Below, in pieces: positions 1 through 64,000 of a DNA stretch of 64,000 nt (positions are counted from its first letter, which is position 1; the number at the start of each line of letters is the position of its first letter). Position numbers and translations under genes: made by a program. The notes under the pieces are model-generated. The model made no database searches. It saw only the letters and a list, made by a program, of their open reading frames with translations, and was not told the DNA's origin. Source of the DNA: a virus (taxonomy: Duplodnaviria; Caudoviricetes). The stretch spans positions 1 to 64,000 of IMG/VR virus record IMGVR_UViG_3300035208_002958; one strand, given 5' to 3'.

Positions 1-81
1 TTATTTGCTGATATTATCCAAATCAACTTCATCAGGTGTTGTGTTCAATCGCTCACATAATTCTTCTAATGTATCTATCAT
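1..81 (-). pseudogene. Truncated copy of the Trp-repeat gene (MIDTLEELCERLNTTPDEVDLDNISK*)
   Basis: 8..111 is identical to 45500..45603; TAA at 1..3 falls where the repeat consensus has TAT; anything further downstream lies outside the window. Confidence 0.65.
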
Positions 82-123
82 ATAAATCTCCTGTTTATCG
101 AATATAGAAAACTTTGTGGGTTG

Positions 124-681
124 TCAATTAGAAAGTTTCTCAATTTCACTAGCTTTCATCCAGCTTTTGGACTTGTTCTTCATGTTTCGAGCACCCAGAT
201 ACAGAACTCCATCGTATTCGAAAACGAACTGAGTCAGACCTTTTTCAGTGGCTTTCTCGATCAGTGTCGTATAGTGATTGAAAAACGCAGTCGTGGTAGA
301 ACCCTTCAATCCATTGCACCGTTCGCACATGGGCAGGTAATTGGCCTGTACATCCCCGCCACCATCGGACTTTGCATGCACATGATCTTTGGTAAGGTAG
401 AACTCTTCACCATCGATTTCCACGATGAAATTGAAGTGGGCACGATTCTCACCAGTTTCGCACAGGTACACTTTCTTCGCAGTGGCACCGCACTTGTAAC
501 AGGTGCAGCCTTTTTCCTTGAACAATACATAGCGTTGGGAATTGGCATATACCGAGTACGGGCCATGTTCGGTATTCATTTCAATGGATTCTTCCTTTTC
601 ACCGATACCATCGATAACAAATCCATCGAATACGTAGTCAGGGGTAACTTCAGCAACAACTTTCAAATTCTTAGGTAACAT
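124..681 (-). CDS. HNH endonuclease
   Basis: CxxCG...TKDHVHAKSDGG...N...MCERCN motif; ATG 681 with GGAG SD. Confidence 0.8.
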   Translation of the reverse strand: MLPKNLKVVAEVTPDYVFDGFVIDGIGEKEESIEMNTEHGPYSVYANSQRYVLFKEKGCTCYKCGATAKKVYLCETGENRAHFNFIVEIDGEEFYLTKDHVHAKSDGGGDVQANYLPMCERCNGLKGSTTTAFFNHYTTLIEKATEKGLTQFVFEYDGVLYLGARNMKNKSKSWMKASEIEKLSN

Positions 682-691
682 ATTACTCCTA

Positions 692-1213
692 TTAGAGCGA
701 CAACTCGGTTTGTTTAGGCTCAGCGTCTTTTCCCTCAACTGTTTTCATATACACATCGTCCCGAAGTAACTGACCTTTACGCCCAACGGCACACAACGCA
801 TCCACACGTTCATTGTACACATGACCATTATGGGCTTTCACCCATACAAATGTTGGATTGTATTTATCAACCAATACAGCCAGTTGTTTCCATAGATCCA
901 AGTTGAGAAGCGTACCGTTTTTCCAGTTGCTCTTTTTCCACGACACCATCCATTTCTGATTGAATGCGTTTACGACATACTTTGAATCGGCGTATATGGT
1001 AACAGACGCAACGTTATCCGACTTCAGGGTTTGCAGAGCTTCAATCACGGCCATCAACTCCATTCTGTTGTTGGTCGTATGCTCATATCCGCCGCACAAT
1101 TCGGTTTCATGAGCAATTTTTTCACACCGTAGAATTGCACCCCATCCCCCGATTCCGGGGTTTTTAGGTGCGGCTCCACCATCGGTGTAAATATCGATAT
1201 CAAATTTAGCCAT
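692..1213 (-). CDS. rnhA: Ribonuclease HI
   Basis: YTDGG..NPG.GGWG, TTNNRMEL, DSKYV, WVKAH.G..YNERVD. Confidence 0.95.
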   Translation of the reverse strand: MAKFDIDIYTDGGAAPKNPGIGGWGAILRCEKIAHETELCGGYEHTTNNRMELMAVIEALQTLKSDNVASVTIYADSKYVVNAFNQKWMVSWKKSNWKNGTLLNLDLWKQLAVLVDKYNPTFVWVKAHNGHVYNERVDALCAVGRKGQLLRDDVYMKTVEGKDAEPKQTELSL

Positions 1214-1297
1214 AGGTTCTCCAGTTTCAATATGGAAATATAGAAAACTATTTGGATTTGTCAATTATAAACTTTACATATATACACGGAGATAACA

Positions 1298-1462
1298 ATA
1301 CCTAGCATCGAAACCCCATTTGGTTCATTCGAACTCAATATAGAAAAAAGCCCAGTAGATACCAGAGACTACATTGCATAAGCCATTTATGGTGACGGTG
1401 AATTGCCGTCTGAGTATACTACGGTGGGTGAACTCAACATTACCCGCAGTTCCGTGGTATAA
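1298..1462 (+). pseudogene. Degraded ORF remnant behind a TATAAACT promoter
   Basis: GGAG SD followed by ATA instead of ATG; internal TAA 1379..1381; D.RDY...LP..Y resembles the N-terminus of C1 peptidases. Confidence 0.35.
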
Positions 1463-1498
1463 GCAGATATGGCGATTCGTGAAAAAGCTATTCGGCCT

Positions 1499-1894
1499 TT
1501 AAGACTCAGATATAAATGACTTACCCAATGACCTCTTATCGGAGGTCATTATTGTATAACCACGTTTCACAAGAGAATCGAATAAAAAGCCACGTAGTAT
1601 CGTTTCGACATACACATATCGATTGTACTTTATAGCGAGTAATTCGATCTCATTTATGAACTGAGTGAAATAGCCTTTTCCTTGACATTCTTTGTCTACT
1701 TCGACCGTAGCAATATCAATCGAGTCAACCATTTTACCATCAAGGTATCTGGTGGTAACTCGAAAATACAGATCCAAATGATATCGATCAATTCGAACCC
1801 ATTTTCTATGTCGCTGACCTGTGCGAAGACACTCTTCGATTTGATGCATGTTACTCGGACACGGGAACGACTTCAGATTCACCCTTGGTCGCAT
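1499..1894 (-). CDS. GNAT-family acetyltransferase
   Basis: IATVEV...QGKGY acetyl-CoA motif A; KRGY near the C-terminus. Confidence 0.65.
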   Translation of the reverse strand: MRPRVNLKSFPCPSNMHQIEECLRTGQRHRKWVRIDRYHLDLYFRVTTRYLDGKMVDSIDIATVEVDKECQGKGYFTQFINEIELLAIKYNRYVYVETILRGFLFDSLVKRGYTIMTSDKRSLGKSFISES

Positions 1895-2456
1895 CCTTCT
1901 TCTCTTTGTGAACAGGAACCAGAAGAATCACATTACGATTGGGTGTCTGTGAAGGTTTTCCCTCGATGCTTCCGTTTTCGATATGGGTCATAACCATTTC
2001 AGTCATCTTGGCAGACAACTCAGGGATACGACCTTTTTCACGACCACGAAACTCCATAACGATCTGGACTCGGTTACCCTGTGAAAGAAACTTGTCGGCT
2101 TCCTTCATCTTACGAACAGCATCGTTTTCAGCAATGTTGGGACGCAGATGGATTTCCTTCAACTGGGTAGTCTTGCTACCCTTTTTCTTTTCTTTTTCTT
2201 TCTTCTTGAGTTCGTAGACATATTTGTCTGCGTTCCCAATGAAACACACGGGAGGAGTAGCATTAGCTGCCAGCTCAATAAGGTCCAATCCGGCTTCTTT
2301 CGCCTTGATATTGGCCTCTTTGCTGCTCATGATACCGATGAACTGACGATCCTTATCCAACAGACGCACTTTGGGATGCGTAATGTCGTAGTTGGTATTC
2401 ACCAACTTTTCAACAGGCTTGTTGTTACGGGACCGAGTGTTCTTATTCATGTTCAT
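1851..2456 (-). CDS. infC: Translation initiation factor IF3
   Basis: N..I....VRL, LDLIE....A.PPVC, Lys-rich linker, KEIHLRP.I...D, FRGRE. Confidence 0.92.
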   Translation of the reverse strand: MNMNKNTRSRNNKPVEKLVNTNYDITHPKVRLLDKDRQFIGIMSSKEANIKAKEAGLDLIELAANATPPVCFIGNADKYVYELKKKEKEKKKGSKTTQLKEIHLRPNIAENDAVRKMKEADKFLSQGNRVQIVMEFRGREKGRIPELSAKMTEMVMTHIENGSIEGKPSQTPNRNVILLVPVHKEKKDATKGESEVVPVSE

Positions 2457-2521
2457 GTGTATTCCTCGTAGGGTTGCGGGTTAAGCAGAAATATAGAAAA
2501 AGTTTTTGTTTTGTCAATCAC

Positions 2522-2986
2522 TTATTCTACCATTTCTTTAATCAACAAATAAGCCCCTACAGCATCCCAATTAGGGAACGTATCAGAACCAAACTTAATC
2601 AATTCACCCTCAAATCCATCCTGACCATTTCCGAAAGGTCGGTCATCGATCAGATAGTCTCCATGAAACAGAGACTTGTTGGGAGATAGAATAAGCTTCT
2701 CGACTACTTCCATTCCGAATTTGTCTTCCACCCACAATCGTTTTTCCATATAGCACATTGGATTGTAAACGGAAGGGGCAGTCAAAATGTATACATCGAG
2801 ATTGGGATGATTGAACAATTCCATAAACCACTTGATCGCACCCGAAAGAGGGTCGAGCTTTCGAAAAAAATCCACTTGGGATTGAGGCCACATAATTTCA
2901 GGAGTCCGCTTTAATGCAGCATGGTATGCACCACTGAAATCACATAACACATCATCCATGTCAACGTATACAATTTTCTTCTTCAT
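2522..2986 (-). CDS. 5'(3')-deoxyribonucleotidase (NT5C, HAD)
   Basis: YVDMDDVLCDF, ILTAP, EKRLWV, GDYLIDD. Confidence 0.88.
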   Translation of the reverse strand: MKKKIVYVDMDDVLCDFSGAYHAALKRTPEIMWPQSQVDFFRKLDPLSGAIKWFMELFNHPNLDVYILTAPSVYNPMCYMEKRLWVEDKFGMEVVEKLILSPNKSLFHGDYLIDDRPFGNGQDGFEGELIKFGSDTFPNWDAVGAYLLIKEMVE

Positions 2987-3020
2987 GATAATCCTAAAAA
3001 GGGTGCTGAAGCACCCATTG

Positions 3021-3212
3021 TTATAGTGTTACGAGCGTAACAGATGCTTCGTCTGGAACTTCGTCAACGAGTGGCTTTCGGTCAAACGTCAGTGTTGATG
3101 TCCCATCGGTGCCGTAGTTGTCGCCGTTGATCTTTTCGATGACATAGCGTTCACCATAAAATTCAACAGTGCTTCCTTCCTTAATCTCAGAGCCATTCTT
3201 ATCGTAGAACAT
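3021..3212 (-). CDS. Hypothetical protein
   Basis: ORF with GAGG SD; DKNG.EI.EG motif typical of small phage proteins. Confidence 0.6.
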   Translation of the reverse strand: MFYDKNGSEIKEGSTVEFYGERYVIEKINGDNYGTDGTSTLTFDRKPLVDEVPDEASVTLVTL

Positions 3213-3230
3213 GAGTTACCTCGATATTGG

Positions 3231-3518
3231 TTACAGTGTTTCCAGTGTTTTACGCAATTCAGCTTCGGGCATAACGCCACTATGCTTCTTTACCAATACA
3301 CCATTCTTATAGAACACGAGTGTGGGAACAGACATGATTCCCTCTGCCGCAGTCAATTCCATTTCTTGGTCGATATCGACATGAACAACTTTAACAGCGG
3401 GGTTTTCAGTAGCCACTCGATCCATGATAGGGGTCATCATCTTACAAGGACCACACCAGATAGCGGAATACTTAACTACTGTGATTCCTTCTTTGCTAAG
3501 TTCATCTTCAAGTTTCAT
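3231..3518 (-). CDS. trxA: Thioredoxin
   Basis: WCGPC active site, SVPT cis-Pro. Confidence 0.93.
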   Translation of the reverse strand: MKLEDELSKEGITVVKYSAIWCGPCKMMTPIMDRVATENPAVKVVHVDIDQEMELTAAEGIMSVPTLVFYKNGVLVKKHSGVMPEAELRKTLETL

Positions 3519-3631
3519 TCACTTTTCTCCGTAGGTTTTCGTTTGAAACTACTTTGTACATTCCATATGGAACCGCCCATATAGGAAATGTAACAAACAA
3601 CAACATATATCCCCAAGCCTTTACAACGTTG

Positions 3632-4159
3632 TTAATCATAAAGACCATAACCAATATGAACATTCAGATTGTCATCCCAATACCCATTGAAAGTCGGAAT
3701 CTCTTCGCTATCAGCAAGTTTTTCCCACTCGAATTCAGGAAGTGACTGTTTGATAAACCACATGAGCAGTGCAACCAGTCCATCCTCATTAACGCAGAAT
3801 CGTCCGCCATCTTCTTCACACAGTTGGCGGCTCTCAGGATCACCGTAGTCCTCCGATACCTCACATAGAAATTCATCGGTCATACCATGTTCTTTCATGA
3901 TCTCGATGACTTCAATCGAAATGTATGGTTCTTCATACTCGGTGCAAATGTGATATTTTCGATCTTCTTCATAACTGCGTTTTAGTCCAGTGAAGTCATC
4001 GTTATGATTGAATGAGAAGCCAAACTTCTTACATGATGCTTTGTATGCATCCTGCATAGCTTTTTTGGATACATTCACCTTGATAGGATACTTCTCGGTT
4101 TTTCCATGACCATCATCCGACCAGTCACCGAGTACAATATCAATCCTTTCCATTGTCAT
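3632..4159 (-). CDS. Conserved phage hypothetical protein
   Basis: GDWSDDGHG N-terminal and GYGL C-terminal motifs; GGAG SD. Confidence 0.65.
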   Translation of the reverse strand: MTMERIDIVLGDWSDDGHGKTEKYPIKVNVSKKAMQDAYKASCKKFGFSFNHNDDFTGLKRSYEEDRKYHICTEYEEPYISIEVIEIMKEHGMTDEFLCEVSEDYGDPESRQLCEEDGGRFCVNEDGLVALLMWFIKQSLPEFEWEKLADSEEIPTFNGYWDDNLNVHIGYGLYD

Positions 4160-4664
4160 TCTCCGTTGTGTAATGTACAGTTGGGGCAACACCAGTTGCG
4201 TTTTTGGGATGATCTTTCAACAAAACTATCAGGCCCTGTGCAAAATCATTTGCGTCCTTGAATTTCATTTCCATCATCATACGCTGGACTTTACGTCTGA
4301 GTAGATTCTGAGCTGTGCCGCTATTCCATTTACCAGAACGCACCCAAGCGATATCAGAATCGGATTCCATAGTCATTGCACTATCACGGTCATGGTCATT
4401 TGTATAACCACCCTTGGTAGGGAAATCGAATTCGTTGTTACGAGGTTCGTCAAACATGTGATATACAGTGACTTCAATGTCATGGTATTTCTGTTGAAGA
4501 GAATAGAGATAGCTTTGTGCCATCTGATCCACACCATAATAGTCACCTACCACAAATTTGCTTTTGGGGTCACGTAGCACAATGTTCATGATTTCTTTGG
4601 CATAATGCCTCTGAAATTCTTTATTGGCTATGTCTCGATGACCAGATATGAAAAACGTACTCAT
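4140..4664 (-). CDS. SLOG-superfamily nucleotide-binding protein
   Basis: ISGHR, VGD..GVD..AQ, RD.AM, SGT..N. Confidence 0.6.
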   Translation of the reverse strand: MSTFFISGHRDIANKEFQRHYAKEIMNIVLRDPKSKFVVGDYYGVDQMAQSYLYSLQQKYHDIEVTVYHMFDEPRNNEFDFPTKGGYTNDHDRDSAMTMESDSDIAWVRSGKWNSGTAQNLLRRKVQRMMMEMKFKDANDFAQGLIVLLKDHPKNATGVAPTVHYTTENDNGKD

Positions 4665-4673
4665 TGTTACTCC

Positions 4674-5009
4674 TTAATAAACAATCTTCCAAATATCAGA
4701 CTCAAGTTCAATTTGGCTCCGATTTGCATGCATCTCACCTGTAATTCTATCAGACACGTGACTCGCCTTAAGTTTAACCAGACCTATGTTATCGATCATA
4801 GTTTCAACCGTCACATTCAAGTAGATTGCTGTATGTGAATAAACTCTGGTTAATGGAAACCCACGGGTATAACTTTCAAACAATATACTATGAATACGAT
4901 CCCTCTCATTGTCTCCGATAGAGGGAACATCGAATGCATTTCTAGCCGACGAGAAAAATATGTCAATACTTTTCTCAAACACGAAATGTTGTATCCATAG
5001 TTTCAGCAT
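4674..5009 (-). CDS. Hypothetical protein
   Basis: Coupled TAATG overlap with the upstream gene. Confidence 0.5.
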   Translation of the reverse strand: MLKLWIQHFVFEKSIDIFFSSARNAFDVPSIGDNERDRIHSILFESYTRGFPLTRVYSHTAIYLNVTVETMIDNIGLVKLKASHVSDRITGEMHANRSQIELESDIWKIVY

Positions 5010-5518
5010 TACTTGATATTCAATCTTTCACTGTCGCAGTGACTTGCGAAGAATCCCTTAGGCATTTTGAGAAGTGACAGTTCGCCAAAATCGCCTTTGA
5101 ATCCGATGGATGCAAGTGCAGTAGGGACTTCACGTTCAACCCAATCAGGTTCATGGAACATGGAGTTCTTGATTCCCCAGTCAGTAAGACGCTTCTGCCA
5201 TGTGAGAAGCTCAGCTTCATCTTTCACGGCCAGATAAATCAAGGTTCCGTTACCCCAAGTGAAAAGCTGAGCAAGATGTTCATCTGAATACAAAGTATCG
5301 GCTTCAATCGACAACGGAGTCACCCAATTACGAATTCGATCACGATTGTGGCAATCTCGATTGAAAGGGACTGTAAGCGGCTGGCTCATCACATACTGCA
5401 AAGCAGCATGACCAGCCTGAACCGCCTGATGTTCGTAAGGGATATCGGTTCTCACCAGAACAAACAGTCTGATGAAATCACCCGGATTGGAATTGTTATC
5501 TAGTACTGGATATGCCAT
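5009..5518 (-). CDS. Pth2-like peptidyl-tRNA hydrolase (phage type)
   Basis: VLVRTD....QAVQAGHA, IYL.V..E..L, F.EPD.....TA. Confidence 0.7.
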   Translation of the reverse strand: MAYPVLDNNSNPGDFIRLFVLVRTDIPYEHQAVQAGHAALQYVMSQPLTVPFNRDCHNRDRIRNWVTPLSIEADTLYSDEHLAQLFTWGNGTLIYLAVKDEAELLTWQKRLTDWGIKNSMFHEPDWVEREVPTALASIGFKGDFGELSLLKMPKGFFASHCDSERLNIK

Positions 5519-6381
5519 TACTTACCACCATTGAGTAAAGTTGATTTGTAATCGGTGAATGCTTTGTACACATATTTCAGTTCATCATAAATGATGAATG
5601 ATTCACCTTTCTGTTTGAGGTCATCGGGAATTCCGTAGAGTGCCTCTGCAATCGATCCAACGATAGCACCTACAGTATCACTATCCGCATAGGGAATGGT
5701 GACAGCCTTGAACACCGCATCATGGAAATTATTAGTTGTCATGAGACAATGCATAACCAGACGCATAGTTTCAGGACATACCGCATCGAAATGATAGTAC
5801 TGTTCGATTGGTTCGTAGTACAACCAATTGCTTTTCAGGTTCCCGATAATGCTCTTGAGATTCCATCCAGTACGAGCAAGATAGATCATCAACGCAGTCG
5901 CCTGTGCACCCTTGATACCTTCAGGGTGATTATGGGTAGGAATAGCTGAATAGTACGCCAGTTCCAACGCTTCATCCAGAGAGGTTGCGAAATACGCAAC
6001 AGGTGAAACTCGCATCGCACTTCCGTTACCACAGCTATTGTATGGACCAGCATTTTTATCGGAGGCCCATGCACGGAATCCAGCACCGAATCCACCGATA
6101 GGATCTTTGTATCGATCTGCGAATTCTTTGTAATACTTATTGAAATAATCTTCCGGTCTGAACCCGTCAATGGGAGAGAACTTCAACTGCATACATGCAC
6201 GAGCAGTTGCCAAGCTGAGAAGAGAATCATCTGTCATACCATAATTGATGACAGTACCTAGCAGTCCTTCGTGTTCAGGAATGTCCTTATGATTCGGCAA
6301 TAGACCGAGTTCAGGATTCTTATTGGTCTTTCTGAATTCACGAAATGAACCAGCAACGTCTCCAATTATAGCACCTAACAT
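5518..6381 (-). CDS. ADP-ribosylglycohydrolase (DraG/ARH)
   Basis: GAIIGD, TDDS, GNGSAMR, THNHPE, DSDT. Confidence 0.92.
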   Translation of the reverse strand: MLGAIIGDVAGSFREFRKTNKNPELGLLPNHKDIPEHEGLLGTVINYGMTDDSLLSLATARACMQLKFSPIDGFRPEDYFNKYYKEFADRYKDPIGGFGAGFRAWASDKNAGPYNSCGNGSAMRVSPVAYFATSLDEALELAYYSAIPTHNHPEGIKGAQATALMIYLARTGWNLKSIIGNLKSNWLYYEPIEQYYHFDAVCPETMRLVMHCLMTTNNFHDAVFKAVTIPYADSDTVGAIVGSIAEALYGIPDDLKQKGESFIIYDELKYVYKAFTDYKSTLLNGGK

Positions 6382-6389
6382 ATGATCTC

Positions 6390-6731
6390 CTAGAAAGGCT
6401 GAGCTTCGTCAGATTGTGTCTGCTTCAGACTGAACGATTTTGCGGGTGCAGTCGATACATGTGTGGGTGCAGGAGTAGTGGTCGCAGTACTGATAGTCTG
6501 CCTCCGTTCTTTGCGGTCTTTCCACGAAACATGCTTGAGAGCATTCTCTTCAGATTCAGCTTTACGAGCAGCCCAGCTCTTATGTTCACGAGGGGCGGCT
6601 TCAAGTTCAACCGATACCTTATTCTGGACCTTACCACAATCCAAACAGTAAATAACTTTTTGGGTGGTCTTGTTTTTCAGCGTAATCTCACTGACTCCCA
6701 TATTGGGAGATTTGCAATCACAGCAATTCAT
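6390..6731 (-). CDS. Hypothetical Zn-ribbon protein
   Basis: Two CxxC pairs; GGAG SD; TAG stop. Confidence 0.55.
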   Translation of the reverse strand: MNCCDCKSPNMGVSEITLKNKTTQKVIYCLDCGKVQNKVSVELEAAPREHKSWAARKAESEENALKHVSWKDRKERRQTISTATTTPAPTHVSTAPAKSFSLKQTQSDEAQPF

Positions 6732-6832
6732 GGTTACTCCGGGGATTGAGTTGGTTGAGGTTGAATAGTGGATACGGAATCCACCGACTGTGCAGGATAA
6801 TAGTCAGATTCCGGTGATAAGCAAAGCCTTTT

Positions 6833-7048
6833 TCATTCATTTACCTCAATTGTGTTACTGGGACGTTTGAATCCATATGCGTCCATAGGTCGCTCGGAGG
6901 TAATAGGAATAACAACTTTACCACAATTAGGGCAAGTGAATTCAGTTCCATAATATACCACCGAATCATTGTATACAACTGGCACTGAGGTGTCAGTGCA
7001 TCGCATAGGGGTGCCACATGCACCACATACAACTCGTTCAAGCAACAT
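6833..7048 (-). CDS. Small Zn-ribbon protein
   Basis: CGACG and CPNCG. Confidence 0.55.
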   Translation of the reverse strand: MLLERVVCGACGTPMRCTDTSVPVVYNDSVVYYGTEFTCPNCGKVVIPITSERPMDAYGFKRPSNTIEVNE

Positions 7049-7092
7049 TGGATTCTCCGTTTGTGGAAAATATAGAAAAAAATTGAATTTTG

Positions 7093-7956
7093 TTAACCAA
7101 ATTCAATAATAATCCACTTCTTTTTTAACTTATTACAGCGAATCCCACCACCTAGATCAAAATGCCTTGTACTCGGATCAGTAGAAAACATCCGTTCGCA
7201 AGCCTCATACGAGAGTCCTCGCCCAGTAAAAAACTTACTCACATAGAAATGGAACAGCATGTCGGGTTCCAGATCTTTTGAGATCCATAATCTGTTATGC
7301 TCATCAAAAAAAATTTTCCCCGCATACAATTCAGTCGCCATCGACATCAATCGAGGCAGTAATCTTTGCATTGTATCTACAATCATACCAATTGTTTTCG
7401 TCATTGGTTTTGTGTCGTATGAATGACGAAACCAATTTCGCAGGAAAGTAGTGTCTGTATTGGTAGAATCCTCTCGATATGGAATATCAAGACGTTTACA
7501 TTCATCGTAAATTTCATCTTTACTCCAATCGAGAAGGGGCCGGAATAGCACACCATCGTCTCGATGGATACAGGACATTCCCTGCAACCCAGTTCCCCGC
7601 AACATTCGCATAAGAAATGTTTCGGACTGGTCATCTGCATTATGAGCAGTAACAATATGATTTAAGTCATAGAAATCCATGACTCGATTGAACATTCTGT
7701 ATCTAGCGTCACGAGCAGCGGCTTCAAAGTTACCAGATGAATCTAGCGTAACACGTTTGGTATGGCAGGAGATTTCATATCGTTCACAATATTCTCTAAC
7801 CAATAATTCATCTTGGTCTGAATCCGATCTCACCCCATAGTTCAAATGCACTACCTGAATGTTTTTCGCATGTCGGTAGTGATGAAGAAGGAACATAGAA
7901 TCGGCACCACCAGATACACCAAGTACACAATTTGATCTTACTTCAATCGGTTTCAT
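7093..7956 (-). CDS. tilS: tRNA(Ile)-lysidine synthetase
   Basis: SGGADS PP-loop, AHNADDQSETFL..RGTG, RPLL, EDSTN, RN..RH. Confidence 0.92.
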   Translation of the reverse strand: MKPIEVRSNCVLGVSGGADSMFLLHHYRHAKNIQVVHLNYGVRSDSDQDELLVREYCERYEISCHTKRVTLDSSGNFEAAARDARYRMFNRVMDFYDLNHIVTAHNADDQSETFLMRMLRGTGLQGMSCIHRDDGVLFRPLLDWSKDEIYDECKRLDIPYREDSTNTDTTFLRNWFRHSYDTKPMTKTIGMIVDTMQRLLPRLMSMATELYAGKIFFDEHNRLWISKDLEPDMLFHFYVSKFFTGRGLSYEACERMFSTDPSTRHFDLGGGIRCNKLKKKWIIIEFG

Positions 7957-8097
7957 GCCATTCAATATAGAAAAAAACTCAAATTTGGTAAGTGTAAAAA
8001 CCAAGATTTGAGTTTCAATGTAGTTTTAGAGGTAAGTTGTATTTCTCATGTAATAGGCTTATAAACTATAAATAAGCGTTATTACAAGGCACTTCCA

Positions 8098-8232
8098 TGA
8101 GCGACGAAGCAATCAAATACATCATTGGTAGAATCAAGAAAAGCACAAGCGATTCACAGACTCGGAAGACTTGTTACCTTTACGTGAAAAAAATCAAAGA
8201 TCGACTAGATAAAATCAAGGACAGAACTTAAA
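8098..8232 (+). CDS. Small basic protein (44 aa, MSDEAIKYIIGRIKK...)
   Basis: Lies between a TATAAACT motif at 8060 and a terminator-like hairpin; absent from the ORF track. Confidence 0.4.
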
Positions 8233-8258
8233 AAAGCCCTTTGGCAGGGCTAATTTCA

Positions 8259-8444
8259 TTATTCGTAATCGTATCCTTCGGTTTCCCACTCCTGATATTC
8301 CTGTTCGTCAGCACGTCTCAGTTTATCAAAACATTCCTCACATACATATCGATCTTCATATGGTAGGAGATCATCATCAGATGACATATTATGTTCGCAT
8401 TCGGAACACATTAATCTGCAATCATATACATTTTCTTCATTCAT
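8259..8444 (-). CDS. Small acidic Zn-finger protein
   Basis: CSEC / CEEC; GGAG SD. Confidence 0.5.
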   Translation of the reverse strand: MNEENVYDCRLMCSECEHNMSSDDDLLPYEDRYVCEECFDKLRRADEQEYQEWETEGYDYE

Positions 8445-8540
8445 TGTTTACTCCATGAGTTAGTAAATTACACCAAGTGTTTATTCGTTTCATGGTATCA
8501 CAATGATTTCAATGTCAATTATAAACTAATTTATTTGCCC

Positions 8541-9940
8541 TTGACGCTCCCACGACCCTAAAGGGTCGGGGATTCTGAAGTCCTTGCGGATACTTCTTTC
8601 TGCCCTACAGATACCTTACCCGAAGCAATCTTCTTAGGCTTTTCTCTGTATATCATCCTTCGATCTGACAGACTTGACTTCCCCACCGTCCGTGGGTACT
8701 AAGTTCTTATTATGCGATATGAATGCCCAGTCACGTATATTACGAGCGGCATTAACATCACGATCATAGACTATCCCACATTCTGGACATTTCCATGATC
8801 GTTGATCCAATGTCAGTCCCTTATAGTAGTGACCACATTCATTCCCCGTTTTCGAGCTTGCTTCGAATCTACCGATTTGTAGATACCACTTTCCACACCA
8901 ATCAGTTTTGTATGTACACATGGAGTCAAATTGAGTCCATGCTACCTCACTGATAGCACGAGCTAACTTGTGGTTCTTCAACATTCCTTTCACATTTAAG
9001 TCTTCTCTGGCAATTGCTTGGTTCTCACGCACCAGTCGTGTACTTAACTTGTGTAAGAAATCGGTTCTCTTATTCACAATCGTCTGATGTAGACGAGCTA
9101 CCTTCAGTTGTGCCTTCTTTCTGTTCTTGCTTCCTTTCTGCTTATGTGATAGGTTTCGTTGCAGTAGAGCCAATCGTTCCTGTTTGGATCTTAGGAACTT
9201 CGGATTCTCTACAATTTCACCTTCACTGGTGACACAGAAATCTTTGATACCAACATCAATGCCTAGCACCTCTTCTTTGGATTGGATGGGTTTCTTAATA
9301 GGTATATCGGTTCCAGTCTCTACTATAATGGATATGTAGTATTCACCGCTTGCATTCTTTGATACGGTTCCTTTGCGGATATCACCTTCAATATTGCGGG
9401 ATAGTTTTACTTTGATAGAATCTTTGAACTTAGGTAGTTTCAATCTTCCGTGATCAAAATCTACTCGAATACCGCTTGGTATGGTATAACTCTGCTTAGA
9501 GTTGCGAGATTTGAATTTCGGGTACTTACTACGCTTTGAAAAGAAATTATTGAAAGCAATATCCAAATGCTCAAGAGCAGATTGAAGACTTTGGCTACCT
9601 GCTTCCTTTAACCATTCCGTTTCTGGATTCTTCTTCATAGCAGGAAGCATATTTGATAGGTCAAACTTGCTGGGGGACTTGCCTGTGAGTTGATATGCCT
9701 TTGTCTTCTGTTCAAGTCCCCAGTTATATACCCAACGACAATGACCGAATTGCTTACTAAACAATTCCTTCTGATCATCTGTTGGGTATATTCTGTACTT
9801 GAACGCCTTAATAATACTACACAATATAGTTTATATTTCCTAGAATTTCACATTTATTTTTCTAAATTGGTGAAAAGAAAGTCAAGGTTAGTCGCTTTCA
9901 TCCCCTCCCCTAAAGGGAAGGGGTTTTCTCGCTCCAATAG
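8541..9940 (-). mobile_element. IS200/IS605-family (IS1341-like, tnpB-only) element
   Basis: Subterminal hairpins at both ends, right end ...GCGTCAA, TTTAT immediately 5' of the left end. Confidence 0.8.
8634..9824 (-). CDS. tnpB: RNA-guided endonuclease TnpB
   Basis: KYRIYP, GIDVG, EDL, DRDVNAA; first Zn-finger Cys replaced (SKTGNEC). Confidence 0.93.
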   Translation of the reverse strand: MCSIIKAFKYRIYPTDDQKELFSKQFGHCRWVYNWGLEQKTKAYQLTGKSPSKFDLSNMLPAMKKNPETEWLKEAGSQSLQSALEHLDIAFNNFFSKRSKYPKFKSRNSKQSYTIPSGIRVDFDHGRLKLPKFKDSIKVKLSRNIEGDIRKGTVSKNASGEYYISIIVETGTDIPIKKPIQSKEEVLGIDVGIKDFCVTSEGEIVENPKFLRSKQERLALLQRNLSHKQKGSKNRKKAQLKVARLHQTIVNKRTDFLHKLSTRLVRENQAIAREDLNVKGMLKNHKLARAISEVAWTQFDSMCTYKTDWCGKWYLQIGRFEASSKTGNECGHYYKGLTLDQRSWKCPECGIVYDRDVNAARNIRDWAFISHNKNLVPTDGGEVKSVRSKDDIQRKA

Positions 9941-9982
9941 ATAAAAATAAAAGCACCTATGTTGAAAAGGTGCTTTTTTGTT

Positions 9983-10285
9983 TCACTCCACGAGCATACC
10001 TCGCTTCCGAAGCTCGTTAGGGTCCAGTCTAGTGGGGCCAGATATTACTGCGGGACAACCTTTTTTCTTCACCACATTATACCTAAAAGTTAAGCTGTCA
10101 CCGATACCGTTTGCAACACTACAAGTGGTATCCGTCCATGCATAACATTTATACTCAGTGGAATCAGTATACGCCTTACCTTCAGCCACAGCAGTTTCAT
10201 ACTTCTTTTTTGCATAATCCACTGCGTATTTAGCGTCACAACCAAGCAACATAACCGATAATGCAATACCTAATATAATTTTCAT
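9983..10285 (-). CDS. Putative lipoprotein
   Basis: Signal peptide with LLGC lipobox. Confidence 0.65.
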   Translation of the reverse strand: MKIILGIALSVMLLGCDAKYAVDYAKKKYETAVAEGKAYTDSTEYKCYAWTDTTCSVANGIGDSLTFRYNVVKKKGCPAVISGPTRLDPNELRKRGMLVE

Positions 10286-10310
10286 GTTATCTCCTTTTCA
10301 AATTGTGAAT

Positions 10311-10862
10311 TTACGTTGAACGCCACAAACCATTTCCCTGTCTAACATATTCCTCGATAATTCGAGTTGAAATTGTTTGAAGTTTCTTTTCCGAAAACTT
10401 TTCAGGAAACACACAGAATTCTTTGTCAACGCCAATCGTAGCATTGTTGTCTGAGAATGTACCCATCATACGAAGGATAACGTCCTCAGGAACTCCATGT
10501 GCGTTGCGTTCCACATGCTTATCATAGTCATCTGGATAGAAAACTACCGCAACCACTGCGGAACCATTGTCACGAGCAGCTTTCACATAGGGATTGTATT
10601 CACGCTGCCTAAGGTTGGTATTATCGCAGATAACGATATCAACACCATCCATGAGAGACTTTGTGAATGCACCCTTATTCAGGCCATGAAAATAACCAAG
10701 CTTTTTCTGCTCGAACTTGTATTCACCATCGACCATGAAATACTCATCAGTCGAGTGACACGCAACCGTAAACCCTGCTTCTTCCGCAACAGCTTTGAGA
10801 ATACGATTGAACGTACTCTTTCCAGATCCCGATATTCCTCGGTTAATCACAGCAATCGTCAT
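10311..10862 (-). CDS. AAA_33 / polynucleotide-kinase-like P-loop protein
   Basis: RGISGSGKST, STDEYF, DNTN, RNAHGVP. Confidence 0.8.
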   Translation of the reverse strand: MTIAVINRGISGSGKSTFNRILKAVAEEAGFTVACHSTDEYFMVDGEYKFEQKKLGYFHGLNKGAFTKSLMDGVDIVICDNTNLRQREYNPYVKAARDNGSAVVAVVFYPDDYDKHVERNAHGVPEDVILRMMGTFSDNNATIGVDKEFCVFPEKFSEKKLQTISTRIIEEYVRQGNGLWRST

Positions 10863-10915
10863 AACATTTCCTTTTTCCACCAAATATAGAAAAATCTTCT
10901 TATCTGTCAATCAGA

Positions 10916-11767
10916 TTATTCGATGATGGGGAAAGCTTCTGGATGGGCACCATTCACACGCCAAATAAGCTTTGTACATGGTTCGTCCTTACGCCAATAG
11001 TTCCACGATTTGATTACCAATGCAACTCGGTAGTCAATTTTGAGACTGGACTGTTCAGTGGCGTTTCCAAAAATCTGCTTCAACTGATATAGAGCACTCC
11101 ACTTGTTTCGCTGTTCAGGTGCGAAATCTTCGATATCCGTACCCAAAAGTTTCACGAACTCAATGGCCAATTTAGCATCCTTTCGCTTGGCGATATGATA
11201 GAATGCTGCCAGCTTAGAATGTGGGATGCCAGACTTTGCGTAATACTTAGCAGTATCATTGAAAGAGTCAATGATGTCCATGTTCTTATCGAGATATCGT
11301 TTCAACGTGATATTGTCAACCGATCTATTATCACGGAACATGTTTTCACATCCGATATCATTCAGATACACCAATTTAATAGCGGCTCCCAGAGGATTAG
11401 GATTTTTATAACCCATACTATGTAGAATGCTATAGAAACTCAGCTTTTTCTTGAGGTCGATATTTTCATCACGGTCAATATCAATCAAGAATGCAGGAAG
11501 AGTAAAGTTTGCATTCGCAGCACTGGTAAGACGATGTTGACCATCCTTATTCTTACCATCAGGATTCATGCAAATACTATCACCGTTGAAATACCAATGA
11601 CCATCTTCCATCAACTTCGTAAAATTACGAACCTGAACAGTGGAAAGCTTGCGATAGTTACCATTATCCTGTTCAATCCATTCACGTGCGACATCAGGTG
11701 AAATGTGGGCTGCATCGTCAATAGTCAATGCGTTTACTTGTTTACCAGCAATTGTAATCGTTTTCAT
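10916..11767 (-). CDS. ParB/Srx-like (DGQHR) domain protein
   Basis: ISP..A..W...N.R, M..G.W..NG, DGQHRL. Confidence 0.65.
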   Translation of the reverse strand: MKTITIAGKQVNALTIDDAAHISPDVAREWIEQDNGNYRKLSTVQVRNFTKLMEDGHWYFNGDSICMNPDGKNKDGQHRLTSAANANFTLPAFLIDIDRDENIDLKKKLSFYSILHSMGYKNPNPLGAAIKLVYLNDIGCENMFRDNRSVDNITLKRYLDKNMDIIDSFNDTAKYYAKSGIPHSKLAAFYHIAKRKDAKLAIEFVKLLGTDIEDFAPEQRNKWSALYQLKQIFGNATEQSSLKIDYRVALVIKSWNYWRKDEPCTKLIWRVNGAHPEAFPIIE

Positions 11768-12630
11768 TATGCATCTCCATGTTCACTAATCATAAACAAT
11801 TTCGGTTCTTCATTGGGAAGGCGAAGTCTCTTAACAGATTTTCCGGTTTTGAGATAATTGTACGCTACAATCATCAATGCAACCTGCTTGTCACCCTTCA
11901 GATTGGACTTCGACTTGTACAACCCATTATGCAAAATTTGGCGAAGTGCATACACAGGATGTTCGACATCGGCGGCTCTTTGATTCGACAGTACTTCCAG
12001 AAATTCATCAGCGATTTCAGGCTTATTGTCAACATATCGGGTAAGATAGTCAAGAACGATGAGATGGTTCAGTGCAGTAGTGAGGAAAATACCATCTTGT
12101 GATTTGATAAGATCAACCGATTTAATAAGATTCGGATGAGCCGAAATGGTATCCATGATGGATTTATGGGTAATACGATCTCGCACATTACCAATAATTC
12201 CTTCCTTAGAACCAGTAGTAGTTTCCATACGATGAAGAATCTTGGCGGCTGCACTGAGTGAACGAGGATGTCTGTATTCGTGTTTATCCAGATATTGGAC
12301 AATATTACGAGGACGACCTGTATCTTTCGTTAGTTTACCTTCTTCAGTAACTCCCCATACAATGAAAGTTCTGAATGGAACGTTTGCTTCAACACACGCA
12401 GCCAGTCGCAGTCTGCCATCGATCAAACGACCGTTGCTGTCCAATACGATAGTGGCACCATTGAAATCGAATGTACCCCCTTTCAATTCAGATACAAGCA
12501 ATGCAAGTTCCTTGGAATCGAGGGGTTTGGGACATTTGTGATTGGTAAGTAATTCAGATGCCATTTCAGGCGTAATGAGGACAGAATCCTCAATCGTATA
12601 CCGTGGATGGCCATACTTGTCGTAGTACAT
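11767..12630 (-). CDS. ParB/Srx-like domain protein, paralog of the adjacent gene
   Basis: ITPEMA..LL, G.F.FNG.TI, LIDGRLRL.A, DTGRPR. Confidence 0.65.
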   Translation of the reverse strand: MYYDKYGHPRYTIEDSVLITPEMASELLTNHKCPKPLDSKELALLVSELKGGTFDFNGATIVLDSNGRLIDGRLRLAACVEANVPFRTFIVWGVTEEGKLTKDTGRPRNIVQYLDKHEYRHPRSLSAAAKILHRMETTTGSKEGIIGNVRDRITHKSIMDTISAHPNLIKSVDLIKSQDGIFLTTALNHLIVLDYLTRYVDNKPEIADEFLEVLSNQRAADVEHPVYALRQILHNGLYKSKSNLKGDKQVALMIVAYNYLKTGKSVKRLRLPNEEPKLFMISEHGDA

Positions 12631-12734
12631 ACGAACTCCTTTATAAGCGTTTAACTTTCTGTACCGAAGCTTTAGAATCTTCGGGGATGGTAGGAAATAT
12701 AGAAAAACATTCCGTTTTGACATATATTTTTTAT

Positions 12735-14044
12735 CGGAATTCGTGAGAGAAAACCGCTAGGTCTTCAGCCTAGTGGATGAATCGAACAAAATAATTTAAC
12801 TTTTTCTTGCCATTGGAATAAAAATAAACTATATTCTATAATAGAATGAAAGAAGTATTGAAGTCATATAGATATCGGATAGAACCGAATGCCGAACAGA
12901 AGATTCTGTTGAACAAGCATTTTGGTTCAGTCCGTTATGTATATAACTATTTCCTCAACGAGAGGAAGAATCAATACAGAGAAACTAAGAAATCAGATAA
13001 TTATGTAGCACAGGCTAATAAGCTAACCAAGTTGAAGAAAGAAGAATCAACCGTTTGGTTAAAAGAGATCAATTCCCAGACACTCCAGCAGACTTTGAAG
13101 AATTTGGAAGCTGCGTATCTTAACTTCTTTAGAGGAAATTCAGAGTTTCCTAGTTTCAAATCAAAAAGATCAAAGAACTCATTTCGTGTTCCTCAACACA
13201 TAACAGTTGAGGACGGAAGAATCCGAGTTCCGAAATTCAATGACGGAATCAAGTTAATCAAACATAGAGAGTTCAAAGGTGAGATTCGCCAATGCACATT
13301 CTCTAGAGATTGCAGGAATCAATACTTCGTATCAATATTAGTAGCAACCACACATGAACAATACCCACAAACAGGTAAGGCTGTGGGTATTGATTTAGGT
13401 ATTAAGGACTTCGCTATAACTAGTGATGGCATTAAATACAGGAATCATAGATATACTAAGCGATATGAAAGAGAACTGAAAGTAGCACAACAACATCTTT
13501 CTCGTAAACAAAAAGGTAGTCATCAATCTGAAAAACAAAGATTGAAGGTTGCTCGTATTCACGAGAAGATATCAAATTCACGAAAAGATAATCTTCACAA
13601 GATATCTTCCAAGCTAATTGCATCGTATGATGTGGTATGTCTGGAAGATTTGAATGTGAAAGGTATGGTGAAAAATCATAAGTTAGCTAAACACATTTCA
13701 GATTGTGGTTGGGGATTGTTTGTATCCATGTTAGAATATAAAGCTAAGTGGAATGACAAGCAGATTGTTAGAATCAATAGATTCTTCCCATCATCCAAAA
13801 CCTGTAATGAATGTGGGTGGATCAAGTCTGATTTGAAGTTAGATGATCGTGAATGGGTATGTGAATCATGTGGATGTGAACATGATCGAGATGTAAATGC
13901 TGCTAAAAACATATTAACGGAAGGTGTAAGCCTTCTCTCGTCAGGAACTGGCGAGTACACTGATGGAGATGATGTTAGACTCAGAAATGAGCAGTTGTCT
14001 GCGAAGTCAGAAGCCCCTGAGTCTTTAGCTCAGGGGTAGTTCAC
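12735..14044 (+). mobile_element. IS200/IS605-family tnpB-only element
   Basis: Left end CGGAATTCGTGAGAGAAA after TTTAT; right end hairpin ...CAGGGGTAGTTCAC; ends homologous to the 47414..49168 element. Confidence 0.88.
12846..14039 (+). CDS. tnpB: RNA-guided endonuclease TnpB
   Basis: GIDLG, EDL, CxxC/CxxC, DRDVNAA all intact. Confidence 0.95.
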   Translation: MKEVLKSYRYRIEPNAEQKILLNKHFGSVRYVYNYFLNERKNQYRETKKSDNYVAQANKLTKLKKEESTVWLKEINSQTLQQTLKNLEAAYLNFFRGNSEFPSFKSKRSKNSFRVPQHITVEDGRIRVPKFNDGIKLIKHREFKGEIRQCTFSRDCRNQYFVSILVATTHEQYPQTGKAVGIDLGIKDFAITSDGIKYRNHRYTKRYERELKVAQQHLSRKQKGSHQSEKQRLKVARIHEKISNSRKDNLHKISSKLIASYDVVCLEDLNVKGMVKNHKLAKHISDCGWGLFVSMLEYKAKWNDKQIVRINRFFPSSKTCNECGWIKSDLKLDDREWVCESCGCEHDRDVNAAKNILTEGVSLLSSGTGEYTDGDDVRLRNEQLSAKSEAPESLAQG

Positions 14045-14062
14045 AGAAAGAGGAAATTTAAG

Positions 14063-14257
14063 ATGTACGAACCAAATTTTAACAGTGAGTTTTATGAAGA
14101 CGAGGGTGATCCACTTGCAGCGTTCCGCAAACAGTATAGAGGTGCTGTAGTTGGAAAGAATGGGGTAGATCCATTCAAAGATGATCCCGATGTAATTCAA
14201 TCTGGACGTGAAGAAAAACTAAGAGAATCTGAGAAAAACAGCGGATTTGGACAATAA
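14063..14257 (+). CDS. Hypothetical protein
   Basis: GAGGA SD, ATG start. Confidence 0.5.
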   Translation: MYEPNFNSEFYEDEGDPLAAFRKQYRGAVVGKNGVDPFKDDPDVIQSGREEKLRESEKNSGFGQ

Positions 14258-14418
14258 AACTTCTCGCTTCCCAAATTGTAAGTAGATACAATTCTAATGC
14301 ACCGATTCATTCGGTGTATTCTACTTTATCCATGTTCTCGATTCCGAGCAAAAAATGATTATATAAATGGGTTTTTATAAACTGTAATAAACACCCTGTT
14401 TAATCAAAAGGTAATATC

Positions 14419-15801
14419 ATGGATAGAAAAACATTTTTGCTTGAAGGAATGAAAGTATGGGATGCTTACCAGAAGGCTAAGCCGTATCTCATGTTCGGTA
14501 ACTTCATTGAAAGTCTTAAAAGAGAAGACAATACAGCTTTGATCGAATCGATTCAGGCTGGTGTAATGGCAGTACTGGAAGGTAAGATTTACAACTCAAT
14601 CGACCCCGATGGAAGTCTGATGAAGCATTCTCAGCAGATTATGAGTGACCCGAAAAAAGCACTCGCTGCTGCTTCTGGTAAAGACAAACAAGGTTTGCAG
14701 CTCATCATCTATCCTATGTTGGCAAACAAAGCAGAAGATCTCGCTAAAGGTCTCAGCTCCAACAAGGTAAAGAAAAAGGCCGAATCTGAAATTAATGAAG
14801 GTGATATCACCAGTGGTGAAATGATTTTCACCAAATTGCTCAACGCTGCATTCGATAAACTGGATCAGCTTGATGCAAGCTATTTGGAAAAAGCTCTTGC
14901 TGAAAATCCTTCCGAAAAAACAATCAGCAACTTCTTCTGGAACTTTGTTGATAATTTCGTTGTGCCCGAAGTTAGAACTTCCCTAAGACGCAAACTGGAA
15001 AAGAACTTTGTTCCTAATGAAGGTAATGTACAGGGCAAGTATGCCATGTATACCAAAGAATATAAGAGGGAACATGGTGAGAAGAACAAGAGTGGAAACT
15101 ATGATGTAGCACCAGAAAAGCAGTTCGGTACTGTAGTTCAAGACAACGGTGAAACATTGACAATCAAGTGGAAGGGTGTTAAAAAGCCTCACACTAATAA
15201 GTTCATTATCGCTCCATTTACCGAAGAAGTTCCTCGTGCTGATGTTGATGTATACGATATGGTTGATCCATCCAAGTTCGGTGACAGCTCTAGACTCGAT
15301 CTGGATCAGGGTGATGGTGACGCACATGAAAAAACGGTCGATACGAATGCATCTGTACCCGGAGAAGAAGACGAAACTCCTACCGCTGAACGTGGTAGCA
15401 AAGTAGTTAACGCTGTATACGACATCATTAAATCACTGGGTCTTAAGGAACCTGTGGAAAAAGCACTTGAAGCGTATGTTCAAGGTACTATGAGCTATGA
15501 CAAAGCTGCGTATGAACAAGCCAACACCAAACTCAAGAATCTGAGACGTGATGTTGCAAATGGTCGTATTGACCCCGAAGAAGGTAAGCAACGTATTGCA
15601 GAAGCTGAGAAGGAATTCGAAGCAACTAAAAATAAGACTGGTCTGATTGGACTTGCTAACCAGTTCGGTGTATCCAGAGATGATGTTAACAACGCACTCA
15701 GAAAGCTGTACAAAGCAGTATCCGAGAGCGATTATCTCAAGGCTGAAAACGAACGCTCTAAAGAACTTATCGCCAAGGGTGGAAATCCGTTCGAGGCATA
15801 A
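14419..15801 (+). CDS. Putative late/virion internal protein
   Basis: TATAAACT promoter; shared N-terminal motif (see findings). Confidence 0.55.
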   Translation: MDRKTFLLEGMKVWDAYQKAKPYLMFGNFIESLKREDNTALIESIQAGVMAVLEGKIYNSIDPDGSLMKHSQQIMSDPKKALAAASGKDKQGLQLIIYPMLANKAEDLAKGLSSNKVKKKAESEINEGDITSGEMIFTKLLNAAFDKLDQLDASYLEKALAENPSEKTISNFFWNFVDNFVVPEVRTSLRRKLEKNFVPNEGNVQGKYAMYTKEYKREHGEKNKSGNYDVAPEKQFGTVVQDNGETLTIKWKGVKKPHTNKFIIAPFTEEVPRADVDVYDMVDPSKFGDSSRLDLDQGDGDAHEKTVDTNASVPGEEDETPTAERGSKVVNAVYDIIKSLGLKEPVEKALEAYVQGTMSYDKAAYEQANTKLKNLRRDVANGRIDPEEGKQRIAEAEKEFEATKNKTGLIGLANQFGVSRDDVNNALRKLYKAVSESDYLKAENERSKELIAKGGNPFEA

Positions 15802-15817
15802 GATACTATCCATGAAC

Positions 15818-15845
15818 AAAAAAGGCACCTTTGGTGCCTTTTTTA
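15818..15845. terminator. Bidirectional terminator between convergent genes
   Basis: AAAAAGGCACC-ttt-GGTGCCTTTTTT. Confidence 0.8.
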
Positions 15846-16133
15846 TTTGTGATTTTTACTGATGCTATGATCGTAGTAGTCAGGAGATTTCTTCTTAATC
15901 CACGTGATAAACTTAGCAATATCAGGATGTTGCTGCAATGATTCGATATTGTTGTACACTGCTGCCAAATCTGCTTCCGTAAACACAGAATGAATCTTGA
16001 TATGACACACACGATGAATAATTGCAATAGGGCCTTTGGCACCACCTTTCATTTTAGGAATTAGGTGATGCTTGCTTTCCTCACTTCGTGGCAATTCACG
16101 TCCGCATAACGGACATGTGACAATATCACTCAT
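15843..16133 (-). CDS. Small HNH endonuclease
   Basis: CPLCGR, HHLIPK..GG, CH.KIH. Confidence 0.8.
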   Translation of the reverse strand: MSDIVTCPLCGRELPRSEESKHHLIPKMKGGAKGPIAIIHRVCHIKIHSVFTEADLAAVYNNIESLQQHPDIAKFITWIKKKSPDYYDHSISKNHK

Positions 16134-16455
16134 CGTCTACATCACCTTCATCATCTACATCACCTTGATCGTACAGTCTATCGATGATCTGCTGCATACG
16201 CTGACGACCAACAGGATTCGCACTCACAATACGAATTTCAGTGGTGGGTAGGAAGTAACGGTTCTCTTCCAACCAACACAGAATATCGTACCCAGTGTAC
16301 TCTCTGCCGTCATCATCGAAACAACCGAGGTCATGATCGATCAGTAGGACATCCCACTCTTCTTCTTGGAGAGCAGCAATGCCATCTACGTAGGTTCGTG
16401 CGACTCGATCTGCCTTGAGGTTACGCACATCATCGATAAGAAGTGTCTTAATCAT
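16126..16455 (-). CDS. Cyclic-phosphate-processing receiver-like domain protein
   Basis: LIDD.R, DHDLG, TGYD...WLE, SANPVG..RM. Confidence 0.75.
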   Translation of the reverse strand: MIKTLLIDDVRNLKADRVARTYVDGIAALQEEEWDVLLIDHDLGCFDDDGREYTGYDILCWLEENRYFLPTTEIRIVSANPVGRQRMQQIIDRLYDQGDVDDEGDVDDE

Positions 16456-16612
16456 TTTCCTTTCCTTTGAAATGCTTACCAGCAAAATATACCGGATATT
16501 TCCACACTTTGAACAGCCTTTTCATTTCCATACAGAACATATTTTCTTCATATGATGGGTAGCAAATAAATATACATAATTTGTGCCTGATTTGTGAAAA
16601 ATATGATTACGG

Positions 16613-17041
16613 TTACAGAAGCTCAAGCTTCCCAGTAATCGGATCAATCTCCTCGCTATATGCAGGTCCAATGGCAATACAAGTATTGGTCGGCTGTCCG
16701 TTGAACTCAGTCAGACCAGCATCGGTAATGAGAGCACAGGGGAGACCAGATTTCTTGGCCTGTTGATATAGAGCCAACAGTTCTTCCTCAGTTTCCACAC
16801 TCGCACATACCTTAGTAAACCGCCCACCCAGCCATTCTCGTAGCACTTTTCCAAGGAAAATAAACCACAGGAACTTGGTCGGCTTGAATACCATCGACAA
16901 CACTGCTGCCATAGATGCGTGAGCACCCTGAGCAACCATTTTTCCAGTACGAAGCTTCCGATTGACAATCTGTCCTTTTTCTTCAATCGGGAACTTCTTT
17001 CGCATTACGATAACTTGTTTCACATTAGTCATTTTTACCAA
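16613..17041 (-). CDS. pth2: Peptidyl-tRNA hydrolase Pth2
   Basis: KQVIVMR, GKMVAQGAHAS, DAGLTEF, T..AIGP, ID.ITG.L.LL. Confidence 0.92.
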   Translation of the reverse strand: MVKMTNVKQVIVMRKKFPIEEKGQIVNRKLRTGKMVAQGAHASMAAVLSMVFKPTKFLWFIFLGKVLREWLGGRFTKVCASVETEEELLALYQQAKKSGLPCALITDAGLTEFNGQPTNTCIAIGPAYSEEIDPITGKLELL

Positions 17042-17299
17042 ACCAGTTTAATTGTGCATTCTTGCAGTCCTCAGATTCAATGTACTTGAGTACACTCATC
17101 GAAATCTGCTCTTTTTTCGGATTACCCTTCTTCATGACGATCCCGTAATCCTGAAGATCGAACATCCCACCAACCGTATTTTCTTCATAGCGACTCCTTT
17201 CCATTAAGGTTTCTGATGAATATAGAAAATTATTTTCTTTTGTCAAATAAAAAAGGACGATATTTCTATCGTCCTTTGATGTATCAACATTTGAGGGAA

Positions 17300-17578
17300 T
17301 TATGCACCTCGGCTACCACAGTTGGGAGCACGATCACATCCAGTATCCTTTGATTGCACATCAGCTTCGGTGAATACCTTTTCTACTACCAGTTCCAGAC
17401 GACCTTCGTCATACCAGAGTGCAGTAGGTTCGGAGAACTCATCCTTGGGCTTTGCGGTCACCAGATACTGATTACATCCAGTAAGGTAGAAGGCGGTGCC
17501 CGTGATAGTACCAGTAAATCCAGTAATTTTTTCACGAACCTTGCTTCCATTTTCGAACTTGAATTCACGTTGGATCAT
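17300..17578 (-). CDS. Conserved phage hypothetical protein
   Basis: ITGFTG..TG...YLTGC.QY, W.DE.RL. Confidence 0.65.
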   Translation of the reverse strand: MIQREFKFENGSKVREKITGFTGTITGTAFYLTGCNQYLVTAKPKDEFSEPTALWYDEGRLELVVEKVFTEADVQSKDTGCDRAPNCGSRGA

Positions 17579-17589
17579 AGTGCAGTTCC

Positions 17590-18267
17590 TTACAGAGAAG
17601 CCAGAATGTCATCGTTGGCGGAGTTGCCCATCGCCTTCTCGATTTCAGCGTCCAGAGTGTCACCACCGGACTGTGCTTCGTTCAGGGCGTTCGCTTCGTC
17701 CAGACGCATCTGCATCTTGGTCTTGCGGTCCTTGAACTTGGCCAGAGAACTTTCGGTGTTCGCAGTGTTGACGGTAGCCAGAGCTTCGGTAGACTTGGTC
17801 ACCTGCTCCATCGCCTTCATCGAACGCAGATCACGTTCAGCTTCTTCCTTGCCCTTACGCAGCTTCTCGACATTTTCTTCCTGCTGCTTCAGGTGAGTCT
17901 GGGTCTGCTTCAGACTGGCCTTCAGAGGTTCGAGTTCATCACCGATGGACTTGATGTCTTCCACAACCTTCATCAGAAGGGCTTGCTTGGACTTGTCCCC
18001 GCCTTCGACAGCGGCCTTCAGATCGGAACCAACGGTACGTCTGGCCTTCAGCTTGTCTTCCAGTTCCTTGATTTCACGCTTCACCTGCATCTCGGTGGCC
18101 TTCATCTTGGCAACGTTGCCCTGAGCGGTGGCCAGATCAGCCCGAATGTTCTTCAGGTCATCTTCAGCGTAGCCGATGGGGTTGGAATCTTCGATGGCCT
18201 GAGCTGCCTGATCAGCCTTGATGTCAGCAGACTTCTTCACAGTTTTGAACAGATTGAAAAATCCCAT
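17590..18267 (-). CDS. pspA: PspA/IM30 (ESCRT-III-like) family protein
   Basis: MGFF N-terminal amphipathic helix, IED.NP motif, ~225-aa coiled coil, acidic C-terminal DDILA.L. Confidence 0.75.
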   Translation of the reverse strand: MGFFNLFKTVKKSADIKADQAAQAIEDSNPIGYAEDDLKNIRADLATAQGNVAKMKATEMQVKREIKELEDKLKARRTVGSDLKAAVEGGDKSKQALLMKVVEDIKSIGDELEPLKASLKQTQTHLKQQEENVEKLRKGKEEAERDLRSMKAMEQVTKSTEALATVNTANTESSLAKFKDRKTKMQMRLDEANALNEAQSGGDTLDAEIEKAMGNSANDDILASL

Positions 18268-18269
18268 TG

Positions 18270-18695
18270 TTATTCTCCTTCTTCGTTGGAAAGTTGTTCA
18301 AGCATAATGAAGCTCTGAATGAATACAGACTTCACCGATGCTTCCAGTTCGTTCAGATCCAGATTCTCGACTTCGAGGGTGCTCTTGAACACCAGCTTGT
18401 GATCGGGAGTCAGAACGAATGCACCGTGCACGGCACCGTTGTTGGCACGGAGGAGCTTTTCAGCCAGTCCGTTCGGCAGACCGTTGGGGTAGGTTTCGAT
18501 TTCGATCATGGAAATGACCGTGTCATCTTCCACATCGACCACCACATCCAGACCAGTTTCAGCTTCACTTACGATGAAGAGGTCGGGACGATTGATTTCG
18601 GTCTGCTGAGTAGCAGCCAGCCAACCAATCTGAGACAGCAGTTCTGCTACCTTTTCAGCATTGGCGATTTCTTTTTCACTTACTTCGTAGGACAT
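18270..18695 (-). CDS. YbjN/CesT-like chaperone-fold protein
   Basis: LLRAN...VHGAF.L, L..ENLD..E. Confidence 0.65.
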   Translation of the reverse strand: MSYEVSEKEIANAEKVAELLSQIGWLAATQQTEINRPDLFIVSEAETGLDVVVDVEDDTVISMIEIETYPNGLPNGLAEKLLRANNGAVHGAFVLTPDHKLVFKSTLEVENLDLNELEASVKSVFIQSFIMLEQLSNEEGE

Positions 18696-18709
18696 TGTAC
18701 CTTCCTTTG

Positions 18710-19306
18710 TTAGAGAGTTTCACCAGCGAAGAATTTCACTTCGAAGGGCTGAACAGGAGATCCCATCCAAAATTCAACCCAACCATCTTCTGCATCACCT
18801 TTCCAGTCCATGAACCCATGAGGATTTTCACCGCAAGGATCATCAGTCTGATATTCGCAGATCGTTGTGATTCCAGTGTTATCGGGATCAGTGAATTCGA
18901 TGCCGAAGAAGGAACCAGCAGCTTTCTTTGTCCAGTTCACCGGATGGGATTCACCATTGCTGAACGGGATATCGATACAGAACTGAGGAACGAGATCTTG
19001 CCCATCGTCAGTCAGAACCATTTCACGAGCCTCGACAATGCTACCATCGTTGTTCAGGTAGTAGAGCATGAGGTCGAAGTCTGCATCAACCTGACGGATC
19101 AGGAACATGTAAGTCATATCGTCACGATTCTGGGGCTTGCACAGATACCCAGTGTAGGTAAACATGCCGTTGGGTTCGTGATAGACCCGTGTTTCGATGA
19201 TAATCATTTCGAGTTCGAACTCGTTATGATCGGTCATGGTCTGACCAGTGGAGAGGGAGATGATATCTCCCTTCTTCTTTCCGAGAAATTCAGAAACCTT
19301 GCTCAT
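18710..19306 (-). CDS. Acidic beta-rich protein, possibly DUF4178-like
   Basis: KKGDII.L start, E.W.G C-terminal motif, position in the PspA operon. Confidence 0.45.
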   Translation of the reverse strand: MSKVSEFLGKKKGDIISLSTGQTMTDHNEFELEMIIIETRVYHEPNGMFTYTGYLCKPQNRDDMTYMFLIRQVDADFDLMLYYLNNDGSIVEAREMVLTDDGQDLVPQFCIDIPFSNGESHPVNWTKKAAGSFFGIEFTDPDNTGITTICEYQTDDPCGENPHGFMDWKGDAEDGWVEFWMGSPVQPFEVKFFAGETL

Positions 19307-19309
19307 CAA

Positions 19310-20257
19310 TTAGTTCTCCTTGAAAATCAGCCACCCGATGACACCAACAACAGCACAGCCAACCAGAACCCACATGAAAATTGCGAATCCAGACGTTCCT
19401 TCGTGATGCACTACGGTATGCTGGGCAGGAACAGGTGCAACGTATGGCTGATGATAGACAGGACGACCGTAGGCATCGTAGTCACCATAACCATACGCAT
19501 TCATCCGAGCAGCATCTGCAATCATATGAGCGGTAGTCAAAGTAACGAAAGCGTTAGTCATAGGGTCCATGTAACCGTAGCCATAACCGCCACCGGGGAG
19601 TGCATGATAGGTAACATTCACATTGCGACCACCAGTGGATACAGTCTGAGGAATGTAGTCAGGGCGGGTTGCAGGGGGAGTCGAGGATGTATAAGTATTC
19701 TGGGATGCCATCTTCTGGCGGTATGCGGTTTCCGCAGCGGCCTTGGTGCCATACTTCTTACCAGCTTCGTTGTTCTGCGATAACAGGGCATTTTTCTTGG
19801 CCAGCTTCTGGTCAAGTGCAGTCTTCGGGGTAGTAGATGTAGCAGGTGTAGTAGCAGTTGTCTTTGCAGGAGCAAACCCCGTAGTGGCCTTGGTAGTAGT
19901 TGCATTGGTTGCAGGTGCGACCGTAGTCGTGGTCGGCTTCACCACCGAGGTAGTAGGGGCAGGAGTGGGCTTCACAGTGGCGACAGGCTTTGCAGGGGCA
20001 GGAGTGGGCTTCACAGTGGCGACAGGCTTTGCAGGGGCAGGAGCGGGTTTGGACGAGAGCCAGCCGCTAGTGGACTTGGAGGTACTTCCGTAGGACTTGG
20101 AGCTACTTCCCCACGAGGACTTCGATCCCCCACCGGAAGATTTGGAACCATAGGACTTCGATCCCCCGCCGGAAGATTTGGAACCATAGGACTTCGCTGC
20201 GACATCAGTTGCGATGAAAAGCAGCAGGGCAGTCAGCAGGGTAAATAGTTTTTTCAT
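19310..20257 (-). CDS. Exported low-complexity membrane-anchored protein
   Basis: Signal peptide MKKLFTLL..AAK; 36-bp (KSYGSKSSGGGS) and 39-bp (PAPAKPVATVKPT) tandem duplications; C-terminal TM helix. Confidence 0.75.
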   Translation of the reverse strand: MKKLFTLLTALLLFIATDVAAKSYGSKSSGGGSKSYGSKSSGGGSKSSWGSSSKSYGSTSKSTSGWLSSKPAPAPAKPVATVKPTPAPAKPVATVKPTPAPTTSVVKPTTTTVAPATNATTTKATTGFAPAKTTATTPATSTTPKTALDQKLAKKNALLSQNNEAGKKYGTKAAAETAYRQKMASQNTYTSSTPPATRPDYIPQTVSTGGRNVNVTYHALPGGGYGYGYMDPMTNAFVTLTTAHMIADAARMNAYGYGDYDAYGRPVYHQPYVAPVPAQHTVVHHEGTSGFAIFMWVLVGCAVVGVIGWLIFKEN

Positions 20258-20395
20258 CGGGTCTCCTTTTTGATGATGAAGTGTCTCTTCGATAAGGATA
20301 ATTATAGAAAATTTTTCGTCTTTGTCAATCAAGAAAAATAAAAAAGATCCCCACGAGGAGATCTTTTAATATAGAAAGAAATAATCAGTTGTCAA

Positions 20396-21004
20396 TTAGT
20401 ATGTTCGAGTACGGCCTCGTGCCATATCATGAACTCGATTTACGTTGAATCCACGTGGGATTTCATCATTGTAGTTTCTTACCTCATCACTCCAGTATCC
20501 ATGAGATTTAATCAAGTCAGCCATTTTAGCTACATAGGGTTCATATTCGGAATAATCTTCTTCTGGTTCTTCTTCACCATAGAAAGCACGTTCAATATCA
20601 TCTGGATGTTCTAGATCACTGAGATCATCGTCATCGTGAAGAAGATGGAATCCTTCGATTATTGTATCAATGGCAGATGAATTGACATCAGTTCTTAGAG
20701 CTTCAAGAAGTCCGATAAACTTTGCATCACGGGATTCACCCATAGCAACAGCACCATCGCCGCTACCCGCTGGCATTGTCATTTCACCCGCACCACCCAC
20801 TGTGCTGCTCATTGTATTCTTCATGGCTGGATCGAATACAGGACCCCAACCACGTTTTGTCCATGCTCCACTAAAATTGCGTTTCTTTTTCTTGTCTTTC
20901 TCAGCATAGGGCATCTGGAAGGTAGAATTGAATGTACTGCCAGTGTCACCATTGGCATTGAAAATATCACTGAATGTTCGTCTTTTTGCGATCTGCATAT
21001 TCAT
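20396..21004 (-). CDS. Putative late/virion internal protein
   Basis: TATAAACT at 21027..21034 (-); shared motif. Confidence 0.5.
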   Translation of the reverse strand: MNMQIAKRRTFSDIFNANGDTGSTFNSTFQMPYAEKDKKKKRNFSGAWTKRGWGPVFDPAMKNTMSSTVGGAGEMTMPAGSGDGAVAMGESRDAKFIGLLEALRTDVNSSAIDTIIEGFHLLHDDDDLSDLEHPDDIERAFYGEEEPEEDYSEYEPYVAKMADLIKSHGYWSDEVRNYNDEIPRGFNVNRVHDMARGRTRTY

Positions 21005-21111
21005 ACCATAAATTCGCTTTGATAATAGTTTATAACATCCAGATTCTGCGAATAAAATGGTACATGAAAGTGCGATAACATATATTATCTTTATAAAAAT
21101 GGAATATATTC

Positions 21112-23349
21112 ATGCGGCAAATTAAAGTACTGATAGCAATGCCCATTTATAAGCGGGAATTACTTGCTCTCAATTCAATTAGATCATTAATCGACACTAC
21201 CGAACCGGACGAACGAATCAATCTTAAGATTGCATTCGGTGTCAATGAGATGAATACTGAACTTGAGAGATACTTAACCGATCTCCAAGAAAATCCCGGT
21301 AAATTTCAACTAGCCATTCATAACTTCCATACCAATCTCGGTAAAGCACGAGCGGTCAATAAAATCGCAGCACTTGAGAATTATGATTTCGATTACATCG
21401 TAAGCATTGATAGCGACATGGTGTGTATCGACCCCAAGTGGTTGAGCAAAATGGTTACGGTTTATCTCAACTACAATAAGAAGCCAGAGATCGTAAGTAG
21501 CAAAGGCCCCGTTAGACTTGGTAGCCTATGCACAAACCAGCTAGGGTATAACGTTCATATGTGCACGAATCCGATTCGAGTGAAAGTGGGACCATATACA
21601 ATCATCTCTTCTGCTGGTAACTACGGAGTTGCGGGTGGTGTGTTGATGAGTGATGTACAAACATGGAAACAACTCAAAGGCTACAGAGCAACTAAAGTAT
21701 ATGGAACCGATGATGGTCACTACAATGGTGACTGTGCCACCAATAATAAATTGGCGGGTTATCTGAATGAAGTAAGTTTCTATCACCCATATGAATTCAA
21801 TGATGTATATCGACAGTGGAAAAATTCCATTGTTACACAACGAGAAACAGGAACTATGAACACACTATTCTATAAAAACGGAAACGCAGAAGCAACCGCA
21901 TTTGCAAATCAGATTAAACGAGTTGGCATCGACATTCGAATTCGAGCAACTGATATGCACGATAAGTATCAGTTCGTTGATGCCAATAATGTTATCTATC
22001 AGAACGATGAAGCATACCGAAAGGTGCAAGCCTTGATCCCAACGAATGGTAATACCATAGAACCACGGGGTCGCATTCATATCCTCTGGGCAACGACCCG
22101 TCCAGAAATGTTCAAAGCTACTCACAAAGAGTGGATTGAGAACGCAGCCTACAAATACAAGATTACAACAAAAGTAGCTGTGGATAAAGAAGCCGATGCA
22201 ATGCAACTTTCGGGGTATGATGTCATGGTGACTAACAACACCAAACCCGGAGTTTGCTATCCTTCGTATTGTTTGAGTAGCACTCTCGAAGGAAATGACG
22301 AAGATATCGTGGTGTTCGCATCGGATGATTTCTATCCTCCTGTGGGTTGGGATTCTTTCCTCGCCACTCAGATGAATAACGAATCTGATAAGGTTCTTGT
22401 TGTTAATGATGGTATCCAGATGTTCCCGAATAAGGTTGTAACACTTCCTATCATGCACTATGGTGCATTGAAGAAAATGAACAAGGTTATCTATCATCCA
22501 GCATATACTCATATGCATTCAGATGTTGAGCTGTACACCACCGCAGAACGAATGGGATTGATTAAAGATATCCGCAGAAATACATCAACTGAATTCCAAC
22601 ATAGACACTACTCGGTCAATCTGCGTGAGATCGATGAATCCGATACTAAACTGAATCCTTCATACGAACTTGATGGACAGTTGAATAAGGTTCGTGTCAG
22701 AATGCCAATATCGGATCTGCTGAAAGTTGATAAATCCATTGACGCTGAAGTGGCTAAGGTTGTCAAACAAAATAAGATGAACAATATTGACCTATCCATT
22801 TTGGTTTGCACCACCACCGCACGTAAACATTTCCTTGATCGATTCATCGATGCTATCACACCTCAGTTGAATTATCGAGTAGAACTACTAGTGGAATCCG
22901 ATAATGGTACAATGGCAATTGGTAGAAAACGAAATATCTTACTTGATAAAGCCAAGGGTAAATACATTTGTTATTTCGATGATGATGATCTTCCGTCTGA
23001 TGATTACGTTGCAAAGATTTTGAAAGCAATTGAATCAAATCCTGATTGTTGTAGCCTTGAAGGGCTTTACACAGTTGATGGTAATAACCCTACACTCTTT
23101 AGACACTCTCTTGATTATAAACAATGGGAAACTGCAAACGAAAATGGAAAAACGGTATATTATCGGTGTCCCAATCATTTGAATGCAGTGAAACGAGATA
23201 TTGCACTCAAAGTACGATTTGATGATAGACGTTCTAACGGGGAAGATAAAGATTACTCTGATCGTATTCGACCTCACCTGAAAACCGAGAGTAAAATCGA
23301 AGGCGTTATCTATCACTATTTGTTCTTGAATGTGAAAAAGGGATATTGA
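21112..23349 (+). CDS. Multi-domain GT-A (GT2-like) glycosyltransferase
   Basis: Three DxD/DD-type modules (IDSD, ASDD, FDDDD), GEDKDY. Confidence 0.8.
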   Translation: MRQIKVLIAMPIYKRELLALNSIRSLIDTTEPDERINLKIAFGVNEMNTELERYLTDLQENPGKFQLAIHNFHTNLGKARAVNKIAALENYDFDYIVSIDSDMVCIDPKWLSKMVTVYLNYNKKPEIVSSKGPVRLGSLCTNQLGYNVHMCTNPIRVKVGPYTIISSAGNYGVAGGVLMSDVQTWKQLKGYRATKVYGTDDGHYNGDCATNNKLAGYLNEVSFYHPYEFNDVYRQWKNSIVTQRETGTMNTLFYKNGNAEATAFANQIKRVGIDIRIRATDMHDKYQFVDANNVIYQNDEAYRKVQALIPTNGNTIEPRGRIHILWATTRPEMFKATHKEWIENAAYKYKITTKVAVDKEADAMQLSGYDVMVTNNTKPGVCYPSYCLSSTLEGNDEDIVVFASDDFYPPVGWDSFLATQMNNESDKVLVVNDGIQMFPNKVVTLPIMHYGALKKMNKVIYHPAYTHMHSDVELYTTAERMGLIKDIRRNTSTEFQHRHYSVNLREIDESDTKLNPSYELDGQLNKVRVRMPISDLLKVDKSIDAEVAKVVKQNKMNNIDLSILVCTTTARKHFLDRFIDAITPQLNYRVELLVESDNGTMAIGRKRNILLDKAKGKYICYFDDDDLPSDDYVAKILKAIESNPDCCSLEGLYTVDGNNPTLFRHSLDYKQWETANENGKTVYYRCPNHLNAVKRDIALKVRFDDRRSNGEDKDYSDRIRPHLKTESKIEGVIYHYLFLNVKKGY

Positions 23350-23350
23350 A

Positions 23351-24019
23351 ATGAGACCGAACGCAAAACAAGAACAGAGAGATAAAGAAAAACGGGAATT
23401 AGCCAAGCTAATTGATGAAGGTAAACTAGAACGCAAGCCAATTGATGCGTTAACTGATTTTACTGGGTATATCAAATCTAATTTCCCGAAATCAATATCA
23501 TCTCCATTTTACGATATTAATAAAAACAAATTGATAAATGTTGATAATGCTAAAGTGAATCTAGCGTTGTTCTATGATATCATGGCAAAGTATGAATTCG
23601 AATATAGGCTTGTATTCGGAACTCTTCTGGGTATATACAGAGATGGTGATTTAATTAAGCATGACCAAGATATTGATATCGGCATAAGACCTTCACAGCT
23701 ACCAGTATTGGAAAAAGCATTACCTGAACTATGTGAAAATGGATTCAATGTCACAAGGTACAGTAAGAACATGCTGGTGTCTTTGTCACGCAATGATGAA
23801 TATATTGACCTTTACATTTTCAACAATCAATCGAATGGTACATACACATGTGGTATGTACAAATTATGGGATGAAGATTTTACATCACCTACTGAACTCG
23901 ATTTCATGGATCGCAGATTCAAAACTGTTGCTAAAATAGAACCATTCCTTGTGACATATTATGGTTTGAGTTGGAAAACTCCAATCAAAGGCATTTCAGC
24001 TAACCCAAAAAACAGGTAA
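23351..24019 (+). CDS. LicD-family nucleotidyl/phosphotransferase
   Basis: GTLLG.YR....I.HD.DIDIG. Confidence 0.85.
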   Translation: MRPNAKQEQRDKEKRELAKLIDEGKLERKPIDALTDFTGYIKSNFPKSISSPFYDINKNKLINVDNAKVNLALFYDIMAKYEFEYRLVFGTLLGIYRDGDLIKHDQDIDIGIRPSQLPVLEKALPELCENGFNVTRYSKNMLVSLSRNDEYIDLYIFNNQSNGTYTCGMYKLWDEDFTSPTELDFMDRRFKTVAKIEPFLVTYYGLSWKTPIKGISANPKNR

Positions 24020-24023
24020 CATA

Positions 24024-24626
24024 ATGGATTTAGACTACTGGGAACAATACTATGAAAAACATCCAGAGGCATTTGAGCCTTCGGACTTCGCAAAATTCGT
24101 GACGAAATATATCAACGAAGGTGACTACTTGATTGATCTCGGATGCGGAAATGCACGTGATTCGATATTCTTCAGCACTGTTGGCATTGATATACTGGGA
24201 GTAGATCAATGTATCAATCAAATTAATCGGTTAGAACGCATGCATGGAAATGCATCACTACATTTTGAAGCTGGTAACTTTACTGAACTAAACGGAATGG
24301 TAGTCGATCATGCGTACTCCAGATTTACTTTACATTCAATTGATGAACAATCAGAAGACAAATTAATTGAGTGGGCATCGAAATGGGTTGACAAATATTT
24401 TTTCATTGAGACCCGAAGTGATAAAGACAAATTGAATGGCGTGACCACCGATCATTATAGACGATTTATCAATATGAACACACTGATACAGAAATTGATA
24501 ACAGCCGGATTTGAAATCGAATACGCTGAACTATCTAGAAATTTTTCCAGATATGATACCAAGTATGGGGTTGACTACAATGAAGATGATCCTATGTTAA
24601 TTAGAATAGCAGCTCGAAAGCAATGA
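24024..24626 (+). CDS. Class I SAM-dependent methyltransferase
   Basis: IDLGCGNARD, YSRFTLH. Confidence 0.85.
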   Translation: MDLDYWEQYYEKHPEAFEPSDFAKFVTKYINEGDYLIDLGCGNARDSIFFSTVGIDILGVDQCINQINRLERMHGNASLHFEAGNFTELNGMVVDHAYSRFTLHSIDEQSEDKLIEWASKWVDKYFFIETRSDKDKLNGVTTDHYRRFINMNTLIQKLITAGFEIEYAELSRNFSRYDTKYGVDYNEDDPMLIRIAARKQ

Positions 24627-25390
24627 TAAATATAGTCACTATCCATCATGGAAATTCCAAGTTCATCGATGTACAAGAAGCCTATCTGAAAAAGTATACT
24701 AATGAAGGATACCGAGTATTTGCTGGGCTATCCAATTGTGCATCTGATTACAAAACAAAACATTATTCAGTTGATACATTGAATGGTGTATCTGGACATC
24801 ATCATTTGCGTATGAACCATTTATCAAAAAAAGTTCTACAAACTGCTAATCCAAATGACTTACTTGTATTTATGGATGGGGACGCATTTCCAGTAAAACC
24901 GTGGGTAGCTGATATTCGAAAGTTGTTACAAACGAATAAAATTGTGGCGGTGCAACGAAACGAAATCGGAGATACATTTCCACATCCAATATTTTTATGC
25001 ACCACCGTCAAATTCTGGAAAGAAAATAATCTGTCATGGGAGTTCACTTACAAGAACATTGTAAAAACACAAACATCCGGTCCTGCACTCGAAGCATGGA
25101 TCAACGAACATAAAATCCAGTGGCATCCGTTAAATAAGACAAATAAAATAATGACGCACCCTATTTTCTTTGCCGTATATGAGTATATTTATCATCATGG
25201 TGCCGGATTCAGAGAAATGATTACTGGTGTCGATTACAAACGTGATAATTGGAAACTTGGAGTTAGATGGCCGAATTATTTCAAAGTTGCTGATGTCAAT
25301 AAAGAATACAGTGAATTCTTCTTTGAAAAAATAAAGGCCGACCTAGATTTCCCAAACTATTATTTTATTGGAGAACCAAATCCGGTATGA
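24623..25390 (+). CDS. Putative GT-A glycosyltransferase
   Basis: FMDGDAFP DxD motif, YHHGAG; cluster context. Confidence 0.55.
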   Translation: MINIVTIHHGNSKFIDVQEAYLKKYTNEGYRVFAGLSNCASDYKTKHYSVDTLNGVSGHHHLRMNHLSKKVLQTANPNDLLVFMDGDAFPVKPWVADIRKLLQTNKIVAVQRNEIGDTFPHPIFLCTTVKFWKENNLSWEFTYKNIVKTQTSGPALEAWINEHKIQWHPLNKTNKIMTHPIFFAVYEYIYHHGAGFREMITGVDYKRDNWKLGVRWPNYFKVADVNKEYSEFFFEKIKADLDFPNYYFIGEPNPV

Positions 25391-26232
25391 GAATACTAGT
25401 GGCAGCATTGTACGTGCGTGGAATCGTCTCTGAAGGCGGGTCCAGTTTCTATATGAAGTGCATAATCGACAACCTCCGAGAGATGGGGCATCAGGTTCAT
25501 GTTACTGATTGCCCTTCGATGACACCACTCAGATCATACGATTTAATCATATGCAGTCACAACGAAATTCTCAGGCAATTGTCTCGATTCAATGTTCCAA
25601 AAGTATGTATATCACAGGGTATCCTCAAACAAGAAGAGCTACATGCAGGTGCCGATATCTATTACTCGGTCAGCGAGGAAGCACGAGATCACAATAGGAC
25701 ATTGGGAATTGAAAGTAGCGTGATTGGACAGCCAGTTAATTTACAGTCGATTGTTCCAGTGAACGAATCACTGGAAAACATATTAATTATTCGCAATAAT
25801 GGAACTCTGAATGGAGATGATCCATTCGCATGTCTGACAAACAAATACACAGTCAGAAACAGCGATCCGACTATACCTATTGAAGATCAAATGAAATGGG
25901 CAGATGTATGTGTTACTCTGGGGCGTGGTGCTGTATCTGCTATGTCTTTAGGTCGCCCAGTACTGGTAGCCGACAACAGATTTTATCAGGGTAAAGTAGG
26001 TGATGGATATACCAACCGAAATACACTACATGAAATTGCTAAACATAATTTCTCTGGAAGACGTTACCGATATCCTGTGACTGAAGACTGGCTACTGTCC
26101 GAGTTGGAAAAATATGATCCATCCGACTCTAAAATGGTATATGATTATGTGTGTGAGAATCACGATATGAAAAGAGCCATCACTAGAATATTAAGTGATG
26201 TATCGAATCTCACCGGAAAAGGAATTAAATAA
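25387..26232 (+). CDS. Putative GT-B (GT4-like) glycosyltransferase
   Basis: GG...Y, L..MGH.V, SEE, AD....GRG...AMS.G.PV. Confidence 0.7.
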   Translation: MRILVAALYVRGIVSEGGSSFYMKCIIDNLREMGHQVHVTDCPSMTPLRSYDLIICSHNEILRQLSRFNVPKVCISQGILKQEELHAGADIYYSVSEEARDHNRTLGIESSVIGQPVNLQSIVPVNESLENILIIRNNGTLNGDDPFACLTNKYTVRNSDPTIPIEDQMKWADVCVTLGRGAVSAMSLGRPVLVADNRFYQGKVGDGYTNRNTLHEIAKHNFSGRRYRYPVTEDWLLSELEKYDPSDSKMVYDYVCENHDMKRAITRILSDVSNLTGKGIK

Positions 26233-27002
26233 TGACCCAACAAGAATTCGTAGATCGATATCCACATATCGCATTCAATGATGATCCTCGTAAACGAAAC
26301 AAGGATCATTACTTGTTCCTACTTGACACAGCTTCAATCAGTCCTGCGGGATATGACCCTAAGGTGATTCGATTGTACAAGGGAGTCATCACATGGAATC
26401 CGAAGGTATTCTCCCAGCTAAGCTCATGGGGAGCCAATGTATTCAAGATCGGTGAGTATCCTCGCTTCGAAGATTACGGAACGATTGATGAGTACCCCGC
26501 ATTTGCCCAGAAAGAGGGTATAGCGGTCGTTCAACATAAAGTTCGACACGATATGTCCACCAAACAATCTGAGGTCTTCATGGACATCACAGGCTTCCCT
26601 CATTATGCATATGGGACTGGTGATTTCGGAGGCCGACATCATAAAGGTGAACTGCGAACCAAAGCTGATAAAATCGATGCACTCAGTCGCCATAAATTTG
26701 TGGTATGTTTCGAGAATGTGTATCATCCGTTGTGGTCACACAACTATTTGAGTGAGAATATTTTTGATTGCTTCCGTGCGAAAACGATTCCGATCTATTT
26801 TGGTGCATACAATATCGATGAACTGATTCCTCCCAATTTCTTCATTAACTATAATGATTTCAAAAATGCAGAAGAATTGTCCGAATATTTGCTATCTTTC
26901 GATGAGGATGTCTATTCCGAAATTATCGAGAAATCTTATCAGTGGGCAATCGATAATCAGTGGAATCCAACTCGACTGGTCACCGCATTCAATAAATTAT
27001 GA
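26232..27002 (+). CDS. GT10 (fucosyltransferase-like) protein
   Basis: KF..CFEN....NYLSE.I.D.F.A.TIPIYFGA. Confidence 0.8.
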   Translation: MTQQEFVDRYPHIAFNDDPRKRNKDHYLFLLDTASISPAGYDPKVIRLYKGVITWNPKVFSQLSSWGANVFKIGEYPRFEDYGTIDEYPAFAQKEGIAVVQHKVRHDMSTKQSEVFMDITGFPHYAYGTGDFGGRHHKGELRTKADKIDALSRHKFVVCFENVYHPLWSHNYLSENIFDCFRAKTIPIYFGAYNIDELIPPNFFINYNDFKNAEELSEYLLSFDEDVYSEIIEKSYQWAIDNQWNPTRLVTAFNKL

Positions 27003-27008
27003 GGAGCT

Positions 27009-27530
27009 TTGATGAACCTATACACAGCACCAAATCCGTTTCCCAGAGATGATGGCAAACTGAGTATCTTCCTTGCTGGAAGTATTGAGAATGGGAAAGC
27101 AATGGATTGGCAATCAATTCTTATTGAGAAACTATCCCCTTACGACATCAATGTGTTCAATCCCAGACGTGAGAACTGGGATGCAACTATCACTCAGACC
27201 AAAGATGATCCGATTCTAAATGAGCAAGTGAATTGGGAGCTAGATGCGTTGGAGACAGCAGTATTAATTGTGATGTACCTAGATCCAAATACGAAATCCC
27301 CAATATCTCTTATGGAGTTGGGATTGTTTGCAGCTAAGCCAAAAATGGTAGTATGCTGCCCAGAAGGATTTTACCGAAAAGGTAATGTCGATATCGTATG
27401 TGATCGCCACGGAATTCCATATACCAATGACTTATCTACATTTATTGATAAAATAGTGGAGTTCGTTGACACAGAGATGAAAAACGATACACCACCAAAG
27501 AAAAGTAAAAAAGAAAAGGCTCCTGAGTAG
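27009..27530 (+). CDS. Nucleoside 2-deoxyribosyltransferase-like protein
   Basis: FLAGSI, WQ, NPRR, Q..WE, SPISL.ELG, RKGNV. Confidence 0.85.
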   Translation: MMNLYTAPNPFPRDDGKLSIFLAGSIENGKAMDWQSILIEKLSPYDINVFNPRRENWDATITQTKDDPILNEQVNWELDALETAVLIVMYLDPNTKSPISLMELGLFAAKPKMVVCCPEGFYRKGNVDIVCDRHGIPYTNDLSTFIDKIVEFVDTEMKNDTPPKKSKKEKAPE

Positions 27531-27544
27531 GAGCCTTTCTTTTT
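27514..27544 (+). terminator. Terminator closing the glycosyltransferase operon
   Basis: AAAGGCTCCT-gagt-AGGAGCCTTT followed by a T tract. Confidence 0.75.
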
Positions 27545-27711
27545 ATTCAGCAGTCTTCTTGTCCTGAATATCCACTCGGATATCCAGGAGCCTTGGCTTT
27601 AATATCCTGACATAGCTTACGGGCACGTGTGCCAGCCGACTTATTTCCACCTTCGAACTTAGTGAGTTCGGTTTCGAGGGCGAGTACGAGTGATTTCATT
27701 TCTTCGATCAT
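27543..27711 (-). pseudogene. Histone H1-like Hc1-family protein with a +1 frameshift
   Basis: GNKSAGTRARK motif; homologous-looking tail LDIRVDIQDKKTAE* lies one base out of frame. Confidence 0.7.
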
Positions 27712-27750
27712 GATTGATCTCCTTTCTGTTTCAAGTTAAATATAGCTCAT

Positions 27751-28539
27751 TTATTCGAAAAAGTCCATATTAAATGCACGATAACCATTTTCCCCAACTT
27801 CTCGCCACTTATCACCATCCAGAAGATCCACAATTTTATCGTAAAGGTGCTCTGGGTGCACTTCAAGGATTGCGTCACCGAAATGGTTAAATTGACTGGG
27901 TTCACTGAGAACACATTTCTTGTTGGAAAGCAGGAATGCAATGCGTTCTTGTTCCTGTCGGTGCCACGGTTCGAATGCATGGATGTTGAGAATGATCTTG
28001 CTATTGGCAATGAAATGTTCATTCAACGCAGCATTACATCCAGCCGCTGTGACAACACTGAAACGGTCATATGATTTGAACCGAATATCCGTAATGAGCC
28101 GACCTCGACGTTCGTTTATAAGGCCATAGAACAGGACATCAATCTTTGGATCGGGTACAGGTTCAATGCGTTCAAATGCCGGAACATACTCAATGGGTTG
28201 GACACGATCAACCTCGATATTATGATACAGTCTCATGTATTCACGATTGAGATAATCATAATCCCATAGTTCATCTGCTCCCATCAGATTTTTGCAATAT
28301 AGTTCAACATTCAACCATTGGTTTCCACCGCATAGTTGTTCCCAATTGTACATGACTACATGTTTTCCTTTATGGATTTCTTTGTAGTATGTACATGGAT
28401 TCACTGTCGCAGTAGAAAGTAAGAAAACAAACCCATGATAGTCAGGATTGTCAAACTTATAGCGAACGAATTCCACTAGATTAGTGAAATACTTGTTTGG
28501 GGGAGTTTCCACGATGATGTGGTCAAATTCAAATGTCAT
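27751..28539 (-). CDS. Putative GT-B glycosyltransferase
   Basis: DVLFYG..N.RR, KIILNIH, E..RI..LL.N...VLSE. Confidence 0.6.
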   Translation of the reverse strand: MTFEFDHIIVETPPNKYFTNLVEFVRYKFDNPDYHGFVFLLSTATVNPCTYYKEIHKGKHVVMYNWEQLCGGNQWLNVELYCKNLMGADELWDYDYLNREYMRLYHNIEVDRVQPIEYVPAFERIEPVPDPKIDVLFYGLINERRGRLITDIRFKSYDRFSVVTAAGCNAALNEHFIANSKIILNIHAFEPWHRQEQERIAFLLSNKKCVLSEPSQFNHFGDAILEVHPEHLYDKIVDLLDGDKWREVGENGYRAFNMDFFE

Positions 28540-29066
28540 CGAATCCTCTTTAGATGTTCGAATCCATAGAACCCTGTTTTAACGCCTCTCCGTCTCAGAT
28601 TGGGAGATAGGATCAACTCATCGGATTGATATGTATTCAACACTTCAACGGTTGCGAGACCGCAGATATAGCAGCTCTTATTGTCATAGTGAAATATATT
28701 AATTATTTCGGGATAATGGCTGTTTTTTCGAACAAGAGGGAATTTTCCGTATTCCACGGTTTTGATTCCCAACCGACTTCCGATTCCAATGAGATCAGGA
28801 TAGTCGTAAACATTAGAATCCCCAATCGACCAGTCGATGAACTTCTTTTCCAGATAGATTTCCAGAGCTAGTTCACCCATGATACCTGTGAGGATTCTTT
28901 TGGTAGCCTGTCCACCGTCTTTTACCCAGTGGGCTTCGGACTGTTTGGCCTGAGTCATCATGTCAGACCATTCACACGCTTTCGCAATAAGATCATCGGG
29001 TATCCGTATCTTTACGAAATTACGTGCAAATGGATTTACATGAGTTTCATAATTCGGTGTCATCAC
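28536..29066 (-). CDS. Hypothetical protein, possible PD-(D/E)XK nuclease
   Basis: G..GE.A, PDL....IKT pattern. Confidence 0.4.
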   Translation of the reverse strand: MMTPNYETHVNPFARNFVKIRIPDDLIAKACEWSDMMTQAKQSEAHWVKDGGQATKRILTGIMGELALEIYLEKKFIDWSIGDSNVYDYPDLIGIGSRLGIKTVEYGKFPLVRKNSHYPEIINIFHYDNKSCYICGLATVEVLNTYQSDELILSPNLRRRGVKTGFYGFEHLKRIR

Positions 29067-29464
29067 ACCTCGGCCTTATCAATCAGATTTTCCATCCTCA
29101 CAATAGCATCCTCCATCTGTTCGAGTAATGCTTTCAACGTAGGAATCGTCTCGGCTCGTAGTTCGGTAATCATGTCCATATCGGTGACACCAAGTGCTTC
29201 CCATACCTTGTCGTTCTCCATCATTACAATCGATTTTTCGACTTTGCTGGTAACGAGTTGACGGTATTCGGCCTTCCATGCAGCTCTAAATTCGTCCTTT
29301 ACAGACTCCGGCTGATCTTTCATCATCACCGAAATGAACGCATTCAACTTGGATGTAATCAAGCCAACGGAATTTCCATCCACCAAAATTTCATGATCTT
29401 TGATGGTAGATCCGAGTTCGGGAAGAAGATTGAGGATTTTCTGCATCTGTTCCGTATTGACCAT
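29063..29464 (-). CDS. Hypothetical helical protein
   Basis: First gene after the promoter at 29505..29532. Confidence 0.55.
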   Translation of the reverse strand: MVNTEQMQKILNLLPELGSTIKDHEILVDGNSVGLITSKLNAFISVMMKDQPESVKDEFRAAWKAEYRQLVTSKVEKSIVMMENDKVWEALGVTDMDMITELRAETIPTLKALLEQMEDAIVRMENLIDKAEV

Positions 29465-29542
29465 AAGTAAGCCCTTTGATAAAGTTAAAAATTACCTATC
29501 AACTAATATAGAAAAAGATTGCTATATGTCAAATGATAATGG

Positions 29543-30313
29543 TCATTTACCCAGAAATTCTCGGATCATTTCACGCACTTCGATGCTATAATCATGACAC
29601 TTGAAAATCTGATATGTATCATTATCTTCGTTGAACCACGTTAGGTAGCAATCGCCGATCTCCAGATTGGTATTCTTCTGGATGATGTGCTTGTACAAAC
29701 TCAACTGGAGTGAATAGATGTCGAGTTTCGCATTGCTAATGTGATCGACAGGAGCTTGAAGTTTGTAGCGGCTTTCAGTGTCGATCTTCTCGTTGGTTTT
29801 CCAGTCCCAAAGTTCCAGTTTACCAGATTTTTTGTTGTAGAAAATTTGGTCAATCATTCCACACAAACCGTACTCGATATCACCCACCACGAATTCGGAT
29901 CGAACTGGTATCATCTTACCCCTGATATCATCATAGAACTTATGTACCAGTGGGATGATCTTGTTATACTTCTGGCGTACTGGATCTTGTCCTTCGAAAA
30001 TCGGACGAATGTGGCTTGCTGGGTATGGGAATACTTTGTTACTCAAATAATTCTCAACATACGCATGGACGGCAGTTCCCTTCTCGCATGCAACATTGGC
30101 TTTATACTTCCACTGAGCCTTGATTTCTTCTGCGGTAACTCCCTGTTCGTCGGCTTTTTTCTGTGCCCAATAATCGGAATCGAATGGTTTCTCAGCCATT
30201 CCGATCAGCTTAGTGACCGAAATAGCTTTTACACCGTTCATGTAATAAATATGCGGCTCGTCATGATATACAATGTGGTTGAACTTATCCAGCTCTTCAA
30301 ATACTTCAAACAT
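29543..30313 (-). CDS. PD-(D/E)XK exonuclease (Cas4/RecB-like)
   Basis: SVT, GT.VH...E, E..V, GMID, DWKT, Y.LQLS.Y. Confidence 0.85.
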   Translation of the reverse strand: MFEVFEELDKFNHIVYHDEPHIYYMNGVKAISVTKLIGMAEKPFDSDYWAQKKADEQGVTAEEIKAQWKYKANVACEKGTAVHAYVENYLSNKVFPYPASHIRPIFEGQDPVRQKYNKIIPLVHKFYDDIRGKMIPVRSEFVVGDIEYGLCGMIDQIFYNKKSGKLELWDWKTNEKIDTESRYKLQAPVDHISNAKLDIYSLQLSLYKHIIQKNTNLEIGDCYLTWFNEDNDTYQIFKCHDYSIEVREMIREFLGK

Positions 30314-30571
30314 AATAACACTTTAATTCGTTTATTATCAATATATTTTAATCGAATTAAGGATTTTGAAGAAAATAATCACTTGGAATGTTTCGTACAC
30401 AACGTTATTCCAATGCCCACCAGAGCAAATGTCATCATTACTCCTCTAGCACCTTCACTCCAACTCATAGGATCAATCGAACCTAATACGAATGCAAATA
30501 CTAGCATCATTCCTATGAACCAAGAGAATGCAATCACTAGGTCTTCAATCAATACTTTCTTCTGATATGTG

Positions 30572-31057
30572 TCATTTTGTTACCGGAACCCTATCGTGTT
30601 TTAGATGTCCATCACCGCATTCAGAACATACGCAGTGATTTCGGTCTTTATATGATGCAGTATCGCTCATGTTTACTATATATCCCATATAAGTAGAACT
30701 GTGTCCAGTGTTTCCACACTTAGGACATGCAGCATGTAGACGCTCATACTCGTCCACGAACTCTTTATATTTCTTATGGGACTCTTCCCGTCGAATACGA
30801 TCAATGATAGTATTGTTCGATTTGTCAGTATTATTTGGATAGGAAGCGATGGTCACAAATTCTTTATGTGAATATCTATACCGCATACCACGCACTTCTT
30901 CTTCGATAATATCTTTCAGAACACCATCGATATGAGGCTTACATAGTTCCAGCAGCATTGTTAGTCGCTTCGCATCGGTCTGCTCTTCATTCAATCTGCG
31001 TTGCAATTTCTTATACCGATTTTTCAATACTCGGATTGCTTTATGTTCTTCATTCAT
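30572..31057 (-). CDS. Hypothetical Zn-finger protein
   Basis: CPKCG and C.CSECG. Confidence 0.55.
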   Translation of the reverse strand: MNEEHKAIRVLKNRYKKLQRRLNEEQTDAKRLTMLLELCKPHIDGVLKDIIEEEVRGMRYRYSHKEFVTIASYPNNTDKSNNTIIDRIRREESHKKYKEFVDEYERLHAACPKCGNTGHSSTYMGYIVNMSDTASYKDRNHCVCSECGDGHLKHDRVPVTK

Positions 31058-32451
31058 TGTAGAATCCTCAACAGTTTACTTGCACGAGTGAAAGCAGTAT
31101 ATTTCAGCTTGTTTCTGATAGTATCATTCCATGTAAGTCGATTCATGTCACGCTCGATTATATACACTCGTTCAATAGTTGAACCTTGGCTTTTATGTGT
31201 AGTCATCGCATAAGAGTACTTGACCCAACTGAACTCATTCTTGAATCTATAATAATGAGACCATGCTTCGCCCTTACTATACATGTTAACGACTTTTCCC
31301 TTGCGGGTAGTCTTCATAAGCTCACGTTCTTTTGCTTCAACTGACAGCTCGGATAGAGTAGCCTTGTATAGATGAGCATCCTCTTCATGAATAACCTTTA
31401 TCTTATGCTGTTTAGGTGCTTTAGCCTCGTAGTTAACTACCGTCAGTTCCCATACTCGGAATCCGTGTTCGATGTCTTTCACTATGTCAGCTTGTTTAAC
31501 TCGGAGGCGTTCACCCACAGTAAATAGAATGTCGGTCACATACTTGTTGATCTTAACCATCACTGGACTTGATACGATCAAGTTTTCCCCAATCATAAAT
31601 TGGTCGAGAGTTTTAGTTTCAAATATTCTGCGGCGAATATGCAAATTCATTGCATTGACTGCTTTATTCGTATAAGCAATCGCTCGGACATAATTACTGT
31701 TTTTCTTGTACTCGTCGGTAACGAAATCATCATACATCATTTCCATGAACTCATCACGGTTATCATGGAACTCAACCCCATTTCCGTTTTCGGTTAGCAT
31801 CGTCTTGCGTTCGAATAGGTCAATGGGTGAATCAATCTTGCTACGGATCGGAGTCACGATTTTGATAATTGGATTGTCTTTACTGACTCGCTGTACTTCA
31901 ATCAGATTAACTCGATTCTTAAGTTTGAATACAGTCGATTCGACACATTCCACTTCTTGGTTATTCTCGTCTACTACCGTGTTAACAGGAGGTAACTGAG
32001 CATCGTCCCCAACGTAGATCATCTTGATATTTGGATGTGATTTGAGCTGAGTTTCGATCTTACTCAACAACTCATCACCGACCATAGAGGCTTCGTCCAA
32101 TACAACTAGATCGTACTCTTCCAGTTTCGGTTTCCCGATCTGCTTGATATATGGTTTCTGTCCTTCTTCTTCAATCAGAACCAACCCAAGAAGTGAAAAT
32201 ATCGTTTTTTCAAAGTCTTCACCAGTTGTAATACTCAGTACTCGGACAGCTTCATTGGTCGGAGCGGTGCATGTGCTTTTAGCGTGACGGCGTACTTTAC
32301 GGACTTCATTCAGGAATACATTGACTAGGGTTGTTTTTCCGGTGCCAGCGTAACCCGCCAGAATCATTTGTCTGGCTGCTCCAACAGCAAAATCCAGCAT
32401 ATACTGGAGAGCACGTTCTTGTTCATCGGATAAATCTTTTCTTGTAATCAT
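31054..32451 (-). CDS. dda: Dda/RecD-like SF1B helicase
   Basis: GYAGTGKT, APTN.A, DEASM, GD..QLPPV, YAMTTHKSQGST, YTA.TRA. Confidence 0.92.
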   Translation of the reverse strand: MITRKDLSDEQERALQYMLDFAVGAARQMILAGYAGTGKTTLVNVFLNEVRKVRRHAKSTCTAPTNEAVRVLSITTGEDFEKTIFSLLGLVLIEEEGQKPYIKQIGKPKLEEYDLVVLDEASMVGDELLSKIETQLKSHPNIKMIYVGDDAQLPPVNTVVDENNQEVECVESTVFKLKNRVNLIEVQRVSKDNPIIKIVTPIRSKIDSPIDLFERKTMLTENGNGVEFHDNRDEFMEMMYDDFVTDEYKKNSNYVRAIAYTNKAVNAMNLHIRRRIFETKTLDQFMIGENLIVSSPVMVKINKYVTDILFTVGERLRVKQADIVKDIEHGFRVWELTVVNYEAKAPKQHKIKVIHEEDAHLYKATLSELSVEAKERELMKTTRKGKVVNMYSKGEAWSHYYRFKNEFSWVKYSYAMTTHKSQGSTIERVYIIERDMNRLTWNDTIRNKLKYTAFTRASKLLRILQ

Positions 32452-32510
32452 ACGCTCAAATATAGAAAAAATAGAGCAATTAGTAAGTTATTATCTGCGA
32501 ATATCAGAAA

Positions 32511-32519
32511 TTATAAACT
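32511..32519 (+). promoter_or_regulatory. Representative putative late promoter TTATAAACT
   Basis: Also at 1265, 8059, 8519, 14375 (+) and 21027, 61828 (-); mostly 22-35 nt before a start codon. Confidence 0.65.
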
Positions 32520-32553
32520 AAGAGTAATCACAGTGACCATATTGGAGTAAAAT

Positions 32554-33330
32554 ATGCCAATCGATGCAAGAAAAAGCCACGAGGATATCGTATCCGAACT
32601 AATCAAAGAATATAAGGATTCCGGTAAGATAGGAAATACCGAACCTAGAGATATGGCACATGCTCAGTCAATAGCTAATGCCATCGCTTATAGCGAAAAA
32701 GAAAAGGGCAAGAAGAAAGCAAAAGTGGAAGCACTCGAAAAGCATATCAAGTCCCTTATTCGTCCCGAAAACCAATCGTTCTTGGAAGGTGTTGTTCTGG
32801 AAGGATTCAAAGCATGCTTCGAAGGTATCAGTAACGGTCTAGATGATACTCCAGTTCGCAGAATGGGACGCACATTCTTCTATGATAACGCTGAAGGTAA
32901 ATACTACGAACCTGCGTCCGATATGTATATTGAAACTGAAGATTTCGAAGCATTGGATAGAGCTGATACCAATGCCCAGCAGCAATATGTAGTTCGTATT
33001 CAGAAAGGTATCGATAATACTCAATCTCCTAAAGAACTCAACAAATTGATGCAAGCAAAACATTTGTATTGGGATCAGGACTCAGCAAGAGAAGCGGAAG
33101 CGTTCGCAATGAAACTCTCCGGTGATATGCCAATGATGGAAGCTGATGATCTCGAATCCGATGACATCGTTCGTATGGATACCAATTCAATGACCGCTGA
33201 TGAAATCGATGTAGTGCAGACTCAATTGGATGCACTGAAAGTCGAAAAAGCCGACATTGAAAAGAAAGAAGAAGCATTGAAGAATTCAGCCGCTGCATTC
33301 TCACTCAATGATGATAAAACCAATGCGTAA
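32554..33330 (+). CDS. Putative late/virion internal protein
   Basis: TATAAACT at 32512; shared motif. Confidence 0.55.
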   Translation: MPIDARKSHEDIVSELIKEYKDSGKIGNTEPRDMAHAQSIANAIAYSEKEKGKKKAKVEALEKHIKSLIRPENQSFLEGVVLEGFKACFEGISNGLDDTPVRRMGRTFFYDNAEGKYYEPASDMYIETEDFEALDRADTNAQQQYVVRIQKGIDNTQSPKELNKLMQAKHLYWDQDSAREAEAFAMKLSGDMPMMEADDLESDDIVRMDTNSMTADEIDVVQTQLDALKVEKADIEKKEEALKNSAAAFSLNDDKTNA

Positions 33331-33832
33331 AGATAAGTTCATAGATTTCTTGAAAAGACTGGATGTCAATGACAGTCTGTTTGAGGCTATTATGAGCGGA
33401 TTTGAGGCCATCAATTCGTGGAACCCTAACGTATCCCCTATTACTCCCTATACGAACCCAGTGGGCGAACCTATGGGGGACTATAAGAACATCATGAAGC
33501 AACTCCCCAGTCAGGTTGGTGCTTTAGGGGCTGGTGGCAGCTCTGCGGGTGGAAATGGAACTTATAAGTATGAACCATCTCTTGCGAATCCTACCCGAAA
33601 TATCGGAGAGGAAACTAAAGAACAATGGGAAGATGCTCCCCATTTTCCTAAATACACAAAAAGATCGGATCAGACTACCAGACGGTTGATGAAAAAAGCT
33701 CAGGAACATATGCCTATTGCTGCAATGACAACTCCCGATCAGATCGCATACTACACCAACATGGATCACATGGGAATGTATGACATGGACTACACGAAAG
33801 CGGGAGCTTCGGTTCCTTCTCCGGGGCCTTAA
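33308..33832 (+). CDS. Putative late/virion internal protein
   Basis: Downstream of and overlapping the 32554 gene; shared N-terminal motif. Confidence 0.55.
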   Translation: MMIKPMRKDKFIDFLKRLDVNDSLFEAIMSGFEAINSWNPNVSPITPYTNPVGEPMGDYKNIMKQLPSQVGALGAGGSSAGGNGTYKYEPSLANPTRNIGEETKEQWEDAPHFPKYTKRSDQTTRRLMKKAQEHMPIAAMTTPDQIAYYTNMDHMGMYDMDYTKAGASVPSPGP

Positions 33833-33965
33833 CCAGTAAACAGTTCGATGAACTGGCTCTTGGTGATAACTCCTTGTTTGATCCACATCCAGACAAGATT
33901 TAATTGCTCTTCCTTCGTAAGGAGAGCTTTTATTTTTTCCTTCCGTCTTTCAAACTCGTAGTTAA

Positions 33966-34448
33966 TCATGATTCAATCGGCCTCCAATAGTGAACATCTT
34001 TGATGGTGGCTTTGTCTGCATATGGAATATCGCAACTCAGAGTACGGGTATAATAGAACATACCATTGTCCATCAATTTACCCTTCCATGCGTTCCATGT
34101 AAAAATCTCGACCTCAACTCCGATTTCAGGAAGCCGATCTTTAGTAGAAATCCAATTAGTAGGAAGTTCACCTTCATCCGCTGATACCATCTGCATATCT
34201 ACTTCAACTGCTTCAAGATGCTGCTCAAGCTCATCATGTTGGTGATATCCACGTATCAAATCCATTTGATAAAATCCAGATGTCTTGAATGCACTTACGG
34301 CACGACCTTTCGTGCTGTACGTCAAGATACGCTTGATATCATGTTCATCGGATACAGGAACTAGATATCGATCCCTCACATTGCCCTTTGCAATGAGAGT
34401 ACGATCTTTGCTCATGATGACCCAGACTTTCTTACTTGATATAATCAT
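33966..34448 (-). CDS. Hypothetical protein with DUF551-like C-terminus
   Basis: WIS.KDRLP...V.YWRP. Confidence 0.55.
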   Translation of the reverse strand: MIISSKKVWVIMSKDRTLIAKGNVRDRYLVPVSDEHDIKRILTYSTKGRAVSAFKTSGFYQMDLIRGYHQHDELEQHLEAVEVDMQMVSADEGELPTNWISTKDRLPEIGVEVEIFTWNAWKGKLMDNGMFYYTRTLSCDIPYADKATIKDVHYWRPIES

Positions 34449-34698
34449 TTCTGAACTTTAATCCTTTGCAGTCGATTTCGAAATCACTGAATGTATATCC
34501 AATCGGATTGAGAGCTTCTTCTACTTCTCCCTTCGACAGAAAATGCACATCTTCAACGGCTATCGAGACAGCAGAAATTAAGGTAAAATTGGATAGGTTA
34601 ATCACATTGATGTGATGGTCTCCAGTTCGCACAATGAGCCAGTGTTCACCCGGACCACCTTTAATAATGGAACCAACACCAACGTGTTTTTCATTCAT
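34432..34698 (-). CDS. Hypothetical protein
   Basis: Likely start MNEKHVG; upstream part of the track ORF overlaps the next gene. Confidence 0.45.
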   Translation of the reverse strand: MNEKHVGVGSIIKGGPGEHWLIVRTGDHHINVINLSNFTLISAVSIAVEDVHFLSKGEVEEALNPIGYTFSDFEIDCKGLKFRNDYIK

Positions 34699-34726
34699 TT
34701 CAGTGATTCCAGAACCTCTAAACATT

Positions 34727-35155
34727 TTACTCCTCATCGTACTCATCCGAGTAATCATCTGCGTATTCGTCTTCTTCCTCTTCTTCTTCGAAATCGTAAT
34801 TGAAACCGTCTTCTTCCTCTTCACATTCGAATTCGAAGTCATCACTACTGGGAGATGGGACAAAACTAGGACCTTGATATTCACCCCAATCATTAGCTTC
34901 CAGCAATTTCTGAATAGTTTCCAGATCGGGCAATTCAGGAGTGAATTTTCCGAAAAAAATGTTTTCCATTTCTCGATCTTTGATACCAAGCTTTCGAATG
35001 ACAGAAGCTACCCCAGAACTGTGAATGCCTATATCATGATCGAATCCATCATCTTTGTAGCCACGTTCAGTGTTACTCAGACCCAACATGTAATCAGCGT
35101 CATCTCCGCCGAAAATTTCAGGTATTGTGGTGCTCAACTCGAAATAATATTTCAT
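34727..35155 (-). CDS. Acidic hypothetical protein
   Basis: AGGA SD directly after the tRNA; D/E-rich tail. Confidence 0.6.
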   Translation of the reverse strand: MKYYFELSTTIPEIFGGDDADYMLGLSNTERGYKDDGFDHDIGIHSSGVASVIRKLGIKDREMENIFFGKFTPELPDLETIQKLLEANDWGEYQGPSFVPSPSSDDFEFECEEEEDGFNYDFEEEEEEDEYADDYSDEYDEE

Positions 35156-35177
35156 ACACAGATCCTTTTATGAATTA

Positions 35178-35265
35178 TGCGAATGAGGGGGTTCGAACCC
35201 ATGATGGACTTGTTACAGTCAAGAGATTTAGAGTCTCCCGCCTTCGACCGCTCGGCCACATCCGC
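35178..35265 (-). tRNA. Amber suppressor tRNA, anticodon CUA, type II (long variable arm; Tyr- or Leu-like)
   Basis: GCGGATG/CATTCGC-A acceptor, TGGCCGAGCGGTCGAAGGC D arm, GGAGA-CTCTAAA-TCTCT anticodon arm, GGTTCGAACC T arm; CCA not encoded. Confidence 0.9.
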
Positions 35266-35310
35266 TTAGTATGGAGTAATATAGAAAAAAATTAGTACTT
35301 GTCAAACAAT

Positions 35311-35338
35311 AAAAAGCCCTCAATCGAGGGCTTTTTTG
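35311..35338. terminator. Bidirectional rho-independent terminator
   Basis: AAAAGCCCTC-aatc-GAGGGCTTTTT. Confidence 0.8.
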
Positions 35339-35557
35339 TTATTTGGTTTCTTCCAGTGCTGATATCAATTTGTGGATAACCTTATCGGCAAATTCTCTTG
35401 CTTCAGTACCATCTACAAAGTGATATTCACGGGGACAGCAACCATGTCGGCAGCCGTTGTCGTGTTCGATCTCGAATCTACTATCATCGATAGCTTCTAC
35501 AATCGTCTCACGGAGAAGATCTAGAAACAATTCATCGGTATTGACAGGGGAAGCCAT
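35339..35557 (-). CDS. Hypothetical protein
   Basis: TAATG coupling; followed by a terminator. Confidence 0.55.
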   Translation of the reverse strand: MASPVNTDELFLDLLRETIVEAIDDSRFEIEHDNGCRHGCCPREYHFVDGTEAREFADKVIHKLISALEETK

Positions 35558-35973
35558 TATACAACCTCCACCGAATACATGAGATCTCGATTGATCTTAC
35601 CTGTGGCAGCATCGAACGAGTCAGCCAGTTCCTTAGATCCTGTATACGATTCGATAAAAGACTTTACCAAATTCATATTGAGGTCTTCATTGGAACGCTG
35701 CTCAATCTGATCGATTGACCGACCCTTCAAAAGGGCGTAGGCAACATGCATATGTCTGCGTACATAGGTTTTATCCCATACACTAACAACCTGAGGAATT
35801 TTTTGAGTTGCTTCCCATTTATTCACAAACGCAACTAGTGCATTTGCATTCTGGGGATAGTAAGGATCGCTGCGTTGAGCATCTTTGAATACCTTGTTGT
35901 ATTCTTTGGTGTATTCAGCGATGAGCTTGATGTCGCTCTTGAAATTTTCGATTTCAGTGTGTTTCGTATTCAT
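35557..35973 (-). CDS. Phage protein with RxxHxAYxLLxG motif; SD occluded by a hairpin
   Basis: RHMHVAYALLKGRSIDQIE; TAAGGAG SD. Confidence 0.65.
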   Translation of the reverse strand: MNTKHTEIENFKSDIKLIAEYTKEYNKVFKDAQRSDPYYPQNANALVAFVNKWEATQKIPQVVSVWDKTYVRRHMHVAYALLKGRSIDQIEQRSNEDLNMNLVKSFIESYTGSKELADSFDAATGKINRDLMYSVEVV

Positions 35974-35982
35974 TTTTATTTT

Positions 35983-36090
35983 CTCCTTAATTAGTTCGAA
36001 ACATTTTGATTGAAATAGTGTGTAACCGTCAATCAGACTAATTTAAGGAGGTCGTGCGTGGTATACCTAGTAACTCATGGTATTTCCTTT
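35983..36090 (-). promoter_or_regulatory. Translational attenuator: uORF MSY-TAG-VYHARPP-TAA (36078..36043) plus SD-sequestering hairpin
   Basis: CTCCTTAAATTAGT (36050..36037) pairs with ACTAATTAAGGAG (35995..35983); inner stem TGATTGA/TCAATCA; uORF has an AAGGA SD. Confidence 0.7.
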
Positions 36091-36118
36091 TGTTAAAATT
36101 TCGTGTTCTTCAATACCT

Positions 36119-36146
36119 AATATAGATAAAAAAGAACATCTGTCAA
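36119..36146 (-). promoter_or_regulatory. Representative early/middle promoter TTGACA-N16-TATATT
   Basis: Same motif at 1237, 2490, 10883, 17219, 20301, 29505, 35278, 45593, 46367, 54373 (-) and 54703, 55816, 58562 (+). Confidence 0.85.
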
Positions 36147-36676
36147 TCAACTTTTTCCAAATTCATATATTTTTTGTTCGTTTCTCCCAGAAACTTATAC
36201 GTGACGTAGATGAAATCGCCTTTATCAACGTCACCTACGATATCCCATTGATTTTTATCGAATTCAGGAAACTTGGTATCACCATCGTAGTCGCCTTTGA
36301 TAAAAGAGATGTGCATAAAATCAACTAGATCATTGGCCAGTGCGTGTTCATAAATGGTAGCACCCCCAATGATAAAAGTATTGGGAGACTCTGATCCCAG
36401 AGACGCAGAGAACAGGGCATCTTCAACTGAAACTGCCCAGCGAACATTCGATCCAGAGTCGAATGCCGATGGTTGGATACGAGATACCACATGATTGCGG
36501 CGATTTGGGAGGCCGTTGGGCATCTTTAATGAATCAAAGGTCTTTCGCCCCATGATTACATCAGAATGACTTGTAAGCTCCTTAAAATGCTTCAGATCGG
36601 AAGGGATATGCCACGGAAGCGTTCCATTATTTCCGATCACACCGTTTGGTGTCATCGCTACGATCAAGTGTACCAT
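36143..36676 (-). CDS. folA: Dihydrofolate reductase
   Basis: IG.NG.LPW....DL.HFK..T, IMGRKT, LPNR.N, IIGG..IY, GDT.FP. Confidence 0.95.
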   Translation of the reverse strand: MVHLIVAMTPNGVIGNNGTLPWHIPSDLKHFKELTSHSDVIMGRKTFDSLKMPNGLPNRRNHVVSRIQPSAFDSGSNVRWAVSVEDALFSASLGSESPNTFIIGGATIYEHALANDLVDFMHISFIKGDYDGDTKFPEFDKNQWDIVGDVDKGDFIYVTYKFLGETNKKYMNLEKVD

Positions 36677-37662
36677 TATTGATCAGCTCCATTATTATCA
36701 GATATTTCAGTTGTTCTGAGAGCTGCTCCAAGGATAAGACTGGACGGATCATCCATAATTTTCTTGAATGCCGCAGCTCTTTCCAGAATCTCAGGGACAT
36801 AACCTTCGGTCTCAGTGGTTAAATTCAATGCACATCGAACTTTATCCAAATGTGTGTATCGATCCTTTTCGGCGGTGGTTAACTCTTCGCCATCCTTGAG
36901 TCGTTCACGAAGGGCAGTGTATTCAGTTTCGACTTCGGTTTTACCACGTTTGTAATCGGGGTCATTCTTATACGCTGGCTTCAAAACAACGCCACGGCTC
37001 TGATATGAACCACCATTGTAATGTCCGAGTGCCAGTCGTACATCGCCGTTATACTTAGCCATCAAGTGATCCAAATAATAAGTTCCCATTTTGATGTTTA
37101 CCTGAGGATTGAATCGAAGACTATCAGTGTACACGATACCTAGTTCTTTACTCAACCAGCGACCAGTTTCTTCCATCACTTGCATGAGTCCCTGTGCTTG
37201 CACTTCACTCATCGAGTAATTGCGAAACTTACTTTCCTGTGCAATAACCGATGCAACCAATGAAATGTCAAGTCCATGACGAGTAGATTCATCAACAATC
37301 CACGTTGCATATCGATGTCGTGGTTCTTGTTTGAGTCGTTTGTTCTTTGCCATGTTACGTTGCGTATACGAGATCAGCTTTTCAACCGAAATGATTTTCC
37401 AGCGTCTAACATGGTCTTGTGTGATACCAGCCTGTAACCGATTCACTTGTTGTTCTCGATAAACAATCAGACTGTCCAGTCGCTGATTGTTCATTTCATT
37501 CATCTGAATCAATTTATCCTCGAAACTTGATTTCATCGAAGTCATCGAGATAACAAAGATAAGAACTACTGCGAGGAATATTGATCCTCCGATCAGCAAA
37601 TTCTTTCGTACTTCTTTCTTGTGTAACAACTGTACATAATTCTTGAAGCTGTCAGTATTCAT
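36676..37662 (-). CDS. Membrane-anchored SLT lytic transglycosylase
   Basis: N-terminal TM; QES, GLMQ, N...GT.YL, YNGG, ET..YV. Confidence 0.88.
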   Translation of the reverse strand: MNTDSFKNYVQLLHKKEVRKNLLIGGSIFLAVVLIFVISMTSMKSSFEDKLIQMNEMNNQRLDSLIVYREQQVNRLQAGITQDHVRRWKIISVEKLISYTQRNMAKNKRLKQEPRHRYATWIVDESTRHGLDISLVASVIAQESKFRNYSMSEVQAQGLMQVMEETGRWLSKELGIVYTDSLRFNPQVNIKMGTYYLDHLMAKYNGDVRLALGHYNGGSYQSRGVVLKPAYKNDPDYKRGKTEVETEYTALRERLKDGEELTTAEKDRYTHLDKVRCALNLTTETEGYVPEILERAAAFKKIMDDPSSLILGAALRTTEISDNNGADQ

Positions 37663-37877
37663 CCATTTCTCCTATGCATTTCCCGTGGCCGATCCACCTA
37701 GGTGAATCCCTGCGACAATATGTACCACGTGTCTATACATCATAGTTATTCCAATCTGCAATATGCTTAATGTCAGCAGTGAATTGAAATATAGAAAGAA
37801 AATGAATTTTGTAAAGCATCGATATGCAACAAAATGGGCGAATGTCCATTTCTGTGCTAAAATAGCCACTTTTTTGA

Positions 37878-38165
37878 TTAAAAATGTTCAAATAAGTTCA
37901 CGAATACAGGACATTGATCGCCTAAATACTCACATGCTCGGCGAGTATTGTAATCGAAATACTCAATCGCTTCTTCATGTGTCATGCCATCACGAGTCAT
38001 GAGAATTTCGATGCACTTCACTTCGTCATACACAGGCACTGTCTGCTTCGTACCAGTCGTAGTGTGACCAATGAGAGCATCTTCATACCCATCGGGAAAC
38101 ACGATTTCGACTTCTTCCATCTCGGCAATTTCTGCGAGAAACTCTTTTTTTGATGAGAAATCCAT
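37878..38165 (-). CDS. Conserved phage hypothetical protein
   Basis: DG...A.IG, VYD...CI..L..DGM..EEA.EYF.YN. Confidence 0.7.
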   Translation of the reverse strand: MDFSSKKEFLAEIAEMEEVEIVFPDGYEDALIGHTTTGTKQTVPVYDEVKCIEILMTRDGMTHEEAIEYFDYNTRRACEYLGDQCPVFVNLFEHF

Positions 38166-38208
38166 ACTATCTCCTTATTTCCAAGAAAGATAGCAAATAA
38201 ATCACCGA

Positions 38209-38670
38209 TCACTTAATCTTTTTTGGTTCAACTGCAATGTAATTGAGCTGATAGTCAGGAGAAATTACACCACTTGGGTCCATGACACCATACCCGACAG
38301 GGAAAAACTCTACCGAATTCAACCCATTCGTCTGCAAGATTCCAGCAAGCTTTCTACCATCTCGGTTCAATCGTGTCTGACAATGGATGACTAGTTTGTT
38401 ACCCACGATCTCGCCGCTGATTACATCGGCCATTACTTTCTGATTCCACGCTTCAGCAATAGAAACATTCTTAGCCTTTCGTTCGACTGGATTCATTTCC
38501 TGTACAATGATTCTTGGCTTAACAGTAAACCGTTCAACTAACCGTCTAATGATATCAATTGTGTAGATTTCACCATTGGGAACCGTTGGCATTCCGGCAA
38601 CCATCAGTACAGCCGAGAACTCATATTTTTCTTCTTTCGGATTAGTATTCGTAGTCATAGAGAGTTCCAT
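38209..38670 (-). CDS. Hypothetical protein
   Basis: ORF in operon; NG.IY motif. Confidence 0.55.
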   Translation of the reverse strand: MELSMTTNTNPKEEKYEFSAVLMVAGMPTVPNGEIYTIDIIRRLVERFTVKPRIIVQEMNPVERKAKNVSIAEAWNQKVMADVISGEIVGNKLVIHCQTRLNRDGRKLAGILQTNGLNSVEFFPVGYGVMDPSGVISPDYQLNYIAVEPKKIK

Positions 38671-39382
38671 TATTCATTTTATCATTGAATCGTCTCAGTC
38701 TATCAATAGACCTATCGATCATCTTTCGAATACGAACTGTGTTGACACCTGTCTTCTGAGAAATTTCTTTGAGTGTATGTTTACGATACACCATGAACAT
38801 ATTCAGATCTTCTAGTGCTCGATCTGTCGTGCTGGGATGCATCTTAAATTCTTCCAGAATCTCATCAAGTTCATTTACAGCCGAATCGTGCTCAGGTTGG
38901 ACAACCGCATGAGCATCATCGCAGTGTTGATGTTCAGTGAAATCATTGATGTCAGTATATTCGTACTTCATTGGTTCATTTTCAACCTCAGAACCGTCAC
39001 TATCTACCTTCTTGACTACTTTCTTTTTCATCACTGGGATATGAATCAGATCATGATGGTAGTTATACCAGTTCTGTAGTAGACCTCGAATCGTCTGTAC
39101 AGCGTAATGGTAGAATGGCATGCCCACATCGGGATCGAATGTCTCAGTGGCTTTACATAGCCCCTCGTAGACAAATGACATGATAGACCCCAACTCTTGG
39201 TTGTAGTTATATTGATGATAAATCATGTATACGAGTCTGGCATTATTTTTCAATAATCGTTCTAGATTTTTCTGCTTCTGATCCGCTTTATTTGGATCTT
39301 GAATATCACGAACGAGACGGTCATTGATTTCCGCACCATTGGCAGGAAATGGATTATTCTTGATAAATTCTTCGGGTGTCAT
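38642..39382 (-). CDS. Sigma70-family RNA polymerase sigma factor
   Basis: Region 2 N.RLV...GL..A.E.FDP..G..F..YA...IR; region 4 TLKEIS...GV...RIR.....L. Confidence 0.85.
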   Translation of the reverse strand: MTPEEFIKNNPFPANGAEINDRLVRDIQDPNKADQKQKNLERLLKNNARLVYMIYHQYNYNQELGSIMSFVYEGLCKATETFDPDVGMPFYHYAVQTIRGLLQNWYNYHHDLIHIPVMKKKVVKKVDSDGSEVENEPMKYEYTDINDFTEHQHCDDAHAVVQPEHDSAVNELDEILEEFKMHPSTTDRALEDLNMFMVYRKHTLKEISQKTGVNTVRIRKMIDRSIDRLRRFNDKMNNGTLYDYEY

Positions 39383-39466
39383 CCTATACTCAATCCGGCT
39401 TCGAAACCGGATTAATCTTACCTATAAGGTACTATATGGATGACTCCAATGCCAATGTGAATATAA

Positions 39467-39664
39467 CTATTTGTTAATCTTTTCTATTTTAGGTGACATC
39501 CAAATATCCCTGAATGCAAGCAAATACTCAACCTGTTTATGAAGATCCTCATCGGTTACACCATTTCCGACCTCGATTAACGTATCAAGTACAGTTTCAA
39601 TTATCAGTACCGCATCTGCATCACTTAATTTACCAGAAGCAATCGCTGTATCAATGTCATTCAT
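39467..39664 (-). CDS. Hypothetical protein (TAG stop)
   Basis: ORF with AGGA SD overlapping the upstream TAG. Confidence 0.5.
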   Translation of the reverse strand: MNDIDTAIASGKLSDADAVLIIETVLDTLIEVGNGVTDEDLHKQVEYLLAFRDIWMSPKIEKINK

Positions 39665-39673
39665 GATATAATC

Positions 39674-39934
39674 CTATTTCTTAATCTGTTTCAATATTTC
39701 GGGTGGTAAAGAACGCTCAAGAGCTTGGCGACGACGAATCCAGTAATCGGTTATTTTTCGAAGTGCCATTCGATCATTGAACAGAACTGCATCACCCTTC
39801 ATTGTGCTCATTACTTCTTTATACTGAGCATTGCATAATTCCCACTCACCACGGAGTCGGTCAACATTTCCATAGAAATCGTTGTAAGCCTGACGCATCT
39901 CAGGAGTCATTGTATCTTTCTTAGTAGTAGCCAT
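39674..39934 (-). CDS. Hypothetical protein (TAG stop)
   Basis: Likely start MATTKK. Confidence 0.55.
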   Translation of the reverse strand: MATTKKDTMTPEMRQAYNDFYGNVDRLRGEWELCNAQYKEVMSTMKGDAVLFNDRMALRKITDYWIRRRQALERSLPPEILKQIKK

Positions 39935-39967
39935 ATAGTCAACACCTATCTGTGCTAACAATATATG

Positions 39968-40192
39968 CTAATCATTGATGGGAATTGACGCTAAAACCTC
40001 ATCGCACATGCAGATGGTATTGTAGTCTTTCAATGCAGCCTCAGGTGATTCGTAGGTACAATTGGATGCTATCGATCCAGCGTAATCCCCTGTATTCAGT
40101 TTTACTTCCCAGATATATCGGGTCTCTATTTTCAGAGGAGTACCCATTATTTTTGCATGTATGTGTAGTTGTGCCATATTTATCTCAAACAA
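39968..40192 (-). CDS. Hypothetical protein (TAG stop)
   Basis: ORF in operon. Confidence 0.45.
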   Translation of the reverse strand: MFEINMAQLHIHAKIMGTPLKIETRYIWEVKLNTGDYAGSIASNCTYESPEAALKDYNTICMCDEVLASIPIND

Positions 40193-40212
40193 AGAAAGGA
40201 GTCGAAGCTCCT

Positions 40213-40746
40213 TTATTTAATTCCGGTGATTCCGTCTATAAGAAGGGATTCAGCCTTGAACTGTTCCCGAACCTGAGTCAATACCTGTCCAAGAAGGTTG
40301 AGTCCCTTCCACTTGGTTCTATCATAGACTTCAGGAACCGGAGTGCCATCACGTGTCTCTTCACCGAGGCCAATTCCCCAGATGTTATCCAGAGGACTTG
40401 CTTCGACTAGAGTGGTCAGCTCAGTATCCATCAGAATCTGTTTCAGATCCGCATTCTGCCTAAACTTAGCAAGGTTTCCAACAAGGACGATTGTATAGCG
40501 GTGCTTGTCCCAAAGATCCTTATCGAATCCCTGAATTTTGCGACCCAGTTTCTTCTGGTTGCGGGGATTGGTCTCTGCCATGATTTCCTGATACACAGAT
40601 TCATCATTGAACAAGAGAGCTTTTTGTGCCATCATATACTGCTCAGTGCAGTTGTATTCAACTCCACGGACTTCAAACTTGCACTTGTGCCATTGAGAAA
40701 ATGGACCAGACCAGAAGAATGTGAATTTCTCGATTTCGGTAAGCAT
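40213..40746 (-). CDS. NADAR (YbiA/DUF1768) family protein
   Basis: FSQW, EQYMMAQKA.LF.D, K.LGR, KF.QN, LVEASP.D.IWGIG, G.NLLG..L..VR. Confidence 0.93.
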   Translation of the reverse strand: MLTEIEKFTFFWSGPFSQWHKCKFEVRGVEYNCTEQYMMAQKALLFNDESVYQEIMAETNPRNQKKLGRKIQGFDKDLWDKHRYTIVLVGNLAKFRQNADLKQILMDTELTTLVEASPLDNIWGIGLGEETRDGTPVPEVYDRTKWKGLNLLGQVLTQVREQFKAESLLIDGITGIK

Positions 40747-40824
40747 AAGATTTCCTTTTTATCATTTTGATAATAAGTAAGATAACTTATTCAAAATGAA
40801 AAAACCATATTATTTTCATATTTG

Positions 40825-41131
40825 TTACAATTCATCACACTGATGATGAATTGTGCGTTTTGACTTGAACGTTCTGATGACGCTACGAGCCTCTGTTAGG
40901 CTACTGAACTCCAATGTAGACTTGTTATGCCCATAGATAGCTTTCCCATCAGGTCCGCACTTGTGCCACAGAAATGCACCTTGTACTTCGACAATGTATT
41001 TACTTCCATGCCGATCAGCTTGTTCCGTGATCCGATATTTATCGGCTCAGGGGTAGTTCACGTCCTTTATAATCGACGTACAGGACACGAATGATAGCGA
41101 TAGCAACAACTGCAACAAATACGTATTCCAT
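40825..41131 (-). pseudogene. 95-aa membrane-anchored protein gene disrupted by a 19-bp IS scar
   Basis: Removing 41043..41061 restores an uninterrupted frame MEYVFVAVV...KGHKYRITE...CDEL*. Confidence 0.8.
41043..41061 (+). mobile_element. Minimal IS605-family remnant CGG+CTCAGGGGTAGTTCAC
   Basis: First 3 nt of the left end fused to the last 16 nt of the right end, preceded by TTTAT. Confidence 0.8.
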
Positions 41132-41143
41132 CAGGAATCTCCA

Positions 41144-41572
41144 TTATTGATATAGAAATCGTTTAATATGAGAGGCTGCATCGACCACTCGATTTGCTCT
41201 GTCAAATGGTTGTAAAAATTCATGGATGGATTGCATTTCATCATCTCCAAGCACATAGAACTTCATGTAATGAATTTTGCCAGCCAAACACACCACAGCC
41301 CAACTACTGGGACCATTAGTATATCTAGAATGATACATGTTAACATCGATTCCCACATCAACTAATTCCATCAACGCATTGTATTGAGATGCGGATTTAC
41401 CAATCTGCTTACTAAGACGAGTGTTTTCATCAAACAGAAGATTCTTATGATGAGTAAGATCCCTAATATCGTTAGACGCTTTAGCAAGCTCATCCTGAGT
41501 CATCTTCAATTGTTGCTGAAGATCAGTTATCCCCAACTGTTTGCGAATCCAGTTACCAAACCATTTGAACAT
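41144..41572 (-). CDS. Hypothetical coiled-coil protein
   Basis: ORF in operon. Confidence 0.55.
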   Translation of the reverse strand: MFKWFGNWIRKQLGITDLQQQLKMTQDELAKASNDIRDLTHHKNLLFDENTRLSKQIGKSASQYNALMELVDVGIDVNMYHSRYTNGPSSWAVVCLAGKIHYMKFYVLGDDEMQSIHEFLQPFDRANRVVDAASHIKRFLYQ

Positions 41573-41771
41573 TTTTACCTACTGAATACAATATAAAAAC
41601 CCCAAGTATTGCAATCGCAATATAAATGACTGGACTAAGTTGACTTCTAGTAGCAACATCATTCACTACATGTCCACAATTAATACATTTTCCATCAAAT
41701 GTGGATTGACTCGTCCTAATTTTACAACTAGGACAAGTGAATGGATATTCATATTGAAGCCTCACGCCCAT
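41553..41771 (-). CDS. Zn-ribbon protein with C-terminal TM helix
   Basis: CPSC, CINCG, hydrophobic tail. Confidence 0.55.
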   Translation of the reverse strand: MGVRLQYEYPFTCPSCKIRTSQSTFDGKCINCGHVVNDVATRSQLSPVIYIAIAILGVFILYSVGKNVQMVW

Positions 41772-41774
41772 GCC

Positions 41775-42020
41775 CTATCCCTTGAACCCTTTCTTGAATT
41801 TTAACTTACCAACTCGTCTAGCCGGAGAGTTACTCGTCCGAACGAATTGAGGTCCTTCAAGATCACATGCATTGGGTTTATGTTCCCCAAATTGTCCAAT
41901 GGCAATGGAATATTCGGCATTCAGTTTTATGAAGAGATTTCCATTCGATGACTGCCAGATATCATAAATATCCAATTCATCTTCGGTCTGTGTAAATTTT
42001 TGCTTAGTATGTCGTGTCAT
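41775..42020 (-). CDS. Hypothetical protein (TAG stop)
   Basis: Coupled to the ligase stop codon. Confidence 0.5.
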   Translation of the reverse strand: MTRHTKQKFTQTEDELDIYDIWQSSNGNLFIKLNAEYSIAIGQFGEHKPNACDLEGPQFVRTSNSPARRVGKLKFKKGFKG

Positions 42021-44116
42021 TAGTCCTCCAACATTTTCAGGAAATCCTGAGATCCGATCACCTTGATGTCAACGCCGCTCTGTTGGAGATCGTTGATCTT
42101 CTTCACTTTGGCCGGACCAGCACTGTCACCCATCAGGACATAGTTGACATTCTTGGAAATACCAGATGCCAGAGTGCCACCATGCTCAGCCACCAGATCC
42201 TTGAAATCACCACGGCTGAGATCATCAAACGTACCTGTCATGATGAGAGTCAGACCAGTAAGCTTGTCGCTCTTCTTCATGGAAGGCTTTGCCTCGGATG
42301 CGATCTTGTTGTCGATGAAGTACTGAGCGATCTCCATGTTAGCGGGATTCTGGAACCATTCAACTACAGATTCAGCCAGTTCATGTCCGATTCCGCTGAT
42401 GGATTCGATTCCGGCGACAGTGGCCTTAGAAAGGGCTTCGAGAGTCACATACTTTTCTGCAATCGGACCCGACATGGTCTTACCCAGATTCGGAATACCA
42501 ATACCAGCCAGCAGATTGTTCAGATACGCCTTACGGGACTCGTTGATCGCATCGATGGCCTTTTCAGCGGAGCGTTCTTTCACACTGTCCAGTGTAAGCA
42601 GATCGTCCTTGGTGACCTTATACAGATCCGCCACATTATGGATAAGACCCTTGGAAAGCATTGCTTCGATGAGAGATTCACCAACGCCCATGATATTCAT
42701 GGCTTCTTTGGCAACGAACTTCACGATCTGTTTGAACTGCTTCACAGAACAGGCAGAGTTTGGACATACCCATACCACCAGCTTTTCACCGTCACGGTTG
42801 GTGTCGTTACAAAGAGTAGAACCACAGTGTTCACATACAGTAGGGCGGCGGTAGAAATCCATATCAGGATTTGCTTCACTCAATTCCACATACAATTCAC
42901 CAAAATCAGCATTAGCATACATAGTTTTTTCGTAGTCATCTTTGCTACGACCAACTTCGACAACTTTGACGATTTCAGGAATGATTTCACCAGCCTTGCG
43001 AACGATTACATGACATCCGACATGACAACCGAGATATTCAGCCATGTCCCAGTTATGCAAGGATGCACGGCGGACCTTCGTCAGGGCGAGTTCGATTTCT
43101 TCCAGAATAGCAACCGGAGTCACCGCACCAGTACGACCATAGGAATGTTCGATACCGAGCAACTTGGTCTTCTTTTCTTCGGGAGGGAATTTCAACGCAG
43201 TGTAGCAGTGAGGGGTTTTTGCGGTTCCACCAAGACGCTTGTAGGTGTTCTTGTCGTTGACCTTGATAACCAGACCATCGATCAGGAATGGAAGCGAATG
43301 ACGCTTCTTTTCCATATATGCAGCACCCGCAACAACCTTATCAGGAGAATTGCAGATATAGTATTCGGAAATGATGAACCCAGCCGCCTTGAGCCATTCC
43401 AAGTCTTCGGAATGCAGATGGCCATCAACCACAGGACTTTCGCCAACGATGGAGTATGCCACGAAAGATAGCTTGCGTTCAGCAACTTCCTTGGGGTCCT
43501 TGCTCTTCATAGTACCTGCTGCACCATTGCGAGGGTTGCTCATGGGTTCCTTACCCATCGCTTCGAGCTTTTCATTGTAGCGGTTGAAATCATCCTTCAA
43601 CCACACACATTCACCACGAATTTCCACGGGGTCTTTGGTAGGAATGGTCTTGGGAATGTCATCGATCTGGAGGGCGTTTGCATAGACTCGGTCGCCAACG
43701 GCACCATTACCACGAGTAACAGCATCGACCAGAGAGCCATCCTCGTACTTCAATGCCAATGCGAGACCATCGATCTTGAATTCGAGAGTCTGCTGAGCAC
43801 ATCCCTTGGACTGTTTGTCTTTCGACCAGTCGTTCAGCTCTTCGGGACTCATCGAGTTCGCAATGGAGAGCATGGGATGGTCATGGGTGACTTTTTCGAA
43901 CCCATCGGAAGACTTAGTGGCTGCACCAATTTTCTGAGTAGGCGAGTTCGGTTCGATTTCCGAGGGATTTGCACGTTCGAACATCTTCAGTTTATTGTAC
44001 TCTTCATCGTACACTACGTCACTGACGAGGGGAGTTCCGTTTTCGTATTCTGCCATCCATACGTTCAGCTTTTCGATGATTTCACAGTACTCAAAAAAGT
44101 CGATCTTCAGATTCAT
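42020..44116 (-). CDS. ligA: NAD-dependent DNA ligase
   Basis: SD..YD, KIDG, TRGNG..G, EIRGE, NPRN.AAG, DGLVIK, GRTG, ASLHN, Zn finger, HhH, BRCT. Confidence 0.96.
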   Translation of the reverse strand: MNLKIDFFEYCEIIEKLNVWMAEYENGTPLVSDVVYDEEYNKLKMFERANPSEIEPNSPTQKIGAATKSSDGFEKVTHDHPMLSIANSMSPEELNDWSKDKQSKGCAQQTLEFKIDGLALALKYEDGSLVDAVTRGNGAVGDRVYANALQIDDIPKTIPTKDPVEIRGECVWLKDDFNRYNEKLEAMGKEPMSNPRNGAAGTMKSKDPKEVAERKLSFVAYSIVGESPVVDGHLHSEDLEWLKAAGFIISEYYICNSPDKVVAGAAYMEKKRHSLPFLIDGLVIKVNDKNTYKRLGGTAKTPHCYTALKFPPEEKKTKLLGIEHSYGRTGAVTPVAILEEIELALTKVRRASLHNWDMAEYLGCHVGCHVIVRKAGEIIPEIVKVVEVGRSKDDYEKTMYANADFGELYVELSEANPDMDFYRRPTVCEHCGSTLCNDTNRDGEKLVVWVCPNSACSVKQFKQIVKFVAKEAMNIMGVGESLIEAMLSKGLIHNVADLYKVTKDDLLTLDSVKERSAEKAIDAINESRKAYLNNLLAGIGIPNLGKTMSGPIAEKYVTLEALSKATVAGIESISGIGHELAESVVEWFQNPANMEIAQYFIDNKIASEAKPSMKKSDKLTGLTLIMTGTFDDLSRGDFKDLVAEHGGTLASGISKNVNYVLMGDSAGPAKVKKINDLQQSGVDIKVIGSQDFLKMLED

Positions 44117-45573
44117 ATGAGTTCCTCAATAATGATAAGTTTTTTGCATCTAATTTTGTGGTTATCATGAACAAGGCATGCAATGTCATTGATGTGGATT
44201 TTGACTTTGAATAGTTTTTCTTTACAGTAGTCAAGAGCACCTTCACGAGTCCATGCTGATAATCCGAATGAATTTTCATTCGATGGATTGAAATCTGCAT
44301 GGGATTCATATGTCCCACCCACTTCATAGTAGTATTGGAAATTAAATCTGGAGTACCCCTCTGATCTACATGACTTAAATGCAATCACATAATCACCTTC
44401 AATCTCGTAATCAGTGTTCGCTTCAATGTATTTACGCTTAAACTCTTGATCCTTGTATAACCAAGAATCTGCTGGTATATCCAATTTATCAGCATGTTTT
44501 TCGATGAAAGATTCTGATAACTTCTGATATACACTGATATTATTCCAGTTAACTTTATCGACATGTTTTTCGATGAAAGATTCAGATAACTTCTGATATG
44601 CACTGATATAAGTCCGATCCAATTTATCGACATGTTTCTCGATGAAAGATTCTGATAACTTCTGATATTTGCTGATATAAATCCAATTAACTTTATCGAC
44701 ATATTTAGCGATGCAAGAGTCAGATAACTTCTGATATGCACTGATATTATCCCAATTCACTTTATCGACATGTTTTTCGATGAAAGATTCAGATAACTTC
44801 TGATATTCACTGATATAATACCAATCAACTTTATCGGCATGTTTCTCGATGAAAGATTCTGATAACTTCTGATATTCACTGATATAATACCATTTAACTT
44901 TATCAGCATGTTTCTCGATGAAAGATTCAGATAACTTCTGATATTCACTGATATACTTCCAATCAACTTTCTTAGAATGTTTATCTATGAAAGATTCAGA
45001 TAACATCTGATATTCACTGATATACTTCCAATCAACTTTATCGGCATATTTCTCGATGAAAGATTCTGATAACTTCTGATATACACTGATATTATTCCAG
45101 TTAACTTTATCGACATGTTTCTCGATGAACGATTCTGATAACTTCTGATATTCACTGATATAATACCAGTTAACTTTATCGACATGTTTCTCGATGAACG
45201 ATTCTGATAACTTCTGATATTCACTGATATAATACCAATCAACTTTCTTAGAATGTTTATCTATGAAAGATTCCGATAACTTCTGATATTTGCTGATATA
45301 AGTCCAATTCACTTTATCGACATGTTTCTCTATGAAAGATTTAGATAACTTCTGATATGCACTGATATTATACCAATCAACTTTATCAGCATGTTTCTCG
45401 ATGAAAGATTCTGATAACTTCTGATATTTGCTGATACAAAACCAATCCAATTTATCAGCATGTGTCTCGATGAAAGATTCAGATAACTTCTGATGTACAC
45501 TGATATTATCCAAATCAACTTCATCAGGTGTTGTGTTCAATCGCTCACATAATTCTTCTAATGTATCTATCAT
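44113..45573 (-). CDS. Tryptophan-repeat protein (15 x 22 aa) with a globular C-terminal domain
   Basis: Repeat W-x-x-IS-x-YQKLSESFIEKH-x-DKV-[DN]. Confidence 0.85.
   Translation of the reverse strand: MIDTLEELCERLNTTPDEVDLDNISVHQKLSESFIETHADKLDWFCISKYQKLSESFIEKHADKVDWYNISAYQKLSKSFIEKHVDKVNWTYISKYQKLSESFIDKHSKKVDWYYISEYQKLSESFIEKHVDKVNWYYISEYQKLSESFIEKHVDKVNWNNISVYQKLSESFIEKYADKVDWKYISEYQMLSESFIDKHSKKVDWKYISEYQKLSESFIEKHADKVKWYYISEYQKLSESFIEKHADKVDWYYISEYQKLSESFIEKHVDKVNWDNISAYQKLSDSCIAKYVDKVNWIYISKYQKLSESFIEKHVDKLDRTYISAYQKLSESFIEKHVDKVNWNNISVYQKLSESFIEKHADKLDIPADSWLYKDQEFKRKYIEANTDYEIEGDYVIAFKSCRSEGYSRFNFQYYYEVGGTYESHADFNPSNENSFGLSAWTREGALDYCKEKLFKVKIHINDIACLVHDNHKIRCKKLIIIEELI
44524..45513 (-). 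repeat. 66-bp coding tandem repeat, 15 units
   Basis: Visible DNA periodicity (...gataacttctgatat...); boundaries approximate and the array may extend slightly below 44524. Confidence 0.8.
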
Positions 45574-45620
45574 ATAAATCTCCTGTTTATCGAATATAGA
45601 AAAATGTTTTGGTTTGTCAA

Positions 45621-45935
45621 TTAGAAATTTGGACGTTTGCCTTCCGCATGCAGATTGGCATCACGCCATAACTCAGCCGCCCGTTTCTCGATTTCGGCTT
45701 CGGTAACACCTTCTTCGTGTAGAGCCGTGTTGTACAGGGTGGTGAGAACCTGTGAAATGAATCCACTACTCAATGCGAAATATGCATTGATGTCGAGGGA
45801 ATACAGGATTTCGATTGCCTTCGGAGGATCACTCCACAATTCCATATCGTTGATGAGACTTGGGTCGATTTCCCGATCACTGCCCCGTTTGATAATTGGA
45901 AGCAGATCACTCTTGAATGTAGCCAATATGGACAT
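45621..45935 (-). CDS. Hypothetical protein
   Basis: AGGAG SD, follows a promoter-like motif. Confidence 0.55.
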   Translation of the reverse strand: MSILATFKSDLLPIIKRGSDREIDPSLINDMELWSDPPKAIEILYSLDINAYFALSSGFISQVLTTLYNTALHEEGVTEAEIEKRAAELWRDANLHAEGKRPNF

Positions 45936-45991
45936 ATTGATATCTCCTAAAAATCTAGAAGATAGAAAAATATCACAATTTGTCAAATGGA

Positions 45992-46345
45992 TTACTCAGT
46001 GCCTCCGGGTTTATTCACATCCCCGTGGTGTTCATCTCGAAGTCTATACTTGATAATGCTTCTGATTTGGCCCGAATAGAGAGACAGTGTCTCCAGCGGA
46101 GTCAACCCAAATTCAGTTTTCACCGACTCCAGTAACTCATTCATTTCATTGAAATATTCAATCAACTCAGGGACGATCTCAACCTCAGGGCACATGAGCT
46201 TTGCATACATCCGAGCGATCCAGTAATCGTCATCTGTGTCAGCCGTAACGTCTTGATATTTGAACATGATGTTCAGGTGACCATCTAACCATTTACAATA
46301 AGCTTCACGATACAGCAGTTTTCGTTCATTCAGTTTCATATTCAC
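45992..46345 (-). CDS. Hypothetical protein
   Basis: Follows the promoter at 46367..46394. Confidence 0.55.
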   Translation of the reverse strand: MNMKLNERKLLYREAYCKWLDGHLNIMFKYQDVTADTDDDYWIARMYAKLMCPEVEIVPELIEYFNEMNELLESVKTEFGLTPLETLSLYSGQIRSIIKYRLRDEHHGDVNKPGGTE

Positions 46346-46577
46346 CTCAAGGTTTAACTGGAAGTGAATATAGAAATTTTTTATGGTTTGTCAATTAAAC
46401 GAATGCGGTGTGGGTGCTTCATCATCAATGCACGTAGCTTGTGTTTTGCACGTCCAGCATTTTCATCAAATTCTTTTTTGGATAAACATATTAACTCATT
46501 AATTATCGAACACCTGTACAGTAAATATACTAAAAAGAGGGGCGATTGCCCCTCTTAATTACTTCGATGATCTTATA

Positions 46578-47171
46578 TCATTGAACATCACTTCGATACG
46601 ATGTAGTGGCAAACGACAATGAATTACATGCCATATCGACACCCCTTGATGTAGCTGCAAATGCGTATCGGTTAGCACTACGAATACCAATTTGATCCGA
46701 CACTTCATCGACATCAATATTAGCCGCCATGAATACAAATTCCCATGCATACTTTTCAGTCTGATGGTCAATCATGGCCTTAATAGCAGCAGTAGAGTAT
46801 TCTCTGGATGCATTTTCCTGACCATCTGTCATAATACATACGATCACCTTACTAGGACGCTCAGATTCATCCATTTCTGCCAATGCAACCCCAAGCTTCT
46901 TAACGGTCAATCCAATTGCATCATTCATTGCAGTCGATCCACCGACCATATATGTTTCATCAGTAAGATGCGGAACATCTTTAATATTCACTCTATCATG
47001 AATATGAGTGACCTCATCATCGAACAACACCAATGTGAAATTGGCCTCTCCTTCAACTGATCTCTGCTCATCAATAAATCGGTTAATACCACCGATTACA
47101 TCAGATGTTAATGAGTACATGGAACCGGATCGGTCCACAATATAAACAATTTCACTAAGATTCGCTTTCAT
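46578..47171 (-). CDS. vWA domain protein
   Basis: DRSGSM, G.TAM.DA, TDGQENAS; true start probably MKANL with AGGAG SD. Confidence 0.88.
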   Translation of the reverse strand: MKANLSEIVYIVDRSGSMYSLTSDVIGGINRFIDEQRSVEGEANFTLVLFDDEVTHIHDRVNIKDVPHLTDETYMVGGSTAMNDAIGLTVKKLGVALAEMDESERPSKVIVCIMTDGQENASREYSTAAIKAMIDHQTEKYAWEFVFMAANIDVDEVSDQIGIRSANRYAFAATSRGVDMACNSLSFATTSYRSDVQ

Positions 47172-47418
47172 TTTTATTCTCCTTATCTGAAAGTATCCAC
47201 TGGGTTCCATTCCAATCATAATCGGCATCACTTTTGAATCCAGTGACACTGGCATTTGGATGTAGATGTATTGATTTTCCATGTTCAAATGGATGGCTCC
47301 AGAATCGATGTGCGGATTCAGATGTACATTGGTACACACTATTGCCATCCATCACCATCATAAACTTCTGGAGTATAACGTGATCCAATTCACCCCCACA
47401 AACAGGACATATCGTGAA

Positions 47419-48666
47419 CTACCCCTGAGCTAAAGACTCAGGGGCTTCAAATGCCATCACTGACATTCTTTCTGCACTGGTTGCTAACGCAATCCCATGT
47501 CTTGCAGACTTTGATTTCTGGGTGTTCCTATCTGACCCAGTATTTTTATTTACAAACGAGAAATCTCTTATATTGATAGCAGCATTTACATCCCTATCAT
47601 GGTTCTCACCACAAGCAGGACATATCCATGCTCTATCTTTCAGTGTCAAATCGTGTTTGATATACCCACAGTTGGAACAGGTCTTTGAGCTGGGTTCAAA
47701 TCTACCAATGGTAACGATGTTACTTCCATACCAATCGCTTTTGTAGCGAAGAAATTGGAAGAACATTCCCCAACCAGCATCTCCAATGTGTTTACTCAAT
47801 TTACGATTCTTCATCATTCCTTTTACATTCAAGTCTTCTATACAGATCGTTTGGTTCTCACGGATCAGTCGTGTAGTGACTTTATGTAAAAAATCTTTTC
47901 TCTGGTTAGCTACATGCTCATGGAGCAACTGTAGCTTCAGTTTTTGTTTCTCAGCGTTCTTAGATAGTGGATCGCCTTTCTTCTTCGATTTGATTTTTCT
48001 CGAAAAGGAACGTTGGATCGAACTCAATCTACGCTGACAAGTAACAAAATATCTTGGGTTGGATATCTCCTCACCTTCGCTTGTCACAGCGAATGACTTG
48101 ATACCAACATCTATTCCTATCGATGTTTCTTTTCTTATTTCTGGCTTTGATGGCAGTTCTTTACCATCTTCAACTAAAATGGTTACATAGTAACTACCAG
48201 CGTTAGAACGCTTGATATGACATGTACGGATCTCACCTTCAAATTTACGATGAAATACAGTCATGATTGGTTCTTTGAACTTTGGTAGTTCTATTTCTGA
48301 TTTGGAAAAATCAACAGTCAGATTTTTAGGTATCTCAAATGATTGTTTCGATTTACGGTTTTTGAACTTGGGAAACCCACCAGATTTGGTGAAAAACTTA
48401 TTATATGCAGTATCTAGGTGGATAAGTACAGCTTGTAGCGATTGTGAATTTACTTCTTTCAACCACTCAGTCGATTCCTGTTTCTTCAATACAGGAATCT
48501 CAGCCTGAATATCATACCTAGATAATGCACCACTTGTCTGCTTATAGTGTGCAATTTTACGAGAAAGAGCATAGTTATACATCCAACGACAATGACCAAA
48601 GTGCTTCGCTAAAAGCGACTTCTGCTCATCAGTTGGGTATATTCTGTATTCGTATGTCTTTTTCAT
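47419..48666 (-). CDS. tnpB: RNA-guided endonuclease TnpB
   Basis: GIDVG, EDL, CxxC pairs, DRDVNAA intact. Confidence 0.95.
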   Translation of the reverse strand: MKKTYEYRIYPTDEQKSLLAKHFGHCRWMYNYALSRKIAHYKQTSGALSRYDIQAEIPVLKKQESTEWLKEVNSQSLQAVLIHLDTAYNKFFTKSGGFPKFKNRKSKQSFEIPKNLTVDFSKSEIELPKFKEPIMTVFHRKFEGEIRTCHIKRSNAGSYYVTILVEDGKELPSKPEIRKETSIGIDVGIKSFAVTSEGEEISNPRYFVTCQRRLSSIQRSFSRKIKSKKKGDPLSKNAEKQKLKLQLLHEHVANQRKDFLHKVTTRLIRENQTICIEDLNVKGMMKNRKLSKHIGDAGWGMFFQFLRYKSDWYGSNIVTIGRFEPSSKTCSNCGYIKHDLTLKDRAWICPACGENHDRDVNAAINIRDFSFVNKNTGSDRNTQKSKSARHGIALATSAERMSVMAFEAPESLAQG

Positions 48667-48702
48667 CTCTACTATACAATATAGATTATATTTTTGATTA
48701 TT

Positions 48703-49110
48703 ATGCAGAAAAAATCAAAATATTTTCATGATAGTCACTCGAAGCACCTACTTCATGTTCATCTGATCTTTTGTGTCAAGTACAGGAAGCGGTTGCTTGC
48801 CACCTATGGTGATGCAGTGAAGTCGATATTCATGGGCATTTCGGATAGGTACGATTTTGATATTGTCACTATGGAGGTTGACAAAGATCATATACACATG
48901 ATGATTCAGTTTCCACCAACACTTGCAATCGTATCTATTGTTCGTAGGCTCAAACAGATATCCACAAACCAATTGTGGAAGATGTATGGACATCATCTCA
49001 AGAAACAATTTTGGGTAGAACATACTTTCTGGTCTGATGGGTATTTTGTTTGTTCTACTGGTGATGCCAGTACAGATACTATCAAGAAATATATAGAATC
49101 TCAGGGATGA
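48703..49110 (+). CDS. tnpA: IS200-like Y1 HUH transposase
   Basis: H.IF..KYR, DHIH, W..GYF, YI..Q. Confidence 0.95.
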   Translation: MQKKSKYFHDSHSKHLLHVHLIFCVKYRKRLLATYGDAVKSIFMGISDRYDFDIVTMEVDKDHIHMMIQFPPTLAIVSIVRRLKQISTNQLWKMYGHHLKKQFWVEHTFWSDGYFVCSTGDASTDTIKKYIESQG

Positions 49111-49187
49111 TACATGTTCGATTCATCCCCTCGGCTAAAGACCAAGGGGATTTCTCTCACGAAATCCGTTAAATTGTCCCTTCATTA

Positions 49188-49388
49188 TTACCTCGCTGAA
49201 CATTTTGGACACGAACAACTAATTCCATGTATACACATCGAACCATCCACTCTGATACCAGTTCCTAGACAAGCAGGACATGCATCATGCAAACACGGTT
49301 GCCACTGCCGATCTTGAAATGAACTCACGTTACGTAAATGTTCTTCTTGTCGTCTACGCAAATCATCCTCATATGTATTTCGATCCAT
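49188..49388 (-). CDS. Small Cys-rich protein
   Basis: CLHDACPAC.GTG...C.H.ISC.CPKC. Confidence 0.6.
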   Translation of the reverse strand: MDRNTYEDDLRRRQEEHLRNVSSFQDRQWQPCLHDACPACLGTGIRVDGSMCIHGISCSCPKCSAR

Positions 49389-49465
49389 AATATAACCTCG
49401 TTTCGACATTAAATATGAACTTTTTTTGTGAAAAAAGTATGTTTTATGTATGACCAAGGATTTCA

Positions 49466-50506
49466 ATGAAATTTGATATTATTGTTGCACATCGGAATGA
49501 AAACAATTATCGGGAACGAAACTTGAAAGAAATTCTCAAGTACTATCTCGATATAATTGATCCAGATACCCGAATTATAATCGTTGAGCAAAACACGGAT
49601 ACCGAAATCTCGATTGATGATTCCCGCATTGTTCACATCAAAGAAAAATATAACACCGAGTATTTCTGGAAAGCTAAACTTCTTAATCGTGGGATTCGAG
49701 AAAGTGTCAAGGAAGCATTTTGTGTAGTCGATAGTGACGCAGTATTGAGTAAAGAAGCCATTGACTACTTGTATTCGATCAATGTCGAAAATTTCAATAT
49801 GATTTTCCCATATACCGAAGCCAGATTGATGAACGAAGGACAAACTAGACTGTGGATCAAAGAGAGAAAAATGCCAGTCGAAGTAGATCAGTCCATCCAG
49901 AAATCCCATATCTGCTACACAGGATTTTTCATGGCAATGAGCCGCCGTAACTACAATGCAATCGGTGGGTATGATGAAGAATATATCGGATGGGGTGGTG
50001 AAGATGATGCGGTAGTTGTAAAAACGAAACGCATAAATGATATCTCACGGATGCCGATTCAATCGATTGTGCTTCATATGTATCATCCTCGAAAAGATAA
50101 CCCAGAATATACTAGCAGTGCTCGATATGAAATGAATGAACTGTTCACCCATGCACTAAAAACGATGTCAAATGATGACCTACATACATATTGTTCAGGT
50201 AAGATTGACCTCAAATCAATAGTGGTAAAAATGGGAATCACTCGTGATAATTTATATGCAACTATCACATTGAAAAGTGGAGCGAATACTAAGATTCCAA
50301 TTAGAGGTGTGTATCCATTACCAAATAAAAATGGTGAGTTTGATATACCCACCATGTTCAAAGGATTATATGTGTTGTTAGGGAAAGAAGAGTTTGTTCG
50401 AAATACAATTCAATTGGTTACAGCCAGTCGAGATACCGAGGAACGTAACGAGTTCAAGCGTATGATTGACGATACGATTGAATACTTTGAGACTCATGAT
50501 TCATAA
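49466..50506 (+). CDS. GT2/GT7-like glycosyltransferase
   Basis: R..NL, N.G, DSD, GGYDE.YIGWGGED, HMYH. Confidence 0.85.
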   Translation: MKFDIIVAHRNENNYRERNLKEILKYYLDIIDPDTRIIIVEQNTDTEISIDDSRIVHIKEKYNTEYFWKAKLLNRGIRESVKEAFCVVDSDAVLSKEAIDYLYSINVENFNMIFPYTEARLMNEGQTRLWIKERKMPVEVDQSIQKSHICYTGFFMAMSRRNYNAIGGYDEEYIGWGGEDDAVVVKTKRINDISRMPIQSIVLHMYHPRKDNPEYTSSARYEMNELFTHALKTMSNDDLHTYCSGKIDLKSIVVKMGITRDNLYATITLKSGANTKIPIRGVYPLPNKNGEFDIPTMFKGLYVLLGKEEFVRNTIQLVTASRDTEERNEFKRMIDDTIEYFETHDS

Positions 50507-51251
50507 CGTCTGATCGGAATTTGTTTTACCCTATTATCCAGATGAATAATGATTGTATCAAATGGCGATTCATTCATTATATTCGGATCATCAGCAATGC
50601 ATTCCTCAGTTAATACCGTTGTCACATCACTAATCTCAACTACATGGCAGGTGTATTCCATCGCCTCTGTATCAACCAATATATCCCGATCACCATATGT
50701 GTCCAGCAATCGTTGACATTTATTAATTAGCACAGATAACTTCATAATATATTATCCTTTCTTCTTAGTGGGAAAGTATTCGATCCAATTTCCTTTCGAT
50801 TCTTGTGCCAATCTTTGATAGACTGCTCGATCATTGCATCCAGATCTTTCTTATCGATTGTTCCATCAGCGTTAAGATATTTACGATCCGGGTGATTGCA
50901 ACACCCAAGATAACAATCCATTGATGTCATTCGACCTTTGTAGTGACATGAACATTTACATATTTTCATCTACGGTTCCTAATATTTCATCAATCCGACT
51001 GGTAATAAGAGTATACAGACACGCCCCGAATTTACGTTCATATTCAGTTAGGGAACAATAATCATTGCCTTCCATAAATTCCACAATACATTTTCGAGCA
51101 AATTCGGTGACAGGATCAGTATCATCTTTTATGATGGTTTCAAAGTATTCGAGTCCAAATGACTTCATTATTTCAGTCATATGATCTATATCATATTCTG
51201 TAATCGAAGCAATGATTTCTTTACCTTCTTTCAATGTTATATGAGTCATAT

Positions 51252-51779
51252 TCATCCCTCGCATTTCTTAACTGTATCCATCGGGAACAGATAATTACAA
51301 TATAAACGAATATCGTTTTTGGGATCGGTTACATCAAGGGTTTTATATTGAGGTCGATCTTTGATTCGATATAGATCATAATCAGCAAACATATCCAAGA
51401 ATTTAATTTCACGCCTGTACAGGTAAGTCATGAATATGCTTTTGTACATTGTGAAATGAGTCAATGTCTTAATTGCTTTCAGAAGCTCGGTGAATGATAC
51501 ATTGAAAAACGGGGGATCACATACAATGAGATCGAACTCATAATCAAGGTACTTAGGATCTTTGATATCGTAGTAAATGAACTGCTCGTATTTCTCGAAT
51601 CGTCTATCAATATCGAGAATCTTTACATCCATTCCAGCTTCAACCAATCGTGCACCAATCATTGGACAGCACACACAACAAATCTTCTTACCTTGAAAAA
51701 AATTTACGATTGTTCCAACAAACCAATTCTCAAATTCTTTCGTGAAAAAGTATTGTTCATTTTCATGCAACTCTTCCAT
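51252..51779 (-). CDS. N6-adenine/EFM5-like methyltransferase
   Basis: QYFF, LDIDRRF, F..YD, DPPFF. Confidence 0.7.
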   Translation of the reverse strand: MEELHENEQYFFTKEFENWFVGTIVNFFQGKKICCVCCPMIGARLVEAGMDVKILDIDRRFEKYEQFIYYDIKDPKYLDYEFDLIVCDPPFFNVSFTELLKAIKTLTHFTMYKSIFMTYLYRREIKFLDMFADYDLYRIKDRPQYKTLDVTDPKNDIRLYCNYLFPMDTVKKCEG

Positions 51780-51782
51780 ACA

Positions 51783-52331
51783 TTATCCTTTCATGTACTT
51801 ATCAAGTTCACCCGTACCGATAAGATGTTCAAGAATTTTCTGTGAACTTTCAGGCACTCGATCAAAATCGGTCCATGTGAGATCATTGAATGCAAGTATG
51901 TCCTTGATTTTCAAACCGACTCGTACAGCCTCTTCTTCATCTTGCTGTCTACCATCAGTCTTGTACTCACCAGCTCCACGATTGAGAAAATAGTTGACGT
52001 TATCGTTTTCATGATAGAAATCCCATACCATATCACTGTACCAACGAGCATATCGGTCACCTGCATAAGCAAGGCCCATCGGAAGAGGAGCATCGGTCAC
52101 AACAACATCCACATCACCCGCCTGTTTCATCATGAACAGTTTGTGATACTGCTTGTTGGTTACATAGCTTTGATTCAGGAGTTCTTTCTCACGACCATCT
52201 CGGATAAGACGCTTCGCATACTCCATTGATATTTCACATCGGAGTCCATAGATTTTCAGCTTCTCAAATAATCCACATGCGATTGCACTCTTACCCGCAC
52301 TAGGAGCACCGAATAAATTAACGACTAACAT
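51783..52331 (-). CDS. AAA_28/NadR-like P-loop kinase
   Basis: FGAPSAGKS, EYAK, TD.PL, GR.Q. Confidence 0.8.
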   Translation of the reverse strand: MLVVNLFGAPSAGKSAIACGLFEKLKIYGLRCEISMEYAKRLIRDGREKELLNQSYVTNKQYHKLFMMKQAGDVDVVVTDAPLPMGLAYAGDRYARWYSDMVWDFYHENDNVNYFLNRGAGEYKTDGRQQDEEEAVRVGLKIKDILAFNDLTWTDFDRVPESSQKILEHLIGTGELDKYMKG

Positions 52332-52444
52332 CTGATAATACCTTCTTTTGAATTGTTCTATACATTAGATATTTAAGAAATCGTTTATTTCCATTAAGAG
52401 CCGCAAAAATAACTCCATTGCTTATCATATGTCCTGATGGTGAT

Positions 52445-53098
52445 TTAATCATTATATAGCTCCAATTCATTTGGCACCACGACTTTCTTAGTCCAGTGTT
52501 GATCCGTCTGTACATGATCTTTACGAACATATTTACCCAGCGGCATTTTTACATCACTTTGATCAAAGTTATGGGTGAATGCACCAGCAGGTCTCACTAC
52601 ATAACCTTCCATCTCATCACCATTGAACTCTGTGCCGATTAGAGCTTTGATCGCATCGGCATCCCATATCCCACGGTAAATAACGTCAACCACAGGAAGA
52701 TCCAATTCTTCTGCACGTTTGACAGTATCATCCCATGACTGGCATTCATTTCCAATCCAGTATCCGAATACATAGAAATATCCACGGAGATGTTTGTAAT
52801 GGATTGAGTGCTCCGCATACAGATTTTCACCACAGATACGCTCATCATCAAGCAACATCCATGCTTTTTCACCATGCATTCTGTTTACCCATGACCTAGA
52901 TTCATGCCAACCAGAGTCAATCGAACGTGAATGGAAGAAATCGTTATACCACGTGGTATTTTCTCCATCGAGTTTAACTGTCACTACGACTTCTTTTCCA
53001 CCAAACACGGATTCAGGATCGATCATCCTGTGATCGGTTTTATGGAATGACTCACTCCACGGTAGATGTGAAGTCTTCGGATATTTATAGCGTTTCAT
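52445..53098 (-). CDS. RNA ligase (Rnl2-like family)
   Basis: KYP.T.HLPWS, KLDGEN, GEN.YA.HSI.Y, EGYVVR, KYVR..H. Confidence 0.88.
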   Translation of the reverse strand: MKRYKYPKTSHLPWSESFHKTDHRMIDPESVFGGKEVVVTVKLDGENTTWYNDFFHSRSIDSGWHESRSWVNRMHGEKAWMLLDDERICGENLYAEHSIHYKHLRGYFYVFGYWIGNECQSWDDTVKRAEELDLPVVDVIYRGIWDADAIKALIGTEFNGDEMEGYVVRPAGAFTHNFDQSDVKMPLGKYVRKDHVQTDQHWTKKVVVPNELELYND

Positions 53099-53331
53099 AC
53101 TAACCCCATTTCAAAACACGCATGATCTATGATTATCGCATGTGGGGTTCGTTGATTCATTGTATCACGAACAAACCTATTATACGAATAGATCTTTATA
53201 TCATCTCTACCTAGATCACGTGCTAACCTTTCTGGATAATACAACTTGTTATTTGGCCAAAGATAAATAGACCCATGTGGGCAGTTTATCATTTGCTGCG
53301 TAGTCGTACCAGACCGTCTTCTCTGCATAGG

Positions 53332-53784
53332 TTATGCCAATGTCAACTTAATCGTTGCTTTGAATTGTTCATACACTGCGATTCGGCGTTCTTTATTCTG
53401 AATCCGAACCCGGAATTGCTCATCACTTGCAGCCAGTGCAAGCAATGCAACATTAGCCTGTTTCCATATATGGTATTCGGACTCATGTAGTGGAATCAAA
53501 TTGATCTCAAATTTTTCGAGCTTGGGTTTAACAAAAAATTTGATGCCCTTATTGTAATTCGATTCTCTTACCGCAGGACCAGCAGCCATAGGATCGACAT
53601 ACACATTCTTGTCAACGACACCCAGAATTTGATTCCAGTGTCGAATAGAAACGATGAAATCATAATCAGATCTCACCTCACTCACTTTATATCCGGGGAA
53701 GCAGTTATCCAATGAACGAGATCCGACCAAGATAGCCGGAAACTGGCTGTTACATACGGAATTTATTTCTTGAATCAGGTTCAT
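53332..53784 (-). CDS. Minimal nucleotidyltransferase-like protein
   Basis: GSR...SDYD motif. Confidence 0.55.
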   Translation of the reverse strand: MNLIQEINSVCNSQFPAILVGSRSLDNCFPGYKVSEVRSDYDFIVSIRHWNQILGVVDKNVYVDPMAAGPAVRESNYNKGIKFFVKPKLEKFEINLIPLHESEYHIWKQANVALLALAASDEQFRVRIQNKERRIAVYEQFKATIKLTLA

Positions 53785-54034
53785 TTTTTCTTACTTTCTT
53801 TTGGGTTCTGCATCTGACGGATGCAATCCATTATGTCCCACCAGTTGCTTCGGACATTATTGCTGGACTGGTAGATTTTCAAAAATTCAACTTCATTCAT
53901 GATGTTTCCTCCATGAATTTATAATAAATATAGCAATAATAATATAGATTCGGGAAATTTTGTGTACACATATTAGGGATTAGGATTGAGGTAAATAAAA
54001 AAAGGCCCAAGATTTCTCTTGAGCCTTTTCATTC

Positions 54035-54362
54035 TGGAGAAGCGGGGATTCGAACCCCGGTCCACAGTAACCGTCCATATGACCTCGTTACGACCATTTT
54101 GACATTTTAGTTTCCGTTTCTGGCAAGTCACTAGCCATCTCTGAGTCCTAAATCGTTATCCAGCCAAGACCATCACTGACAACGTTTTCTGTCTTACGAC
54201 CCCGACACAGACCCGACAGACTGTCTGATTGGGGAGCTACTTAAGCAGCCATTGCAAAATTGGATTCTGCATTTGTGTTTGTTTCCGCTTTTTAAAGAGG
54301 CCAACGGACACCTCTAGTCGCAGTCGATACTTCTTGTCCCATGTCGAAACCAAAGCATCCCC
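54035..54362 (-). ncRNA. ssrA: tmRNA; encoded tag AESNFAMAA* at 54270..54241
   Basis: 5' GGGGATG...GGTTTCGAC; 3' GGGGTTCGAATCCCC..CTTCTCCA T arm with G3:U pair; tag ends AA*; promoter 54373..54400 and terminator ~54001..54030. Confidence 0.93.
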
Positions 54363-54400
54363 GTGACCATAATATATAGATTTTTTTTCGGATTTGTCAA

Positions 54401-54616
54401 CTAAAATGCAAATCCAATAGTTTTCTTACGAATATCATCAGCGATTGCATTCTTACCGAGGGTTTCAAGACGCTCAACTCCCCGTTTAAGACCTTCGATG
54501 ATTTCCCCATCACCTTCAGCAGTATCAATCAGTTCGATGATAGCAACAGATTCCTCATCGTCACGTAAAGCATCAACCAACATCAGCAGTGCATTTGAAA
54601 TTGAATCCATATTCAT
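54401..54616 (-). CDS. Hypothetical protein
   Basis: ORF, TAG stop. Confidence 0.45.
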   Translation of the reverse strand: MNMDSISNALLMLVDALRDDEESVAIIELIDTAEGDGEIIEGLKRGVERLETLGKNAIADDIRKKTIGFAF

Positions 54617-54752
54617 TCTGGCATCCTATAAAAAGTGATTATGTTTAAACAAATATACATATTTCTGTACTTTTTAGCTCAATTTCGAAAAAAAAAATTC
54701 ATTTGACAAAACCTAATAATTTTCTATATTAGTAAGTAACGAAGGAGTCAAT

Positions 54753-55475
54753 ATGAAGAAAGTAGTTATCATCCAGAACCCCGAAACCAAAGAAGCATCT
54801 GCTATATTGGTGGGGGAAACACTCGATACAATGGTCATGGTATTGAGCAAGCCCAATATGAATCGGGAGCTTGGATGGATCAACTGTCTTCATGATGAAA
54901 TCCTGAACAGTGAATTCACAGTGGCTGCAACTATCCAAAAGGACATATCTGACGTAGAAGCCAAATACCACAAACTCTGGACCGAAAACAGGGCTGAATA
55001 CAGTTTTGATTCCTACATGTTCGAAGCAATGTTCAAACTCAAACGTGAGATCGATGCGAATTTCGACGCATCTACCGAAGTGGAACACATGATGGAAGCG
55101 GCTGGTGTTTCTACCACTACTACCCTGTTCACCGATCTCACATTCGATATGACCGACGAGGCACTGAGTGCAGTTATCGCCAAGCACCATGTGGATGAAC
55201 TGGTGTTCAAATTCGAAGCCACTGACAATACCGCATGGGAAAGTGTGGGATATTGCATATACAACATGGCATCCAAAGAGCTGCGGTGCTATATTTCTCC
55301 GGTAGATTTCTTCGAATCCATTGAAGGTAAACATTATGGCTATTGCGGTCATGTGTATGCTCACAACTGCATGGATATCCGTGACGTTATCACCGACACT
55401 GCGATTGATGGAATCCGCAATGCGATAGAAAACTACCTCACCGAATTCGAGATGAAGGAACCTTTTAGCGTATGA
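54753..55475 (+). CDS. Hypothetical acidic protein
   Basis: Promoter 54703..54730 and AAGGAG SD. Confidence 0.7.
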   Translation: MKKVVIIQNPETKEASAILVGETLDTMVMVLSKPNMNRELGWINCLHDEILNSEFTVAATIQKDISDVEAKYHKLWTENRAEYSFDSYMFEAMFKLKREIDANFDASTEVEHMMEAAGVSTTTTLFTDLTFDMTDEALSAVIAKHHVDELVFKFEATDNTAWESVGYCIYNMASKELRCYISPVDFFESIEGKHYGYCGHVYAHNCMDIRDVITDTAIDGIRNAIENYLTEFEMKEPFSV

Positions 55476-55807
55476 GAATAAAACGACTACCCGTGACCGA
55501 ATGGGATTTTGAAGCATATAACCCCGAATTCTACGGTTATGGCACCGTAGATATTTTCATAGACGAGAGCCGTTCAGTTGGTGAACGAGTCAATTGCATA
55601 TTCAGGAAAAAAGACATTTCGAAATTTGAGGACGACCAGTGTACCGATTTCACTGTTGCGATCCTCTGTAACCACTGCTATGTCAGATCCGGCATAAAGG
55701 AATTGGAAGGACTTTACGCTGGACAAATCATTCCCGTAGTCTTTGAAGGAGAATTTAACCCCACTATCCCACTTGAATGGATAGAAAAAAAATTTTGGTT
55801 GTTATAA
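55472..55807 (+). CDS. Hypothetical protein
   Basis: ATGA overlap. Confidence 0.55.
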   Translation: MRIKRLPVTEWDFEAYNPEFYGYGTVDIFIDESRSVGERVNCIFRKKDISKFEDDQCTDFTVAILCNHCYVRSGIKELEGLYAGQIIPVVFEGEFNPTIPLEWIEKKFWLL

Positions 55808-55895
55808 CTTGATATTTGACAAAACGCCATTTTTTTCTATATATGGTATTACGGTTTAACATAGTTTCCCACGAAACTCGTATGAAGGTAATGTA

Positions 55896-56966
55896 ATGAC
55901 TAAGAAAGAAACGAATTCATATTCAAATGAATCCCTTGAATTTCGCCGCCTCGATAAAACCGAGAAGTATGCGAAACTATTGGAGTTCTGCGAACAGAAT
56001 GATCGAATCCCCGGTGTAACTGATGTCCAAGAATCCGAAAGAGTCCTTGGTCAATTTTTGATTAACAATAAATCAGCATTCAATAAAGGAATGTTGGATG
56101 ATTGGGAGGTAGAGCTTCTCACAAAGGTAATTAAATATACCCCCATACGTGAATCTCGACTGGAGAAACTCCTTCGAATTCGTGACTTCTGTGTGAAAAA
56201 CGAAAAAACACCCGCTCAGTCAAGTAAAAACCCGGATGAAAAGAAATTGGGTCAACTTCTGAATACTGTGAAAAATTCGATGAAGAAGAACAAATTCACT
56301 CCCGAAGAGCATGATGTATACGAGGTAATTTCCTCTTACAAGAGCAAATATCAGAAGAGTCGCAAATCCAAATTGGAGGAAGTACTCGAATTCTGTCAAA
56401 CTAATGGACGAACTCCCCGACAGCATGTAACCGATCTAACAGAGAAGCGGCATGCCGAATTTCTTTCCACTAGTAACATCTTGTACAATAAAGGCACGTT
56501 GGAACCTGACTGTATTCCGATATTGGAAGAGATCTCGCTGTTCTCTCCGAAGAATAGAGTGGGACGACTGAAGCGACTTATAGAATTCACGGCAGTGACA
56601 AGATCGACTCCAAAGGGCAGTTCCCTCGATCCGGTAGAAAAGCAGTATTCATCCTACTTCGCAAAAGCTAAAACCCTCATGAAGAATGGGGAACTTACCG
56701 CAGAGGAAGAACAATTACTACAAGAAGTGCTGGACAATTGTAACATCAAAAGTCGATTGGATAAGCTCAAAGATGTCATGCAGTACATCAATGATACTGG
56801 AGAGTTCCCCAAACTCAGCAGTATAGACGAGTCTGAACGAAAGCTGGCCACGTTCCTGAACAACATAAAGCAAGTACGCAACAACGGAAAACTGAAGATG
56901 GATGAACGTCAGCTTCTTGCTGACATCGAATCAATGAGTAAACCTGTCACAGCAGCATTCTCATAA
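55896..56966 (+). CDS. Helicase-associated (HA)-like repeat protein
   Basis: About five ~65-aa repeats KL....FC..N.R.P....D..E..L..FL. Confidence 0.65.
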   Translation: MTKKETNSYSNESLEFRRLDKTEKYAKLLEFCEQNDRIPGVTDVQESERVLGQFLINNKSAFNKGMLDDWEVELLTKVIKYTPIRESRLEKLLRIRDFCVKNEKTPAQSSKNPDEKKLGQLLNTVKNSMKKNKFTPEEHDVYEVISSYKSKYQKSRKSKLEEVLEFCQTNGRTPRQHVTDLTEKRHAEFLSTSNILYNKGTLEPDCIPILEEISLFSPKNRVGRLKRLIEFTAVTRSTPKGSSLDPVEKQYSSYFAKAKTLMKNGELTAEEEQLLQEVLDNCNIKSRLDKLKDVMQYINDTGEFPKLSSIDESERKLATFLNNIKQVRNNGKLKMDERQLLADIESMSKPVTAAFS

Positions 56967-57086
56967 TTCAATGTCATCCAACTCATTAAGCCTCCCAGCC
57001 GGGAGGTTTTTGATTTACAAATCCGCATTTTTTTCTAAATTATGAAGGTTATACCTCTAACCCATTCGAATTAAGGACCCTAACAT

Positions 57087-57821
57087 ATGACAAACATTAC
57101 ATTGAAAGAAGCATGGAATTTTGCACTGGAACAGTTTCCTGAAATCGACATCGAGATTGCCCATATAGTCTATGATGAGTTGGTTACGGTGTATACTGAT
57201 CCAGTGCGTGAATATCATAGTTCGGGTCACATTGAAAACTTTATCAACAAACTGAATGAGCTATTACGGATCTATGCGTTTGATGAGCATGATAAGGTAA
57301 AGGCCGAACTGATTTTTGCTGCGTTCTTCCATGACTATTTTCATAACGCCCATCGACATACACAGGAAATCCCAATTGATTCCCTATCTGATGAGGAAAT
57401 GAGTGCTGATTTCGCATTGAATGCCCTGAAGCGTATGGGAGTCAGACCAAGTAAATCTGTCAGTCGTATTTACCAGCTCATTAAGCTCACTGAGACTCAT
57501 CAACTCGATAATACAAGCCAGTGTAGCATACAAATGCAAAAAGTCTTCCTAGACGCAGATATGGCCATTCTAGGTGACATTGATCCGAAGTATGAAGAAT
57601 ACATGGTTGGGGTATGGAAAGAATATGCACATATCCCCCCTGAGACCTTTATGACAGGACGCATCAATTTCTTGTCACAATTGCTTGAAAAGAATGCTAT
57701 ATTTCATACTGTCTACATGAACCAACTGTATCGGGATCAGGCGTTCAAGAACATTTCATATGAAATCGGCATCTTGGATAAAATGAACGCTGAGCAGTTA
57801 ATTAAAGCAATACAAGGATAA
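57087..57821 (+). CDS. HD-domain phosphohydrolase (COG4339-like)
   Basis: R.YH...H, FFHD, E..SA, DAD.AILG, V.KEY. Confidence 0.85.
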   Translation: MTNITLKEAWNFALEQFPEIDIEIAHIVYDELVTVYTDPVREYHSSGHIENFINKLNELLRIYAFDEHDKVKAELIFAAFFHDYFHNAHRHTQEIPIDSLSDEEMSADFALNALKRMGVRPSKSVSRIYQLIKLTETHQLDNTSQCSIQMQKVFLDADMAILGDIDPKYEEYMVGVWKEYAHIPPETFMTGRINFLSQLLEKNAIFHTVYMNQLYRDQAFKNISYEIGILDKMNAEQLIKAIQG

Positions 57822-57823
57822 CC

Positions 57824-58558
57824 ATGCCATTTCCAATCAGTAAACAAGACCTAGAATTCATCTTCGAGATTTGTACTCGAAGCCCCTACGTTTCTGGTAA
57901 CGCAGACTACAAGAAGAAAACACGTGCAACTGAAATTACGTTCAGTAATCGTGATATTGTGAACGCATACGCCGAATCTCTCGGCGGAAATCGCAGTCGC
58001 ATCACCATGTTGAATGGTCTCTGCAATATCACAATTCCAATGGCATTCGCATTGGCCAAGTTCCAGCAAGATGAAGACATCGATGTCCTTGCACATGCAT
58101 GCAATGTGATTGGGGACCACGGTAACACGTTCCATGACAATGACATTGAGCCTATGCTTACCAAGCTTGGTTATGACGTGAAGAATCCGTATCTGTTTGA
58201 AGAAGCAAAATCTTACTTCACTGGTATGCTTCTCTCGGTCGTTGCTCATGAATTGGGTCACATCTGTCTCAGCCACTGCATCCGCACTGGTGGTAACTAC
58301 GAGACTTCACGAAACGATGAACGTTCTGCCGACCTATTCGCACAGTCTGTTATTTCGACTACTCCTTTTAGTCGATATCTGATTATGTCTTCTCTCTTCA
58401 TGGAAGTTCTTTTCACATGGATGAGCAAGCATGATGACGGCCCTGCTACTACACATCCTCACTCCAGAGAACGTGTGTATAATACAGTCAATAGTCACGA
58501 ACAGTATCTCGAACACATTGGGATTACACGAGACACCATAGAAGAATTTCTTCCGTAA
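57824..58558 (+). CDS. M48-like zinc metallopeptidase
   Basis: AHELGH, E..AD, THP...R. Confidence 0.8.
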   Translation: MPFPISKQDLEFIFEICTRSPYVSGNADYKKKTRATEITFSNRDIVNAYAESLGGNRSRITMLNGLCNITIPMAFALAKFQQDEDIDVLAHACNVIGDHGNTFHDNDIEPMLTKLGYDVKNPYLFEEAKSYFTGMLLSVVAHELGHICLSHCIRTGGNYETSRNDERSADLFAQSVISTTPFSRYLIMSSLFMEVLFTWMSKHDDGPATTHPHSRERVYNTVNSHEQYLEHIGITRDTIEEFLP

Positions 58559-58634
58559 CAGTTTACAAAAAGAAACTTTTTTCTATATTAACCTCAGACA
58601 TCCCGTCTGGGGTTTTTTACTATGAGGTAATAAA

Positions 58635-59432
58635 ATGGATAAGACATCACTTGGTGATAGAATGAAATGCTACGAAGCTGCATACAACTTCAGGTTCCCG
58701 ATTCGACTTCCGCTTATGCTTAGGCTGGATGGTGTGCATTTCAGCAAGAACGTGAAACGCTGGAAAAGTAAAAAACCGTATGACGCACGTCTTTCATATG
58801 CAATGCAGATGACATGTAAAGGACTTGCTGAGAAAATCCCCGGCGTTCAATTGATATACTCTCAATCCGATGAGATCAGCATTCTCATTCGTGATGACAT
58901 GAGTAACGATACTCAACCTTGGCACGGAAAAGAACTGAACAAAATTATGTCGATTGCGTCAGCAAAGACAAGTAACCTATTCAACTACTACTTCTTTCAG
59001 CATGTAGAGGACGGACCCGCATACGAAGAAATGGCTGAGTTCGACTGTCGTGGTTATGTTGTTCCCGAACCGGAAATATTTAATGCGTTCAATTGGCGAC
59101 AACGAGATTGTACGAAAAATTCGGTCTCAATGTTGGCTCGAACTATGTTCTCAACAAAGCAGCTTCATAAAAAGAATGGAAGTGAGATGCAGGACATGAT
59201 GATGTTACAGCACGGTGTGAACTGGAATGATATGCCAACTGCATTCAAACGTGGCTTCTGTATAATAAAAAAATCGGTTGAAAAAGAGATCCCATTACGG
59301 GATGAACGGAATAGGATTATCATAGGTGAAACCAATACAATCATTCGATCTGCATGGGTAATTGACACTGAAATACCTATTTTCACCCAAGAGCCAAATT
59401 ACATCAACCAATTTGCTAGGTTAGCTAAATAA
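58635..59432 (+). CDS. thg1: tRNA(His) guanylyltransferase Thg1-like
   Basis: RMK.YE, RLDG..F, QSDEIS, FD.R, WRQ.D...NS, W...P...KRG. Confidence 0.93.
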   Translation: MDKTSLGDRMKCYEAAYNFRFPIRLPLMLRLDGVHFSKNVKRWKSKKPYDARLSYAMQMTCKGLAEKIPGVQLIYSQSDEISILIRDDMSNDTQPWHGKELNKIMSIASAKTSNLFNYYFFQHVEDGPAYEEMAEFDCRGYVVPEPEIFNAFNWRQRDCTKNSVSMLARTMFSTKQLHKKNGSEMQDMMMLQHGVNWNDMPTAFKRGFCIIKKSVEKEIPLRDERNRIIIGETNTIIRSAWVIDTEIPIFTQEPNYINQFARLAK

Positions 59433-59565
59433 ATTAAAGACTCTGCGAAGAGCACGGTGTGTCTCTTCGCCGAGTTCCTGCATTTCACAATTCTACTCGG
59501 ATACAAATGAGTTATTATATTTAGATCGGAAACGGAATCGTTGGTTAGAATTAAGAGATGGCTAA

Positions 59566-60015
59566 ATGGAAGGAAAATTAAAAATAGGGTTGGACATTCA
59601 TGGCGTGACTGACAGTAATCCGTTTTTCAAAGCGATGGCGGCTGCTATGATTCAGGCTGGTCATGAAATCCACATCATTACGGGAGCATCGACCGAGAAA
59701 GCCAAGAGAGATCTTGGTAAGCTCGATATGGATGAAGGAAAGGATTATTCAACTATCTTTTCCATTACTGATTACCTGATCGAAAAAAATGTGACGGTAC
59801 ATTGGAAAGATCCAAGTAACCCTATGTTCCCTGACGAAGATTGGAATATGGCGAAAGCCGAATATTGTCGCAGCAACGAAATCAACATGCACTTTGATGA
59901 CAGTGTTGTATACGGATTGTATTTCGTTACTCCATACGCACAGGTGAAACAGTCAATCACCCCTGAACTGAAGATTCAGGGGCTTGTGAATTCTGAAGAT
60001 TTGTCAACTTCGTGA
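59566..60015 (+). CDS. HAD-superfamily hydrolase
   Basis: GLDIHGV, IITG, K, FDD. Confidence 0.65.
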   Translation: MEGKLKIGLDIHGVTDSNPFFKAMAAAMIQAGHEIHIITGASTEKAKRDLGKLDMDEGKDYSTIFSITDYLIEKNVTVHWKDPSNPMFPDEDWNMAKAEYCRSNEINMHFDDSVVYGLYFVTPYAQVKQSITPELKIQGLVNSEDLSTS

Positions 60016-60185
60016 AGAATAACAGGATATATTGAAATGATTGAACTAGTCTATGAGAGCCTTGCCTCGCAAGAGGCAATGGTATATCAAACTGAACTGA
60101 ATGTACGTGACAGTACGAAATACACCATTGATAATTTTGTTAATGAGTTACAGAAAAGCCCTGCTCATTGAACAGGGTTTTTATT

Positions 60186-61145
60186 TTAGGCGGTGAGCAC
60201 TGTACCTTCTGGTAGTATCAGCTTTCGCCCATCGTTTTCAGTAATGTGAATCTGGATCTCTTGTATACTGAAGATGTCATCATACACCATCACCATCCCA
60301 AAACCAAGGGTATGTTCAGTTGGTTTTCCGTTATGCCACATCATCGCAACCTTTGCCAGTGACCCAAACGACCAAGAACTCACAGTGTTCTTTTTAATGG
60401 GGTTTCTAGTGCTGTGGTGCTGCGAACGGTGGGTATGGGCATGGATGATCGAGTAATTGCCCTGAACGGCTCTCAGATGGGTATCTGCGGAGTGTTTGGA
60501 GTGACTCCAACCATGAAGACACAGAAGCTTGTTGGGAATCAATTCCAGAATGCATTCTTCAGGATCTTCATTAGAGTGCGGAACAACATGAATACCCCAT
60601 TCCTTATACAGGTCAAACGGCATCCAGCTATTGTACATGTCGATTGCATATTCCTGACGATAACCGCTACGCTTCATATCCCCAGCGATCTTCTTATTCC
60701 AACGATCTTCATGATTACCCATGAGTGCGTAAAAGTTTGCATTGGGGAGAGCTTTCATAGCTGGCTTCCAGAAATCATTCTCTGCCCAGTTAAGCTCTTC
60801 TACATAAGACAGAGGTCGTTCGAACACATTGGTGGTTGGATGAGAAGATGCTTCGCCGCATTCGAGTGCATCGCCGAGCTGCACGAACTTAGTGACATTG
60901 TACTTCTTATTCAGAATGGGAAGAGATTTCATGCACAGGTCAAAAGCCTTTTTGTCTCTGTTATATGAATGAATATCAGGTATGATAATAAAACACTGAT
61001 CGTGTTCATCTGATTTGCGATTGATTGCTTTTTCTGGTGGCAATGGATCTGGAACCATTTGCTCCCGAAAATCTTCAATGGCATTACCTGCCTCAACAAA
61101 TTTGGCTCTGGCTCTATTGGCCTGTAGAATTTCTTTGATTCCCAT
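60186..61145 (-). CDS. Calcineurin-like metallophosphoesterase
   Basis: DIH, GD, GNHE, HG, HTH. Confidence 0.88.
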   Translation of the reverse strand: MGIKEILQANRARAKFVEAGNAIEDFREQMVPDPLPPEKAINRKSDEHDQCFIIIPDIHSYNRDKKAFDLCMKSLPILNKKYNVTKFVQLGDALECGEASSHPTTNVFERPLSYVEELNWAENDFWKPAMKALPNANFYALMGNHEDRWNKKIAGDMKRSGYRQEYAIDMYNSWMPFDLYKEWGIHVVPHSNEDPEECILELIPNKLLCLHGWSHSKHSADTHLRAVQGNYSIIHAHTHRSQHHSTRNPIKKNTVSSWSFGSLAKVAMMWHNGKPTEHTLGFGMVMVYDDIFSIQEIQIHITENDGRKLILPEGTVLTA

Positions 61146-61166
61146 AGCGGTATATTCCTTTGTACT

Positions 61167-61802
61167 TTAATTAATCCATAATTGGACAGGAGTAGCTTCC
61201 CAGTCCGTCTCAAAGTCAGAGACATGCTTATATCCATTCTTAGTCAAGCCTTCGAGTGTATCTATATCACTGGATGGGGCAGTAACGAACATAAGCGGCG
61301 AAACTTCTTCAAGGCGTTTTCTCAATTCACCTGAGATACCCATATTTTTATTTTCATCAGTCACTGCAAAAAATTCTTGCTGCATTCGATCATTAAGATT
61401 CACAGCAGATTTAAGTGCATAAAAATCAGAAGGTATAATACCCATAAAGTTTTCTTTAGTTGCATCAATCAAAGTTGCAACACCAACTGGTAATCCGTCT
61501 TCCGTAACATATGCAATTTTATCGGATGCCAATAGACGCTCGACAGTATTCGGAGCCACAAATGCCTTATCGGTAAAATCACGTTTATCCAACTGAGTTT
61601 TCTTGTCAATGATATCGGCGAGTTGATACACAACATCATCGTCAAGATCGATGGGATCAACTATAAATGACTCAAATTTATTTGGGTCATACTGAATAGA
61701 TTCAGATTTATCATCGGTTACATTTCGTTCAACGCTCTCATTGAAAGATTTGAGATCGTTTACAGTTAGAAAGACATGTGGGCTGTTTTTTTCGTTAATC
61801 AT
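61167..61802 (-). CDS. Putative late protein, possible GNAT-like fold
   Basis: TATAAACT at 61828..61835 (-); FAV....N.GI...L and L.KNGY patterns. Confidence 0.45.
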   Translation of the reverse strand: MINEKNSPHVFLTVNDLKSFNESVERNVTDDKSESIQYDPNKFESFIVDPIDLDDDVVYQLADIIDKKTQLDKRDFTDKAFVAPNTVERLLASDKIAYVTEDGLPVGVATLIDATKENFMGIIPSDFYALKSAVNLNDRMQQEFFAVTDENKNMGISGELRKRLEEVSPLMFVTAPSSDIDTLEGLTKNGYKHVSDFETDWEATPVQLWIN

Positions 61803-62066
61803 CGTATTGTCCTAGAGGGTTTTCTACAGTTTATATGCAGAATTACCTCTAACTTAAAAGGAAAGATACTTAATTACCCTCTAAATAACCAAAATTTTTT
61901 CTAAAACGGTGAAAAAAAAACTTGATTTAAGATAGAACTATATCTGTTTCATCATGAAACTAGGCATCACTTTACCCTGCGAATATATAAAAATATCGCC
62001 ACCTTATACAATTGGCACAGTAATTGCATAATACATAACAGGAATCAAAAACACAAAGGAGAACCT

Positions 62067-62441
62067 ATGTATTCCAGTAATATTGATAAATTCATCGAAG
62101 ATTTGTTCACCATGACAACAGGGGTTGACACGGTTGAACTCGTATCAGAAACCGAGGACGCTATCGTTCTAAGCATCGAGCTACCCGGATTCAAAAAAGA
62201 ACAGATTGAACTTGATATCGATGGCGGATTCCTCAAAGTCTCAGCCGCCAGAGATATTCCATCGAGTGACAAAGTAAAACTATTGTCGAGCGGTAGACCT
62301 GTCAAAAAGTTTAGCAAGTCCTATAAGATCGGAGCCTCATTGGACACCGACAAAGTGAGTGCTGAATTCACCGATGGAATTCTCGAAATTACAATCCAGA
62401 AAAAAGAAGAGACAAAGAAAAAGTCGGTTAAAATTTCATAA
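62067..62441 (+). CDS. Small heat-shock protein Hsp20
   Basis: ELPGF.KE.I, F.KS, A.F.DGILEI. Confidence 0.9.
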   Translation: MYSSNIDKFIEDLFTMTTGVDTVELVSETEDAIVLSIELPGFKKEQIELDIDGGFLKVSAARDIPSSDKVKLLSSGRPVKKFSKSYKIGASLDTDKVSAEFTDGILEITIQKKEETKKKSVKIS

Positions 62442-62452
62442 CCGACTCACCT

Positions 62453-62872
62453 TTACTCAATAATCTTTTTATTCCGCCACTTGTAGATCTCCATCGTGAG
62501 GTAGTCGAGAATTTTCTCTTCTGCCTCATCGAGATCTCTTATCGGAACAACCCCTTCTTCCGTAAATGTATTTCGAATAATATGATCGAAATATCCATCT
62601 GTGATCTTGAAGAATGCCAGATAATATCCACCGTTGTTCCACATCTTCATGTACACATCTTTTGGCATGAATGATATCTGAAACGATATACTTCCACGAC
62701 CAACCATATCCAGCGGCCATGCCGTGATTGTTATATCCTTTCCGTAGTCCGTAAGCGAAAAAGTCTGTCGCATTTCTTTCGCAAATCCTAGCAGCTCAGT
62801 CCATGCATTTTCACTTGTGAGAGTTTGACCAATTATCTCTAGTCGTGCAGTGATTGGATCTTTATATTCCAT
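62453..62872 (-). CDS. Hypothetical protein
   Basis: Coupled ORF. Confidence 0.55.
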   Translation of the reverse strand: MEYKDPITARLEIIGQTLTSENAWTELLGFAKEMRQTFSLTDYGKDITITAWPLDMVGRGSISFQISFMPKDVYMKMWNNGGYYLAFFKITDGYFDHIIRNTFTEEGVVPIRDLDEAEEKILDYLTMEIYKWRNKKIIE

Positions 62873-63116
62873 TAGAATACCCCGAAAGTTTTAAGTAAGT
62901 ATACACTGGAGGTAGCCATAAACATACTGACCGTCATCATAATGGATACCGTCAGAATTACTACCCACCACAGTCTGCGATAGTTATACACTTGGTGAAC
63001 AATATCATATGCACCAAAAAATGTCAGATACTCATGCAACTCCGACAACAGGAACAACCATGTCAACTCAATTATGTTATGGTAACTCTGACCATTGTCT
63101 TTTGTAAATCGTTTTA

Positions 63117-63635
63117 TCATACATATTCCAAATCATTCATAAACATCAATAGTTCGAAACTGGGTTTTTCAATGAACTGTCCTGCTTTCGGATTCTCATG
63201 TACGATACTGAATTGGATCATTCCGATTATCGACTCAGCCATTGATCGTTCAGAATCCGACCATTCGCTACTATCGAAGTTTATACTTGTCCTATATACA
63301 TCGTATTGATTCGCATTGATATAACCATCATGCAAACAGTCCATAAGATATGACAACCAATGTCTGCGGAAATATCGTTTATCTTCGGGTACGTCACCAG
63401 TGGATATAATTCGCACTTCTTCTCGTAGAAGATAAGCAAATAGTTCGCTATTCTTCATAACATCGAATACGATTTGTGCTGGTACTTTATCACGGCGTGA
63501 TAAATTATCAAGTGATTCATAGAATTCCAAACTATACATCTTGACAAAATCGGGTTCATCTATCAAATCTAGATAATATGCTTCCCTAAGTGCCAGCTTC
63601 CAGAATTTTAGCTCAGTCGATACTGCGTTCTCCAT
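63117..63635 (-). CDS. Hypothetical protein
   Basis: ORF in operon. Confidence 0.55.
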   Translation of the reverse strand: MENAVSTELKFWKLALREAYYLDLIDEPDFVKMYSLEFYESLDNLSRRDKVPAQIVFDVMKNSELFAYLLREEVRIISTGDVPEDKRYFRRHWLSYLMDCLHDGYINANQYDVYRTSINFDSSEWSDSERSMAESIIGMIQFSIVHENPKAGQFIEKPSFELLMFMNDLEYV

Positions 63636-63646
63636 CTTCCCACCAA

Positions 63647-64000
63647 TTAGAACTCAAAGAGTTCCTTATCCATACCCAGCATCATTTCGCTATTTTCGTC
63701 AAATATGATTGATTTGTCATCGATATAGTAATGAGCAAAAATTTTGCGACTCACTTTAGCGGCAGGATCGGTAACCTCAGACAAATTCATATTTACAGCG
63801 TCAAATTCCAACCCGAATTCTTTACACCATGCAACTGCATCGGTCAGGTAGTTTCCGACTGGCCAATACGGACTGTAATCGGTTGGAAGCACATCTTCTC
63901 GACACGTCCACAATATTACTTTATGACCTCGTCTACGCCATTCAATTGCTTTGTTGATGAGCCACATTCTCGGTTTCCCAATTGCGGGGAACAGATTTCC
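63647..64000 (-). CDS. HAD-like hydrolase (5' end outside the window)
   Basis: ILWTCR, AV.WC...GL.FDAVN.N, RK..A..YIDDK. Confidence 0.75.
   Translation of the reverse strand, partial: GNLFPAIGKPRMWLINKAIEWRRRGHKVILWTCREDVLPTDYSPYWPVGNYLTDAVAWCKEFGLEFDAVNMNLSEVTDPAAKVSRKIFAHYYIDDKSIIFDENSEMMLGMDKELFEF

What the first reader, a model, noticed from the sequence alone, without database searches (positions are those of the whole stretch)
35178..36146. Candidate amber-readthrough-gated translational switch next to a phage suppressor tRNA
Seen, promoter and uORF: the promoter at 36146..36119 is followed by an SD-equipped uORF ATG AGT TAC TAG GTA TAC CAC GCA CGA CCT CCT TAA (M-S-Y-amber-V-Y-H-A-R-P-P-stop; 36078..36043). 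Seen, hairpin: the Pro-Pro-stop codons are the anti-SD arm (CTCCTTAAATTAGT) of a ~20-bp hairpin that buries the TAAGGAG SD of gene 35973..35557. Seen, tRNA: the next transcription unit begins with a tRNA(CUA). Established: XPP and Pro-stop motifs slow ribosomes, and leader-peptide stalling can open SD-sequestering hairpins. Inference: termination at the TAG leaves the hairpin largely closed, while amber readthrough (via the phage tRNA, or when RF1 is impaired) parks a ribosome on the anti-SD and turns on the downstream genes. That would be a sensor of suppression or termination status rather than genome-wide recoding.
Basis: partly seen in the sequence, partly recalled or inferred. Interest (0 to 1): 0.92.

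Follow-up and report, generated by a model that had tools for sequence, protein, structure and literature searches.

The report
Suppressor-tRNA-gated leader switch in phage
A large phage puts a UAG stop codon inside a tiny leader gene, so the ribosome-binding site of the next two genes is probably uncovered only when the phage's own UAG-reading tRNA overrides that stop; dozens of distant phages keep this design, which gives "orphan" phage suppressor tRNAs a concrete target.

Summary

- **Anatomy.** On the minus strand lie a TTGACA-16-TATATT promoter and an SD-equipped mini-ORF, ATG AGT TAC TAG. Seven more in-frame codons end in Arg-Pro-Pro-TAA. These last codons form the anti-SD arm of a hairpin that hides the TAAGGAG of the 138-aa gene.
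- **Conservation.** About 30 further homologous loci, down to about 25% protein identity, show the same plan. A short ORF is interrupted by TAG, then 4-9 in-frame codons usually end [K/R]-Pro-Pro-stop. The second stop sits on the anti-SD arm.
- **tRNA.** A tRNA(CUA) lies close by in 23 of 25 IMG/VR loci and in every longer locus found otherwise.
- **Translated past the TAG.** Pro and Arg codons vary synonymously, also where they lie outside the stem.
- **Variants.** One relative carries the TAG as codon 3 of the gene itself. The one homolog without a leader has no nearby tRNA(CUA).
- **Not an error.** Assemblies from three other studies carry the identical leader.
- **Still open.** Readthrough and SD unmasking are inferred, not measured. 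The function of the 138-aa and 72-aa proteins is unknown; relatives are fused or adjacent to a PTH2-like domain.

I found no published description. This scan has already noted the same design on other genomes (eight AI notes).

The parts
36119..36146 (-). Sigma-70-type promoter of the leader operon (TTGACA, 16 nt, TATATT)
   Evidence: 11 of 12 consensus matches. The same hexamers and spacing stand in L001-L003 and L041-L044.
36085..36089 (-). Shine-Dalgarno (AAGGA) of the mini-ORF
   Evidence: AAAGGA is invariant in the close relatives. An SD-like motif precedes the mini-ORF start in the distant leaders.
36067..36078 (-). Mini-ORF ATG AGT TAC ending at the in-frame amber codon TAG (36069-36067)
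   Evidence: TAG is present in every homologous leader. The mini-ORF before it is 1-7 codons long and always in frame.
36043..36066 (-). Post-amber codons GTA TAC CAC GCA CGA CCT CCT plus TAA (V-Y-H-A-R-P-P-stop)
   Evidence: The frame and the second stop are conserved. Arg is coded CGA, CGC, AGA or AGG, and Pro by all four codons across lineages. The second stop lies on the anti-SD arm.
35983..36050 (-). SD-sequestering hairpin. 5' arm 36050-36037 (anti-SD), inner stem 36036-36029 / 36013-36007, 3' arm 35995-35983 holding SD AAGGAG (35988-35983).
   Evidence: Fold. Compensatory changes TTAGT/ACTAA versus TTGGT/ACCAA, bulge compensation in L004, and an inner stem replaced in L043.
35557..35973 (-). 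Gated gene 1: 138-aa helical protein of unknown function (motif RRHxHVAYALLKGRxxxQIE)
   Evidence: No Pfam or PHROG family. 68 HMM hits. AF2 pLDDT 85, no PDB fold match. Relatives are fused or adjacent to a PTH2-like domain.
35339..35557 (-). Gated gene 2: 72-aa Cys-containing protein, start overlapping the stop of gene 1
   Evidence: Conserved partner in L001, L002, L004, L006, L009 and L043. No family.
35311..35336 (-). Intrinsic terminator ending the leader operon
   Evidence: 11-bp stem followed by a T run. Also present in L002.
35278..35305 (-). Promoter of the tRNA unit (TTGACA, 16 nt, TATATT)
   Evidence: 11 of 12 consensus matches.
35178..35265 (-). Amber suppressor tRNA, anticodon CUA, 88 nt, long variable arm (class II)
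   Evidence: ARAGORN. Rfam tRNA 51.4 bits. A tRNA(CUA) stands at the same place in relatives, in two structural classes.

Best explanation
The leader is a translational switch that reports whether UAG is being read as sense.

1. Ribosomes start at the SD-equipped mini-ORF.
2. If RF1 terminates at the TAG (codon 4), the ribosome leaves about 19 nt before the anti-SD arm. The hairpin keeps the TAAGGAG of the 138-aa gene paired, and the 138-aa and 72-aa genes stay untranslated.
3. If the phage's tRNA(CUA) decodes the TAG, the ribosome reads seven more codons (V-Y-H-A-R-P-P).
4. It then sits, probably slowly because of Pro-Pro-stop, on the TAA inside the anti-SD arm. This melts the stem and frees the SD for a second ribosome.

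Output of the two genes would thus follow suppressor activity, that is tRNA(CUA) against RF1.

Shown here: the anatomy, its conservation, the amino-acid-level constraint after the TAG, and the linkage to tRNA(CUA).

Inferred: readthrough, stalling, SD unmasking, and the role of the gated proteins. Because relatives are fused or adjacent to a PTH2-like domain, these proteins may act on the suppressor tRNA or on products of suppression.
For: 1. **TAG is universal.** It is present in all homologous leaders. These include 8 lineages found through proteins and 24 of 25 IMG/VR loci in some form.
2. **Frame is kept.** The mini-ORF before the TAG is 1-7 codons long and the stretch after it 4-9 codons, always in frame.
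3. **Geometry is kept.** The anti-SD starts 18 nt or more after the first letter of the TAG in 24 of 26 leaders (mode +19). It ends 0-14 nt past the second stop in 25 of 26. The exception, L063, has a second in-frame TAG followed by VFKPP-TAA.
4. **The post-TAG codons look translated.** 21 of 26 leaders end P-P-stop, using all four Pro codons. This holds also where the anti-SD lies wholly downstream of the stop (L053, L060, L066, L068, L069, L073, L074). Arg is coded CGA, CGC, AGA or AGG.
5. **tRNA(CUA) is close by.** It occurs in 23 of 25 IMG/VR loci and in every other locus that reaches far enough. It comes in two non-homologous classes, 72-78 nt and 86-90 nt. L002 has swapped the class at the same site.
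6. **Alternative implementations exist.** L067 has the TAG as codon 3 of the homolog itself. In L055 the upstream gene ends TAG..TAG and then HKIHKPP-TAA.
7. **The leaderless homolog lacks the tRNA.** L054 has no leader and no tRNA(CUA) in 6.2 kb.
8. **The composite is unique.** It occurs once in the 101-kb genome.
9. **The TAG is real.** Assemblies from three other studies carry the identical leader.
10. **Slow steps are known.** Release after C-terminal Pro is inefficient (PMC7246954, citing Hayes 2002 and Pierson 2016). R-A-P-G/P motifs arrest ribosomes (PMC7897499).
Against: - No expression, ribosome-profiling or reporter data exist, and no RNA run was listed.
- The window hairpin is not exceptional by energy (z -1.7). 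Predicted SD pairing is common in control genes.
- Many loci share ancestry, so the counts overstate independent events.
- The CCTCC of the close lineages is also forced by anti-SD pairing.
- One leader (L046) lacks Pro-Pro, so stalling is not universal.
- In L064 the second stop is itself TAG.
- The amino acid carried by the tRNA is unknown, as is its charging by the unknown host.
- Leader and tRNA have equivalent early-type promoters, so the timing logic is unclear.
Confidence: 0.75

Rival explanations
1. The switch senses release-factor 1 or termination status rather than the phage tRNA. The TAG is read through when RF1 is depleted, inhibited or outcompeted late in infection. The neighbouring tRNA(CUA) serves other TAGs, for example in the 73% of the genome that is not held.
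For: The genome held is only about 27% complete, so recoded late genes cannot be excluded. TAG-ended ORFs of this genome are followed by a long in-frame continuation more often than others, 5 of 17 against 8 of 103. Several same-frame ORFs upstream of the sigma gene are separated only by TAG. The leader geometry fits either input.
Against: tRNA(CUA) is tightly linked to the leader. In L044, L047 and L073 it lies 10-21 nt behind the operon, apparently on the same transcript. No RF gene or RF-like domain was found in the 101 kb. Without a cognate tRNA, readthrough of UAG is normally very low (own knowledge).
Confidence: 0.12
2. The mini-ORF ends at the TAG and nothing is read beyond it. The conserved leader is an RNA element, such as a protein- or RNase-binding structure or a standby or stabilising mini-ORF like the lambda bar minigenes. 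Its in-frame second stop and its nearness to tRNA(CUA) come from shared ancestry.
For: Close lineages share the CCTCCTTAA core by descent. A small 5-bp stem can enclose the mini-ORF. SD-plus-2-4-codon minigenes that load peptidyl-tRNA are known from lambda (own knowledge). The family is linked to PTH2-like hydrolases.
Against: Pro-Pro-stop and the basic residue before it are kept with different codons, and also outside the stem. The frame is kept across 4-9 codon spacings. L067 puts the TAG inside the protein-coding gene itself. L063 and L055 use two TAGs before the PP-stop. Rfam finds no known family on the leader.
Confidence: 0.07
3. A T-box-like riboswitch: the UAG in the leader pairs directly with the CUA anticodon of the uncharged or charged tRNA, without translation, and so controls SD sequestration.
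For: Codon-anticodon complementarity. Translational T-boxes that act through SD sequestration exist in Actinobacteria (own knowledge).
Against: An SD and a start codon always precede the TAG in frame, at variable distances that are multiples of three. The leader has no room for a Stem I or a discriminator; the TAG lies 9 nt after the ATG. There is no Rfam T-box hit.
Confidence: 0.02

Closest known systems
Ribosome-arrest leader peptides that unmask a downstream SD (ErmCL/ermC, SecM/secA, MifM/yidC2; R-A-P-G/P peptides ApcA, ApdA, ApdP, PMC7897499)
   Same: A short upstream ORF ends on the 5' arm of a hairpin that hides the next gene's SD. A Pro-rich C-terminal motif preceded by Arg or Lys sits there. 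A paused ribosome would open the stem.
   Different: The input is decoding of an in-frame UAG by a suppressor tRNA, not an antibiotic or a secretion force. The full peptide has only about 11 residues. The motif is [K/R]-P-P-stop (A-R-P-P here), not R-A-P-G/P. The pause would fall at or next to termination.
Amino-acid operon attenuation leaders (trpL, hisL, pheL; own knowledge, and PMC3082878 for pheL)
   Same: A leader peptide uses special codons to report the availability of one tRNA species and sets expression of downstream genes.
   Different: The output here is translational (SD unmasking), not transcription termination. The reporter codon is a stop codon. Lack of the tRNA gives termination, not stalling, and presence of the tRNA turns the genes on.
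prfB (RF2) autoregulatory +1 frameshift site (own knowledge)
   Same: An early in-frame stop codon acts as a sensor through competition between release factor and a recoding event.
   Different: The recoding event here is cognate decoding by a dedicated tRNA, not a frameshift. The sensor sits in a separate leader, and the regulated products are not release factors.
Engineered TAG-in-leader-peptide switches for unnatural amino acids (PMC6412442, section 6 and Figure 8)
   Same: The logic is the same: the target is expressed only if the leader peptide is translated beyond an inserted UAG by a tRNA(CUA).
   Different: Those are synthetic and act on transcription, through a rut site and Rho in the tna leader. 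This one is natural, phage-borne and acts on an SD hairpin.
Stop-codon recoding in phages with suppressor tRNAs (code 15; bioRxiv 10.1101/2021.08.26.457843; PMC9523058)
   Same: A phage-encoded tRNA(CUA) is proposed to make translation of chosen genes depend on a change in decoding during infection.
   Different: In the 101 kb held, TAG is an ordinary stop (16 of 116 ORFs, coding density 92%). The only clear target is a regulatory leader, not in-frame TAGs spread through structural and lysis genes.

Membership tests
Leader-peptide translational attenuators (uORF-controlled SD-sequestering hairpin) | A short ORF with its own RBS lies upstream of the regulated gene | tested here: met
   AAGGA, 6 nt, then ATG at 36078. 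Conserved in relatives.
Leader-peptide translational attenuators (uORF-controlled SD-sequestering hairpin) | The regulated gene's SD is paired with a segment that lies inside or next to the leader ORF | tested here: met
   CTCCTTAA pairs with TTAAGGAG. Compensatory changes. The anti-SD overlaps the second stop in 25 of 26 leaders.
Leader-peptide translational attenuators (uORF-controlled SD-sequestering hairpin) | The ribosome's position on the leader changes downstream translation | not testable with these tools
   Needs reporters or toeprinting. No RNA run was listed.
R-A-P-G/P arrest peptides (ApcA, ApdA, ApdP; SecM RAGP) | The motif R-A-P-G/P near the C-terminus is essential for arrest (PMC7897499) | tested here: not met
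   The window has A-R-P-P-stop. The family consensus is [K/R]-P-P-stop, with a few R-G-P or R-S-P. This is a resemblance only.
R-A-P-G/P arrest peptides (ApcA, ApdA, ApdP; SecM RAGP) | Lies upstream of a Sec or YidC pathway gene and monitors protein export | tested here: not met
   The downstream genes are a 138-aa helical protein and a 72-aa protein with no Sec or YidC family hit.
Amber suppressor tRNA | tRNA cloverleaf with anticodon CUA | tested here: met
   ARAGORN. Rfam RF00005 at 51.4 bits. The anticodon loop CUCUAAA is invariant in both classes.
Amber suppressor tRNA | Aminoacylated, and decodes UAG on the ribosome | not testable with these tools
   Host and charging enzyme are unknown. 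The amino-acid identity is not determined.
Code-15 (TAG-recoded) phage | Many genes are interrupted by in-frame TAG, and coding density is low under code 11 | tested here: not met
   Coding density is 92% under code 11 and 92.6% with TAG read through. TAG ends 16 of 116 ORFs. Only about 27% of the genome is held.
T-box riboswitch | Stem I with specifier loop and a discriminator that binds the tRNA 3' end | tested here: not met
   No Rfam hit on the leader at E up to 5. The TAG lies 9 nt after an SD-led ATG.

The most novel reading that the evidence does not exclude
Phages of many lineages carry a self-contained decoding-state sensor. It is a leader peptide whose in-frame UAG must be read by the phage's own suppressor tRNA before a Pro-Pro-stop pause unmasks the SD of a dedicated protein family. 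That family is often fused or adjacent to a PTH2-like hydrolase, and may in turn tune or clean up suppression. This would be a feedback circuit for controlled nonsense suppression in cells that use the standard code, and the first natural target for orphan phage suppressor tRNAs.
Probability: 0.5. Interest if true: 0.92.

Novelty: new variant of a known kind. Interest (0 to 1): 0.85.

Why it matters
Suppressor tRNAs are often annotated in standard-code phages without any known target. The genome note on phage Summit, for example, states that possible target genes were not identified (PMC9022506).

A conserved leader that can only be read through by such a tRNA gives these tRNAs a concrete job. 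It would also add a new input, nonsense suppression, to the known class of leader-peptide switches. Synthetic biologists built the same logic by hand (PMC6412442).

The design defines a protein family that is tightly linked to tRNA(CUA), and in part to PTH2-like hydrolases. The function of that family is a direct route to learning how phages control, or profit from, stop-codon readthrough.

Tried and rejected
- **DNA and protein searches of GenBank phages.** The 3-kb region and five family members gave no match. I therefore found no cultured model phage.
- **DNA pattern scans.** Scans of IMG/VR and metagenome contigs with the anti-SD core returned 30 stretches. Only L025 and L035 are true relatives. 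The rest are chance or 16S-like matches.
- **Protein family and fold searches.**
  - Pfam, PHROGs, a PDB profile search, Foldseek against the PDB, VIA-align wide and the ESM Atlas gave no informative relative for the 138-aa protein.
  - Pfam and PHROGs gave nothing for the 72-aa protein either.
- **Complex prediction.** The 138-aa protein with the window's PTH2-like protein (5009-5518) gave no answer, score 0.00. This is neither support nor evidence against binding.
- **Sequencing runs.** No RNA holder was listed, so nothing can be said on expression or the transcript 5' end.
- **RNAalifold and alignment runs.** Both included a wrongly cut L035 row. I used them only for the outer-stem pairs of the correct rows.
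- **Distance column.** The "TAG to 5' arm" column was miscomputed. It was replaced.
- **TnpB readthrough idea.** I considered that the TAG ending the two TnpB genes (12846-14039, 47419-48666) is read through into a Zn-finger extension. Both TnpB proteins are domain-complete before the TAG, so I dropped it.
- **Sequencing error or private nonsense mutation.** Rejected.
- **Genome-wide TAG recoding.** Rejected for the 101 kb held.
Full report
**Observation**

Everything below is on the minus strand.

- A strong sigma-70-type promoter: TTGACA 36146-36141, 16 nt, TATATT 36124-36119, 11 of 12 matches.
- An SD (AAGGA, 36089-36085), followed by ATG AGT TAC TAG (36078-36067).
- In the same frame, GTA TAC CAC GCA CGA CCT CCT TAA, ending at 36043.
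- The last codons belong to CTCCTTAAATTAGT (36050-36037). This pairs with ACTAATTAAGGAG (35995-35983), which holds the SD of the 138-aa gene (ATG at 35973).
- An inner stem, CTGATTGA/TCAATCA, extends the hairpin.
- The 72-aa gene overlaps the stop of the 138-aa gene.
- A terminator (35336-35311), a second TTGACA-16-TATATT promoter (35305-35278) and an 88-nt class II tRNA(CUA) (35265-35178) follow.

**Is it more than chance?**

The hairpin alone is not. Its energy has z = -1.7. Minimum-energy folds also pair the SD region in 43 of 64 control genes of this genome.

The composite is different. An SD mini-ORF, an internal stop, 4-8 codons, a second stop on an anti-SD arm and a downstream RBS occur together exactly once in both strands of the 101-kb genome. 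Contigs from three other studies (landfill and other metagenomes) cover the leader without a single difference. The TAG is therefore real.

**Context**

- The window is the first 64 kb of a 101,360-bp IMG/VR virus record that CheckV rates 27% complete. It is most likely a jumbo phage. One homolog also lies on a 457-kb contig.
- Under code 11 the coding density is 92%. TAG ends 16 of 116 crude ORFs, and reading TAG through barely changes the ORF picture. The held part is not TAG-recoded.
- The tRNA(CUA) is the only tRNA in the 101 kb. There is also a tmRNA gene.
- Upstream neighbours are a sigma factor, an SLT transglycosylase and DHFR.

**Close relatives**

The 138-aa protein has no Pfam or PHROG family. 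It has homologs at 72, 73, 61 and 47% identity, all in the order SLT, DHFR, leader, 138 aa, 72 aa.

Their leaders align and read:

| Locus | Leader peptide |
|---|---|
| window, L002, L003, L025 | MSY-TAG-VYHARPP-TAA |
| L001 | MSY-TAG-VYNIRPP |
| L004 | MKY-TAG-VHKARPP |
| L005-L009, L035, L042 | MRKL-TAG-VLK(N)NRPP |
| L041 | MNNY-TAG-VQLAQPP |
| L043, L050 | MM-TAG-VFNNRPP |

- The only length changes before the TAG are whole codons.
- The Arg codon switches between CGA and CGC.
- The stem shows compensatory changes: TTAGT/ACTAA against TTGGT/ACCAA.
- In L004 an insertion on the 3' side removes the bulge.
- In L043 the inner stem has a wholly different sequence (GTTTGTTTT/AAAACAAAAC) that still pairs.

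**Distant relatives**

A profile search gave 68 family members. I then looked at the contexts of P0012, P0013 and P0016 and at 25 IMG/VR loci found with the family alignment. The leaders no longer align, but the plan is the same.

Examples: MY\*VLTILKPP\*, MR\*INRPP\*, MS\*ITGPP\*, MH\*VNRPP\*, MKHT\*VFYLIPP\*, MT\*VRNVLKPP\*, MS\*VYNKPP\*, MN\*VTKPP\*, MT\*VSKPP\*, MT\*KFKPP\*, (GTG)R\*IRKPP\*, MER\*IPKKPP\*, MT\*SARGP\*, MENSGFT\*NNRSP\*, MNY\*INTS\*.

Over 26 non-identical leaders:
- The anti-SD begins 18 nt or more after the first letter of the TAG in 24 of them (mode +19). That is just beyond the reach of a ribosome holding the TAG in its A site (own knowledge of ribosome footprints).
- The anti-SD ends 0-14 nt past the first letter of the second stop in 25 of them. 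That is inside the reach of a ribosome terminating there.
- The exception, L063, has a second in-frame TAG followed by VFKPP-TAA.

**Are the codons after the TAG translated?**

- 21 of 26 leaders end Pro-Pro-stop, and 18 of those 21 have Arg or Lys before it.
- Pro is coded by CCT, CCC, CCG and CCA. Arg is coded by CGA, CGC, AGA and AGG.
- Pro-Pro is kept where the anti-SD lies wholly downstream of the stop, so pairing cannot explain it (L053, L060, L066, L068, L069, L073, L074).

This is the signature of selection on the peptide or on decoding. Since no start codon follows the TAG in frame, ribosomes can reach these codons only by reading the TAG.

**Link to tRNA(CUA)**

- A tRNA(CUA) lies on the same strand near the gene in every protein-derived locus that reaches far enough: window, L025, L001, L002, L004, L006, L009, L041, L043, L044, L045 and L047.
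- It is also present in 23 of 25 IMG/VR loci, mostly 20-900 nt downstream.
- In L044, L047 and L073 it follows the operon by 10-21 nt, so it is probably on the same transcript.
- The tRNAs fall into two structural classes: 72-78 nt (29 genes) and 86-90 nt (6 genes plus the window's).
- L002, whose leader is nearly identical to the window's, has a class I tRNA(CUA) behind the equivalent promoter in place of the class II one. What is conserved is the anticodon, not the tRNA.
- 28 unrelated control loci (218 kb) hold no tRNA at all.

**Informative variants**

- In L067 there is no hairpin leader. The homolog gene itself begins ATG ACG TAG and runs on in frame into the conserved N-terminal helix.
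- In L055 there is no mini-ORF start. The upstream gene ends TAG GGC TAC GCA TAG and continues HKIHKPP-TAA onto CCTCCTTAA.
- L054 is the one homolog with no leader, and it has no tRNA(CUA) in 6.2 kb.

Different implementations of one logic, amber-dependent expression of this protein family, argue against a purely structural RNA element.

**Mechanism**

Best reading, confidence about 0.75:

1. Termination at the TAG by RF1 leaves the hairpin closed and the genes off.
2. Decoding of the TAG by the phage tRNA carries the ribosome onto the anti-SD arm. It ends at Pro-Pro-TAA.
3. Peptide release after C-terminal Pro is known to be slow (PMC7246954, citing Hayes 2002 and Pierson 2016). Arg-x-Pro-Pro/Gly motifs arrest ribosomes (PMC7897499).
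4. The SD is then free for initiation.

The anatomy and its conservation are shown. Readthrough, pausing and unmasking are inferred.

Rivals:
- RF1 status rather than the tRNA is the input (0.12).
- A mini-ORF or RNA element with no readthrough (0.07).
- A T-box-like codon-anticodon contact (0.02).

**What is gated?**

- The 138-aa protein is confidently predicted as all-helical (pLDDT 85), with no convincing structural relative.
- Three family members (P0012, P0022, P0027) carry a C-terminal PTH2-like domain (PF01981, E 1e-4 to 6e-4, at or just under the cut-off).
- In L046 and L047 the next gene is PTH2-like.
- The window encodes a homolog of that domain elsewhere (5009-5518, 33% identity to P0012, E 1e-19). 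It also encodes a bona fide PTH2 at 16613-17041.
- This ties the family to tRNA ester chemistry, but it does not fix a function.

A feedback on suppression, or a clean-up of its by-products, is my conjecture.

**Novelty**

Full-text searches found no description of a natural amber-gated leader.

The nearest published things are:
- arrest-peptide attenuators (PMC7897499);
- engineered TAG-in-leader switches (PMC6412442);
- the code-switch hypothesis for recoded phages (10.1101/2021.08.26.457843);
- remarks that suppressor tRNAs of standard-code phages lack known targets (PMC9022506).

This scan has already noted the same design on other genomes (eight AI notes). I treated those as leads. The tests above were made independently on this window and its relatives.

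I rate it a new variant of a known kind. It is a leader-peptide SD switch with a new natural input, and it is of high interest.

Noticed in passing
window 54035-54362 (-): Phage-encoded tmRNA gene with tag peptide AESNFAMAA. It could matter for ribosomes that read through stops or stall at Pro-Pro-stop.
   Followed up: no
L001 and L002 keep TAG-ended in-frame small ORFs there, but the last one ends TAG TAA. L004 uses TAA.
   Followed up: partly
whole G000 genome: TAG-ended ORFs are followed by an in-frame continuation of 60 codons or more in 5 of 17 cases, against 8 of 103 for TAA- or TGA-ended ORFs. One example is 37672-37869 running into the SLT gene. This may indicate programmed readthrough fusions, or it may be chance.
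   Followed up: partly
window 5009-5518 (-) and 16613-17041 (-): Two PTH2-type genes. One is a bona fide PTH2 (E 9e-29). The other is a divergent PTH2-like protein homologous to the domain fused to the 138-aa family in other phages.
   Followed up: partly
window 12846-14039 (+) and 47419-48666 (-): Two IS605-type TnpB genes both end in the same CAGGGG TAG TTCAC context. Both are domain-complete before the TAG.
   Followed up: yes
L002 4632-7709: Compared with the window, two reverse-strand genes (379 and 564 aa) are inserted after the operon terminator. The class II tRNA(CUA) is replaced by a 74-nt class I tRNA(CUA) behind the same kind of promoter.
   Followed up: partly
L067 2907-3040: A family member carries the amber codon as codon 3 of its own reading frame (ATG ACG TAG GTG ...) instead of a hairpin leader. 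A tRNA(CUA) lies 448 nt downstream.
   Followed up: partly
L055 620-740: The upstream full-length gene ends TAG GGC TAC GCA TAG and runs on in frame to HKIHKPP-TAA on the anti-SD. This couples the family gene to readthrough of a neighbour's stop codon.
   Followed up: partly
window 36060-36090 (-): A weak 5-bp stem (AUACC/GGUAU) can enclose the mini-ORF start and pair with the G of the TAG. L004 keeps it with changed letters (AUGACC/GGUACAU). Its significance is unknown.
   Followed up: no
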